64,000 bases of DNA from Psilocybe cubensis. Lineage: Eukaryota. How positions within the stretch are numbered: position 1 is the first letter of the stretch; every line of letters begins with the position of its first letter. Location: NCBI GenBank assembly GCA_017499595.2, contig CM039009.1:2356001-2420000 (forward strand), read 5' to 3'. The notes under the pieces were generated by a model. That model ran no database searches. It was not told the DNA's origin and saw only the letters and a program-made list of their open reading frames with translations. A program made the position numbers and the translations under genes. Positions 1 to 64,000 of this stretch are shown here, piece after piece.

Positions 1-358
1 ACTCAGTCATTTGGAGGTCCGGTTAGAATCCGCGTGATGTTTGCCGTCCAAATACGACCACCAAAACTGCATCAGTAGGACTAAGAGAGTGGCTTAGACA
101 CACCGTCACAGAGGGCCTAGCGAGTCCATGGCTTTCCCCAAGCGAGCATTAAATTCGGAGCTTGAATTCATGACTGCCAACTGGGCTGCGCAGCATACAT
201 CAACAAACATAAATTGAACAAAGCGGAGGCGCTTAGGAACCACTCGTGATGGTGGTGGTAATCAATTTAGCTTATAAACCATTTAAAAACCCCTATTACT
301 AGAAATCATCGAGACCGGATATCATGCAAACAGGTCTACACTTCCTCGCAATATTTGG

Positions 359-1644
359 CTACGCCAGGTCCTGTTTATCATTATCTCCGTTTTCACCACT
401 AGAGTCACGATTACTGAATGTCAGGTAAAGCTCGGAGTTGAAGTTCCGCTCCCCCATTGTAGAACCGTTAGATTTGTGGAACTCTAGTTGTGACAACTTG
501 GGCAATATGGATCGGGAATGCTCTTCCTGAGATGATGCCTCAGCCACACGGGCTGCCATAACTGTGGGAGCTATACCCTTGGTATGATTTAGGATAAAAA
601 TGTCACGAATGGAAAATGTAGGAAATAACTAACCGCAGCCGGGGCCAATAAGGCAGACGAATAATTTGCCAATGCAAATACCGCAGTAGTTGGCCAGCTG
701 TCTCCGTCAGGAATGGCACCGGAAACTGCAGCCACCAGGAGAACTGCTGAGTATACCGCTGCTGACTGAATTATGATTTCGAGGATGTGCAAGAATCGCT
801 TTCGAGTACCATTGATATTTCGCGAGGATGCGTATATTTGGTATGCGATGAGACCTGTCGTTGATACACTCGTCGCAAATGACATAAAAAACGTAGCGGA
901 CTGAATATCGTTTGAGATGTTAATTTTGTTTTGAGTTGCATCCGAGTCGACGACCAAAAAGTAAACTATTGAAGCAGTAACCAAACCTAATAATAACACC
1001 GAGTTATACTGAGAAAAGATCACTTTGCTGCACTCCTTACCAATTTCAAGACTCAGTAATAATAATGGCAATGCAATGACCCGCCAGCGTCCACCATATA
1101 CATGAAAGCATCTCCATATCTAGCCGACTTATGAGCTCGAAATGGAACATTGATTTTTGACAGTCACTTACCAGCAACCCGTCTGCCACTATATACATTG
1201 CATACGACGTTACATTAAGGGCGACGTGGGTCCATATGGGGATTTGAAACAGCTCAACATACGCGGTGCGAAGATTGCTGTTAGTTTGAGGAAGGCTGAC
1301 ATTGCCAATGTACAACTGAACAACGAACTGAACAGCCGCTATTAAAAAAAGGACGGTGATTGCTCCCAGAACAATTAACCGCTGTGGAGCCTGTTTCCGT
1401 ATTACTGGATAAGACAGAGAATTGACAAATGATTTTTGCTAAAGGCTGAATGTATGACTTACAATAAAGGTGAAACGTATGTATGTATACAACAGCATAG
1501 CTTCCTATATATTAGTTAAGCAACGTGTTTTTTTAGTTTTAGGGAAGTATAACTTTACATACCCATCAAAAAGGTGAATATTATGGAAGAGTTGGTAGAG
1601 GAGCGTATCTCAGACAATTGAACGGAGGCGGAGGGGAGCGACAT
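359..1644 (-). CDS. Multi-pass membrane protein of unknown function (Agaricales expanded family), spliced
   Basis: ATG at 1644 (MSLPSASVQLSEIRSSTNSSIIFTFLMG). Exons cover ORFs 1046-1315, 589-1071 and 359-559, with several hydrophobic helices. Motifs ADGLL/IWRC, STTGLIAYQI, IIIQSAAVYS and GIAPTVMAARV are shared with the paralog at 33852-35156. Confidence 0.8.
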
Positions 1645-2892
1645 ACCGGATGTCGACTTTACGCGATGGAAAGCACGTTTGCACAGATGTCGAGGAAAGA
1701 AACTTATATAATGAAAGAGCTCTGGATGGTGAGAAGTACAAGATTAAATTAGATGGTTCATCTTTGCGCGCAAAATACAAGTTTGACACTGACTTGACTT
1801 AAGGCATGCGTGTGAGATAGATAGATAGGATACGCACTTGGGGAAACAAGGGATTCACACCGTGTGTATTACTCTATCCTAATGTTTTGTTGGGCAGGAT
1901 TTATGAGGTACGAGATAGGTACTTCTTTCGTCATGTCAGTTGAAAGCGGAACTTTGTAAACAATCAATCTATGTGCATGAACGGCGTTCCAAAGAAATGA
2001 CTTTCTTACACTGGAAATATTAGTTACATTTCAACTTTGTACTTATCCGATTTAGAACCCGGTATCAGTTGTTATTTTGAGTGAACAGGGCGTCAACCTC
2101 TCAGTCGTAGGTATAACCGATTGACCAAGCCCTTGCCGGGCATTCCTCCAATGCGTACTCACCAACGTAGCCAGGGCAAAGACACACTGCCTTTAGGTTG
2201 CCCACACAGAAATTAACATATGATGAAACCTGTAGAAGAGGCTCTTTACAGCCATGACAGTGATATTATCAGTGCATCTTCCATTCCGTCTAGACAGATT
2301 TCCTGACACTGAGCGCGTGAGTTTTCATCAATGTTTTGTCGCCATTCTAGCCCTTCGTTCTGATATTAGGTATTGATATGCACATAGATCTAATACGTAG
2401 GCCACTGACACCGGTACATGCTGATTCTGAAGAGATCCATATCATTGTTGATTCAATACCGCCAGCAACCGCAAAGTGATTACTTGGCTGTTGGTCATTA
2501 TCAGGCGGAGTTTATATTTCAATCACTTGCGTGTAGGCGGCGTCCTACGGCATGGTTAGCCGAATGATACCGTGATGGACTTCCGGTGATCGCCGAGCAT
2601 CATTTGACGCGTGCCAAGAACTCCACTTAAAAAATAAATTGAGTTTTATCAACGTTTCAATCAAACCATTGGTACTGATAACAATTCTTGCAGAATCATC
2701 GTAGGGGACATCTAAGTAGTCTGAAAGACTCATAAAGATAAGTTAAAAAAAAATTTAGTTGTAATTAATTGTTTAGAAGGGATATTGATTTGATAACGAC
2801 TTTCGACATAAAACTAGCACTATGGACTTATGATACTGAGAATACCCCATTAACCCTTGAAAGTAAATAATTGTCGAGGAACGAATAAATTG

Positions 2893-4492
2893 CTACATAG
2901 TGGGTTTGAACCATCTGATGCGTTGGATGCATTGAACATATTAATGCGGCTAGCTTGCAGGATCTAAAACACACTTACGCATCGCCGTTGTTATTAAAAT
3001 CTGTAAGATTTCAATTAACGTTGATTACTAGAGAAATACAATAGGATAGGTCACCTCGTGTGTCATCGTCTTCGATACAGGCACATCTATCCAATTTGGG
3101 GCACTCGTAGGCCCACCCTTGATGCTGATACCTGCCAAAAGTAAATTTGACAATATGCTCGGAGCTTGAGAGGCCATACCCTAGATCGTCAAATTGAACT
3201 ATTTGATCTTTCCTTAGGGACATTGCCAGCCCGTACGAGTGTACAGGAGAGTCGCCCCATCTCTCATAAAAAAATCCTAGCACAAGAAGGTCACATGAAA
3301 TTCATTAAATCAGATAGCCCGCGTACCTCCAGCCTTCTCTAGATGATCGAAGAACTTCGTATATAGGCTACTCTCCCATACACTGCGATGCGATATTTCA
3401 AAGTTGTTCTACAAAATAGTCAGAAGAGTAAAGTGTTGGTCAGTTTTACAACCTACTCACATACATGCAGGCCCCGGTCCAGTCGTCGTTCCCTGCAGTG
3501 CCGGCCATAGCTTTGGCTACTCCGGCATCACCCTTCCATACAAAATGCTGATTCGCATCCGCAGGAATCAGATGTCTATTGTTGCTCAAGAACTGCGATA
3601 CGTTCGAGGCAAGACTCGGCTGGACCCATGAAACATCATAATTAACTTGCACAAACCCTGAAAATATTGTCAAGTTGAGCCAAGCATAGATCTGGGGTGC
3701 TACACAGACCATATAACGCTTTCTTGGATATTAGAACTTCTATGGGGTCATAGGGCTGTTGATTATGAGAGGTCTAGCACTTCCCACATTGTGCATGAGA
3801 AGACACGAACCACATCACAATGGAACTGTATATCTGTATCAAGGCGCCATAACCACTCGTAAGAGACGAGCGCTGGATTCTTCCAAAAGAATCCTTCACA
3901 TGCTTTATTAGCCTCGACCATGAGGTACTCGGTGGAACGCTTACCTGAGTAGTATCGGCACATTGCCCGATAACCAGTAGAGAACCTGTAAACGCCTCAG
4001 ACCATAATTCTTAAGTATGCATGTGAACGCACCCTATGGTTTCCAAAGAACTATTGACACGCTTCTCATCCATCCATGCCGGTATATCCCAGGATTCCTT
4101 CGTCGCTGTGGCTATCTAACTGTTAGTCAATCATTGGACAGGCTGCAGCAAGATGACCCACCGAAAGATGCACGCCCATTTGTTATATGGCTGGCTTTCG
4201 CTTTGATGTCTTCAGTTATAAAGTGTGCCTCGTCCTCTGCCGTGAAGAGGATAATGGGATACTTGAGTCGTCTGTTGAATCTGTCCTCGACGTTTTGTAG
4301 GGCAACTAGGGCTTGTGTGATGCGGTTGGGCGCCAATAAGATGAAAATTGCAGCGTTTGGTTTTGAGGATTTTAAAATCGGAAGATATGAGCTTCCTGAA
4401 CTTTCTGAAAGCTTCCAAAACGACAACAGTACAACTAAGAGAGCACCACCGAGCAGGAGACGAGCGCGGGGAGACGACAGAAAGGAAGGCAT
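2893..4492 (-). CDS. Glycosyltransferase family 15 (KRE2/KTR-like alpha-1,2-mannosyltransferase), spliced
   Basis: N-terminal type II anchor (LLLGGALLVVLLSFW). GT15 motifs VEDRFNRRLKYP, GYRAMCRYYSG, WRLDTDIQFHCDV, NNFEI and GFFYERWGDSPVH. The last exon reads WFKPTM* and ends at 2893. Confidence 0.92.
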
Positions 4493-4913
4493 GGAATCTG
4501 TGTGGTGGTTGACAACACAAACTGACGGTAACCAATTCAGGCTTTGTTCATTGCTCTTTGAAAGTAGCACGGCCTTGTCAAAGGCACCTTGAATGATAAT
4601 CGAAGAAAGAGGGGGGTTAAAGATGGCAGGGGTAATTTGGCTGCTTCGATCAACGGGTTACGGGCCAAGATTGGCTAAGCCTCCGGTTCTAAAAGTAGCA
4701 CTGTCGAAATGACAAATGGTTGCTGGGAGCGATTCACACAGCTCGGGGTTAGTTCGTTTGGCAAATTAAACATGATTTGCTCAGATGAGAGAAGTTTACA
4801 TGATTAAATGAAGATATATATCACCCAACCCACCACGACGGAGCTCGATCCCACGCTTCTTCTCTCCGAGTTCGATTGTAGCTCTAGGCATTGCTCTCGG
4901 TGCGACTCAGAAA

Positions 4914-6116
4914 ATGGCAGTGTCTATACAGGTTGTTGCGGTTATTACGTTTTATATGGTGGCAGCGTTGGTGGTGCGTTGCATTATACCTATCCTTTAC
5001 AACGCCATGAGTGACTGACTAGAGACGGGGATTGTTAGATGGTATTCGTGAACAAGGTCGTGCTCAGAACCGCACCGAATCTACCCACCATTTTGTGTGC
5101 TTTTCAGTCTATCGCCACCGTCCTTCTTCTGAGCATTACTTCGCTCTTTACATCGCAAGTGCAGCTTCCGACATTGGATTACACTACCGCCCGAAGGCTG
5201 GCCCCCCTCATGTTGATAGATGCTTCTGGATTTCTTTTCAATACTCTATGCTTGCGCGATGTCGAAGCTGCCTATTACAACATCGCACGGGGCCTCGTTC
5301 TCCCTCTCACAATCCTCGTAGTTTCCATGCACAGTTTCACTAGGCCGTCATTATCGGTAGTTGGATGTGCCTGTATTGTCACCGGAGGATTCCTCGTTGG
5401 TGTATCATTCGAAAAGGGTCTCCCATCTCAAGCCGTCCCCGGACCATTGGCCCTGTTCTACGGGTTTCTATCATCGCTATCTATCGCTATGCACGCCGTA
5501 CTGATCAAGTCATCTCTCCCCCACGTGAACGGAAGCGCTACAAAATTGTCCTATTGGTCTAATCTAGGCACAGCAGTACTTCTCAGTTTCACCGCCCTGA
5601 TCAACGGAGAAGTCCTGTCTTTCTTGCAGATGACACAGGACAGTAACTGGGACTGGACTACGTTTGCATGGGGAAACATAGTTACCGGAGTCTTTGGTTT
5701 TCTCATCAGTATTGCAGGCATACTGAGCGTCAAAATTACGAGTCCCATCACACACATGTTTTCAAGTGTAAGCTATATTTTTTACGTATCGTATAAAACC
5801 TTACACACTATTAAACTGACAACTGGAACATACAGGCTTCTCGAACAGTTCTGCAAATGGCTTTGGGTGTCAAAATATTCGGAGATATCCTGACGACGTT
5901 AGTCAAGCGTTTGGATCTGGGATCAATACGTCTTATTCAAACTGACTTTTTTTGACGTCCAGGCGGCGCATCATGTCTGCGTCAATGATACTACTCGGAA
6001 CATTACTCTATACCTATGTCAAGGCAAATGAGCCGAAACCACAAGTGGGTGAGGTAATGGCAATACCGAAAGTAAAAGATGTAGAGTCACAAGCGGCGCC
6101 TCGAGAAAAAATATGA
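4914..6116 (+). CDS. Nucleotide-sugar transporter (GDP-fucose/GDP-mannose type, TPT/SLC35 family), spliced
   Basis: Starts MAVSIQVVAVITFYMVAALV|MVFVNKVVL. Motifs FNTLCLRDVEAAYYNIARGL and SVKITSPITHMFSS; about 10 hydrophobic segments. Confidence 0.9.
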
Positions 6117-6649
6117 ATGATTGAGTTTGTAAGACAAAGGACTTCAATATTTACATAAGTTATAATATCTGGACTATTCTATAGCTTACAATACATTGCA
6201 TGTGATATCTTTCATTCACTAAACAATTAACAACATACTCGGGATCGACTTCTTGCCGTGTCTTCTCACTGTTCCTCGTTTTCTCTATTTATACTATCAC
6301 TCAGTGAGGCACCGGCTGATGATAAATAGCTTCAATCGGACCTTCAAGAGCAATGCTTACCCACACTAGTTTGAAGTAAGTATAAAATGACAAGTATTCA
6401 TAGAGGCCCTTGGGGATCACAAGGGATAGACGAACCGAATGGAAGGCGGAATATCCGGGCGAAGGATTTAGATCATTAAAGCCATGTTCCATGATGGTTT
6501 TCAGGCTCTGTGTTAATCAACTTGGTACATAAAGACGTCCTGGACCAGAAACTACCATTACTCGTTAAACACTTAAGTTACGTATGAAAATACAAAAGTC
6601 CCATTAAAAAGTCCAGTAGAAAGGCATCGCGAGTATATCTGAACGCCAA

Positions 6650-8602
6650 TCAGAAACCAGAAGGCGAACCAGCTCCAGTCAATAAAAACCACATAATTAG
6701 TAACATCATGGCCACACCCAGCCACCTCCACCAAGCTGATTCTTTGTACCAATACCGTGTCTTCTCACTGAGCTGTGTCGCACCAACATCGGAGGACCAT
6801 GAGGAATAGTGGTGAAGAGTTGGTCTGGTGATCTGCTGTGCTTGGCCTTGCACCAGGGAACGAAGGATCCTTTTATCCACTTTTCCGTTAGATGTCAAAG
6901 GAAAGTCTTCAAGTGCATAGTAATGTTTTGGCACCGCATATGAAGGCTGACTTCGTGCAACTGCCGCTCGAAGAAGATCAAGGTCAACAGTGGCAGGCGT
7001 AACGAACCCCCAGAGCTCTGATTCGATAAGAAGCGTAACCGCACTTTTGACAGTGGGGAGCGTCTATGCGACCATCAATATGGATTAATTTCAATGTAAA
7101 ATATTGACACGTACACGCATTGACGCAGAGACGCCATCAAGTTCGACTCGAAAGCCCTTAACTTTCACCTGGTCATCTTGACGTCCCATATGGTCCAATT
7201 GACCGTCCCGCCTCCAGCGTCCCAGGTCACCCGTGTTGAACATCATCCCTGTTCCACCTCCCACAAATGGATCTATACGCCAGCGCTCAGCGGTTTTATC
7301 GGGAAGATTGAGATAGCCTTTAGAGACGCCGATTCCCCCAACCCACATGCATCCAACATCTCCGATTGGAACAGGGGTCGTGCTAGTCGGATCCCGTGAG
7401 AGGATGTATACATTGGTGTTTGGAATGGGGGTTCCAATGGAAAGTGGGTATCCTGGAGTATGACGCTGTACTGTGTTACAGATCGAAATTTCCGTTGGGC
7501 CGCAGCAGTTGTTAAAATTGGTGTATTGAGCCCATTTATCAGCCAGCGCTAAACAAATGTAATATTTCTTAATTGAACAAGATTCTGTGCTATATAAAAG
7601 GCGTACCTTGAGGACATGGCTCTCCGCCAACAATAACGTGACGGATAGTAGGGTAATTCTCTGGCTCGTGAGGAGCAAGCATGCTTGGAGTAGCAATTAC
7701 GACATGAACAGTTTTCAAAAGAGCCGCCCATTCTTTCGATGTATTTCCTCGTAAACATAGGGTGCATCCATTGTAAAGTGAGCCAAGAATTTCCCAGGCA
7801 CCCATATCGAATGCGATATTGAGCAGCTGAGCAACTCGCATCCCGGGCTCCATGCCTACGTTTCCCGGGGGTCCACTAATGACTGGGACAATGTTAGTTT
7901 ATACAAATAGACGAGATGATATTCAACGCACCATTCGTTACCCCTCTATGCCTCACATCAACACCTTTTGGACGTCCTGACAGCGAAGCTCGTTAGTGAA
8001 ATCAAATAGATGTTTTCGAAGCAGCGTCTACCTGTTGTTCCTGAGGTGTATATTATATACGCTCCATCGTCTGGTGAGGATAAATCTTCGACCGGGTCCA
8101 CTTCTTCGTACAACAAACGGTAAGGTCGAAAAATGGATTCCAGGATGATTGATGATGTGCCATGGACGCGGTGAGAATAGTCTGCCATAACCAGCACAAT
8201 GCTGGGCTTGGAGTCCTCAAGAACGAATCTCAAGGTTTCGTCCGTAATGGTTTGTGCATCGAGCGGAACGTACTGTGCGCCGCTTTTCAAAATTCCAACA
8301 ATCCCAACGATCAGCTCTAAAGACCTTCTTGCTAATATACATACGCGTCTCCCTGGCCCTACTCCCTGAGAGCGCAAGGCATGTGCTAGTCGATTAGAGT
8401 GTGCCTCCAATTCTCGGAATGTGAGGGTCTCTTTGCAAGAAAGGTGTTCGACAGCGATGGCATCCGGTTGCTGACGAGCATGCTTCTCAATTGCATGGTG
8501 AATTATAGGTATGATAGTGGAGCGGGGACGACCAACACCGTACGAATAGAAAAGTGACTGGTCAACCGGCGACAGTCTTGACAAGGGAGAGAGGGAGGCC
8601 AT
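6650..8602 (-). CDS. Free-standing NRPS-like adenylation-domain protein with a C-terminal hydrophobic anchor and no thiolation domain
   Basis: Core motifs: A2 LKSGAQYVPLD, A3 YIIYTSGTTGRPKGV (spliced), A4 FDMGAWEI, A5 NCCGPTE, A6 GVSKGYL, A7 FNTGDL, A8 GRQDDQVKVKGFRVEL, A10 LTSNGKVDK. These are followed by about 75 aa ending WWRWLGVAMMLLIMWFLLTG. Confidence 0.92.
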
Positions 8603-9681
8603 CAAGCAAGGCGTCCGAGCCGCAAATCATATTTATGTGGGTAAATGGATCTAGGGTGATCTTATGTGATGTTCGAATAGGTAACAGAAGGTGCTTTCCA
8701 TCAGGTACAACATTGTGCAGAGATATTAATAAACCAGATCAGGAGCGTGAGGAGGAAAAATATTCCCACGATATTAACGAGAGTCAAACCCAAATTTGGT
8801 TGCACTCGGTTAGATTCCGGATGGGATCTATTCAAAACGCGCACTTGTGACAAGGAATGGACGAAATTTCTGTACTAATTCGATGTCTTGAATTTTAGTA
8901 GGTTGAAAATCATTTATTCACCTTTACTAAGGTTCTAATATACGGCCAGAATAGTCAGTTACTAAATAAGTAATTTATTGACGTCAAAGAACATCATACC
9001 GCAATCCAATGAAGATGGAGAAAGTCCAAAATTTCTGTATCTAAACAGTGCAGTACATTGTCAAGACCATGAGCACATTGACGACGATCTGTCTGTATAA
9101 CACTGCACTTGATGAGAATCAGTAACTGCGTCACAACCGACTTCGGCCTCAACGTAAGCATAATAAATCAGATATGTCTTCCGCCCTCTAAGCATCATGT
9201 CAACTCATATGTATTTATGTACGTCCGTCAGCAAGGCTCCACAACTTATTATAGATCTCCTTATCGACATTGCAATAATATACGCCAGATTTGAGTGCGC
9301 TTCGCTTCGCATTTGTTCAATAGTTGGACTTCATATATTATCCTGTCACTATAATTATAATGAATTCACTCGCACTTCTAAGATCTATTCAATGTAGCCA
9401 TCAGATGATGCCGACCCCAGAATTGTCCAAACATTGAAATCGGAAACCTCAAGGGTGCATCACGAGAAGGCATGTCATTCCACAATGCCGCTGATCCGGA
9501 AAAGATAGGAGTGCGAAATCAAACGCATTGTCGCCGACGGAGCTTCGGCACGTTAAATCGTGGAAAAGTTCCCTGACTTAAATCGGCCACGGGGTATCGG
9601 AATCCAATCATTCGAAATTTGTTCAAAACCCCATCGAGTTTTCATTTCGTCGTTACTACCAAGTACCAACTCTTACAGCTG

Positions 9682-11523
9682 ATGACGATGAACTCTCATA
9701 CTATCTCTCCTCATTGGGTTGCAGTCGGGACAGGCTACGAGCGTCCTTTCGGGGACAGTGAGGCTGCCTTCTATCCTGCATCCAAAGCAGGACTCGGAGA
9801 CATGTGAGTGCACTTTATACTAAATTTACAACGAGGAGGACAGTCCAGCAAATAAATTCACAGGTTCCTGCACCTCTCATTCCGCGCCCCGGTGAATATT
9901 TTACTTGAAGAACGAGTCTCTATCGCATGGGCAGTAATTCGCAGAAGACATCCACTGCTTATGTGTGAAGTGAAATACAATGAAGCTATCGGAACTCCAT
10001 TTTTTTCGTGGGTTATTTGTATCACAGGTATTAGATACGCATAATCGAAGTGTTTGTCTAGGTTTACGCCACCATTATCGGTTGCCGAGTCGCTCGAGGC
10101 TTCAAAGACTACTATATCATTCAATCACCGAAGTAAATCTGGTAAATTGGTTTCCCCTCAAATTGAGGGATTTATTTATCACGCTTCATTAAACAGATCT
10201 TATCCATGACTACATGAACGGCCCTCGGGTCCTTTCCGATGAACATCTATGCCATCTTGTCCTATCTACGGCAATACCTACGGCAGCGGCGCCTCCTGGA
10301 CATGCCGAGTATGACTTATTCATGTGTGCTCCACATTTTCTCGGTGACGGTACATCTCTCCATCTGGCCACCCATGATTTACTCGAGATTCTGGCATCAA
10401 CGAGCACTGATGACCAGCTGAAGTATGAATTAAACCTGGATGTCAATTGGGTACGTTGCCTCTAAGAAAACTTAATAGTATTTAATTTGGTTTAAGATAA
10501 TGGCACTTCCCCCGGCTTATGAAGCTCGGATAGATGTCCCAAAGGCTGCGTTGGCAAGGGCAGTATCTAAAGTTGATTTTGCCAAAAGCCTTGACAGGGA
10601 AATTGTAAGTCACATCTTTCATTTCACCTTTCAAAGCGATAAATGTCGTTATCGACTAATTTATGGTTACAATCGGAAAAGGGGGGACATACTTTACCTC
10701 GACAGCAGCACGGACCACAGAAAACAGTTGTCCAAGAAACAGCCTTTTCTGAGGCAGAGACATCGGAAATTCTTCGCAAATGCAAGGCCAATAATGTAAC
10801 TGTCAATCATGTCATTGTAGCTTTGTGCAACATCGCCTGGGCGAGGAACGTCAGCGATGCAAGTCTTATGCGGAACCCGTTGTGAGTGCATTATGTACTT
10901 ATCTGATACACTCTTAATACTAATCCGGTTTGCTATCCATCAGAATGATGTATACAGCTGTGACTCTACGACCGTACCTATCTGTCATAAGCGCAACCAG
11001 TACCTATTGGTTTGTGGCTTTGACTTACTTCAACATCGTTCTTCCCGCATTCCTGCCGGAGAATGAGAAGGTGTTCTGGCACCGGGCGCGTATGGTGAAG
11101 TCTCAAATTCGTCAAATGGTTCAGTCACCGTTTTTGAGATCCAGAGCTCTGGAAATGGGAAAAATCCGTGTGGCACGCTCCCGGGGACAGACAACTCATT
11201 TACCCTCTTTCTCTGATATTGTGAAAGGCACAGAGGTAACGACACAATCACTCCCACCTGCCCCGAGCGCTGCGCTCCTTGGCCTATCTCTTATTGGAAA
11301 TCTTGACGCTACTTATATCCGCTCATCATATCCCTCCTTCCATCTCCATACCGTGACAACCGCAAGCAGACAAAAAGCCGGTGGTATACTTCTTTTAGAG
11401 CATACATTTGCAAACAAACTCTGGCTTCATCTCTGTTGGGACGAGAATGGATTTCAGCCAGGGCTTATTCAAAGGTTTTGGAGCACGCTTCATGACGTTG
11501 TACGCGAGTTCCTGCTGCAGTGA
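9682..11523 (+). CDS. CoA-dependent acyltransferase superfamily protein (condensation-domain / alcohol acetyltransferase-like), spliced
   Basis: Catalytic-type motif CAPHFLGDG (HxxxDG), plus ILRKCKANNVTVNH, LGLSLIGNLD and LLEHTFANKLWLHLCWD across GT-AG-bounded exons. Confidence 0.8.
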
Positions 11524-12435
11524 ATCTATTTATATCCGAGCCTCAATTATGGACGTATGCCGTTGGATCGTCGCTTAATTAGCAGGTTTCAGGGTATTTC
11601 AAGTGATCTGCAACTATGCTCCTATATATTCTACACAATACTACAGAAATAACTGGACTGAAACTTTCAACGACTGGGAGGATGGCCTAGAAGATTAATA
11701 TCTCAACATCAACCCCGAATTACAAGCCTTTGAACTTTGCTTATAATCGATCTCTGTATTCGTTGTAACTTCAGTGTTTGTAGAGTCGTTGGAAGTAAGC
11801 GTTGGCGAAATAACCGGTAAAGTAATTCAGTCGTTACCTTATTGTAGAATTGCTCTACAAAGCCTGATGGATATTGGAGTGTGGACACGCCGCTGACCAG
11901 AGTAGATAAATATATTTCTCTACGAAATTTCAGTATATTTAGAAGCGACTCCCTCCATCAATTCCCTGCAAGTTCTGCACAGCCCACCAGCAGCATCATA
12001 AGTTTTCATAATCCATCTCATCGCACAAATCTTTAGGAAGCACGACGTTTAGACATCTTTGATACTTCCATGATTTTGGGCTATCAACTAGTAGACCAAG
12101 GTTTGGTCGTTGCGAAATCGATCGACTAATACGTATAATTTTATCGTGAGACTACTCACGGCTCAGGACATGTGTATATTAAGTCAACCAGAAGAGCTGT
12201 CACTACCACCATTCGTGAAGTGAAGAAAAGATAATAAACGAATGATTGTTGTCTGACATCATGGATTTTTTCTTCTGCAAGGGGATTAATCTTGCTGCGC
12301 ATGAGCATTTCTCGTGCAAGTCATACGAGAAGACATGTTAGTTTAAACGTCAAGCGGTTACAGGTTTTCGTATAAAACTACTATCCTTTGAGACTCATGC
12401 CCATTTACTACCGATACATACTTTGAAAATTAGTC

Positions 12436-13262
12436 ATGCATTTTCGATTTCCCATCCTGATTGCTAGTTGTGCTTTTGCCTTTACCACTGGTGAGCATTC
12501 TCGTATCATACCTTTGAACATATGGCTTATCAAATAATCTAAAGGGCGAGTGTGCAACAACAAGCAAATTATTGATACTAAACCTTTTACCCTGGGGTCC
12601 GGGGATGTAATCCAAATACAAAGATTCAACTGTTCTTCGGATGGGCTTTCGCCCCCGGTTCACTCAAAGAATGTGGCCAAGCGAGATACATTCGATTTGA
12701 ACATTCGTGCAGCATCTGAATGTACTCAGCCTAATTGCTTCTGTGGTGTACCTTGTCAGTCACCTCACATTGTCCCACCAAGCCAAAGGTTGACGAAGTC
12801 TACTTAGGCTTCTTCCAAGCATGCCGAGCAGTGACCCAGCCTATACAAAGCGCTCATTGTACCCAATTGGCTGCACAACTCTCGAATACACGTGAGTCAT
12901 TCCTTCATCCAAGGATCAATCAGGCAAACTGCATTTTTTAGAGGGAACAATTGCTATCCCAGCCAACGAAGGAGTTGGATTTATCCTTCAAAGCTGTGAA
13001 TACACGGCTTTTGGCTCCGAGACTGAAAATACACAGTATTGCTTTGATGATATGGTAAGTTGCGAAAAAGCTGCTCGGAAATTTTCATTTTACACCACAA
13101 TTGACAGGGCGTGGCGGCGACCGAGCTTTTTGCGGTGTGTGGTACCCAGCAGGCTGATTGCAAAGCAACTTCTGGTGGCCAGAACCTTTTCGTGGAGTGC
13201 GTTCTGAACCATTATAATCAAGTGATATGTACTCACGATGCGTTAGCCAAATCTCACTCTGA
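12436..13262 (+). CDS. Small secreted cysteine-rich protein, 6 exons
   Basis: Signal peptide MHFRFPILIASCAFAFTT. The spliced frame stays open through VCNNK...KNVAKR...SECTQPNCFCGVPCFFQAC...HCTQLA...SCEY...YCFDDM...VCGTQQADC...DQISL*. Confidence 0.75.
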
Positions 13263-13930
13263 TTTCGGGTGCAAGTCATGTAGTACCTTGCCTTTACACC
13301 AATGATCATCACCTCCTCAATATATATACAAAAAGCTCTTATTTGGCAAGATCTAAACAGTTCACCAATAGGCCGACCGCATGGTGCTCAAACAGGCACC
13401 ATTTCCATCAACCGATATCAATCAAAAATAATGTTTTCATGCATCTCCGAGTTTCTTGCTGTATTCAGCCTTGGGGAAAAGAACCCAAACCCAAAGCACG
13501 CAGCGGCATATCTATTCATTGATGACTATTACTAAGCTGTGAGCAAGAACATCAGTCCAATTATTTCCCGACTAGAAATGTGCATGAATGCGTAAACCCA
13601 TAGAAGAACGTAATAAGCTTATATTGTGTATAGTTGTCTCGTCTTTAAAGTCAAATAACCTCTCACATGTTGTTATTTTTAACGATTTGCAGACATGACC
13701 TATTCCCATGGTGAGATGCATACCATAAAACGGGTCGTATGACCAGAATATATAGTAGTCCTATACAAATTATGTCTGTTAACATTTCCAATTTCGAACG
13801 TTACATGCAGATGTTAGCAAGCGACGGCGGTTATGGACACCATGTTTCGTAATTGATTTTTTTAAATATAAAGGTGTGAAAAGTTCCTCTATTTACATTG
13901 TAACTCATCCACCAATTTCTTCGGTTAATA

Positions 13931-14439
13931 ATGCGTTTTCCAGCAGCCTTAATGTTACTCTTGTCCTCAGCAAGCTTTGCTTCAGGTATTTTCTTCGTAG
14001 ACGTATCTTTACCGATTCGACAATCATTTTGCATCTTTGTCAGAGAAACCATCTACATGTTGGGGATCCTCCCTTGGTGTCAATGCAAGTTGGGGCCACC
14101 TAACTGATCTGTGAGTCTGATCAACGTTTAATTATATATTAAACTTAATATTAATCTCGTACACTGGCTAGGCAATTCGATGCAATCGACCTCTGTAGCA
14201 AGGTCACAACTCCCCCTTTGGCACTCGTACCGGCAGGGTCTATTGTCTTCGGGTTTCAATCAGCATTATGGATTGGTAACTTTAGCAGCCTCATATCTTG
14301 TGAAAATACCTTCAACCAAATCCTAAATGATTGCTATGGCTCTGCGAATCCCAACATTCCAGTTACCCTTGGAGGAAATAACACAGATGTCGGAGGCGCT
14401 GTTCTGGCAATTTCATTCGGTACCGCTGGACAATTGTAG
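13931..14439 (+). CDS. Small secreted Cys-containing protein, 3 exons
   Basis: Signal peptide MRFPAALMLLLSSASFAS. Spliced frame EKPSTCWGSSLG...LQFDAIDLCSK joins ORF 14218-14439. Confidence 0.7.
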
Positions 14440-14668
14440 AAATTTTGTAACATAGTGGATACGGTGTTATATACGTATTTGAAATCTCTAAATAACGCTA
14501 TGTAACAAGCTATAGTTTCCAAATGACGCACCCATCCTTCTATTGATTCAAGGCTCATGATGTAATATTGTTAGTTAAATTTGGAACATATCCAAAATTG
14601 GACTGTGGTGTGTGAATCGCCTCGCTTTATAAAACCAGAGTCAAAGACATCACTTCACCTTCACTCAC

Positions 14669-17563
14669 ATGTCTTTCATTCCAGATACCGTGTACAATCT
14701 CGTTCATGGAAACGAAACAGTCACAGCCGCCTTGGCCAAAGACCCCACAAGTTCTGTCGACACCATCGCCTGGAAACTGTTCGCGAAGCACCCAAAGAGA
14801 GCTGCAAACATCAAGGTGGGGCAACACCACCCTACACCGAAGGACCTCGATCGCGTGGCAGAGTGTGGAACCTTTATTAGTAGACCAAGTGACCTTTTTC
14901 TCCAGGTAAGCATCGTCCTAAAAGTTGCCGATATACTTTAACTTTCATGTGAACAAGATATACGGCGAGGTATTGCGAACATACGAGTACGATCCGTTGG
15001 CCAATTTGGTCTCTCCGTCCCTTAGCGCCTCCACTGGGGTGATGCCTCTATCCATAATAAGCGTGTAAGGTTTTTTTATCAGCATGTCCTTATCCTTTGT
15101 AATATGCCTCCAGTATACCAGACATTATGCGCCATTACGCAGACTGCATCGTCCGGGCAGAAAAGGAGGTTTTTTTCGCAACAAGTATGTATTACATTTT
15201 ACTACGGACAATGCAAATTACTGAAAATTACCAGATTAGTGAGAATTTCTGTGTCCTCTTAATGGCCTGCATCTTTAGTTGATATTCCAGTTGGGAGGCC
15301 TCAACAGCAGCAACTGTCGTCACAGATGCACTGCGGGAACTATCTCACCGTGCAGGTGCTCGAGGGAATCGAGTTGGTGCGTGTCTAAATATTTAAGCTC
15401 AGCAGTATATTAATTGATTTTTCAGTTGTAAAAATCATGTATGATAGGGGTAACGTGAAACAGGTACGATAAAAATTTATACACCAGAAAATGGGCCTTT
15501 CATTGGAATTGCGGAATGATAGATCTATAACCCTCATCAAATTGTACCTGTAGCAGAATACACTGGTGAGTTCTTTTTGCCTTTCTAACTGCCATCAAAA
15601 ATTCTGATTCCTCTTGCACTTTTTTTTAACAACTTCAGGCGACGCTGTGAAGCTCCCCCATCCCGATGAGATTCCTCACATAGATTTAGAAGTATGTAAT
15701 TACCATCAACCTCTTCTCGGTGAGTATTTTGTGTTCCTCCAGGTCGCTGAGTAATATATTCATACAGCCTTTGGACTCAAGGCACATTTCACGCTAAATA
15801 TATGGTGGTATGTCTCTGGATTCTCGCTGATAGAAACTACCCACAGCTATTGACACAGGTCGATCGGAAAATAGCAATAATAAACAGTAATAACACACAG
15901 GACAGGTATGCTGCTTTGCATCGCGTTAAATCTACATACTGATCCAGAGAAGGGTCAACATGGAGATGATGTCACATATTGAGGTAAGCTATACGTTGCC
16001 ATGAAGGCACTAGACGTCGATCAAAGTTCAACTCAGGGGCCCATTGTCGAAGCATTCTATGACATGGCCTTAATGTCCTGGAGCACCGTTATGAAACCGC
16101 CATTGCCGCTCCTTACTATCCCCCCTGTGAAACCCAATGTGTACAAATTCCGGAACGATCATCCTCATGTCGCAGCCAAGGACACCGAAGTGGCAAAGCT
16201 GAATGCCCGAGATACGCTCAGAACGCATGAGTTTCCCGACTCCATGAAGCATATCAGTCAACAGGACTTGTATGATGCTGACGACGCCGCCGAGAAGCAG
16301 CATAACGAAGAAGGGTTACATGAAGGGGCGTGGCGTACGAGGTTGTCTAAAATAACGAAACATTTGAGTGGGTGTCATTTGACAACTTTTTCCGACAAAG
16401 AAATCAGGGCATTGACTTATTGTCAGATACAACCCTCCAGCCTGACACCCAGGCTACCTTACCTGAAGGAGTTGACTTGGAAGATTTCACGCCTCATATC
16501 ATCCATGCTCCACACGACCCCTTTCCAATTGCTATGGTCAACCGAAGGCCTCGGGGTGCAATCGAATACACTGACGTGAATAACCCCCAGGATATAGCCT
16601 GGTTGGCAGGATTCCATTATGCTAAACAAAAGGTTTTTATGTGAGTTTTTGAACGTTATTGGTAGGCGAACAAGCATCACGCTGATGTTGCCTCCGAATT
16701 CCAAGTCAAACGCCTACATTCAATGCCGCAGCAGTAGTAGAGGCTACTCTCGCTGCCGTCCGAAGAGGTATCGAAGTCATTTTGTATATCAACCTGGGAT
16801 ATAACGACGGTGTGAGTATTATATTGGCAAGGGCAGCTAACACTTACCGGTTTCGGAACCACCAGGGCGAATCCTTACCATTTCAAGGTGGAACTAACGA
16901 GGTCGTCGTAGCGAAGATGTACACGGAATTGGAAGAGAAAGAAAAAGACTTACTGAAAGTGTACTGGTACACAGGTCGGTTCTAGCCTTAATGAATAGTA
17001 GACTATAACCTCTTACAGTACAATTTATACTAGCGAAAGACATGTGTCGACCCGTCAACGCTAGGAAAAAGCAGAGAAACTGCCATATAAAGCTTATGAT
17101 TGTGGACGACCATGTCGGGATCATGGGAAACGGGAACCAGGGTGCGTTGTCGCTATATTTTTTGAAAATTAATTGCTGAGAACGTCTTGAAGATTCTCAG
17201 TCTTGGTACCACTCACAAGAAGCAAATATCCTTATTGATTCCGCTGATGTGTGCAAAGAGTGGGCAGATGGCATCAGAGGTAGATTTGAATTCACTTATT
17301 GACAAAAGAAATTATACTGACGTGCTTATGCAGCTAACCAGAACACGCACATATACGGTCGTGTTGATAAAGATGGTATATGGAGAGATCCTAAAGATGG
17401 TAGCGTTCTTGAAGACATGGGAACTACGAAGGGTGGATCGATAGGCGCTGTAGCTAAAGGTCTGGTAGACGCCGTTAAACGAGTCCAGTAAGCCGTTTGG
17501 TAGCCACATTCATCGGATGATTATACACTAATTACACTTTGTAGGGGAAAAGGAGGCTTTTAA
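14669..17563 (+). CDS. Phospholipase D/nuclease superfamily protein with two HKD motifs, intron-rich
   Basis: Spliced HKD motifs GTFHAKYMVVDRKIAIINSNN(TQDR) and CHIKLMIVDDHVGIMGNGNQD. C-terminus VKRVQGKGGF*. Confidence 0.88.
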
Positions 17564-18334
17564 GCGGTGCTTACGAGCTGAGGCAAACGTTTATGAGGGT
17601 GTTAGAGTGTTTAAGAGCTTGTAATTTGTCAAATGAGGTTTGCTATTGCATTAGGAGATTGAAGAATTAGTCCAACATCAATGTAATCAACGAATTTCGG
17701 CTTCTGACCTTGTTCTCGGATCCATGGACTGTGGTATTTGATATGTTGACCATGACGTGGTTGGACATGAGCAGACAGCTGTATTTAATTAACAACAGCT
17801 CTATCACGTCAGATGTTTATCAAACCGTCGGACACACTTCCTGACTGCTTGCGAGGAATTTCAAAGGAAACCCAAAGTAATAGAAAACAATGAGAATAGG
17901 AAAATTTCATATTAAATACCTCCCGAGGGTCGAAGTTCATTTTGTTTAAAAATTCTTTGGGAATTTCTTGCCAGCATAACGATACACTCTTCCATGAATT
18001 GCCAAGGAGCTTCAACGTCAAAGAGCCTCTCATAGCATGACAAATGTGTTAACTTTTATCATTATCACTCTATATGTGTGACTGTACCGAGGCACATTGC
18101 CCATCTGACACGAGCCCGATGCTAAACTCGCGGTAGGACACCTGAACCCCAGATATCTCTACGGGAACATTCCAGGGACAATACATTGGTATTGTACAGG
18201 AAAACCGGGTTTACGGTGGTTCTCGAGCCTTGAGGATTATAAAAAGTGCGGTTCTGTTTGGTTCCTCTTTCTATTCCTCTGTATCGACAGCTCAGAATTA
18301 GTGTTCATTCTAGACGAACTTTTTATTCAACACT

Positions 18335-18836
18335 ATGCTTTCTGCTGTCTCGCTGATCTTAACCATCCCTATTCTTGCTGCCGCCAGTGGGATACCCCGC
18401 CAGGCAAATCAATGTAACACCGGCATTCCGCTTTGTTGTAATCAAGTTGTAGACGTTAGTTGTGCCAGCATCCATCTTCCTGATATGTTTGATCCCGAGA
18501 AATGATACAACAGGCAAACAGTAGCATCGGTGCCTCAATCCTGACGATCTTTCACATTGTTCCAGGCTCCGTCACTGGATCAATCGGATGTGAGTGAGCT
18601 ATCATTCTCCCGCTTGACCAGATAGTCTGACCCGCCTGCAAACGAAGTGACATGTACACCAATATCAAACCCTGGGGTCGGTGGTAACAGTTGTTCTGCC
18701 CAACCCGTATGCTGCACGGATAATTCGCATGTTAGTCAAATGAGAATGAATAAATGTTCGTTAATACTGACATATCAACGTCTACCAGAACGGTGTTATA
18801 GCATTGGGATGCACACCCATCAATCTTAATCTCTAA
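18335..18836 (+). CDS. Class I hydrophobin, spliced
   Basis: Signal peptide and the 8-Cys pattern: QCNTGIPLCCNQV...TCTPI...[30 protein letters not shown]. Confidence 0.95.
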
Positions 18837-19094
18837 TTGTAGAAACACAATACAGTCAATGATGGTCAGCTGTAGGCGATTGTAGCGAGAACAGGCTTGT
18901 TATGGGGTGATTCACAGTCCAGTCATGCAAATAATATAAGAGTCTATTCATCCGCGAGCTCACCGTTTCAATTAAGCGGAAGTTAGAATTGAAAAGATTG
19001 GAGGCCATAGAAGTTCATAGGCTCTTATTCCATAGACACCACGATGTCACAACAACTTGATGCACACTGTCCATACCTTGTCGATGAGGGCCCT

Positions 19095-21504
19095 TTACGT
19101 CCTAAGTCCATCTAGAAAACCCTCCAAGATCGCACAGACACCCCATGCGCCAGGATCTGGAGGCAATTCCACAGCACCAGCTGAGGTAGATGTTGAAGAA
19201 CTTGCAGAAGCAACGTATGCTGCTCGTCCCAAATGAGCAGCCATCCCCCTAGTCTTCTCAGCTCCTATACGCGCCTGCTTTGTTGCTTCCACTAGCATAG
19301 CTATCAAGCTTTTCCATGTGTTGTCCTTGCTGTTAGTATCTTCCACGGTCGCACTGGAGTCATTTGCTCCAGCAACGATGGTATGTGCCATGGTCGCACA
19401 GAACGGGCCCAAAGCATCGACGATTGTGCGATCTCCTACCTCAGCTGGTGTGTATCGTGATAAAGTGTCCTTGGCGTATTGCAACGCGTACCCCCATCGA
19501 ACCTCCGAGTTTGGATGTTCTACACGGTCTTGCGTCACTGACACAGCAAGAGCCTGGAGAAAAATAGCAAGCACTGCGATGTTACGCCAGAGGACAGGTA
19601 AACGTGCATACTTATTTGTTCCCGAGGTGAATGAGAAAAACTCACAAGCACCAATGGTCCCTCCCATCACATCTTCTATAATTTCAGCAATTCCATAGAT
19701 GACCGAATCCATATATTTCTGGATCTTGAGTGAACCATTGTCGAGAGCGTTCATGATAGCTTGATTGGTGATAACATAAACATATGAGCAGGCCGACTTT
19801 CAAAGGTAGGGGTACTCGGAGAAATATATGATACCGTACTCACCGAGTGCACCAGCCTTGAACGTGTCCCCACAGTCACCATCACCGACAACGGTATCGA
19901 ATTCCGTCAGCTGTTCGTGGATCTCTATGACCCTCAAACAAGCGCCCCGTATCGCATTCTGAATCCTATCATTTCTTCCAGCAGGACTCTCCTCGATATC
20001 GACGACATCTGTAGGGCGAATGGGTATACTAGAGTCATTAGTGCTCGATAAATTTGTCGTAGATCCCAAATGATCAGAATGGGAGGTCCCCAAACCGTCA
20101 GTCCCATGCGCTGGCCAACTGTTACGAGCCCCCACCCACGCGTATGCATCGGTTGGCATGTCAAGTAGTTCTTCGACGGTAATTTCGCTCTCCTCTGACG
20201 AAATCCGACCGCCAAGATTCGATCGAAAGGCGTTTGAAGTACCGGGAAGGTTGAGGATGGAGATAGAAAACCCGGGAGCGTTAAGCGAAGTCATATACGA
20301 CGAACAGTACAGTCTTTTCGGTCGAATTGAATATAGTGCTATAAAGTTCAGTACAAGGTAACTAGAGAAAGGGGCTGACGTGCTCACCAAGTCTTTGGAG
20401 GACATCATCCACCACAGCACCCATCTCTAACTGCGACATCCCACCAAGGTTGTTGATGAAAAGCACAGTTCCTTCTTTACACTCTGCCTGTAACTTCATT
20501 TCGTCAGTTCCTTTCATGATTCCACCCTCCTTTCCCCGTGCTCCCGACCGGAACAGCATCTCGAACATCTCCCCTATCAATTCTGCCGGTGACCCTATCT
20601 CCCTCCTACGTACTCCGGGTTCATTGTGTAGCCCTAATCCGACTTCGCATTCCCCCTTTCCCAGGGCGCGATTTTTCTCGGTTAAATGTCCTGGGACATG
20701 ACAATGCTCCAGTCCGACTCCGATACTGTATAAATTTCCAACCACTGCATCCCCCATGGCTTTCACAACATCAAGAGACGCACCACGCTCAGCTAAAGCA
20801 CCGAGAATCTTGCAGACGAGGATATTAGCACCGAGTCCGCGAGGCCCGACAAGCTTGTTCGTTGTGCCAGAACCACTATCCTGAAGGGCGTGTTGACGGT
20901 TTTGAGGGAGAAGGGAGACGTCATCTGCCACAACGACGCTTTCAATTCTCGTTCCCGGCATGGTGCCGCGGGCCTTTTCGATTGCCAGTCCGAAATTGAG
21001 AATATCTCCAGTATAATTGTTGATGATTGCGAGGACGTCCAGCTGAGGTTTCAAGCTCCCTTCAGGGGCGGAACTATCTGATAGATCTTTGGCGGGAGGC
21101 TTTTGGGATTGGGGGAAAGAGTTTGGAGAAGACGCGAGTCCAATTCCTTTCAAAATCTGCTTTGCACTGGGACTGGCAAAGATGTCGCCTGCGATGCATG
21201 CAGCCAGCATGCCCTTGCCGGTGTAGCCAGCATGTGCAGGCTCATGACCGGATCCACCACCTGATATAACTGCAACTTGCTTGTGAGGAGAATGGATAGG
21301 GGTATACACTGTTTTCGAAGGTTCGTGACTGGATTAAATGAGTATTAAATCACATTCTGGTTATTGCGTCGGGGAACGGCACACACACACAGGCACGGTA
21401 TCGTTATGTACTTACAGGATTACGTTTGGGTTCAGAGCTACAGCACCGCGCAGAGACTTGAGGACGAGGCCTTCAGCGGAATTGTATAGATGTTTCGTGT
21501 TCAT
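19095..21504 (-). CDS. DAK1: Dihydroxyacetone kinase (Dak1 + Dak2 domains), spliced
   Basis: Motifs ISGGGSGHEPAHAG, GDIFASPS, NNYTGDILNFG, GLHNEPG, DTVVGDGDCG, GDRTIVDAL, GRAAYV and PDPGAWG. Confidence 0.95.
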
Positions 21505-23741
21505 GGTTGGAAGTGGATGAAGTTTGGCGTTTGCAGAGGCCTTTATGGCTTTCCTCGTGGGTATGAGAGTGAAGAAAGAGCTCCTGAGATGGAGGAAGAA
21601 AGGTATGTAGTCATAGGACGCAAGGATGGGAGAATAGACCTTACCCCATGACCAATCCTATGTTTTATATATGTCGTCCTAATTTTAGGACTAGCCAAGA
21701 TGACGATGCATTTCTGAATAGGCCAGTATCTGCTAATGATCGTCTGGACAGAGGATCAATGAATTTGTTGAGCGAGGTTGGCCAAACGTGTAGGCTACTA
21801 CTTATAGGAGAAGATGTACTTTATCCAGGACGATTGGGTACTGGAGAGGTTTGGTCAAGTCGGATAGGTAGCGAGTTATAAATAAGAGAATAGTGGACTG
21901 ACAATTTCATGGATGATAAGTGTGGCTCGCCGGTCGAAATCATACACGCTCTCCCTTCGTCCCTGGTTTAGCTTTCCGCAGGGTACGGTAAATGGCAGGG
22001 AGAAAGGCGTGCCTGACATATTTGTCGACCACTGTTGTAAGACTTGTTTGAGTGACGTCGTACCAAGGTCAACGCAGAAATAATTGACGACACGTGCAGA
22101 GGTCGAGAGGACAATGTATATCTTAGATGGCTTCATTATGATCAAATCGATGTCTACAAGTTACAGGATCGACTGTGCTTGAAGAAATGGTAAGCACTAC
22201 TAGCAGTCATTCATAGCCACTCACCTATACCGTACAAAATCTCTACAACCACCCTACGTTGTCCCATGAGGGTAGATCGACACGTATATGAATACCTTTC
22301 GACTCAGCACGAGCCTCTCCTTTCATGTTCGTTATCCCGACGCGTTCCCGGGTCTCTGAGATGCAGATGAGCCTCAGGACGGATACACAGCGTCGCTGCT
22401 ATGCATTATTATTATGGAATTGTACTCACCTAGTATGATCTGTCAACACACTAATCCGACTCGAGTCGAGCAACGTTAATCAGGTTTCTCCAGACTGCTC
22501 CCAGAATAACATATCTCTCGCAAAGTGCACTCCAGGACGATAGGATAATTCAAGTTTGTTGGCGAAAAAAAGTAGCACCGACATTTCCCGGCCTCTTTCG
22601 ACCACGTGATATGTGCAAAATTCAGGTTAGGTTAAGGTTAGGTTTAAGTTTGCTTATCCCAAACGTAGAGTCCTTGCTATTCCTCAACCGTTTGCGCTAT
22701 GGATTCAAAATTTGTGTTTTGAGGAGTGTATACACTGTACTAACAATGTAGAAGATTTGAAGACAGTCGAGTGAGTGTGCATATTGGAATTTATGAGTTT
22801 TACACATATTTGAATCTCCATGATCGTGATAGTCTAAGTATTAGTACTCACTGGAGAATTAGCATTGCACTGCGGTTGAACGCACATACAATTTACCTTG
22901 CCGTGTGGACGAGGGAAGCGAATGATGTGAGTGGATGTGCGGGATGTGGTCGTCACGATTGGTCGCTTTACTCAAAGTTACATATTATAAATTTACAATC
23001 CCCATCAGAAAATAACGTTCTAAAGTCCAAGAAAATTGATGAAGTTCGTTATTTCCGCGCTCCATCACACCGACTTACTAGGTCGGTGGTTCGAGCCGTG
23101 GTAGTACCTTGCGCGTCCTCCAGCATTCGCGTATGTCTCCTTAGCCTCCGTTAAGAGGTGAGATGTCTTTGCCGTACGTGTGTACCAGATGAGTAGCATG
23201 TGCACTTGCTCCGACTCGTCATAAAGAAGGGGGGATCAATCAGGTGAAACCCAAAATAGTCTACCGAGGTCGATAAATCATAAAGTTTCCTCCTCGTCAT
23301 GATGGTTCTCGCTGAGATAATAGGAAAATATGATCGAACCATATTTCCATCTCCAATGCGGCCTTTGAGCGAAAGTGGTCCTATCAAGGCATATTTTCAT
23401 ATATACGTTGTACGGCTTGGGGAAGGCTCATATACTAGCCATTAAACGAGATTTGCTACTTCTGCACACCTTGTTCGCTCAGGTACACACGCTGAAAGTA
23501 CATACGGTTAATAGAGAGACGACATTTTAATGAGTTTAAGAATACGTGAATCTATTTTAAGATACTATCCCAGGAAACTTCAATGATAACGCACCGCCTC
23601 AAAACCTGATTTCTGATGAGCATATCAAAAGTGCCGGTGCATTAGCTCATATAAGATAGCTCTTAACAAGTTAGACTATTCCTATATCTTAAGGAACGCC
23701 TCTGAATATTTGCTCGACCAACTTTAGTATTATCTGCCACC

Positions 23742-25587
23742 ATGTCTATTATCACATCGATCTTGACACACACCGTCGGCGCTTACACCGTTGGGACTTT
23801 TGTTTCTGCAATGTAAGTGCTATGTTTGTGCAGGTCACCCTTGTCTGATTTAATTTCTATAGACTCCTTGGAGTTACTTGCTCCCAGGTACAGCTCATAT
23901 TCATTTTCTCCTGAAAGCATTGAATAATTACCTGATGACTTCGGGGAAAGGCATGGTACTACTTTAACACATACACCGACCCCCCGATTGTTCGATACAC
24001 TGTAAGCATGTTGAATATGTTTGTTTTCTATCTAACCAATTACGCGAATGCATACCGTTAGGTTGGAGCCCTCGTGTTAGTATCACAATTTTCATCAATT
24101 AAGCGTCCTGTTTACCCGTTTTATATGCCTAGAGTATGTGAGATGCTGCATGTCGCTGTCAGCATTCATGCTCTGTACTTTTACTTGGTAATAAACTACC
24201 TGAATCCGGTGGCCCTGCTTAAGAGTGTCTGGTGAGTCATTCTCTCTTGAATATTCAAGGCCTGAGATCACTAAAACTGTTGTGGATTTATTAGGTCGAT
24301 TAATGTAAGATTTGGACAGCTGAACGGAACCTACAGCTTGATAACAAGTTTCTTTGATTAGGTTATCTTTGGTATTATTGTATGTCGCATTTGAAAGCAA
24401 CTTCTTGTGGCTGACATAAATATTTCTAGGGTGTAAGCGTCTTGCTCGTACATCTGAATTATGCGATGAGAATATACCATGGTAGTATTGCCTGTTATAA
24501 AAAAGCTATATTAGACGAAGCTAATGCATATTGACGCCCAAATTAGTGAGCGGGAGGAAGAAACTAATCCCTTTTGCTATCGTGAGTCTAGAATGTGATG
24601 ATATGATCTACGGTAATATTCATACACTCTTCCTCTTAGGTTGTGGTGTCCTCTGCTCACTGCGGTAGGTATTTAAAGTATATATACATGTGAAAAATTC
24701 TTAAACCTTTCATAGTCCTTGGGTGGTGTACGTCGTTGTGTTTATACTGGGACACGCTGTTTACTTAAATTCAACACTCAAGTCCTCGTTGCCGTCCTGT
24801 ACTGATCTTTTTAAACCAGTTGAGATATATTTGATAACCTTGTTTTAGATTCCGACAGCCACTTGTATCTCAGCTACCAGGGCTGCCAGAGGTGAAAGTT
24901 AATTTATTATGTTGATGCATACTTACTTTCTTGAACATTTTTATTGGTAGTCCATTGCGAAGGCAGTTCTATCTTCAGCCGTTGCTATTGACCTGGTGAT
25001 AGCTTTCACTCTGAGCTACTACCTCAACGCTGGTCGATCTGGATTGGTCCAGTAGGAATATTTTTTCCATGACGTATCTCTCTGGTTCTCATTGCATTAG
25101 GACTGACAAATTGATAAACCGCTTAATGGTTATTACAATTAACAATGGAATGCTAACAAGGTGTGCCTATCGCTTTCCATATGCAGAAGGAAATTCTCGC
25201 TAAACTTAACTCAGTCTTCTTGATATCGTCACATTGATATTGGTGCGTTCTTAACTATTTCAGTATCAAATATAAATCAAATACACTGAATGTCTTATTT
25301 GCTACCCCTAGGTGTTTACACACCCAAATGACCTTCTTTTCTTTGCCGTATCTCAAGTTCTAGCAACAGGTGTGTTTGATGCTGTAATTATTTCTCAAAC
25401 GTGCTGCATCTGATGGTCTGAATCATGGCCAGTTTACAGCAATTCTCTTCTAGCCACATTAAATTCTCGTAAGAGAGCGAGTTCTGCACTTCGGCAGCCA
25501 ACAGAAGTCCGGTCCCCTAATGTGGCGTCTTTTAATTTCGCACCAACCTTTCCCAGTACCATATCTCGAAATGACAGTGAAGCTTAG
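23742..25587 (+). CDS. DUF6534-type multi-pass membrane protein, many micro-exons
   Basis: Starts MSIITSILTHTVGAYTVGTFVSA. Later exons give LGVTCSQ, AWYYFNTY, DLVIAFTLSYYL, TDKLINRLMVITINNGMLT and the family-typical VYSNSLLATLNSR. Confidence 0.8.
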
Positions 25588-25671
25588 TAATTTAAATCTG
25601 TAGCTCTTATCAGCAGCGAGGACCCAAACTGAAGTTTAGTAATTTAAATCTGTAGATCTTATCAGCAGCAA
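25578..25671 (+). repeat. About 52-bp-period tandem duplication overlapping the DUF6534 gene stop codon
   Basis: tgaagcttagtaatttaaatctgtagctcttatcagcagcgag is followed by tgaagtttagtaatttaaatctgtagatcttatcagcagcaag. Confidence 0.85.
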
Positions 25672-26813
25672 GCCAAAGTCACAGAGATTCAAATATTTCG
25701 TCACACCCATTTCAAGCTCAAACGGCACACGTACGATCAGAACTAACACGTCGGGGATTTCCGAATATAAGACGCACTTTTATGTAGAAACCCAATGTTA
25801 GTCGTGAATATTGAATACCGTACAAAGATGGATGAATTTCTTTTCCTTAAACTGTGAATAAATGTGTATGAATATTTCTTATGCCACATACGGGATCAAA
25901 CTGTAAGAAAATATGCAAGAAATGCTTGACCAACATGTAAGATTAACTTTTATCTATTTGTCTATGTCGAGTGGCAGAATCGCTGCAAAATAATTTTTCA
26001 TTTGGGCAAAAAGTTTATCATACATGGATATTTACAGGTAAAATAAAAAAAAAAGTTGAAGAAATTCCTACAGATTAACTAGAAATCAACATGGAGGAAA
26101 ATCTTACGATCAATGTTTGACGACATAAATAAAGACAACATTTGTACAAACATATCACTCGGTACCTGCCTTATCTAGAAAAGAGACGAGATACACTAGA
26201 CTCGCTAGCCAGTCGGTCTGAGCTACTGATGCCTTTGTTTGCGCATTGTTGTGGTTGTGTTTGGTCGGCAAATATCACGCGGACTTTAATCGGACCTCCA
26301 AATGCAGTGTGGAAAAAGTGATTAGTCAGAAATGGCGAGTAGCATTTTCGCCACCCCACAAAAGCTGGAGTAACAATTTTTGGAAGACACATTGAGGTAA
26401 AACTCAACCTCGAGGCAAAATGGAAACATTGAATCTGACAGTTATAGAACAAGGCAAACGAACAACGTGTGGATGGAAGCCGTATAGCTCCTGCGCTAGC
26501 CTCCAGTTCACTTCTACTCGGAAAGTGTGGTGTATGAATTTGTATTCGATCTCTATCATTCTCAGGGTCAAAAATTGGAACGGACCAAACGACAAACAAC
26601 TTTGAGGAGATATTCATTTGCGCTTAAAACTTCCACCAAGACCGAAATCTATAAAGGACAGACTTATAACAACTTTTCAAATAACTCCAGGCATTCATAG
26701 CGTCCCTCATAGCTTGTATATTCTCTGACATTGCATTCTTATACACTCCAGGTATTATTTCGCATCATAGAGTTGCCATTAGACCTTGCTAAGCAGCCTC
26801 TCATACGTCAGAA

Positions 26814-27760
26814 ATGTATCCAAGACGGTTCCGCTTCACTTCCAACAATCTTGGTCGAGACGTCACTCTTGCACTTATGTTCGATTCTCCAGCAGGAGGT
26901 TCCTTGGACCAAAAGTTCTTCCCTGTTTGCTGGAGTACGTATGGCTACACTATCAGGTTGCGCAGTCAGTTACTCACATTTTTATTAGAGGTTCTTACAT
27001 TTGCGGCCCATGGTATTTCCTCTGCAGCCTTTGAATACGAGGGTCGCACTGGCTTTTTTGAGGCAGAGGTGTGCTCAACCGCACTCCAACGTGATCAATC
27101 ACTTCAACCCTATCCTCTAGATATCTGACAGACACGTCATTCCTCAGAGAGCAGCCTCATGCGAGGTACACCATTTTTATATCATTATATTCTTTCATAT
27201 TTAATGTGCATCGATAGCCTGGACAACGCGTCATCATAACCAATGAACATGACATAGTTGTCGGCAGCGGCGTCCCAGGAGTCATTCAGTGCGTTAACCA
27301 AACAGATGCTCCCATCCACATAGGCGTTGTAAATATTGGTTTAGTATGCACTCTAGTAGAGCGCTGACTGGAGCTATGCAGGGATTGTTTTCGGACGGGG
27401 GGAGTCGTCATGTTCAGCCTATATACCTTTGGAGGGATATACAGTGGGTTATATCACAGTATTCCTTTCCCGAACATATTACTGACCTTGACAAGAGTCC
27501 GCACAACCGTTTCTGTCGAGTTTACCCCTATACTCAGTATATATGCAACCAGAGACTACGGAGGTAAGACTTGATTTTGAGCGTCCTTGATTCTCAGTAG
27601 CTGACACCAAGCTTTCGCAGAAAGGGAGATGATCAAGCTTCCCATCGAATTGCCAGTTATTTACAAGCAAAACATATTGGACTTGGACTCCAGGGAAATT
27701 GAGTACACTGTATCTTTCAACCATGCCACTGGTCTGGTAGAAATATCGAGAGAGAATTAG
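26814..27760 (+). CDS. Uncharacterised family X, paralog 1 (spliced)
   Basis: MYPRRFRFTSNNLGRDVTLALMFDSPAGGSLDQKFFPVCW|RVLTFAAHG...YEGRTGFF...VEFTPILSIYATRDY...IYKQNILDL...GLVEISREN*. Confidence 0.8.
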
Positions 27761-27915
27761 ATTAGATAGGTGATAGCGCTTGGCAATTTTGATGACCTAA
27801 CACCACAAACCAATCAAGAGATCGCAATCGATGTCATTAACCCTTCAAAGTCGAGCGCGCTGATAATGATAGCATGTCCATTTCACTGAATAGCGCCGAA
27901 TTCCGAGATTTTACA

Positions 27916-28099
27916 CACGACGGGCCAGTAGATGAATACTGCAAGTAGACATATGAGTCCACAACGGCAAGTAAAATCCATTTGGCGGCGCTTATTTTTG
28001 AGTTGCGCGACTACAAGGGTCAGGTATGCCCGTTATTTCGCACGACGGGCAGGTAGATCAATGCTGCAAGTAAACATACGAGGCCACAACGGCAAGTAA
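27916..28099 (+). repeat. Imperfect direct repeat, two ~59-bp copies spaced 125 bp apart
   Basis: cacgacgggccagtagatgaatactgcaagtagacatatgagtccacaacggcaagtaa versus cacgacgggcaggtagatcaatgctgcaagtaaacatacgaggccacaacggcaagtaa. Confidence 0.8.
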
Positions 28100-29772
28100 G
28101 TCCTTCTTTGGTGACATATTAGAAGAAAGTCTCTTCAAACTTGGATAGTGGCCACTCTCAATAGAATCAAATCGCTGTCGGCGTCCGACCAAGGCCTGCC
28201 GCACCAATCATGGTCAGCATTGGCTTAACCGACAAGAGCATGCTTACGACGCTCTAGTCAGACGTACGTAAAACAACGAGCAGAATTTGAATAAACCTGT
28301 TCACATGGCATACTATCGCATCTGTCCTTCTCACGCACGGCTGCATTGCACCGGCCACCTGCGCATGCCGTAGCCAGGTGGTGGTAACGACGGTGTCGTC
28401 TTGGAGCCCTGAGCCTTTGAAAATATGCACATAGGCATCTAGTGGCGGCGGGATACCAAAATTGAGCTAATACGCAGCGCTCTCCGGAGTTGATTCCCCT
28501 TCTTATGGTTATTTTAGTGTCCACACCCTACTCCGGATGTAGGATTTTAGACTGGCGGCCATGCTGAAGTTTGATCTGTGATGAAAATAGACATTCTTCT
28601 GGCACTGAACTTGCTCCATGACATTACCTCAAATGCGACGATTCATCCATCTCACAACGACTGTCGTATGTCGTATGTCACGACGGTCCAATAATATCAC
28701 TTGTAAGTCATAGATACACTTGAAGGACTGAATAGAATCGAGGTATGTTGGAGACAGATATGCGAATGAGAGTGTCGACATGGCGAACTTCCTACCATCC
28801 AATCCCAGAACATACCAATACACGCCTTTTGTACGCATTCATCTCTTCCCTTCATCCCATCACGCGACTTGGACATGGATGAAGGTAAACGTGAGCTAGA
28901 CCCATTGACAAGGACAATAGTGCGATGCTTGTGACAGGAGATACGCCGCCGGATCCAATCCCAACCATGTTCCCACGAAGCATGATGATTTCCCAGAGCG
29001 AATGAATCGATGTAAGATCAGACTTGAAGCACTCTGAAAACGTTGCACAGGGCTCGTTCACTGATCCCTCGAGGACAGCCTTATGATTTGAGTAGCGGTC
29101 GTGAACTGACCGCAACTTTATTGGCATCTCGCATTTAAAGCATCGTTGCGCAAATTATACCTCGGGTGGATTGACATGACAGGCCCGCAGTCGCTCATGA
29201 AATCACCATCAAACGTTGACCAACTACGAAGGGATCGAAGTAAGCGTGCGTTCAACGGCAACCTTTGCCACACGCCTTGTTACTCACTCAACTGGATAAT
29301 AATATCAGACAACTTTTCATATTCTTACACAGAACCGTGGGACCGTTCTCATAGCCTGGATATTCATATCTCCAAATCGATCATCCACGTTATCAGTGAT
29401 TAGGCGAGGAGGAGTGCAGTGGGTACAGAAGACCCGGTTATGGTCTGTCGCGAGGATAATTTTACATTGATGGATAAGTTTGGATACGTCTTCCCTTCTT
29501 TGTCAAGACTCTCTAATGAAAAGCGCCATCAAAATGTTGCTTTTTGCTTACCAGCGGGGTTTTTGTGGACGGGAATGAATGGATGTCAACTGGATCTCGA
29601 TTCTCACATCGCACCTTGACGACACCAACAAAATTTGGGTCAAATAGCGCGTGTGGTTCGATCGTCGTTCACCCACCTCCTTGGAATTTCTCTCCAGTCA
29701 CCCCAGCGACCTTGGCAGACTTGTCTTGTCCACAAAAACAAAGATACTAACGAAACCTAGCTTACAATAATC

Positions 29773-30681
29773 ATGTTATTCACGGCCAGCTTCTTGTCTC
29801 TCGCTGCTGCCGCTGTCGCACAGACGGTGGTGAACGTAACTGTTGGCTTCACTGCGTCGGACCCTGGAGGGATTTTCCAGTTCAAGCCCAACAACTTCAA
29901 CGCCACCAACGGCACCGTCATCAACTTCCAGTTTACTGGCGCGTGAGTGGTTGTGCTGTCTTCAATATTCATTCCTCATCGTGGATATAGTCCTGGAAAC
30001 CACTCTGTGACCCAGGCGGCCTTTAATGATCCATGCAACCCTCTCAAGGGCGGCTTTGACTCTGGTTGGGTTTTCGTCCCCAGCGCACCCTCCCCCGTGC
30101 CCCAGTGGAACCTGACTATCACCGATGCCTCGAAGCGTGAGTATATCTCTGGCACATTGCGTGCGTGTGTTGATTGTCCGACCCGATAGCCATCTGGTTC
30201 TTCTGCAAGCAGCTGCTTCCTAGCCCCCACTGTGGTGCCGGTGAGTTGTCCACTCGTTTAAACTTGTCAAATTACTTATGTGTACAGGTATGGTTGGAGC
30301 GATTAACGCACCAACTACTGGGAACACCTTTGCTGCGTTCCAGAAAGCTGCACAGAGTGCTGGCCAAAATGCTGCTTCTGTTGGTGTACGTATATTTTAA
30401 TTGCCTATCCATTATATGTAGCTCATTGTGTATTGTGTATACAGCAAGGCATAAATGGCCTCGTTGGAGTCGGTGCATCTGCCTCTGCCGATGTTGGCCC
30501 CGTGGCGAGTGGTGTGACCGTCATCGCTCTCTCGACCACAATTGCCGGATCTGCCCCCGCCGGCACTCAGACTGCGCCTGCCCCATCTGGGAGTGCCGGT
30601 GGAAAGAGTGGAGCAACTAACGTTGCAGCAAACTCGCTCCTTGCTCTCGGTGCTGCTGCTCTCGGCTTTGTCCTCGTTTAG
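29773..30681 (+). CDS. Secreted cupredoxin-like (extracellular serine-rich) protein, probably GPI-anchored, spliced
   Basis: Signal peptide MLFTASFLSLAAAAVA. Motifs PGNHSVTQAAFNDPC, GGFDSGW and PIWFFCKQLLPSPHCGAGMVGAIN (His/Cys/His/Met type-1 copper pattern). Ser/Ala/Gly-rich tail with a hydrophobic C-terminus. Confidence 0.88.
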
Positions 30682-31779
30682 ATTGTAGGAGTGGATTAAA
30701 TTGGACTTGGACTTTTTCATTCGAATGCAGTCGTTACCCAGTCGTTACTACTAGGGCCTAATACCTTGCGCACTTCTTCTACAAAAGTCTATAGCCATTA
30801 ATTCATTTATATTTTTGGGTGATCGTTACTACTAACGTGATTTGCCAAACAATTTTATCAAACTGTTAGATGCCTGTATACAAAGTCTCATCCCGTAAAA
30901 TTAGTTTTCTGGGCTTCCAGATGCCAAACAATGAAGATAATGATTCCTAATGAGTTTAAACACCGTCTCAAACGCGAAGCGTCCCTCTAGCGTTTACTGG
31001 CGTTGAACGTTGAACACTTATAAGTAATCATTGCCCGACATTAAATTATAAGTCATTGGTATTAAGCCTTTGCATTGGAATGCGAAGCTCTCACGAATGC
31101 CTCTTCCTATGGACTCAGGAGTCCTTATTATTATCTGTGTTGCGAAGTGACTCGGAGATCGGGAGCGTCTGTGTACCTGACATTCTTTCCAAAGGTGCGG
31201 TATCAAAAAATTGATGCTCAGAATGGGTTGATTCTTGTTTTTTGTACCAACACTATATAAAATATATTCCCTAATATTCCGTAAAATTATCTGCGATTGA
31301 CATGGCTTATAATTTGTTAAATTATGGGAATAAAGTAGATTCCAAATGTTAAAAAGTGTCAAGAAGAGTCCAGTGGGCCTATATTATCGTGACACGTTTC
31401 AAAGTCCGCATGTTATATAATCATTTTCTTCGGTTTGGGGGCTACAAGAACAGGACCATTATGAACAGTATCACTATGCGTAAAAATCTTGGAACCTTTA
31501 GATACTTTACTTTTACCCATTATTTCTAGTATTCAATACTAGAAAGTAGATAAGCGCTGCATTCGGGAAAATATGACGATACAAAACCGACCGGGGGCTT
31601 CGTTCGGCCTCGTTGCCTCGAGTCGGATCATTCTGGGTACGCGCCGTCAAAATTGAATTTTAAGATTTAAAACGCGGAGATGAATCGGAGTTTAATCTCA
31701 TCATTCACGTGAGCGGAATGTTTCGCGTCTTGCTCGTCGTTGGCATCGTTCTCCTCGCTTTTGCACGCTGTTCTGCAAC

Positions 31780-32900
31780 ATGGTTGCACGTTCTATTCTC
31801 CTTCGGCACCTTAGAACCAATAATTTACCCACTACTGCAACCTTAAGGTACCTAAGCACCTCCAAACCCAGTCTAAAAGCGCTTCCGACAACTCCGATAC
31901 CTGAAAATGAAGTCGCCAACAAGAGCTGGTTGACACGAAAAGTTGAAACGTCGCCAGCGGCGAGGAACATGTTCATGACAATATCAAAGATATTGGGTTA
32001 TGGAAGTCCGACACAGGTAGCTGGGAGGCGGGCAATGTTCATGTATAGGGATGTATGCGCGGTCAGACCGGACGAGGATAGGGAATTCTGGCAAAACGGC
32101 GAGTATTGCGGTTTTGGTCTCTTTTCTACCGCTGAAACGCGTGGTATATAGAGTGCTACCTGCCCCCGACGTTCCAGTCATGGTTCACCATCACAAACCT
32201 TCACATTTGGATGCTTACCGTTCGCTTCCGTGCACTACCACCCGAGTTTGGAAAAGCCTACCAGCAAGCGCTCGTAGATCACTTCTTCCTCGATACTGAA
32301 GATCGCATCCGAACCGTGCTTCAGCCACCACCCGAGCCAACCAAGCCATACACATTCGCCACATCATTCTACACCAACCCAAATGCGCCCGATCCGAACG
32401 CCGTAGGCAAAGATGGCAAGAAAAAGCCGCGAACTCGCGCCCCAGATCGCATATTGAAAACTCAGATGAAGATTTTCAAGGAACAGTGGACGGGAATGGG
32501 TCTGTCGCTTGATCTTGGGCTTGTGCGGTCTGACATGGAGCTCGCGGGGGCGGTGTGGCGGAATATCCTTGGTGGGCGCGGTGCCCAGGGGATCGCTTAC
32601 GAGCAACCTTCCACTTCCAAGCCCACGTTTAGGCGTGCGGTGAACCTTGTAGGTGGGGAGGTCGTGAACGTTGCGAAAATTGACTTGGAGAAAGAGGAGA
32701 CAAAAGACGATGGATCGGGCGTACATGATTTCACACCGGCCGAGATGGATAAGTACCTTACCTACCCGCAGGTCATGCTCGATGTTGTGGGCTATATCCG
32801 GCGGGAACTTTCCAGGCTTGACGCAGTAACCGATGAAGATATTATCAAGGGAGACTGGACAAAGCTGACATTTGGAAGGGTGAAAGAGGTGAAGGAGTGA
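31780..32900 (+). CDS. CBP3: Ubiquinol-cytochrome c reductase chaperone Cbp3, one intron
   Basis: Mitochondrial-type leader. Motifs EFWQN|ECYLPPTFQSWFTITNLHIWMLTVRFRAL and DLGLVRSDMELAGAVWRN. Confidence 0.9.
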
Positions 32901-33851
32901 TTCGGATTTTGAAAAGTATTCGCCTGTTTTACTGTATGTTTTTTTTATCAACCGTGCATTCCCTAATACTGTTTTTCTGTCGTTATGGTTATTGCAACTC
33001 TTCCAGCTCTACGCACGCTGCATACACCCTCATGCTCATAAATTACTGTGCTGCTAACTCTGATTAGACATTCATCTGCATGCATGACAATGCTGTTGGT
33101 TTGTTTCACCCTCTTTCAATGCTCCTTCGGATTTGCTGATTGCCATAGTTCACACACAATTTGGACTCCCTGGTGCGTACCCTCAGCTCTTCATTTTGTT
33201 CGACACTGGATAACCACTTTTACCGCGGACGAAAACATTTTGATCACAGTCGCTCTAAATTCCCGGTTTACCTGTCACGATCGTCTTGAAGGGACTTACA
33301 GTGCCCTTTCGATAGGCGCCTGTCCTTTCGCCCATGTGCCTAGCAAATTTGCTCTCAGCTATGTGTTTATGGCTGTGATCCATCGGGATGTGTGCATAAC
33401 GCATATGAGGCGGGGTTTCATACTATGACTCGCTCCCGGTTCCAGCCGGCCCCTTAGCTGGTGTGGTGCTGGGTGACTTTCTCCTTCCCTGCGCCATGAT
33501 CTAGTCCTGCCTTTGCATCAACATTCTAGTGTAATAGAATATTACGGCGAGTATCACCTTACCTTGGAACAAAGAAGGGTTAAAGATATCTTCGACTGCA
33601 AATCACGAATGATCGACGGATGGCCATTCTTAGGCCGGCCATTTAGACGTGATTAGGACTTTGACTTCTGTGACCCCAAGGCTACTTGTGTTTTCTCTGG
33701 GTCTGTACTGCACTAAACTATCGAGCTGAACAACATATTTTTGTGAGGGAGAACTGCGTTGGAATCCACGCTCCCTCGCATCACTGAGTAACCTGACTGT
33801 TTACATTACTTGCTGGGCAAAATTCTCATCATAGTATAAATTATACCCTCT

Positions 33852-35156
33852 CTACACATCAACATCTTGGATCTGACTTCCAATACGCTCAACATCGTCT
33901 TTCAGATGATGATCAATGTCTGCCGCCATGGAGCTGTTCAACTGGTTCAAGTTTGTGGCGACTAAACCTGCAATATCCATATCGTGGGTTTTCCGACTAG
34001 AATTGAAATGCAAGTTGGAGATGCCCATCATTTGGCCCTCGGATAGCATGGGTTTTTCAGTGTTTGTCCACGCTAGTCGCGCAACAAGTACAGTAGGTGC
34101 CAACCCCTGCTAAATATGTTCTGTCAATTAGGTGTCAACTTTTCCTCTTGAGATTACCGCAGTGACGTTCAATACTTGCTCCAGGTAAAAACCAGCCTCG
34201 ATAAGGGGAGATGCCAATATGGTTTGTGATGGTAGAATGTCGAGAATAGCATAAAAAAGCAGGACAATTGAATATGGTGCAGCAGACTCGATTATCATTA
34301 TAGAAACACGGTTGAATAACCTTTTACGAGGCGATTGGCTTAGTTGAAACGAAATGTGGATTTTGTAGGCAATAAGTGATGTCGAGATGAGTGTAGACCC
34401 CAGAGAAAGAAAAATCACAGTACTTGTAATGTTATTTGCTAATGCAGCCTGAGAAGCGGATGCTATTGGGCCAAATAGACCGTTGATTGTCACCGATGCT
34501 ATTCCAAACCCTATAATGCATGTCAATTAATGCTGACGAATAAGTATCTGAATAGGTGGCATTCACCAAATTCCCCGGCCCAAAGAATAAATGGAATTAT
34601 GATCATCCTCCGCGACCTCCCCCAAACGTGATAGCACCTCCAGATCTGAAGTGGGGTTAGCACGAAGTTTCACCTTTAGAAAAAAAGATATTTACCAGTA
34701 ATCCGTCAGATATAACCAGCAAAGAGTTGGTGAACAAATCTTCCACCACGACAATCCATGTCGGAACGTTTTCCAAGGTGTTCACGAAAATGGATTCCCT
34801 TGTCTGTCCGTGTAGAACAAATGCCCAGTCCGTGAAGTACCAAGTCACCATAAAATTGGAAAGCGAGAGAAGATATAGCGCTGAAACAGCTAAAAGAACA
34901 ACACAATTGGTCTCCTACGCACTGTGAACAGAGTAAATATTATACAGCATCACCAATGACAAAGTGCGGACAATAAAGATGCAAAGTGACTCCATAAGTC
35001 AATGAATAAACCCCTGGAACAATATGTTAGATATTTCCAGCAATTTAACAGTATTTATTTACCCATTAGGAAGTTGAGAAGTAATGAACTGTTGAGGTTT
35101 CCGCGGATGACATGCTCTTCGATGCTTGTTGGAAATGCGGCGCTAGAATCTGACAT
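33852..35156 (-). CDS. Multi-pass membrane protein of unknown function, paralog of 359-1644, spliced
   Basis: Starts MSDSSAAFPTSIEEHVIRGNLNSSLLLNFLMG. Motifs ISDGLL|IWRCYHVW, STSLIAYKI, IIESAAPYS and GLAPTVLVARLA. Confidence 0.8.
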
Positions 35157-35959
35157 TCTTAGACGCTATGGTGAGTCACAATTAGTGGTCCCTTATATAC
35201 ACCAGAGAATAGGCGAGGATAATACACTGTACATACAGAGATGAAAATATACATCATTTAACGTTTTGATGAACTCTCATAGCAGAAGCTTTCGACCCTT
35301 GTCAAACTATCATACTCAACACGACAGGTGATTGAGCAATATTAGAGAGCCTGATCGTAGAAAATCACACGAGTTTGCACGGTGGGATTCCGATATGTGG
35401 CTCATATACAGCACAAACTCCAGTCAAACATCATAATCGGGAGAATTGTGTCAGTGACCTGTCATTGAAGCACCTTAGTTCTCCTTAGTTTCTGGCATCT
35501 ATCAAATCGAAACACGTTTTTCGGGTACCTTTCTTTAAGATACCGTTGGAGTTGAAACCTTATGAGGCGTTCAACTTATATGAAAAGTTGTAATCTATAG
35601 CCAGTCACAGAGTCGTACGAAGAAATGATACGAATGTCTACTATTCTATGCTAATTTACTCATGTATTTCAGGAGATAAGTTGAGTCATGATGCTTGTAC
35701 CTAGCTTGCATTTATTTATTATGAAATGAGAGTTCCCTTCCACCACAATTTCTGTCGTTAGGGTTGGCAAAGTTCTGCCAGGGTTTGGCCAAGATAGTGT
35801 TCATTGCCCGTTACCAATGCAAAACTAGTCATCATGATTACTAATATGAATTTATAGGTACCGTGTGCCGATATTGACTCCGATCATCCCCGCCAATTTT
35901 GCATCCAAGGGATAGTACTTATAAGATTCAACAGCCTTATACATACGGATAGGATACCA

Positions 35960-37327
35960 ATGGCCGACGATAGCATCAAATCCTTTCCACCCCTGGTTCT
36001 TGATGTCTTTGGACAGGTACCTGGCTTGAGCAATCTGTACACACAGCTCGCTTTTATATTCTCATTAGACACCCAAATCCAACATGATCAGATCATAGGC
36101 AACCTGAGCAGAGGCCTCCAGTATCTGTCAATCGCTTTCCCATGGCTCGCAGGAGAGGTTGTGAAGGACTCCAGTACAGGTGTTTATTCCATTGTTCCAC
36201 GATATCCAAATCCAGAACTTGTAGTTGCTGACCTACAAGGAAACCCCAATATGGATATTGATGCCCTTCGAACAGCCAGATTCCCATTTTCTCTCCTTCA
36301 CGAATCCGCCATATGCCCTCGAACGACGCTCCATTTATCGACATCCTCCCCTGAGTCTTCCCCAGTGCTAGTACTACAGGCCACTTTTGTCAAGGGTGGG
36401 ATGCTGTTGACCTTTGTGGCGCAACATAATGTCATGGATATGACTTCCCAGGCTCATTTCATCAGGATATTTGACAAAGTATGCAGAGGCAAAGACATCG
36501 ACGATGGAGATATCAAAGGTGGAAGCGTAGACCGAACATGTGCAATTCCTCTATTGGATGAACAGGTACCAGGGCCTATTCCATTCAACCCCTCTCCCGA
36601 GGCGTTTACGCCAACGTGTACTTGGGAATACTTTTCTTTCTCTGGTGAATCACTTTCCTCCCTGAAAAAGCTTGCACAATCAACTTTACCTGCGACTCGC
36701 GGATTTGTGTCGACAGACGATGTGCTTACTGCTTTCGTCTGGCAGCGCATTACTCATGCTCGACTTTCTCGCCTCTCCCGCACCACATCCGTCAGTACTA
36801 TCGGCAGGGCAATAGATCCCCGTCGCTTCATTGGCTTATCCGAGACTTACCCAGGCGTTGTCCAGAATATGTCCTACCATTCATTTTCCGCAAGCGAGCT
36901 TGTGGATTTACCATTAGGAGTCGTGGCCTCAGACCTCCGCGGAGGGCTAACGAAGACTGTCAGCCCATTTTCTTCCGAACTCGACATATCACACTCGACG
37001 AAAGCATTTGCGACTCGGATAGCATTTGCGCAAGACAAGAGCACAGTTCCGTCCGTGACGTCTTCCCTCGACCTGGCCGGATACGATCTAATGCTAAGTT
37101 CATGGGCTAATCAGGGATCATTACATGATCTCACCTTTGGACTCCCGCAGGGCACTCGGTTGGAGGCTATTCGAAGACCCTCGTTTACGCCTGTCGAGTC
37201 TCTTCTATATTTTATGCCACGTGAGACAGATGGAGAAGTGCTTGTTGGTGCATGTCTGCGTGTGGAGGATATGGAAAGACTGAGGGGCGATTCTGTGTTT
37301 ACTAAATTCGGTGAATGGATCGGGTAG
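35960..37327 (+). CDS. Trichothecene 3-O-acetyltransferase-like (Tri101/Ayt1, BAHD/transferase family), intronless
   Basis: LDVFGQVPGLSNLYTQ, HxxxD motif QHNVMDM, FVSTDDVLTAFVW, LSSWA and AIRRPSFTPVESLLYFMPR...LRVEDMERL...FGEWIG follow the Tri101 motif order as I recall it. Confidence 0.9.
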   Translation: MADDSIKSFPPLVLDVFGQVPGLSNLYTQLAFIFSLDTQIQHDQIIGNLSRGLQYLSIAFPWLAGEVVKDSSTGVYSIVPRYPNPELVVADLQGNPNMDIDALRTARFPFSLLHESAICPRTTLHLSTSSPESSPVLVLQATFVKGGMLLTFVAQHNVMDMTSQAHFIRIFDKVCRGKDIDDGDIKGGSVDRTCAIPLLDEQVPGPIPFNPSPEAFTPTCTWEYFSFSGESLSSLKKLAQSTLPATRGFVSTDDVLTAFVWQRITHARLSRLSRTTSVSTIGRAIDPRRFIGLSETYPGVVQNMSYHSFSASELVDLPLGVVASDLRGGLTKTVSPFSSELDISHSTKAFATRIAFAQDKSTVPSVTSSLDLAGYDLMLSSWANQGSLHDLTFGLPQGTRLEAIRRPSFTPVESLLYFMPRETDGEVLVGACLRVEDMERLRGDSVFTKFGEWIG

Positions 37328-37367
37328 TTAAAGTATTCTACAGCGTAGGGATACGATTGCACCTTCA

Positions 37368-38370
37368 CTACCACTTGTTCACCTTTTCGACCTTTATGGC
37401 ATGGCTGTTATGGTCCACAGAGACCTTAAACTCTGATTGCGGAGGAAGATGGAAAATATTTTGCTCGATCAATGCGTCATTTTGGAGGTCAGACGTTACC
37501 ACCCGCGTACCTGTGAATTCAATTCAGAAGCTGCCCTATCTAATGTTGCATCTGCACATACTTTTGTAGTCACTCAATGCATATATCTTGAGAGTTGGAT
37601 CGACCTTAATGGATAGATTATTCCCTTTACTGACACCATGATATTAGCAATATTAATGTCGAGAGTTCTACTCAATTCGACATACGCGACATCTTTCCAT
37701 GTGCAGAATGGGTCGAGCTTCGTTCCCTCCGTGTTAAAGATACCCTGTGCACATGAATCAGCGATGATTAGATTGGTAATGAGTGTACATACAAATGCAA
37801 CCGATGCAGGGTATTCAGTGTCCACTTTACACTGTATCACATCCTTCGTTCCTTTTCCAGCAGCTTCAAGGTAGTTATCGCCGTGTTCGTCAGTCTTTAG
37901 CTCGCAGCGCTCTCCTGTCTATTCACCAATTTGTTACATTATGACACTAATGTAAGTTTTCTCATACCTGACACCGACGGGCGATTCCAGAAGATATCAC
38001 GCTCCCACTATCGACCTACCCAGGTTGAGATTGTAATATTTACAAGGCTGATTTCGCTAAGCATTCTCATACTACTCACCTGTGGTACCAATAGTCCAGT
38101 ATCTGCAGTGTACACAACTTTTGCGTTCTGGTTTTCCCCGGCTGTTATCCCAGCTTTTAATTTCAACACTTCTATGACGGATAGTGAGCAAAAAAAAAAA
38201 GCTGAGGGTGGATTACGGGCCTTACTCCAACAGTTAGGTAACATATCTTTTGACAACTCTCCTTCTGCTATTGGAGTGAACATCAAACACAAGGAAACAT
38301 CTTTCGGCAAGTCCTTTGCAGCAAAGTTCATTGTCCTGGAATCTCCATGTTTGACACGATTTTCAGACAT
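37368..38370 (-). CDS. Uncharacterised family X, paralog 2 (spliced)
   Basis: RTMNFAAKDLPKDVSLCLMFTP...MLPNCW, YTADTGLLVPQ, GERCELKTD, IKVDPTLKIYALSDYK, then ...IKVEKVNKW*. Confidence 0.82.
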
Positions 38371-39233
38371 GACAATAAAAGTGACTTCCGCTAAGCTCGC
38401 TCTGAATCAATGGGGGAGGTTTCAACGAAACGAACACATTTGGTTCTTGTGCTTTAACATTATATAAGCGATTCCGTTATTGTGTGGCGGTGACACGGAG
38501 ATTTTTTAACGCCTGCATTGAGACGTTTGACGTATGTCGTTGTACCACCGCATCAATTCTCACGCCGTGGCTACTATGCAAAGGTCCCCTAAAATTTCCT
38601 ATTTGTACACAGTATGTGCACACAGTGGCATGATACCCAAGCATATTAGAAATGGAACTTGTCCAACATCATCAACTTTGACAGCCACTAGCTAGCATGT
38701 ACCTAGCCGTCTGAGCCTATATAAACTTGAATGTCAGGAGGAAATCAGCTGGGTTCAAATAAAGATGTTGCGAACAAATTCAGGTACCGAAACCCGAAGG
38801 ACTGGCATCGGGATATAGGAGTGCCGGTGCGGAAATCTAAGTACGTTAGACGCTCAAATCACATTGCTTGTACACAATACATCAACATGTTTCAGGGGAA
38901 ACGAGATGGAAGGAACATCACGGATTTGGAAGGTTTGGATGTAACCAAAGTTTAACATAGAGTGACTATTCGATGATGCGAAGAAGCCGCTGATTAGTCT
39001 TAGAGACAAAGTCAAAATATATAACCAGTGTCCAATTATCCACCGACCTATTAGCTTGCTCAAGCCTCAAGGCAAATTCAAAAATTACACACCAGAGAGT
39101 AGCGTAAAGTAAACAGATGGAATTGGCAACCAACTATGCACACACTATTTAGATAGACAATCATATTTGCACAAGGTAATCTTTGGTTAAAGGTTTAACG
39201 ACGTTTATAACCCGCGTCGAAGAAGTTTGTGAA

Positions 39234-40365
39234 TTAGTTAGATGCCTCAATCTTGATTTCACCAGTTCCTTCATCAATGAATACTTTCCATGTGGTACTG
39301 GCAGGAAGAGCGATAAGGTTCCTCTCAAAGAGCAGAGGAGATTCGATGTCTCCCCTAATCAATTCGGTCGCTGAGTCATGCGTCGTCAGCTTAGTACATC
39401 TTGCTGAAGTTTTGAGTAAGACTGTCAGTACCTTTATAATCTCTGACAGCATATATTTTTAGCCTGGGGGTAAGCTGGATAGAAAGAATCGAATTGTTCC
39501 TAATCACGTAAAGCGTAAATGTGAATAAAATAGAGCGAAAATACGATATCCACAGACGCACGCAACGTTGTCCCACAAGAGTGCAGGTTCCATTTTCGTA
39601 CCTGTAGTGTTGAAAAATCCCTAATAAAGCGGATAAGACTGGGATCTCTGAATTGTACACCATAGTTGCTACACACCATCCCAATACTGGCCGGGCGACC
39701 AGTTGTGTTAAGACATTGCATGGATCCACCGACGCCTGGGACAGGGGCAGTAATAGAGTTTCCATTACCGTTATCATTGATTCTGAGAGTGCACCGCTGC
39801 CCAGTCTTGATTTTGATTGTGTGCTGAGAATTCATACAAGCCCAAAATATTAAGAGTATTAATTACCTCACAAGGTTGCGAGTTTGAAGCGAAAACACGA
39901 TTTCCTGATTCGACCTAAATTTTTCCGGTTCAATATATATACCGACATCGATTGTTAGAGACAACCTGCGGAACAAAGAATCCACTTGCAGCAGTGTACT
40001 CGACACTTGCTGTGCTTAAGCCACCAGCGCTCAAAGAGAGGACCTCTGGTAACCTGTTAGCATTCCATAAAATTGAATATTGATCCCAAAAGACTCACTC
40101 CAGCATACAGGGAAAAGGTCTACGTATAAACGTCCAGCAGCCGGAGGCTCAAACATAAGGAGAAGGTCAATATCTTGGCCAAGATCTCTGGAGAAGAAGG
40201 AGAGGGCTCTGTTATTCCCAGCCACAGCACCGTCAACGAATTTATTGACGGAAATGCTGGCCGTAACAAACAATGGTCAGTATCTTTGTACCACCAGCTA
40301 ATCGTGAAATTATGTGCTAACCTTGCAGCGTCAGAATGCTCATGGGGTGTAGCAGTAGCAGCCAT
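39234..40365 (-). CDS. Uncharacterised family X, paralog 3 (spliced)
   Basis: RALSFFSRDLGQDIDLLLMFEPPAAGRLYVDLFPVCW, YTAASGFFVPQ, GQRCTL, QLTPRLKIYAVRDYK and LIRGDIESPLLFERNLIALP. Confidence 0.88.
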
Positions 40366-40980
40366 GCTGAGGGCCTTGAATATCTTCCAATGAGGATAAA
40401 TAATCTACGCACAAAAGGCCTGCTTTTATAGTGTTCTACCCTAGTGTTGCTTTCAAGCAATCATATTTTTGAGATTTTATCTTGGGATTAATGTGTACTG
40501 TTTGTTACCCACTGAATGCTTTGCGGCTCTACAAATAGACTTCCATCATAAGAAAGACAAATGTAGATGTATGCGGGTCTTTATTTTACGCTTCCTCAAC
40601 ATACGAGAAGGTGCACTCCCCAGGTTGCGGATGTAAACCCGGGTTTTTCTATTGAAGTTATAAGTAGAATCGGCGTCAATTGCAGTTGTGTATTCCTGCC
40701 TTCCTAAAATGTATATTCATGGCTACTTAATATACAAATGTCTTCCAACCACTTTTTTACTTGTTCTTTTTTCGGTGCGTCAGCCATACCACATCACTAA
40801 AAACGTTCAATCACCACCGTGTATCACGGTCCTACCTCAGGACCTGCAGACGTCCAATTTTCCAACTGAGGGTCAGCTGATTAGATTGTGTTGAGAACAA
40901 ATAATATCCTTCAGGTCTGAATGTACGTTCGTTCCTTCAACAAATCACATTGATATATTGTTTATCTCTACACGTCCAAG

Positions 40981-42053
40981 TCATACTTTCTCCAGGGTGA
41001 CCTTCCTATTCTCCGGATTTGTTGATACATTCCATGTCGTACATTGTCGCAATTCCGAAATATTCCCTTCCCATACAATCTCAGCTTCCACTGCGGTTCT
41101 GATTAACTGTTTCTCTGTGGATTATTCATCAAACAATAGGCTGTACTTCGAGTAACAGTCACATACGTCGATATCGGCGCTGGGCATAAATCTTTAGCAC
41201 CGGATTGAATATAGTTGTTATTATACTGCCATGACTTCACGGCCATACGGTCATCAAAAGCAAGATTGAGTCAATGGAAAAATAAGTACTCAATGTCTTT
41301 CCAGCAGAACAAGGGATCTGCGCTAGATCCATCATCACTACACAGTCCCTATAGCAACATAATGAACGATCTTAAGGTTGTAGCAGCAATGTTAGACTCC
41401 TACCAGTGCAACTTGACCCATGTCTCCGGTATCGTTAAGGCATTGGATAACCCCCTTTTTACCGAGAATAGGCTCAGAAATGTAGTACTCAAAATTTGGG
41501 TTCACTTTGAGCGAACAACGCTGACCGATCTAAACGAAAAACGTCGTACCGTTTCACTCATCGTTGGGAAACAAACATACATCACATTGTTGGAATCGAT
41601 GACCTTCAACTAGATCGTTATCGTCTACCTGTAGTTACGATTCACGTCCTTCAGTACGGATTCTGGAATAAGAGGTGGATTGAGCAAACCTGGGGAGCAA
41701 TCCAAGCCGTTTTTCCAGAGTATTCAATGGTCGCATTACATATCCCAGTTCCGAAAAATGTAATTATTTCTGTGCAAAAAATTGTCAATGGGGATCAAGG
41801 AAAATGTATTTTGGCACAAATACTCCAGTATATAGGAAATAAATCAACATAAGCCTCCCCTGGCTTCTTGGGAAGCTCGAATACCAATAAAAGATCAATA
41901 TCGACTCCGAGGTCCTTGCTTAAGAATTCTAGAGTCCTGGAGTCTCCAATAGCGGATTTTGGATCTACAAAAACATTTATGGGTCTAAATCACTCAAGGT
42001 CAGCATGTTGCTCAATGATTAAGAGTTGTACCCGTTTACGTCGGCGACCTCAT
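40981..42053 (-). CDS. Uncharacterised family X, paralog 4 (spliced; absent from the ORF track; start uncertain)
   Basis: RTLEFLSKDLGVDIDLLLVFELPKKPGEAYVDLFPIYW, YSGKTAWIAPQ, GQRCSL, FNPVLKIYAQRRY, then ...RKVTLEKV*. The start needs a gtaaac donor after MRSP. Confidence 0.78.
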
Positions 42054-42512
42054 CTGCGGCGTTACAGATAGTATCCTAAATATAGCCCCAGCGAGGGAAG
42101 GTGGATAGGGGGGACCCAGCGGTCAACCTAAGTCCTTTATATAGGGATTCAATTCAGGCATATTACACTACCGGCACATGTTCACATAGTGGCCAATCAT
42201 AGTCCGCTATGGATTATGTATAGGTTCAACATTGACAACTTAATGACAGCCAAAATGCTTGGGTTGCGGGGTGGTAATGTGCGCACGGGCCAAGCGCATA
42301 ATCCGTCAGGTGCATGAAGTTTCCATTCAGGAGTTTTGGTTATTCATTGTTCTATAACAGAATCGAATTGATAAAATTACGGCTGCAGATATTCAGCTAA
42401 GAATACCCAATACGCTTCTGAACAATGGATTTAATGTGTTCAATTCCAGGTAATGTCTTTGCTATAGGTATTTAACGATGTTTACAGCTTGCATCGGGTT
42501 TGTGGGTACTCT

Positions 42513-43655
42513 CTAGGCTTCCTCAATGACGACTTTTCCAGTCCCTTCATCAATCGACACCTTCCATTCTGTCGAATTGGGAAGGGAAATAAGATTCTTT
42601 TCGAAAAGAAGTGGCGACTCGATGTCACCCCTGATTAGTTGGGTTTCTATGTGGATATGGAGAATAAATCAATTGTCGAGGACCGCGTCGATATATTACA
42701 ATTATCACCTTTGTAATCACTGACGGCATATATCTTCAGCTTTGGTGTAAGCTCCGTGGAGAGAGTGCTGTCCTTTCTGTATCGATATCAGAGAGCAGTA
42801 GATAAGGGATGATGATGGGAAGAAAATACGCAATATTGTTCCAAACAAGCGCTGGTTCCATTTTTGTTCCTGCTTCATTCATGAATCCCTAAGCAACGAC
42901 ATGAATTAAAACGCTTTTTTGATGTGAAGTTTAAGCAACGCACAATCCCGATACTTGCGGGACGCTCCGTTTCATTGACGCATTGTAAGGCTTTAGGAGC
43001 TTTACTGGGGACAGCTTTGGTGATGTAACTCCCATTCTTGTTCGCATTTGTGCGAAGAGCGCATTTCTCTCCAGACTATTGTCACATTGTAAGAGAGCGC
43101 CAGTTATTGCATGAGATCCGTTAACTGACCTGGCAACGCTGAGCATTTGATGCCGAGACACGGTTTCCCGACCTGTTCTACAATCCCATAGCTTGAAATC
43201 ACGTAACGAATAGAAAGTTGCTGAACATACTTGCGGAACGAAGAACCCAGTGTCCGCTGTGTACTGCACACTTGCTGAGCCGAGTCCGGTAGCGCCAAAC
43301 GAGATGACCTCTGATAATTAATGTCAAATCTTACTTAGGAATAATCTTGGTGCTACTTACTCCAACAAACTGGGAACAGGTCAACATATAATTTTCCCAC
43401 CTGCGGAGGCTCAAACATGAGGAGCAGGTCTAACTCCTTGCCGAGGTCATTTGATAAAAATTCGAGTTCTCTAGTGTTTCCGCCAGTGGTAACAAATGAA
43501 TTAAGGGTGCTGGATGCACTCTTGTAAGCAAATTTTTCAACGATATCTCTAGTGATTTCTGTCAGAGATACACTTCTGCATACAGTATGTGTAGAATCAT
43601 GCACTGACGTTGGGGAGTTAGAAGCAGAAATATTTCCGGAATCTTTGTCCGCCAT
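42513..43655 (-). CDS. Uncharacterised family X, paralog 5 (spliced)
   Basis: RELEFLSNDLGKELDLLLMFEPPQVGKLYVDLFPVCW, YTADTGFFVPQ, ELTPKLKIYAVSDYK and LIRGDIESPLLFEKNLISLP...VVIEEA*. Confidence 0.88.
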
Positions 43656-46600
43656 GTTGAAGTAGAAAAGTCAGTGGAAGTGATGTTCTTGTGTACGAAT
43701 GATGAGAGTGGGTAACTCAGTCCACTTTTTATACTCGAGATTTGTTGTTTTATTATTTGCGGAAGCAAATAGAAAATCCTCAGTATGATGTCAGAGCACC
43801 GCGGGAGCGGTAGTCTTTTGCCTTTAGAACCTGTAAAAACTAATTGGTTTCGGTCTAAAAGACAAGATAGCGTACTCAAGAGCACGATAGTGTGATTTGG
43901 GACGCTAGCATCACTCCAACGTAATCTATTGTAGAGAAGTGGAGCTTAAATGATATCAATGTCTTCTCTCGTAGTATATGTTCAAGGTATATTGTTGCTA
44001 TCGCATTATCTGGTACCTCAGCAAGGTGATGTGGAGTGAACCTAAGCCATCTACCTATGGAAGCAGTTACAAATTCTCACGAAAAGGTATAACAACGAGT
44101 GAACTTCTTGATTCTATGTCATTTAAACTAATTTAGCAGACAAGCTCGAGCACAGGTCCCACTTTTTCCATGGGTCCTGCTGGCGTAAGTGTATATAGTG
44201 CTGTCAGACTTTCTTCGATTTCGCTATTGTACAACAATTACCATGATCAGTTCTCCTAGAACAGAAAATTTATACGAAAGCGATTTGGACATTGCACATA
44301 CAGCAGGTAAACAATAGTAGGAACATTGAATGACTCGTTGAAAAGCGAGAGGTGTTTGTTTCCTTTACAAATATACTACACCCAGAACATGTTCAAAGTT
44401 GGTGTACACCGATTTATGCATACACGGAGGCACAGCGCATCAGCCAAAATGTCAAAGGTTAGTATGCGGGGAGAAATGAGTGCATATCCGAACACTATAA
44501 TCAATAGCGGTGTGTGCATCATTTTCGGCAGTTTGAGTCGTTGAAACCAATTGCAAGAGGTGAAAACGATGGCCAACAAAATTTGGGAAGACACATGGCC
44601 TTAGACGAAACCTATAGACCGGGAACAGGCTCAAAGCGGATAGGAAACAAAACATACCATGCACCTGTCCAACGCGGATGCAAAATAATACCACCATGTG
44701 CGAAATATGTGGAAGTTAGCGGGAAATATTGAAGAGGGACGCGCAGGCAGAGCGTTTAACCCCATAAATGGCGGTTATTGAGAGGTCAAGATACTGACGC
44801 ACGGGTACTATGAGTGATAGTGTCTTGTTTCCGACGTCGGCTATGCCCAAATACATTGAGCCTGATGAGGAGTGCATACGCTTGAAGCTGTTTAACGGTC
44901 AGACAGGACCATATATATAGTAGAACTCACACTCAATTTCGTATCTTCATTTACGTAGCATTCAGCGCTCAGCTTCCGGACTTCCCTTTCCAACTTCAAG
45001 CTTCACAGTCCAAGCCAGATACACATGCGTTGAAGATCGATGGCAAAGCAATATTAGGGGGTGAAAGACAGGGTATTTAATGAGTGTAGTTATTGATAAC
45101 CAGCTAGAATATCAGGGTGTGTCGATGGTAGGAAACAAGAGGATGGAAAGGTTTTGTGGCCTTGCTGTGAAACAGTAAGGTTCCCCACTGTCGAAATTCA
45201 CCGTTTTAGGAAGGAGCCAAATAAAAGCACATACAGTTCTGCTGTAATGAAACTCTCGAAAGTTGAGTCTTTTGACATATTTGCTATCACTGCTTCGGCC
45301 AAATAGATGCATATACCGTTCTGCTAAAATTGAACCTCTCGAAAGTCTTTTGAGAGGTTCGACTTTCGATGAAAGTTATGTCTTTTGACATGCTTACCTT
45401 TATAATGCTTCAACTAAATATAGGTACATGCAGATCTGATGTAAGAATCCGTTCCCATATTATCTTATCTTCACAGCTCTACTCTAATTTAATATATTCA
45501 CTTCTTCCATTTCTTTCTCTATTATTTCGAGTGGCATTAGCCCAGTCTATGATGCTTGATTCGCAATATAATTATTTTGGGTGCATCAACAAGTTTTGTT
45601 CCACTTATCCTAAGTTCAAGAAGGTCACCATTCTAAAACCGCCCCCACTAAAGACTCCCAATCCTTTCAAATGATCGCCTAAGACACACATTCTTGTAAA
45701 CTAGGTAACACCATCCTTTCATCCCTGGAGTTTACCCTCCAGAGCAATCTGATTTGGTATGTGAGTACTCATTCACAATTTATTTTGACAGTACAATGTT
45801 CAGATTACAATACTTGCCAGAAACCGTTAATGAGGAGATTGCTACTTCAGTAAACCGAGGGGCAATAACTCAAGATGAACTTTTGTCATTTTGTCATCAA
45901 TATTAATATGCTCACACCGCTACTAACTTAAATTTCCAGAGACCAATCTGATATTATAAAAGGCAGCCCGACTAAGAGCGCAAGAAGACATTAAATACAG
46001 TAGTTGAGATTAGTTATGTTATTGGTTGGGGAAATCAAATGAACCCTTTGGCTGTTAAATCATTTTCAGTAACGAAAAGTTGGCATTGCGTGATGATAAA
46101 CTTTTCCACAGCAAGGCCCTATCGCCAGCGGCGATGCTTGATCTACTAAGCGTTGACAAAACGTTAGAAAATGGATGCGGGCTGTTGGAGATGCCAAAAA
46201 TAGCAACTAAATCTCCGATTAAAATAATTGATCCGGAATCTCACGACCGTAAAACATCTCGACTAACACGAGTTAAGATTTAATATTAACAACCATGCCG
46301 GTTCAAGGGTTGAACGTAAAACCTTGAACAATAATATATCGTTGTGTAGGATAAGGTGACATATATTGGTTGGTTTCCCAACTAACATCCCTCATTGACA
46401 TGACACGTACGATAAATCATCACGCATCACTGGCAGGGTCATTCTTGTGTAGGGATCCACGCTTCAGTTACATGAGTGTTAGAACAAATCGAACATGAAG
46501 ATCATGTGTCACGAGGGACGGAAGGAATCTCTACGGCCTTGTTCCATCGAAGCAAATAAAAATCAGAAGCTCTAGGACCCTGGAAGAGGACACGGAATTT

Positions 46601-47494
46601 TACCAATGTCCGACAACACCACTTGTGATCTTTTCCCATAATATTGAAGGCCAGGACTGGGCCATATTCCAGGATCCTGGAGGGACAGCTCCAAAGTCGC
46701 TTCAAACCTGATTAATATGATTATCCTGACCGGCAGAATGAGTAGGAATACTTCTACCCCAGGAAAGCATTGCCACAGAAGCTCTCAGTGCTGCAACCAG
46801 TAATCATGATGCAATCGATCCGAAGATTTTCTTCCTTTTGATAGCAAGTATTTTGGGTATAACCCCACAAAGCATGTAAAGATGTTAACCGTGTTACAAA
46901 GAAGCTTTGTAGCACTCGCAAAGGATCGGAGGGTGATTACGCCCGCGCTGTATATTTGGAAACATCAAGCTGCAATGTAATGATTTGTTGATAACTGTGG
47001 AAATCAAACTTTTATGTTTTTGTAGTCACGCTCGTGGTACAGTGGCATTGCTTGATAGTAGGTCAATCTTATATAATGAGTTACTATAAAGCTATCTGCT
47101 ACGACTACGTGTGAGTAAATGGGACAGGTATTGCGGTACAAACGAAAGTCTTCTAGGTTAATCCCAGTTCAAATGAATACGTCAAGGGTGTAGTAGGACC
47201 CTGGGTATCGATAACGGGTCTATTTCAAGGGTTTGTGGTCATAATTCTGCCTTGTTCGGTTCGGGAAATTTTATTTTCAACTTTACTGCAAGTAATATGA
47301 ACATCTAAAACGAACAAGTGAATAATTTCACACATTTTTATAGCTGAACGAACGTATAAAATCCAAACGTCGTTTCTGTATACATACCAGCCCAACATTT
47401 GTACTTCAAAATCCTAGTAAGCCTCCACCATCGCATTGGAAGATTTCCCGAGATTCATCTTCAAATTTATATCTTACCACAGCACGCAAATTCG

Positions 47495-48205
47495 ATGTTG
47501 AACTTTGTCAGTCTCGCTTCGCTCGCTTTGGCAGCATTGTACTTGGTATCCCCAGTTATAGGCCACGGTCATGTAACCGTCCCCCCCAGTCGCCAAGAAC
47601 GTTGCCGCGCTGGAGAAGTACCGAACTGCGGTGGCGCCCAATGGGAACCACAGAGTGTCGAAGGTTTAGCGGGGTCATTTGCCTGTAACGGGGATGGAGC
47701 ACGTTTTCAAGAACTCAACGACAATTCCTTATTCCAGAACGCCTATTTCACTGTCCCAGAAGGCACCGAAGAACTCGCCTTTACTTGGGTATTAACCGCA
47801 CCGCACAGGACCCTGGTTTGGGAATACTTCGTACTCACCCAGGACAACACCCTTTTGCTTTCGGAGCCAGGATTTAACGTCACCCCTCCGGCAATCGTGA
47901 CCCACCCGGTTCCATTGAATGGAATTAAAGGGAGGCAGACAGTCCTTGCGCGATGGACCATTGGCGATACCCAGAACGCTTTCTATTCCTGTGTCGATCT
48001 CTTGATCGGAGCTGCTGAGACAGCCACTGCCGTTGCTGGAGCAGTCGCTACACCAATGCCCGTTGCGATGCCCTACGGATTCCATGATTCACTCGGCCAT
48101 GAGAATTCCGCCAACCGCTCGGACTCTTCCAGTGCTGAATCGAGTCGCGCGGGTGCACACAAGGCCATCCAAAACTTCCTGTACATTCAGGGACCACAGT
48201 CCTGA
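47495..48205 (+). CDS. AA10 lytic polysaccharide monooxygenase (chitin-binding type), intronless, secreted
   Basis: Signal peptide, then N-terminal His in HGHVTVPPSRQERC, WEPQSVEG, second His in LTAPHRT, and WTIGDTQNAFYSCVDL with the axial Phe typical of AA10. Confidence 0.93.
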   Translation: MLNFVSLASLALAALYLVSPVIGHGHVTVPPSRQERCRAGEVPNCGGAQWEPQSVEGLAGSFACNGDGARFQELNDNSLFQNAYFTVPEGTEELAFTWVLTAPHRTLVWEYFVLTQDNTLLLSEPGFNVTPPAIVTHPVPLNGIKGRQTVLARWTIGDTQNAFYSCVDLLIGAAETATAVAGAVATPMPVAMPYGFHDSLGHENSANRSDSSSAESSRAGAHKAIQNFLYIQGPQS

Positions 48206-50589
48206 AGCATCGACTCCTTCCCTTCCCCCGCGGAGCAACGGAGAGTGTTTCCATAATCATTTTCATCGACTGATTATACATAGTTGGTCGTTAAATTTCC
48301 ATAGTTTGAGTTAGTCATTAAAAATGCACTAAAAAGAAATTTTTGTACTTTCCAAATAGCCAAATGTAAAATTGAATTCGGAATCATCAAATCGACACAA
48401 GTGAGTTGGATCTATTGATGAGCAATTATTAATTAAGTATTGCTCCTTACATTCAAGGCCCATCATTATCACCGTTTTTTAACAAGCAAGCAGGTACACG
48501 GCCCAACCATCGTTGGACCATACGCTTATACAATCAAATTCAATTCCGTTCAATCTGCTCCATGTTCGACATACCGGGCACCCCGTATACCACAGACTGG
48601 AAGATGATTGGTGAATCAGTACGTTCGGAGTGATTATGTTGAGACGGAGATCAAATGTTGTCTGGGAAACTCGGTGGCAATGCAAATGGAGCTGACGTAA
48701 TCCTGAGACAAGTGCCAAACGTTCGAATGAATCCATAAAAGTCGTACATCGTATAAGTGAGTATGCAATGATTCAGGGCAAGGAAAGATCGGTATCAAAC
48801 AGCAATATACCGACTATGTATACCAGTTCTTTGGATCCTAGCAACGACCAACCTGCTAGTCATCGGCCAGAAAGAAATTGACAGTCTACATTCCGTTGGT
48901 CGCAATATGAGGTTTTGGTATGAGATGCAATGTCTGAATCAGGAGTACAGGGAATGAGCCCTCGGGAAAAGTCGTCACTGTAAATTGGTCGGTTTTGCTA
49001 CCTAGCTGTGAGTGATCATTTCCCCTCTTCATGCCGGAACTCCTTCATTGAGAATTGGTGTCTTCCCAGACATTCCCCGTTGTGCTTACCACTCACATGT
49101 ACAATCAAATCTATGTTCAACATGGCTCGCTCTCGTAAAATGGAGAAAGAACAGCGAGTTGAATATAGATTCGAATGTACTTGTGAGAGGAACAGGGGTT
49201 AACGTATAAAGGAAGACTCGAGGATTGAGGAATGTATGGATTTGGACAAAGCAGAGGGCACGTTTCCTTTAGTAATGAAGGAATATGGTACGTTATATTC
49301 AATCCATGAGCCAGATTTGATGTTTAAGCGGACACTAGAGAACGTGAGTCTAAAAGATCAAGGAAAGGAACTTATACTGCTTCCACTAGTGCTGAGGTCA
49401 AAGAGATGGGGTGTACTATGGGGAAAGCCTGATAAACTATCCGGATATTTATGCCTTTCATGTAATCATTCCAGCTTATTGTGTGCTCAACTTGCATATT
49501 TCCAGAAACGACTTGAAAGTTTATGGGCCCATCTTTCATACAAAGTTATAGCCTGGGCCACTCGGACTGCATTTCTGACGCCTTGGCCTCATGTCCCAAA
49601 CAGCGATATCAATTGAGGAAGTCGTCGGTGTCTGTGGGCCACTGCGCTGCCTGTAACATCACAAAGACACCCATTGGCACATTCACTCCTGAGTCATCAG
49701 AGACGTACAATCCTGAGCGGTGATAAGCCGTGTCGCGCTACGAGCGCGTTCCCACGACTGCGCGTTCCCACGATATGCCGCGCGCGGCATCAATCATCGG
49801 CCTTTACCCACGAACTTCGACATCCACGACATCCTCCTCCCCTCGTCAACCAGATCGCCCTCCACCGACATTATTACTGTTAGGCGCCTTCAGCTTTACC
49901 CCCTATTGCGCGCGACACGCCCCCGATCAAGCCTCGTGGAGTAGTCAACATGTTTCCCACGTTTCGGCGCGTTCCCACGCTTAGGCCGTCGCGATCGACT
50001 TAGTGAAAATGCGCAAATTAGAGCGCTTCCTCCCGCCTCATGTCTCGAAAACAACTCCTATTCCACTTATTCTCGCACATTCGATAGCTTTCTATTCCCC
50101 CTATTCTACATTATGTGCAGAAGAATCTTGGTTCACAGATACTAGACAAATAGAGTAACTTTTGGCCCCTTAGAATACCATTCTCCCCAAGTATCTCTCA
50201 TTTTTGCGAAATACCATCAATTTTCTGTGTTTCTCTGCGTCGTCTCGAGTTGCGTTTAAGTATACATCGTACTGCGTCTACCAGCGTCGTTTCCCATTGT
50301 CACCTTGCATTTTTGCGCATTGGACGCTGCCACTCGGTTTCCTGCTTGAAATTAATCAGTTATGTGGGTCAGTAGTGTACAAATGGTGTATCTAAACTAT
50401 GGCTGACTTGAGGTGCAAAAAATCCCGAATTGGCCGTGAAGTCAACTGTGGCTGAACTCATCCCAACAGCACTAAAAGACAGAAGCTCTTACAATTAGTG
50501 AAGGGCACAGGAAATTTACCTTGCAGGAGAAGCGAGGGAAGTGCAAGGGAAGTGCAGTGCAGGAAGTGCGGGCAGTGCGACGTGCGCTA

Positions 50590-50660
50590 GTGGCTTAGGG
50601 ACGTGGACGATTGGCTGAGGGACGTGCGGAAGTGGCTGATGGACGTGCATGTGCGTGCGT
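50590..50660. repeat. Degenerate 21-bp minisatellite
   Basis: Three units: gtggcttagggacgtggacga / ttggctgagggacgtgcggaa / gtggctgatggacgtgcatgt. Confidence 0.6.
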
Positions 50661-51528
50661 GGGTTCGAACCGTGTTGAAGCAGGTCGGGGTGATGGAGCG
50701 TGGTATAAATTGACTTCAAACAAACTTGTGTCGTCTTTCTTGGTCGTCACTGTTCCTCTGCATTGAATGAGGCTTGTACCACTAAATAAAGTCATATTAT
50801 GATAGATAGTAGTGTACCAACTGAATAGAAGTGAATTTATAAGTTATTTAATCAATGAACGTGTGTTGAGCTAAGAATTGAGGCCCGGGCTAGTTTGCAA
50901 TTGGTGAGCGACTATCCTTGTATGAATGAAATATTAAACCACATACCTCGAGTTCGATGTCATCCCATTCTCAACCACCAAAGTTGAAGTATTCTGGTGC
51001 GTCGCCGTGGGTAAAAATTTGCGATGATTATGGTATTATTGTTGACAAACTCCGCACAAGCTCGCCACTACGGCATTTATACCAAACACTTTGTGAGATT
51101 TCGCTTCCGAATCCTTCAGCCGTGCCATCATAATAAGGCATCAGGCAAAATCAGGGATATGATGTACTTTGGATGTACTCTGAAATTCATCAAATATAGG
51201 AAGTAAAACCATCCGTCGACTCAGCATTTGGACGTCATTAGGTCAATGATTTGGGGACCTTTATATTACTTTAATGAATGTGGTATTCCATAATATAGGG
51301 GAAACACGCTTATCTGATTTTCCATGCCCGCCTGATATTTTATTTGACATTGCCTGCTTTCTTGGTAGTTAAATGCATACACCCAGATTTGTTTCCTTAT
51401 CAATAGTATTTTTAACACTATTTTAAGTACTTAACTGTGTTCTAAACATATCAATTGCTTTTGTATTTATTTTGCTTTGCTAGCAGCTCTTAAAAAATAT
51501 ATCTATAGAATGAAAGCCAATCTCAATT

Positions 51529-52520
51529 TTAAATAAGGTCCTGATGAATCTCGTTTCCAGTGACGTGGCTGGCTCTTTCAACATGATCTCGTCTGGGTCG
51601 CTGGTAAAGAGATATAAAATCCGTCTTCAGGGATTTCCAGACCGGCTTTCCGGCTTGCATCTGTTTCCTTGTATAGTATATCCCAAGGACTCCTATAACC
51701 AATCCCAAGACTCCCAAAGGGATTGAAGAAGCTAAACTAGCGATATCGCCATTGGATAGACCATTGGATTGCTCTCCAGTGGATGGTGCTGTTGCTGTGG
51801 GTGTCGCCGGTACATTTGTTATGGATGTGCTTGCAAAGAAGGGAGCTGCTGTTGTCGATGTTGCAGTGTTGGTATCATAAATGGTAGTACTGCTCTGCGA
51901 TATGATGTGACCAGCGTTTGAAGTAGATAAAAATGTGGTCGAAGATCCAGTGCTCTTACTTGATGTCCCCTGGATGGTAGCTACAGGACGGAGGAAAAAT
52001 ATATCCCACCCATCGCTGTCCAAGATTATCTGCCCAATATTAGCGTAAATAAATATTTGACGAACACAATTACACACCGACTCAGGTAAGCCAGAGGATG
52101 GATTAATTCCAACTACCCACCAAGGTCCTGCATCATTGCTATTTGCAGAGAACCTGGAATAAGATAGTTTGTTAGCATCATGGTCAACCGCATGTAAGAC
52201 TTCTTGGGACACAACTTGTACCATCCTAGTCCAAATGTCGATGGGGACAGATACCACAGAATGGGTGTTGGCTCTGTCAATGTATTATTTATGTCCACCG
52301 CTGAGCGGCCTATGCACATTCCTGAGCTGACACTGCATACAGATCTCAGGCTCGAGCTTTGGTCTCCAGATACATTCCATTGCTGGCTGGTCGCTCCTGG
52401 AAGAAAAACCGAGATTGTGGGCTGGAACTGTGAAGTAGGATTAAGGGTTATATAGTACTCTACATTCTGTGGTTGATAAAAGAGATTGAATACTCCAACT
52501 GGTATAGCCATGGATCCCAT
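51529..52520 (-). CDS. Single-pass membrane protein: possible ricin-B/beta-trefoil-like N-domain, Ser/Thr stalk, TM helix (spliced)
   Basis: A QxW-like motif SQQWNV in the N-domain, a Ser/Thr-rich tract, TM IPLGVLGLVIGVLGIYY followed by basic residues. No clear signal peptide. Confidence 0.65.
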
Positions 52521-52892
52521 TTAGGTCATAAATAATGGGTTAATGACTATTAGTCGAAGTAAAACTGAGTGAACTCAGTGACAGATGAATGAGAACAAAG
52601 AAAAGCACACCACTCTTCGTGTCCCAATTGAGTGGGCTGCGGGATCATCCTGTTTGTGATGACTTTTCAATTGACCTATAAAAACCGTCTCTGCCACCTT
52701 GCCTCCACTCATCCAATGAAATGCTATGTTGCTATTAATAGTCGTGTTTAGATTCTTTACCTTTGCTCAACAGTCATTGGTTGATAAATGTCTTTGAGAG
52801 AACTATTGGGTTTGAATACATACAGCACTATTGTTCACATAGATACATCAATACCTCCCAACGCTACTATTTTATTTAGAAGTACTTGGATT

Positions 52893-52994
52893 TGCGGGAA
52901 TACTGTTAAACGCTTGAACGGAAAGGAGCAGGGTATTGTTCTGGGTAAAAACAAAGTATTCCCAAGACTGGGTGCGGTGCGCTGTTGTAAGAAC
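52893..52994 (-). pseudogene. About 100-bp fragment of an AA10 LPMO gene
   Basis: Near-identical DNA to ~57199-57299. Encodes VLTTAHRTQSWEYFVFTQNNTLLLSVQAFNSIPA. Confidence 0.9.
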
Positions 52995-53714
52995 GCACGA
53001 GCCTTTTATGAGTCTGAAGCGTTATTTATGTAACGTAAACAAGTAATTAATTGCTGTCCTTGTGGATATCTGCAGATCCGAACCTGGGATTGGCAGACGC
53101 CGAAGGCTACTTCGAACCATCGGAGTTTATATATTTGATCATCAGCCGGGGTTTGAATGACGGGGCGTAACAGGCAAAACCTAGCCGATTGATGGCGGAT
53201 CAGAATCGGCATTACTATTACTTCGAGGCCTATCAACGTGTAAGAAACGAGCCCTCTTGACTTGCTCTTAACTATTCCTTTGATCTCAATATGATACCAA
53301 CAACTAGTTCAAATGTATTGACTACTTATATATAAATCTACGCTACATCATAATTTCAGTTGTTAGACCATTGACAGTACTCGATAATTAGTCGCAGAGC
53401 GCCCTGATTTCGCTCATGCCAGATAAGGTGCGTAAACATGTCGCCAAAATACTCTTTAATGTATCTGTCCTTAATTTTAGTCCAAGGTTTCTCGGTATAT
53501 AATGACATATTCAGGAAAGGGAGTTACATCAAGCCAAATGAACTTGTTATGGCCAACACAACATTCATCTAAACGGGACAAGCATTGCTTCAATTCATTG
53601 AATTTACGGTAAACGCTACAGCTACGAGACATCCTAGAAAGTTGCCTTCAATAGAATTTCAATCACCATACTCCATCAATACATGAACGCGCAGTCTAAA
53701 CAAAGATATAGTGA

Positions 53715-55636
53715 GGGCACCAGGAAATCAGCGTGGTTAGCCCGCGTGCGACATATTTTTGCGTGCCACGCGTAAATGTCAATCAATAAATTTGCGTGTC
53801 CTTCATATGACTTTGCGTGCAAAATGCTAGATGTCGCGTGTGCATGATATGTAAATGCGTGCAGCATCGTTGAGGTACCGTGCTATTTGCGTGCAACTTT
53901 CTGTATAAAATTCACATGAAGAGCAGTGTACATTACGCTGTTTTCTGCAAGGAATGCAGTATGCTAGCCATCCAGTTGTACCTAAATGATTCATTCTCAA
54001 CCAGATAAAACTACTTAATTGAGGGTCTAATAATGGTTTAGCGAGCCTTGATCCATTGTTTTGGAATAAGGGCTCAGCCTACTAAGCCGAGGCTAGATAT
54101 TTCTGCCTTTAATATCTATGGATTAGGGGCCACATGTGTTATTGGATGAACTATCAATGGGGATACGGGGTTGGGAGAACGTTTTGATATTTACATCTAT
54201 GCAGGAAGTTAGAGGGAAAGGGTAGTTGGAATGTTACTTTAATATATCCGAATTGTGTTTCAAAATACCCATTCCCATTACGATGTCTAATGTTGTCACC
54301 AAGCGCCTCTTAGAGGAACAGGATTATAATCCCTTTTATCCTCCATTATTCACTGACTTCTTGCATTAGTAACCGACGGGGTTAGTCACAACAAACTGGA
54401 GTGAAAACACGGGACCGTCGGGGGAGAGACGCCGTTCGTTGTATAAATCGAGGAGATTCAAACCAGAAATTCCGATAAAACGACGCACTCACACGGCGTT
54501 CATCTTGCTCGGACGACTAAGAAGACCCGGTACTACGAGTGCTCCGCCGCGCGCACTTCGGTTTGCATCGTGCATGGCTTGGATACGGAATCCTTGTCAC
54601 AGTAGCTTGGTTTACTGTCGGACTTGGGAAAGATTTTATTTGTTGCCTTAACAAGCAATCTTCCCAGACGGTGAGGTATTTGCATGGCATAATTTGTAAT
54701 TGCTTCTTTGAAACAGTGCAATCTTTAGTTTCACTTTTTGCTTTCTTTAAGAGCTTTGAAACATATATTTAATGGCACATCCAGATATATTTTGCAGAGG
54801 AATATTCCAAAACGCAATATTTCATACTCGCGTGCACGGTAAAACTGTTTGCGGGGTCGTCGCGTGCAGATCACAACTGTCTGCGTGTCGATTGCACGCA
54901 TTTAGTTGGGTCGCGTGCCGTCGCGGGCCATCGCGTTTCATCGCGTGTACGTGGGAAAATGGGTTGCGTGCTGCTTGCGTGGCAAGTGCGTGAAAACGAG
55001 TGCACCTAGCGTGCTGTGGTGTCACGCTGGTGGTTGTTCAACGATATAAATGCATGTCAAAAAAGCAAAATTGTGGTTTTTCTTTCAAGTTGACGAGGTG
55101 ATCGGATGTTACCGATCATAAACGGCTGCCGTTTGCAATGCCGACGCTTGGTTGCTGCGTCGGAGATTGATGCGAGGCACATGCCGAGGGCCACGGCATA
55201 CGAAAGTCGTGCCTCGAGTTCGTGTATACTAGATGGGTTTTGTAAGAATGATTCTCCGTTGAAGTTCTACTGGAGCCAGAACCTCAAACACACAAAATTT
55301 TCATGTATTATAGACCTGTAAAGGCATTATATAAATAAAATACAACATCAACCATGCAACCATCTGCATCCTGTTAGCACTGTTTGATACCCGTGTGGTG
55401 GCTACGCATGAACTGGTATAGCACAAGAGGATACTGTCATTGGCACATACCAATATACATAAATGAACGCTGACGAGAACCATTATATTACAGCCTTACG
55501 TGTGACACAACTGTGACATTGCGTGCAGAACACATCAATATGCGTGCAGAACATAGTTGTTGCGCAAAAATGCGTGTCACGCAGGCACACGCAAAAACGC
55601 ACGCACGCGAGCAGCCACGCTGATTTCTGTATGCCC
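53715..55636. mobile_element. Non-autonomous Mutator-like (MULE) DNA transposon
   Basis: 9-bp direct repeat ATATAGTGA at 53706-53714 and 55637-55645. Imperfect TIRs GGGCACCAGGAAATCAGCGTGG and, on the reverse strand, GGGCATACAGAAATCAGCGTGG. Dense subterminal GCGTG repeats. No transposase ORF. Confidence 0.82.
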
Positions 55637-55655
55637 ATATAGTGAGCTTGTAAAT

Positions 55656-56140
55656 CTAATCAGATGTGTAAAACATACGTTTCAATGGAAGTACGTGAGC
55701 AAAGATGCCTTCATCAACCCACCCAGATCCCACTGCGAGCATAGCATCCCTCTCCCTCTCAAAGATCGTGTACCAGTGGTCGCCAACGCTTGGCTTGGAA
55801 AGCTCGTACAATGGAACAGTTCCACACTCCTTCCTCTCCTTGGCATACATATATGCCCTAATACCGTTGTTCGCAAGTCCACTCGGCGCGGGGACAGAGC
55901 CGTCTGCCGAGAGGACGTACTGATAGTCGGTCGTAGATGGGTTAAAAAAAAAGATAAACCGGGACAGTGGAGTTTTGTGGGGTCGCCCACGCGCAGAAAT
56001 TGTCTCCCTGGAAGGTCCACTCTGCAGCACTGGCTGGTACATCGTTGTTGACAAAGAGCCAGCGCTGGTCGACATTGTGGGTGGTGCGACCTGCATCCCA
56101 CATGGTCACGTATCGCGCAGTGAGCTTGGGGTCTGCACAT
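55656..56140 (-). pseudogene. DUF5648-like repeat protein, frameshifted and apparently 5'-truncated
   Basis: CADPKLTARYV...STVPVYLFF is broken at a 9-nt A run (55944-55952). It continues NPSTTDYQYVL...TVPLYELSKPSVGDHWYTIFERERDAML..GWVDEGIFAHV. Confidence 0.7.
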
Positions 56141-56894
56141 TTATCTTTGTTTGAAGACTTTAGAAGGAATTAATGGAGACGTTTTTCAACATCACAATAA
56201 AATGACGAACTGGTGATTTTTCTGGGGTGGTGGAGGCAGCCTCAGCACCCAGGCTGAAGAAGCACAGGATGACTGAGAGTCCGCTTGTCAAGACAGTTTT
56301 TAATAACATTGCAGGTAAGTTGTTTCTTGCGTATGTGCACTGAGGATTGGTGTATTGGGTGAATTGGATGGATGTGCGTCGTTAAATAACAATCTTTGTA
56401 ATGAGCTAAATTTATTGTGTGAGCTATTTGAGGTTTAGAAGCCTTCTCAACTTGGCTACTCTGTCCTAATACGCGTCCTAGTGTCATGTATTCAATTCTT
56501 CAACTTCCCTAGTGGAACAAATATGACGACCATCCAACATCCAGCATTAGCCCGTGAATTAATGACCGGGGATTGTAGTTTGCCTGTTCTAATTGATTAT
56601 TGCATTCACGTTATGCAGCTTCAAGTCTGAAGTAGACGAAATAGAATGAACTAGTCAATACCTGCACACAATATCATAGCATCCTTCAATTTACAGCTCA
56701 TACTAAACAGTTCTAGAAACAGTTACGTACTTTTCCCAATATCAAAAATACCTCAAAATGCTACTGTGTTACTCTGAGGCTCTAAGATTCCAAATCAATA
56801 ACATTGTTTTTAGCTTAATCATCTAAACTTATTCTACGATCAAAATAGAATTTAACTTTAAAACATGGAAGACCAAAGTCAAGGCTAAATGGGT

Positions 56895-57593
56895 TCATGG
56901 ATTACCATACCAGCGAAACTTTGGAGAAAGACAAGGTGGCGTAAATCTAGGGGGTCCTGGGATCGACGGAGGCGTGTTTCTAGGGGGATCTAGGGTCGAA
57001 GTGGAGGTTGAAGTTGAAGTTGAGGTGAAAGTTGAAGTTGAAGTTGAAGTTGAAGTTGAAATAGAAGTCGGTTTCCCTTCAACAAACAGATCTATACAAG
57101 CGTAAAACGCATTCTCGGTATCCCCAATGCTCCAACGTGCAAGGATGGTGTGTTTTCCCTTGATGCCTTTCAAAGGAACGAGTTGGGTGGTAGGGTTGGC
57201 GGGAATAGTATTAAACGCCTGAACGGAAAGGAGTAAGGTATTGTTCTGGGTGAGAACAAAGTATTCCCAAGACTGGGTGCGGTGCGCTGTTGTGAGAACC
57301 CAGGTCATGTTGAGAGAGTCGACGCCGGGGGGAACGACGAGGAAATGATCTGCCCATAATGCCTCATCGGCAAGCTCGTGAAATCGGTCTCCACCGCCGT
57401 CGCAGCGGAAGGATCCTTTCTTGGCCTCCACGCTCTGAGGCTCCCATTGAATGTTTCCGCATCCAGGAACCTCACGCTTCTGGCAGCGCTCCTGTCGACT
57501 GGGCGGTATGGTAACATGACCGTGGCCCATTGCGGGAACCACCGCATTCATCGCCGCAACGACAAGGAACGCAACACTAATGACTTTGAACAT
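56895..57593 (-). CDS. AA10 lytic polysaccharide monooxygenase, intronless, secreted, with a (ST)n/Pro-rich tail
   Basis: Signal peptide, then HGHVTIPPSRQERC, WEPQSVEA, LTTAHRT and WSIGDTENAFYACIDL. A GTTGAA microsatellite encodes STSTST. Confidence 0.93.
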   Translation of the reverse strand: MFKVISVAFLVVAAMNAVVPAMGHGHVTIPPSRQERCQKREVPGCGNIQWEPQSVEAKKGSFRCDGGGDRFHELADEALWADHFLVVPPGVDSLNMTWVLTTAHRTQSWEYFVLTQNNTLLLSVQAFNTIPANPTTQLVPLKGIKGKHTILARWSIGDTENAFYACIDLFVEGKPTSISTSTSTSTSTFTSTSTSTSTSTLDPPRNTPPSIPGPPRFTPPCLSPKFRWYGNP

Positions 57594-58952
57594 GAGGTTC
57601 TTCCAGATCGTGGTTAGTATGAGCTGTTTGCAAAGCTATACGAGAGACTGCACACCTGTGGATATCGGCAGAGGGAAATATGAAAGTAGAAAATGCTGCC
57701 CAGACCTCCAGTTTATGTATTTTCTACAACCAGAAAAGAGGAACAACGTCGTTGTATCCGACACATTCATATGTTTTAGTAAAGTCTCTGAGGCAGGGCG
57801 ACTTGTAGACGCTGAAACTCTGTGCCCTATCTGTTAGCCAGTGTGGTAGAAATGTGAATTGACATCGCTTTTACGACAAGCGTGGACGGAAGATATCGTA
57901 GTGATGTATCTGGTTTCTTATTCAAATCAATGGGAGTGAATTAAGCCCCACAGACTATTAAACCTTTGGACGTTTGCCTTACCGTCACACGGTGAAACAT
58001 TCATATGAATGCAACACATTAGTGCAATAAAATCTGATGAAGGCAGTTTGACTACCACCTCCTCACGCATGAAAACCACTTCCCAGCTCACGCCCTCATG
58101 CAACTACTATCAATGCCGCTTCGTTTTTGGTCGAGGCATAACTTGCTTACCCATGGACGGAACATGCTGTATGTCTACGCCTGCTGCCCCTTGATGGATA
58201 TCACCGTCTCCCTGAGGCAGGGTGATCTCGATTGATGTCTGGTTGTGGGATGATGATCAATGTTTGACTTGGGTGCATGCTTAATTGTTCAACACAATCT
58301 CTTATATCCGAACGCTACGTAAGTGTAGGTCCCGACGATTGATGCAACACCGGAACGAATAAGTACCGGAGACAAAGCTGGGAAACATAACACATAATGG
58401 GCGTTAATGGTGTTTGGATTGATTTCACTTGCATAGGTTTCGAATAACAGTACTAAGTCTGTAGTTGCTGAAAGGTCTTGAAACCCATTTTCGACAACAA
58501 GGATAGGCGTTTGTACACACAATACCCTCATGTAATATTTTATCCTTTGACTCGATTTCCGTACACTGCGGGACCGGAATGTGAACCCTCCGTACATTTC
58601 AGGTACTCAGGCAACGCTCCTGTAATTAACTCTCGTAGTTCAGTTTTTCTATATGAATTCAGAAAAGATTCTAAAAAAAAACATGATACTGCAATACAAT
58701 CATGTCACTGACGTACAAGTAGGCCAGTCTAGACAGGGCCAATCTTGTCCTATGTACTCCCAGGCCTCTAGATATCCATCCCCATGCAATATTTACTTGC
58801 GTTTCATCAGACTAAATTTCCGTTCTGTCAATTATTTCTCTTAGTCATGGCAACACCAAAGGCCTATAAAATGTGCACGACATTTTTTATCTCCTCCTTA
58901 CCTTCACTACCAAGCTCCAACACTCTAGTGTCCTTCTTGTAATTGCAACAAT

Positions 58953-59976
58953 ATGACCGCCGACTCCAGCACCGACCAAGAAAGGAGGATTTCATTCTAT
59001 TACGATGAACTGGACAAAGAAGTCGAGTTGGTATTAGCGTTCGGCTCCGCTCAAGATTCCTACGGAGACACGGAATCTCTCTGCTGGAGCAAGTGATGCG
59101 CATCTTGGAATATTCAACAAATGCTGACTTCATTTACACAGGGGTAGTAAAATGGAGAGCCCATTGCGGCCCCGGTGTAGCGACTTTCACGTACACTGGA
59201 AAAACAGGCTTTGCTATCCCAAGTGTCAGTTTTAACCTGGCGATCATACAGCTTTGAAAGTAGCTTATGTATAGCGTGTCTGTAGGCTGATACCGGACGC
59301 GTTGTAGATGGATCGCCCACGGTTCTTTGCCAGGTATAATTAAACATCATTTGGCGCATTTGCGATACCAATTGATATTTTTATCTAGGCTGGCCAGCGA
59401 TGCACAATGGCGACGAATGATGAAGGCAAAAACTATTTCACGCCTGCAGTTGATGATGATAATCTCCGAGCTATTTCATGCCACATTAAAACTGCGTCCC
59501 CGGCTGATATCGCTTTTGTATGTCAATTGTTTACATTCCTCACTTGGTATACCGTGTTGCTTAAACCTTTGATTTGTAGGGAACAACGAATGGGCTTAAC
59601 GACAAAGAAATACTACCCATAATGAGGTACAGAAACCTTGGGTACGTTAGAGCGGTCTAATCATTCTGTTCCCACATTGATTCCCTAACTGCGCTACCTA
59701 GGCCGGATTGTACCCTTTCCGTGAAATTAACTCCTATCTTGCGCGTCTATGCCGTTAAGGGGTACCATGGTGAGCCAGTCCTCTGTGAACTGCGTTTATA
59801 CGTGACTCTGAACATATCCTGTTGATTAATAAATAGGTCAAGATGTTATCACTCCAGACTTAGACTCGAACGTAGTACTTAGTGTGGACCTTACCTCACT
59901 TCCTCAATTTACGCAATGGGGTGTTTCCTTTGACAAGGATAGCGACCGCGTCATAATTACGCGTCAAACTGATTAA
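58953..59976 (+). CDS. Uncharacterised family X, paralog 6 (spliced; first intron GC-AG)
   Basis: RRISFYYDELDKEVELVLAF...SLCW, YTGKTGFAIPS, GQRCTMATNDEGKNYFT, VKLTPILRVYAVKGYH, then ...RVIITRQTD*. Confidence 0.8.
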
Positions 59977-61445
59977 TAATTTCCATTTCATAATGTCTAC
60001 GTACTTTGACGCTAGTACCAACTTCGTCGTTAAACATTTTCATATAGCATACAATTTTTGTGTCGCGCGTTGAGAAATTGGATGCATGTTGACGCCTATG
60101 CCTGATCACCGGTGTGTCCATAGAAATCTAAATATATTCAAGTCGATTTGTGGGAAACGGCGTCTAGGGAAAGTGTGAGCGTTGAACATCAACAGATTGG
60201 CATTTGATAGGTCAAAGGAATAGCTACCCCTCCTGTTTTATCTTTCACAATGATATTCCTGCACCCATCTTTCCACGCCCCTATCCCGTACGTAAGAGAT
60301 ACTGTGAATGCTTGAATATGGGTCCTCGGGGATCGGGCCAGCACACCATGATCGATATATGCGGATCTCCCTTGTGAATTACAAGCATCAAGGGGCTGGT
60401 TTGGCTGACGCGACCAGATGACGATGTATGCGTGTACTTGGTGGTTTGTATTGATGAGAAGATCGGCTATCAGAGAGGCCAGGTGCATCCCAGGCAGATG
60501 TATCGAATGCGCGGGCTGTTGTCTGATGAGAACGAGGAGGAACTGTAGTCGAGAACGTGGGAGGAACCATACTCGATCGCGGATTGAGATACGGAAGCGG
60601 AGGCTCGTATGAGTGAGGAGGGGGGGAGCTCATGATACTCATCCACACTCGCCACTTTGAGGACAAAGCAGGGTGGTAAATGAGCGAAGAAGGGAAAGGG
60701 GGTGTTATGTATAGAGAAAATGGGATGATGAACGGACATACTGCTTAGGAAACGGATTACCCTCTCAATACCGAGTGGCCAAAGGCCAATAGCATCTCTA
60801 CACAGGTTCTGCTCACACAGCGCGGTTTGACCGGTCGGGGTGCAGTTCGAACCTTTTCGCAATGGACCACGGGGGAGTGTGAAGGGAGGTGCTGAGTTTG
60901 GTTGACACGCGTGGTGTTTTTCCGCGCCTTGGGTAATTAGTGAGACAAGTATACGTCTGTGTAGGCACTCTACCACTTCAAACTCCAAGAAAGCGATAAT
61001 AAGAGTATGAAAAACGATGACGGACTTGTCAAGATGAAGTCTGAATGCACATCTTAGCTGAAAGACGTCACTAATCGACATAAGACATGACATCAGGGAG
61101 TAGGGTTATGAGATAGTCGTACACGATACTCAAGCAGTGAGTGCCTTGAATTGTTATATCGTCCAAGCGTTTCCTGGGATCCATGTTGAATTTGCATTTT
61201 CGCCACTAAGTTTCCCACAGTTTATTCTCCACTTGAATGTCTGGACTCAGATTGATCAAGACAGGCGGACTCCGACTTCTGCAACCATACAAAGTCAACA
61301 ATGTGCTTTTAGGACACTTATAATTGACTACAGGATCATAGCGGCTATAAATTTGCAGTAAGTGGCGAGTAGATAAGCAAATAGTATGGGATTTATTGAA
61401 TAAAATATTTAACGACGGGGCATAGACCAGCGTCAGGTACACAAA

Positions 61446-62414
61446 CTACGCGCGGACAATCTTGATCTCCTTGCTGACTGGGTCACGGATGACATTCCAG
61501 TTAGTCTCGTGAGGAAGCGTCATCAGATCTACCTCAAACTTGACTTCAGAATGCACATCGCCTTTGATGATTTCACTCGCTGTGGATTGAAATTCAGTAA
61601 CTGAGACGGCTTGGGTCAAGCGAATATTTACCTTGGTAGTCGCTAACAGCGTATATCTTAAGGATGGGTGTAAGCCTGACAGCCAATGTGCTTCCTATTC
61701 TGAAAACGAAGATCGGATATGAGCCCAATCTGCCCTGGAAGGTAAAGCGATACATACCCCAGGCCAGTCCACTTGAATACAGGGTTGACAGTAGTTTTGT
61801 CTGCATTAAACAGACCCTGAGAGGATATTTCAGAGTCCAGTATTTTGAAGAACGATTACTCGACGTACAAATGCAACCTCGGCCGGTGTGGATGTTTGAA
61901 CTTTACATTGAACAACGCCCTTGGATCCGACTGCCGCCTTTGTAAGGTAATTGTTTCCCTTGTCGTTGGTCATTAATGCACATAGTTCCCCAGTCTGTGG
62001 AAGATGAGTGTCAAAAACAGAATATGACCTGCAGCAATAAACATGTACCTCGCAACTCTCTACATTATATGCAGAGACAATGTTGTCAGTATCTTTCTGT
62101 GAGGATGATTTAGATTTCATTCGGCAATGTGACCGATATTAATTGACTTACTTGAGGAGCCACGAATGCAGTGCTGGCGCTGTAGTGAACCGTGGCTGCA
62201 CTGACACCGGATGAGTGAAACTGTAGGACCTCTGTGTTATATGTTAGCTGCGAAGTTGAAATTTACAATGAAACAACTTACTCCAGCAAACGGGGTACAA
62301 GTCTGAGTACAGCTTTCCCTCAGCTGGCGGGGTGAACATAAGCATCAAGTCGATCTCCTTTCCGAGGTTGTTTGCCCTGAAGGTGAGCTGTCTGGCATTT
62401 CCAGTGATAGGCAT
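61446..62414 (-). CDS. Uncharacterised family X, paralog 7 (spliced)
   Basis: MPITGNARQLTFRANNLGKEIDLMLMFTPPAEGKLYSDLYPVCW, YSASTAFVAPQ, GELCALMTNDKGNNYLT, RLTPILKIYAVSDYQ, then ...EIKIVRA*. TATA-like tataaa upstream. Confidence 0.86.
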
Positions 62415-63615
62415 TGCGAATGAGGGAGAATTGACGAAAAGAGTCGTTGCAATTTGAGATGGAAATGTCTCCTGGAGCGACTTTCCAATTTATACCATTC
62501 AGGCGCTCATGTACGCTTGGTGTAAGATTCCAGATCTGTGTTTGTTCGAGCATCTTTAGTGTAACACAAGACTCTCGGCGATAGAGGAGTGCCGGACCAA
62601 CGTCTTTTTAAACGATGTCGATACAATTTGACTTGCCATACGCTCCCCTGGTTTGATATAAAGTAAGCCGATTGATAAACGCCTGCACCTACATGATAGG
62701 TGTTCCTTGATCTCGAGGGCTACTTACCGCATGTCGATCAATTTCCCCATAATGATGAAGGAGCACAAACATTACCGGAACCGCGTAGCCACTTAGGCAC
62801 CAATGTAATGGTACAGGAACAAACACCAAGTTTATTTTACACTTTCAAAAACTTAAGACCCTTGCACGTAAACATGTCCCATCATTTTGGTATTACTTAA
62901 CACAATTGTCACCACCTCGTGTGTAGTACAGGAGTACCGGACCATCAAATCTCCGAGTCTTTACGAGAAATCCGGATTCCATATTGGTGACAGAGAGTGG
63001 GAAAGTCAGTCATGCCCTGACCTGATCGCTCTAATATCCCAGAATGGATACCCCCGTATGGATGTGGGCGTTAAATTCTGCGGGAGAGCAGGTGTGTGTC
63101 CTGGGTTCGAGGCATACTGCGGTCAATGAATAACATCGGAATACATGTGTCTTCAGACAATGTTTCGACGTCCACTACACCATATTTTTATTAATTTTGC
63201 TGCTGTCGTCGTTTATTTTGTGCCTTAATGCTCTTTAGTTCACGTTGCTGTACCAAAATGTCTGCATTATGTGCCTCTTACCCTGGTATCTTCCATGCTC
63301 ACTTCAGTATGAATGGTTTTCGGTTTTGTAATTACGTGCTCACAGATAAACACTGACGCTGCGACGATGAATCGGAGACCCCTAATGTTTACATCATATC
63401 CGCATTAAAAAATAGCATTTCCAATGTTGAGCATGTACCATAAGAATTATGGGAAACGGAGAAGGCATTGGTTTTCGCAATCAGTTCAAATTGCACATTT
63501 TGGAAAACTGGAAAGACTTATGTCTCCATTAAAATTGATGAAAAGCGCTATGAATAGGGTACTAGGAAACTATTTAACGACGAGACATAGGTCAACGTCC
63601 GCCTAATATACGTGA

Positions 63616-64000
63616 CTACTTGGCGCGCACAATCTTCAACTGCAAGCTGCTAGGATCACGGACAACATTCCAGGTAGTTTCGTGAGGGAGTTGAGTAAGG
63701 TCTTGCCTAAACAACTCGTCCGTGTTGACATTTGCTGTCAAGATTTCGCTAGCTGTATCATCCACATATTGTCAGCCAAATCTTGTACGGTGATAGATAT
63801 GAATTAATGCTGTACTTACAATGATAGTCGCTGACCCCATAGATTCTCAATACGGGGGTGAGTTTTACAGCCAGAGTGGAATCGACACTGAAAAACGGGC
63901 ACTGTGAATGAAGACGTTCTGGGGGGTAAAGCCTCAAGTAGTAGCTTACCCAAGTCCGGTCCATTTAAAGATGGGTGCAACCGACTGATCCTTGCCCATG
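63616..64000 (-). CDS. Uncharacterised family X, paralog 8 (3' part; the gene continues beyond the window)
   Basis: PIFKWTGL|..KLTPVLRIYGVSDYH|SEILTANV...LTQLPHETTWNVVRDP...LKIVRAK*. Confidence 0.82.

Follow-up and report, generated by a model that had tools for sequence, protein, structure and literature searches.

Compact AA10 genes of Psilocybe cubensis and their probable place in an old, patchily kept Agaricomycete family of actinobacterial ancestry

Organization and authenticity of the AA10 locus

Two genes predicted to encode AA10-type LPMOs, here named A and B, were found in the window, a 64,000-nt stretch of Psilocybe cubensis contig CM039009.1 (positions 2,356,001 to 2,420,000). Gene A (47495..48205, plus strand) is a single complete ORF of 236 aa plus stop, and gene B (56895..57593, minus strand) is a single complete ORF of 232 aa plus stop. 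In both proteins a hydrophobic leader of 23 residues is followed by His24, and His104 is the second brace His. For gene A, the predicted signal peptide (residues 1-23; 47495..47563, plus strand) precedes a catalytic domain of 148 residues (24-171; 47564..48007, plus strand) carrying His24, His104, Phe163 and Cys37/45/64/166. Cleavage before His24 was inferred because residue 24 of gene A aligns with residue 1 of mature 5aa7_A, and the N-terminal region of gene A is homologous throughout the Agaricomycete AA10 clade. The protein listed in GenBank for P. cubensis as 'Lytic chitin monooxygenase' (P0003) is identical to the gene A protein once its 15 extra N-terminal residues are set aside; this public model includes an additional 5' mini-exon at 47076-47108. 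That A and B each have a single exon is predicted from their ORFs and from the start M-[ILT]-N-..., which members of the clade have in common.

The two genes differ most clearly at their C-termini. The gene A tail (residues 172-236; 48008..48202, plus strand) is predicted to be disordered, with pLDDT below 50 for mature residues 153-207 of the AlphaFold model, and is conserved clade-wide, including its terminal ..IQGP.S motif. A GPI anchor on this tail was set aside for want of a hydrophobic C-terminal end. The catalytic domain of gene B (residues 24-171; 57081..57524, minus strand; LPMO_10) is followed by a tail (56898..57080, minus strand) composed of a (Ser-Thr)n repeat and then a Pro-rich end. 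This tail could not be aligned with the conserved tail of the clade, whereas the leader of gene B is the one common to the clade. The hexamer repeat encoding the (Ser-Thr)n run (56995..57072, minus strand) differs in length among strains, as judged from a 63-nt 'goes back' joint in an X5 contig and in 13 X11 reads. A possible GT donor was noted at the last codons of gene B. As far as alignment can tell, the gene A tail is the ancestral form of the Agaricomycete clade, and a new tail appears in gene B only; the initial annotation, which let both copies acquire different tails, thus holds for gene B but not for gene A.

Between the two genes lie a fungal gene, an AA10 relic and a repeated element. 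The fungal gene (51540..52584, minus strand), for which no Pfam family was matched, has introns at 52030-52077 and 52151-52212: an RNA-like X14 contig joins 51540-52029, 52078-52150 and 52213-52584, the skipped stretches end in CT..AC (GT..AG on the minus strand), and these splice joints were present in none of three DNA runs. No RNA was found over genes A and B themselves: none of the listed sequence sets that contain the stretch is labelled as RNA, and the RNA-like X14 yielded no contig there save 32 nt in the simple repeat, which has no bearing on their expression. The relic (52888..52997, minus strand) is a 110-nt piece of a third, gene-B-like AA10 copy, spanning codons 98-133 only, with 90% nucleotide identity to 57193-57302. 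The element (53715..55636, no strand assigned) is a multi-copy sequence of 1.9 kb with 22-nt terminal inverted repeats, and is missing at this site in an X5 contig and in 18 X11 reads.

Intronless genes of bacterial type inside a eukaryotic window might indicate bacterial contamination or a chimeric assembly, but we regard this as having practically no chance of being correct. Raw DNA depth in X11 was 37-54x in four bins over A and B versus 38-60x in single-copy flanks. The junction of flank and gene A is spanned, without any difference, by a 17,976-nt contig of X1, and the junction of gene B and the opposite flank by a contig of 11,176 nt; these bridging contigs come from two further studies. 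The flanks are fungal, with Dak1/Dak2, AMP-binding and Ubiq_cyt_C_chap domains each broken across several ORFs, and fungal repeats as well as the spliced gene stand between the copies. GC3 is about 0.5 versus more than 0.9 in actinobacteria. Contamination was ruled out because of the even DNA depth, the bridging contigs and the spliced transcript of the intervening gene, in agreement with the initial annotation.

Family, fold and predicted activity

The two proteins scored 67.1 and 66.0 bits for the Pfam family LPMO_10 (PF03067), whose threshold is 23 bits, with profile positions 1-183 covered, and they are 58% identical over residues 1-171 (100/171). H24, H104, F163, C37, C45, C64 and C166 were invariant in an alignment of 17 sequences; the axial F163, within an N-A-F-Y segment, was invariant in 17/17 and 26/26 sequences of two alignments. 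Phe in AA10 and AA15 occupies the position where AA9 has Tyr, according to PMC13353379. A sequence search against PDB matched 5aa7 at E 1.7e-27, and a search among 1.84 billion proteins matched 12 representatives at E 1e-72 to 1e-30. The catalytic domain of gene A was modeled by AlphaFold with pLDDT 96.9, and the model has the immunoglobulin-like beta-sandwich of LPMOs. In Foldseek, 52 matches had E <= 0.001 and ranks 1-35 were all AA10 or CBM33 entries, the nine best chains coming from 5aa7, EfCBM33A, CBP21, SliLPMO10E, BtLPMO10A and Lmo2467; the cellulose-active CelS2 (4oy7) stood at rank 32 with TM 0.62. ORFs, profile scores and alignments together bear out the two complete, leader-bearing AA10 genes with brace and axial residues described initially. 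The proteins are accordingly assigned, by sequence comparison, to AA10 LPMOs of the compact actinobacterial type, as also proposed before: 5aa7 is the best solved relative, and the short-AA10 clade was recovered at 100/100*.

Secretion, copper binding, activity at C1 of chitin and the biological role of A and B are all inferred. The likely activity is secreted, C1-oxidising cleavage of chitin. The protein would be exported, and removal of its signal peptide would leave His24 at the N-terminus, where together with His104 it would form a histidine brace around one copper, Phe163 taking the axial position. Upon reduction and with either O2 or H2O2, the protein would use the flat face of its beta-sandwich of about 15 kDa to oxidise C1 of crystalline chitin, which might then be opened to GH18 chitinases. 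Such an enzyme could serve in remodelling of the fungus's own wall or in feeding on fungal or arthropod chitin.

The proteins might instead be copper- or chitin-binding proteins that do not oxidise chitin, or LPMOs acting on cellulose or wall glucan. This reading draws on a sub-threshold BIM1-like match of gene B (E 0.043; 14.7 bits vs a cut-off of 27), on the 4-residue insertion relative to 5aa7 together with a long stem branch, and on the Psilocybe paralogue P0458, in which Asn replaces His1; since P0458 lacks this residue, some copies may not be enzymes. A and B, however, retain the two His and the axial Phe as well as the two disulfides and the surface segment EPQSVE, dN is low against saturated dS, and PDB titles describe the nearest solved structures as chitin-active, with the cellulose-active AA10s far more distant. 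We therefore consider an activity other than chitin oxidation unlikely.

Distribution and origin of the Agaricomycete AA10 clade

The distribution was taken from a profile search, as the single-sequence word search undersampled fungal relatives. Named members came from 13 species of Agaricomycetes, in 8 genera (Psilocybe, Galerina, Pholiota, Hypholoma, Mycena, Roridomyces, Athelia and Botryobasidium) and 3 orders (Agaricales, Atheliales and Cantharellales). They share the signal peptide and, gene B excepted, the conserved C-terminal tail. The AA10 genes are thus not sporadic to this agaric, contrary to the earlier suggestion. The literature search found no paper on AA10 in Psilocybe.

In an 86-row tree, the agaric clade (100/99*) was nested in a 41-row short-AA10 clade at 100/100*, and A and B were sisters at 100/94*. 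In a 66-row tree with named fungi, the Agaricomycete clade was recovered at 100/100* with a stem of 0.44, within a short-AA10 clade of 57/66 rows (100/100*), and four P. cubensis copies formed one clade (99/90*). A and B are thus read from this tree as local paralogues within a Psilocybe expansion of at least four copies, in keeping with the local duplication first proposed. The best 80 prokaryote loci were all titled with actinomycete genera and showed 37-51% identity. The two trees support a bacterial origin of the lineage, as the initial annotation had held. The groups for AU tests were named after the first tree had been seen. An Actinoplanes-type sister group had support of just 87/69 in the 66-row tree. 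No specific donor genus can be claimed, because a tree that unites every one of the 26 short bacterial (and unnamed) rows in the sample was not rejected (p-AU 0.126).

A recent bacterial transfer into this agaric lineage, followed by duplication, as the initial annotation implied, would fit the lack of introns and the single-sequence word search, which gave only two named fungal relatives and then a drop in identity from 51% to 43% to bacteria. Against it stand the members in 13 named species of 8 genera, their grouping in one fungal clade with shared signal peptide and tail, and a best bacterial identity of only about 50%. Base composition is fully fungal: GC/GC3 was 0.54/0.54 for A and 0.51/0.50 for B, compared with 0.46-0.53/0.42-0.61 for host ORFs and 0.68-0.72/0.91-0.99 for the actinobacterial homologues. 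Between A and B, dN was 0.33 and dS was saturated (LWL85 and YN00 gave no estimate). Because GC is fungal and the synonymous sites are saturated, the transfer is considered to be old and not specific to this agaric, and a recent, lineage-specific event is highly improbable. The present genome would owe its copies to inheritance and expansion within Psilocybe rather than to fresh transfer.

The path of the gene within fungi is less straightforward. The Agaricomycete AA10s cluster largely by taxon in the 66-row tree, where Mycenaceae are united (87/93) and the genera of Agaricineae belong to the second subclade (99/91*). Athelia and Botryobasidium grouped with Mycenaceae (92/83), not below all Agaricales; because of this placement the gene tree matches the species tree imperfectly. 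The initial annotation had set against its own reading a broad presence in Agaricomycetes in species-tree order; presence in many lineages, largely by taxon, was indeed found, but the order was followed only in part. Patchy occurrence could mean fungus-to-fungus transfer instead of loss. One old bacterial transfer followed by such spread among distant Agaricomycetes would accord with this patchiness, with the position of Athelia (Atheliales) and Botryobasidium (Cantharellales), and with a review of fruiting-body genomes (PMC10282164) that reports no AA10 in the Agaricomycetes covered there. The Mycenaceae group and the Agaricineae subclade are, in contrast, what vertical descent leads one to expect, and the 148 columns give little resolution at deep nodes. 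Spread between fungi is judged a minority prospect, with roughly one chance in a handful.

The preferred reading, which we hold to be probable, is that A and B are intact paralogues of an Agaricomycete-wide but patchily kept minimal AA10 family, with an actinobacterial ancestor of the short, JdLPMO10A-like form. A short-AA10 gene would have entered fungi from an actinobacterium and gained its conserved disordered C-terminal tail afterwards. In Psilocybe the gene would have expanded to at least four copies, with gene B splitting off first and exchanging the ancestral tail for the Ser/Thr-Pro tail, which probably serves as an O-glycosylated linker or as a tether to the wall. Gene B would then have given rise to the further copy of which 110 nt are left.

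This simple one-way story is complicated by two bacterial proteins, of Umezawaea and Streptomyces griseus, that fell within the fungal clade in the best trees. The Umezawaea sp./S. griseus form has 150 aa, is leaderless, and lacks His1 and all four Cys; the Umezawaea gene adjoins a tyrosine-recombinase gene and its GC is below that of its surroundings. Placement of the Umezawaea protein outside fungi was not rejected (AU p 0.424), nor was it with the S. griseus protein added (p 0.198). Tentatively, the gene may have made a round trip, from an actinobacterium to Agaricomycetes and, as a Strophariaceae-type copy, back to Actinobacteria, where it would survive as a probably cytoplasmic protein. 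If true, a gene that was once bacterial would have passed from a fungus to a bacterium and changed its function, a kind of transfer rarely documented.

Relation to known AA10 proteins and implications

The closest solved relative is JdLPMO10A (5aa7/5vg0/5vg1), a chitin-active AA10 domain of 15.5 kDa that forms part of a chitinase from Jonesia denitrificans. It shares with A and B the Pfam family, the minimal size of about 142-150 residues, the His brace, axial Phe and EPQSVE segment, and membership of the short-AA10 clade, with 41% identity, TM 0.87/0.93 and rmsd 2.0 (Foldseek). In contrast to JdLPMO10A, A and B are eukaryotic and free-standing, neither a chitinase module nor fused to CBM5/12; in their clade, 4 residues are inserted behind the 'LNDxxL' segment, the C-terminus has a disordered tail of its own and the stem branch is long (0.36-0.44). 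A eukaryotic signal peptide further distinguishes A and B from JdLPMO10A and the short actinobacterial AA10s around it.

Among eukaryotes, the likeness to smut AA10s and to the insecticidal fern protein Tma12, raised in the initial annotation, does not extend beyond the family. Joint monophyly of agaric and smut AA10s was rejected (p-AU 0.0159, delta lnL 59.7), and on this evidence the two appear to be separate acquisitions. UmAA10 of Ustilago/Mycosarcoma maydis (UMAG_05439) is likewise fungal, descends from bacterial AA10s and is disordered in its C-terminal region, but its catalytic domain is of about 170 aa, its nearest relatives are Kribbella/Stackebrandtia-type AA10s (49-58%), it lies in the other half of the tree, and its tail is unrelated to those of A and B. 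UmAA10 is nevertheless the best functional analogy, because it was shown to cleave chitin at C1 and to be active on fungal wall chitin (PMC10617569). Tma12 (6if7) resembles A and B only in being a eukaryotic AA10; it is so distant (sequence E 0.11, TM 0.71, rmsd 5.4) that it gives no basis for an insecticidal role.

For mushrooms, an AA10 cluster in Mycena genomes was noted in 2024 and horizontal transfer suggested (Cell Genomics, PMC11293592). The AA10s of M. sanguinolenta, M. galopus, M. epipterygia, M. capillaripes and M. rebaudengoi group with A and B, but the Psilocybe locus belongs to the other subclade and has undergone local duplication. In that paper's passage on the cluster it is treated as Mycena-enriched, with no AA10 tree or donor; its supplementary tables may list non-Mycena members. 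AA10 in Mycena and a suspected transfer are thus already in print, and knowledge of the LPMO mechanism is unchanged.

Surveys of LPMOs treat AA10 as a family essentially of bacteria and viruses, the exception among fungi being the smuts. The Agaricomycete genes represent another AA10 lineage of fungi, independent of that one and belonging to the smallest type of LPMO known. Purifying selection has maintained it in several lineages of mushrooms, it has expanded in Psilocybe, and it is equipped with a conserved disordered tail of its own. These genes offer biochemistry a compact, naturally eukaryote-adapted candidate for a chitin LPMO, and provide a testable case of how mushrooms remodel or feed on chitin.

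The AA10 locus and its fungal setting

The two AA10 LPMO genes are both uninterrupted reading frames, gene A on the plus strand at 47495-48205 (236 codons) and gene B on the minus strand at 56895-57593 (232 codons). Pfam LPMO_10 was matched end to end by each of them, with 67.1 and 66.0 bits, respectively, at a cut-off of 23. These genes already have GenBank annotations, and the P. cubensis model P0003, entitled 'Lytic chitin monooxygenase [Psilocybe cubensis]', agrees with gene A letter for letter except for 15 extra N-terminal residues. These residues derive from a mini-exon predicted at 47076-47108, which splices to a point shortly before the ATG at 47495, and would precede the signal peptide; in the other clade members the start corresponds to 47495. 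Between the two genes we found a relic absent from the initial annotation, located at 52888-52997 on the minus strand, with 90% DNA identity to gene B codons 98-133. Most of the 11 differences are synonymous (dN 0.037 and dS 0.41 for 36 codons), which suggests a once-functional B-like copy now reduced to these 110 nt.

Four public runs were compared with the region 45500-59500. Raw Illumina DNA reads of X11 gave even cover: the four bins over the two AA10 genes had 37-54x, with the two directions added up, versus 38-60x in single-copy flanks, and the depth was raised within this region only over the repeats 50170-51103 and 53439-55773. Two contigs from a second study (DNA run X1) connect gene and flank: one of 17,976 nt led from the flank into gene A (45500-47660) with zero differences, and one of 11,176 nt covered 57264 onwards, leading out of gene B into the opposite flank. 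In X14, which was taken as RNA by guess, one contig joined 51540-52029, 52078-52150 and 52213-52584, and the skipped stretches end with CT..AC, that is, GT..AG on the minus strand. As none of these joints was seen in the three DNA runs, a spliced fungal gene must be located between genes A and B. Elsewhere in the window, the Dak1/Dak2, AMP-binding and Ubiq_cyt_C_chap domains were each spread over several ORFs, as intron-bearing genes would be. Bacterial contamination or a chimeric assembly was ruled out by the even depth, the bridging contigs and the splicing, confirming the initial view that simple contamination is unlikely and that the flanking genes are spliced fungal genes.

The same region carries two repeats. 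The sequence 53715-55636 is a 1.9-kb element present in many copies and bounded by 22-nt terminal inverted repeats of 82% complementarity. Reads break off in numbers precisely at 53715 and 55636, the depth in X1 reaches about 36 times single-copy, and the element is missing from the site in a contig of the DNA run X5 and in 18 X11 reads (joint 53705->55637, 10 nt shared); it resembles a non-autonomous DNA transposon with insertion polymorphism. The second repeat, 50170-51103, showed 3-4 times single-copy depth in each of the DNA runs, with loose read ends at 50503 and 50997. An ORF with DUF5648 (55656-56105, minus strand; E 1.6e-13) adjoins the 1.9-kb element, 0.8 kb from gene B.

Catalytic domain and C-terminal tails

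Genes A and B share 58% identity over residues 1-171 and are unalignable beyond residue 171. The copper histidines H24 and H104, the axial Phe F163, W154 and four Cys were invariant in an alignment of 17 sequences. Residue 24 corresponds to residue 1 of the mature chain of 5aa7_A (sequence match E 1.7e-27), so that for a working enzyme the 23-residue hydrophobic leader needs cutting right before His. The AlphaFold model of gene A has a mean pLDDT of 96.9 for residues 24-175, and its top structural match was 5aa7_A (TM 0.87/0.93, 41% identity), entitled 'chitin-active 15.5 kDa lytic polysaccharide monooxygenase domain' and identical in sequence to 5VG0/5VG1, which is JdLPMO10A (PMC9683017). EfCBM33A, CBP21, SliLPMO10E and BtLPMO10A followed, and the cellulose-active CelS2 ranked 32 (TM 0.62).

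The two genes were initially proposed to have acquired different C-terminal tails. The tails indeed differ and that of gene B is new, but alignment of 26 members identified the gene A tail as that of the family. In order, this tail consists of an Ala/Thr-rich segment, 'Q-x-P-I-G-M-P', 'N-x-S-x-S-A-N' and a conserved C-terminal end, which reads '..IQGP.S' in Agaricineae and '..THKGSS' in Mycena. Together with pLDDT below 50 for mature residues 153-207, the family-wide conservation indicates that the gene A tail is a conserved disordered C-terminal region. Disordered C-terminal regions have been discussed for the smut enzyme UmAA10 (PMC10617569), but its tail is unrelated to that of gene A. In gene B the family tail is replaced by a (Ser-Thr)n run followed by a Pro-rich end. 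The hexamer repeat encoding this run (56995-57072, minus strand) varies in length among strains, as judged from a 63-nt 'goes back' joint in an X5 contig and 13 X11 reads.

Relatives, phylogeny and origin

Of 281 candidates in the single-sequence search, 220 proteins reached E <= 1e-5; the matches listed (120 of 220) included only two named fungal relatives, followed, after a gap, by CBM5/12-bearing and Streptomyces proteins. Exhaustive search of representatives gave 339 matches at E <= 1e-3, 12 of them at E <= 1e-30. When one genome per prokaryote species was scanned, 565 relatives were confirmed among 581 matched stretches, the best 80 of which (37-51% identity) were all titled as actinomycete genera, e.g. 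Actinoplanes, Micromonospora, Nonomuraea, Amycolatopsis and Streptomyces. With a profile of 12 clade members, 776 proteins were detected at E <= 1e-20 among 8000 scored candidates. Named fungi among the matches listed (120 of 776) were Pholiota conissans, Galerina marginata, Hypholoma sublateritium and P. cubensis (gene A itself, P0454 and P0458), five named Mycena species, Mycena sp. and Roridomyces roridus, and, in addition, Athelia sp. TMB (two proteins) and Botryobasidium botryosum. By NCBI taxonomy, the named members belong to Agaricales (Agaricineae, Marasmiineae), Atheliales and Cantharellales.

Phylogeny with topology tests, as the initial annotation had proposed, was then performed. 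Of 372 HMM matches, 322 covered the whole domain and were kept, which left out incomplete or split proteins, for example P0127 and P0133; P0003, identical to gene A, was dropped and the remainder thinned at 72% identity to 125 rows. A careful tree was built from 86 rows selected by hand, of which 71 came from the 125 and 15 were smut and Kribbella-type proteins; it agreed with the quick tree. The agaric-type clade (100/99) was nested in a 41-row short-AA10 clade (100/100), and the smut clade (99/91), including UmAA10 (UMAG_05439), stood in the other half of the tree beside Kribbella/Stackebrandtia proteins of about 200 aa. Forcing agaric and smut AA10s together was 59.7 lnL worse and was rejected (p-AU 0.0159; groups named after the quick tree was known). 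Four metagenome or Logan proteins with LysM repeats (P0130, P0134, P0136, P0140) formed a group (100/98) within the short-AA10 clade; in P0134, stretches of Ser/Thr and of poly-Asn, together with a hydrophobic C-terminal end, look eukaryotic.

A further careful tree, with 66 rows (43 taken from the 86 and 23 added, named fungi among them), gave an Agaricomycete clade (100/100) with a stem of 0.44 and two subclades. One contained Mycenaceae (87/93) with Athelia and Botryobasidium (92/83), and the other (99/91) Hypholoma, Pholiota, Galerina, Psilocybe and unnamed metagenome sequences. The four P. cubensis proteins formed one clade (99/90), in which gene B splits first and gene A is nearest to P0454 and P0458 (100/98). 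These two further paralogues lie outside the window, P0458 on another contig of 3.08 Mb; P0458 has Asn in place of the N-terminal copper His, with the second His and the tail kept, and may be a non-catalytic copy. The nearest bacterial group was Actinoplanes-type, with support of only 87/69, and a constraint joining all 26 short bacterial or unnamed rows was not rejected (p-AU 0.126). Our claim is therefore for an actinobacterial-type short AA10 as the probable ancestor, with no donor genus. P0494, a short AA10 with a leader on a 16,925-nt contig of the chytrid Borealophlyctis nickersoniae, grouped with Actinoplanes-type bacterial proteins (85/80), not with the Agaricomycete clade; either fungi acquired such a gene once more, independently, or the contig is a contaminant.

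Base composition and divergence were also examined. GC was 0.54 for gene A and 0.51 for gene B, and GC3 0.54 and 0.50, reported to be inside the range of host ORFs in the window (GC 0.46-0.53, GC3 0.42-0.61) and far from nine actinobacterial homologues (GC 0.68-0.72, GC3 0.91-0.99). Between genes A and B, dN was 0.33 and synonymous sites were saturated, indicating long purifying selection on both copies. The family is probably intronless elsewhere too, judging from full-length metagenomic proteins P0004-P0009 called by prokaryotic gene finders. Of the initially proposed horizontal transfer and local duplication, bacterial-type ancestry and local paralogy were supported by the trees, but the acquisition is old and shared by several Agaricomycete lineages, not confined to one agaric. 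The picture is one old acquisition kept in some lineages, with an expansion in Psilocybe that is represented at this locus by A, B and the relic. Patchy distribution may reflect either loss or fungus-to-fungus transfer; the position of Athelia and Botryobasidium beside Mycenaceae (92/83) is weak evidence for transfer.

Two bacterial proteins of 150-151 aa, P0125 (Umezawaea sp.) and P0467 (Streptomyces griseus), showed 50-60% identity to the mushroom proteins, above their identity to typical bacterial AA10s. Both are leaderless and lack all four Cys, and their sequences begin where the mature chain would, with Ser replacing His1; P0125 also lacks the second His. In the best tree they form a sister pair (99/96) nested within the Agaricineae subclade, and fungi-only monophyly was not rejected (p-AU 0.198; 0.424 with P0125 alone). 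In a search of 401 genomes from the G001 family, 180 matched the short AA10 at E <= 1e-25 (a tally including two genomes flagged unpublished, G285 and G377), and only one, G078, had the mushroom-like form (E 4.3e-58; next best 1.9e-35). The G078 gene (L084, 1501-1953) has GC of about 0.61 versus 0.64-0.73 around it, and a Phage_integrase-domain ORF (E 9.4e-11) lies at a distance of 130 nt. Return transfer from mushroom to actinobacteria is possible.

Putative function

Only one fungal AA10, UmAA10, has been characterised: it cuts chitin at C1, is active on the chitin of fungal walls and enhances the action of a GH18 chitinase (PMC10617569). By analogy with this enzyme, and given that catalytic and surface residues are kept and that the nearest solved relatives are chitin-active by PDB titles, genes A and B would encode secreted, copper-dependent, C1-oxidising chitin LPMOs; we rate chitin activity itself as somewhat better than an even prospect. 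The putative role is either wall remodelling or feeding on fungal or arthropod chitin. The fern protein Tma12 ranked 20 against the gene A model (TM 0.71), a distance that leaves an insecticidal role without support.

For Mycena genomes, over-representation of an AA10 LPMO cluster was described and horizontal transfer suggested (PMC11293592). Other reports describe AA10 and AA11 as absent in the Agaricomycetes examined (PMC10282164) and none as found in Suillus (PMC12501645). Our literature search turned up no study of AA10 in Psilocybe, and none that addressed how mushroom AA10s are related to those of smuts or to the short actinobacterial form. The new context provided here for the mushroom AA10s is an origin independent of smut AA10s, their minimal type, the conserved tail and the expansion in Psilocybe.
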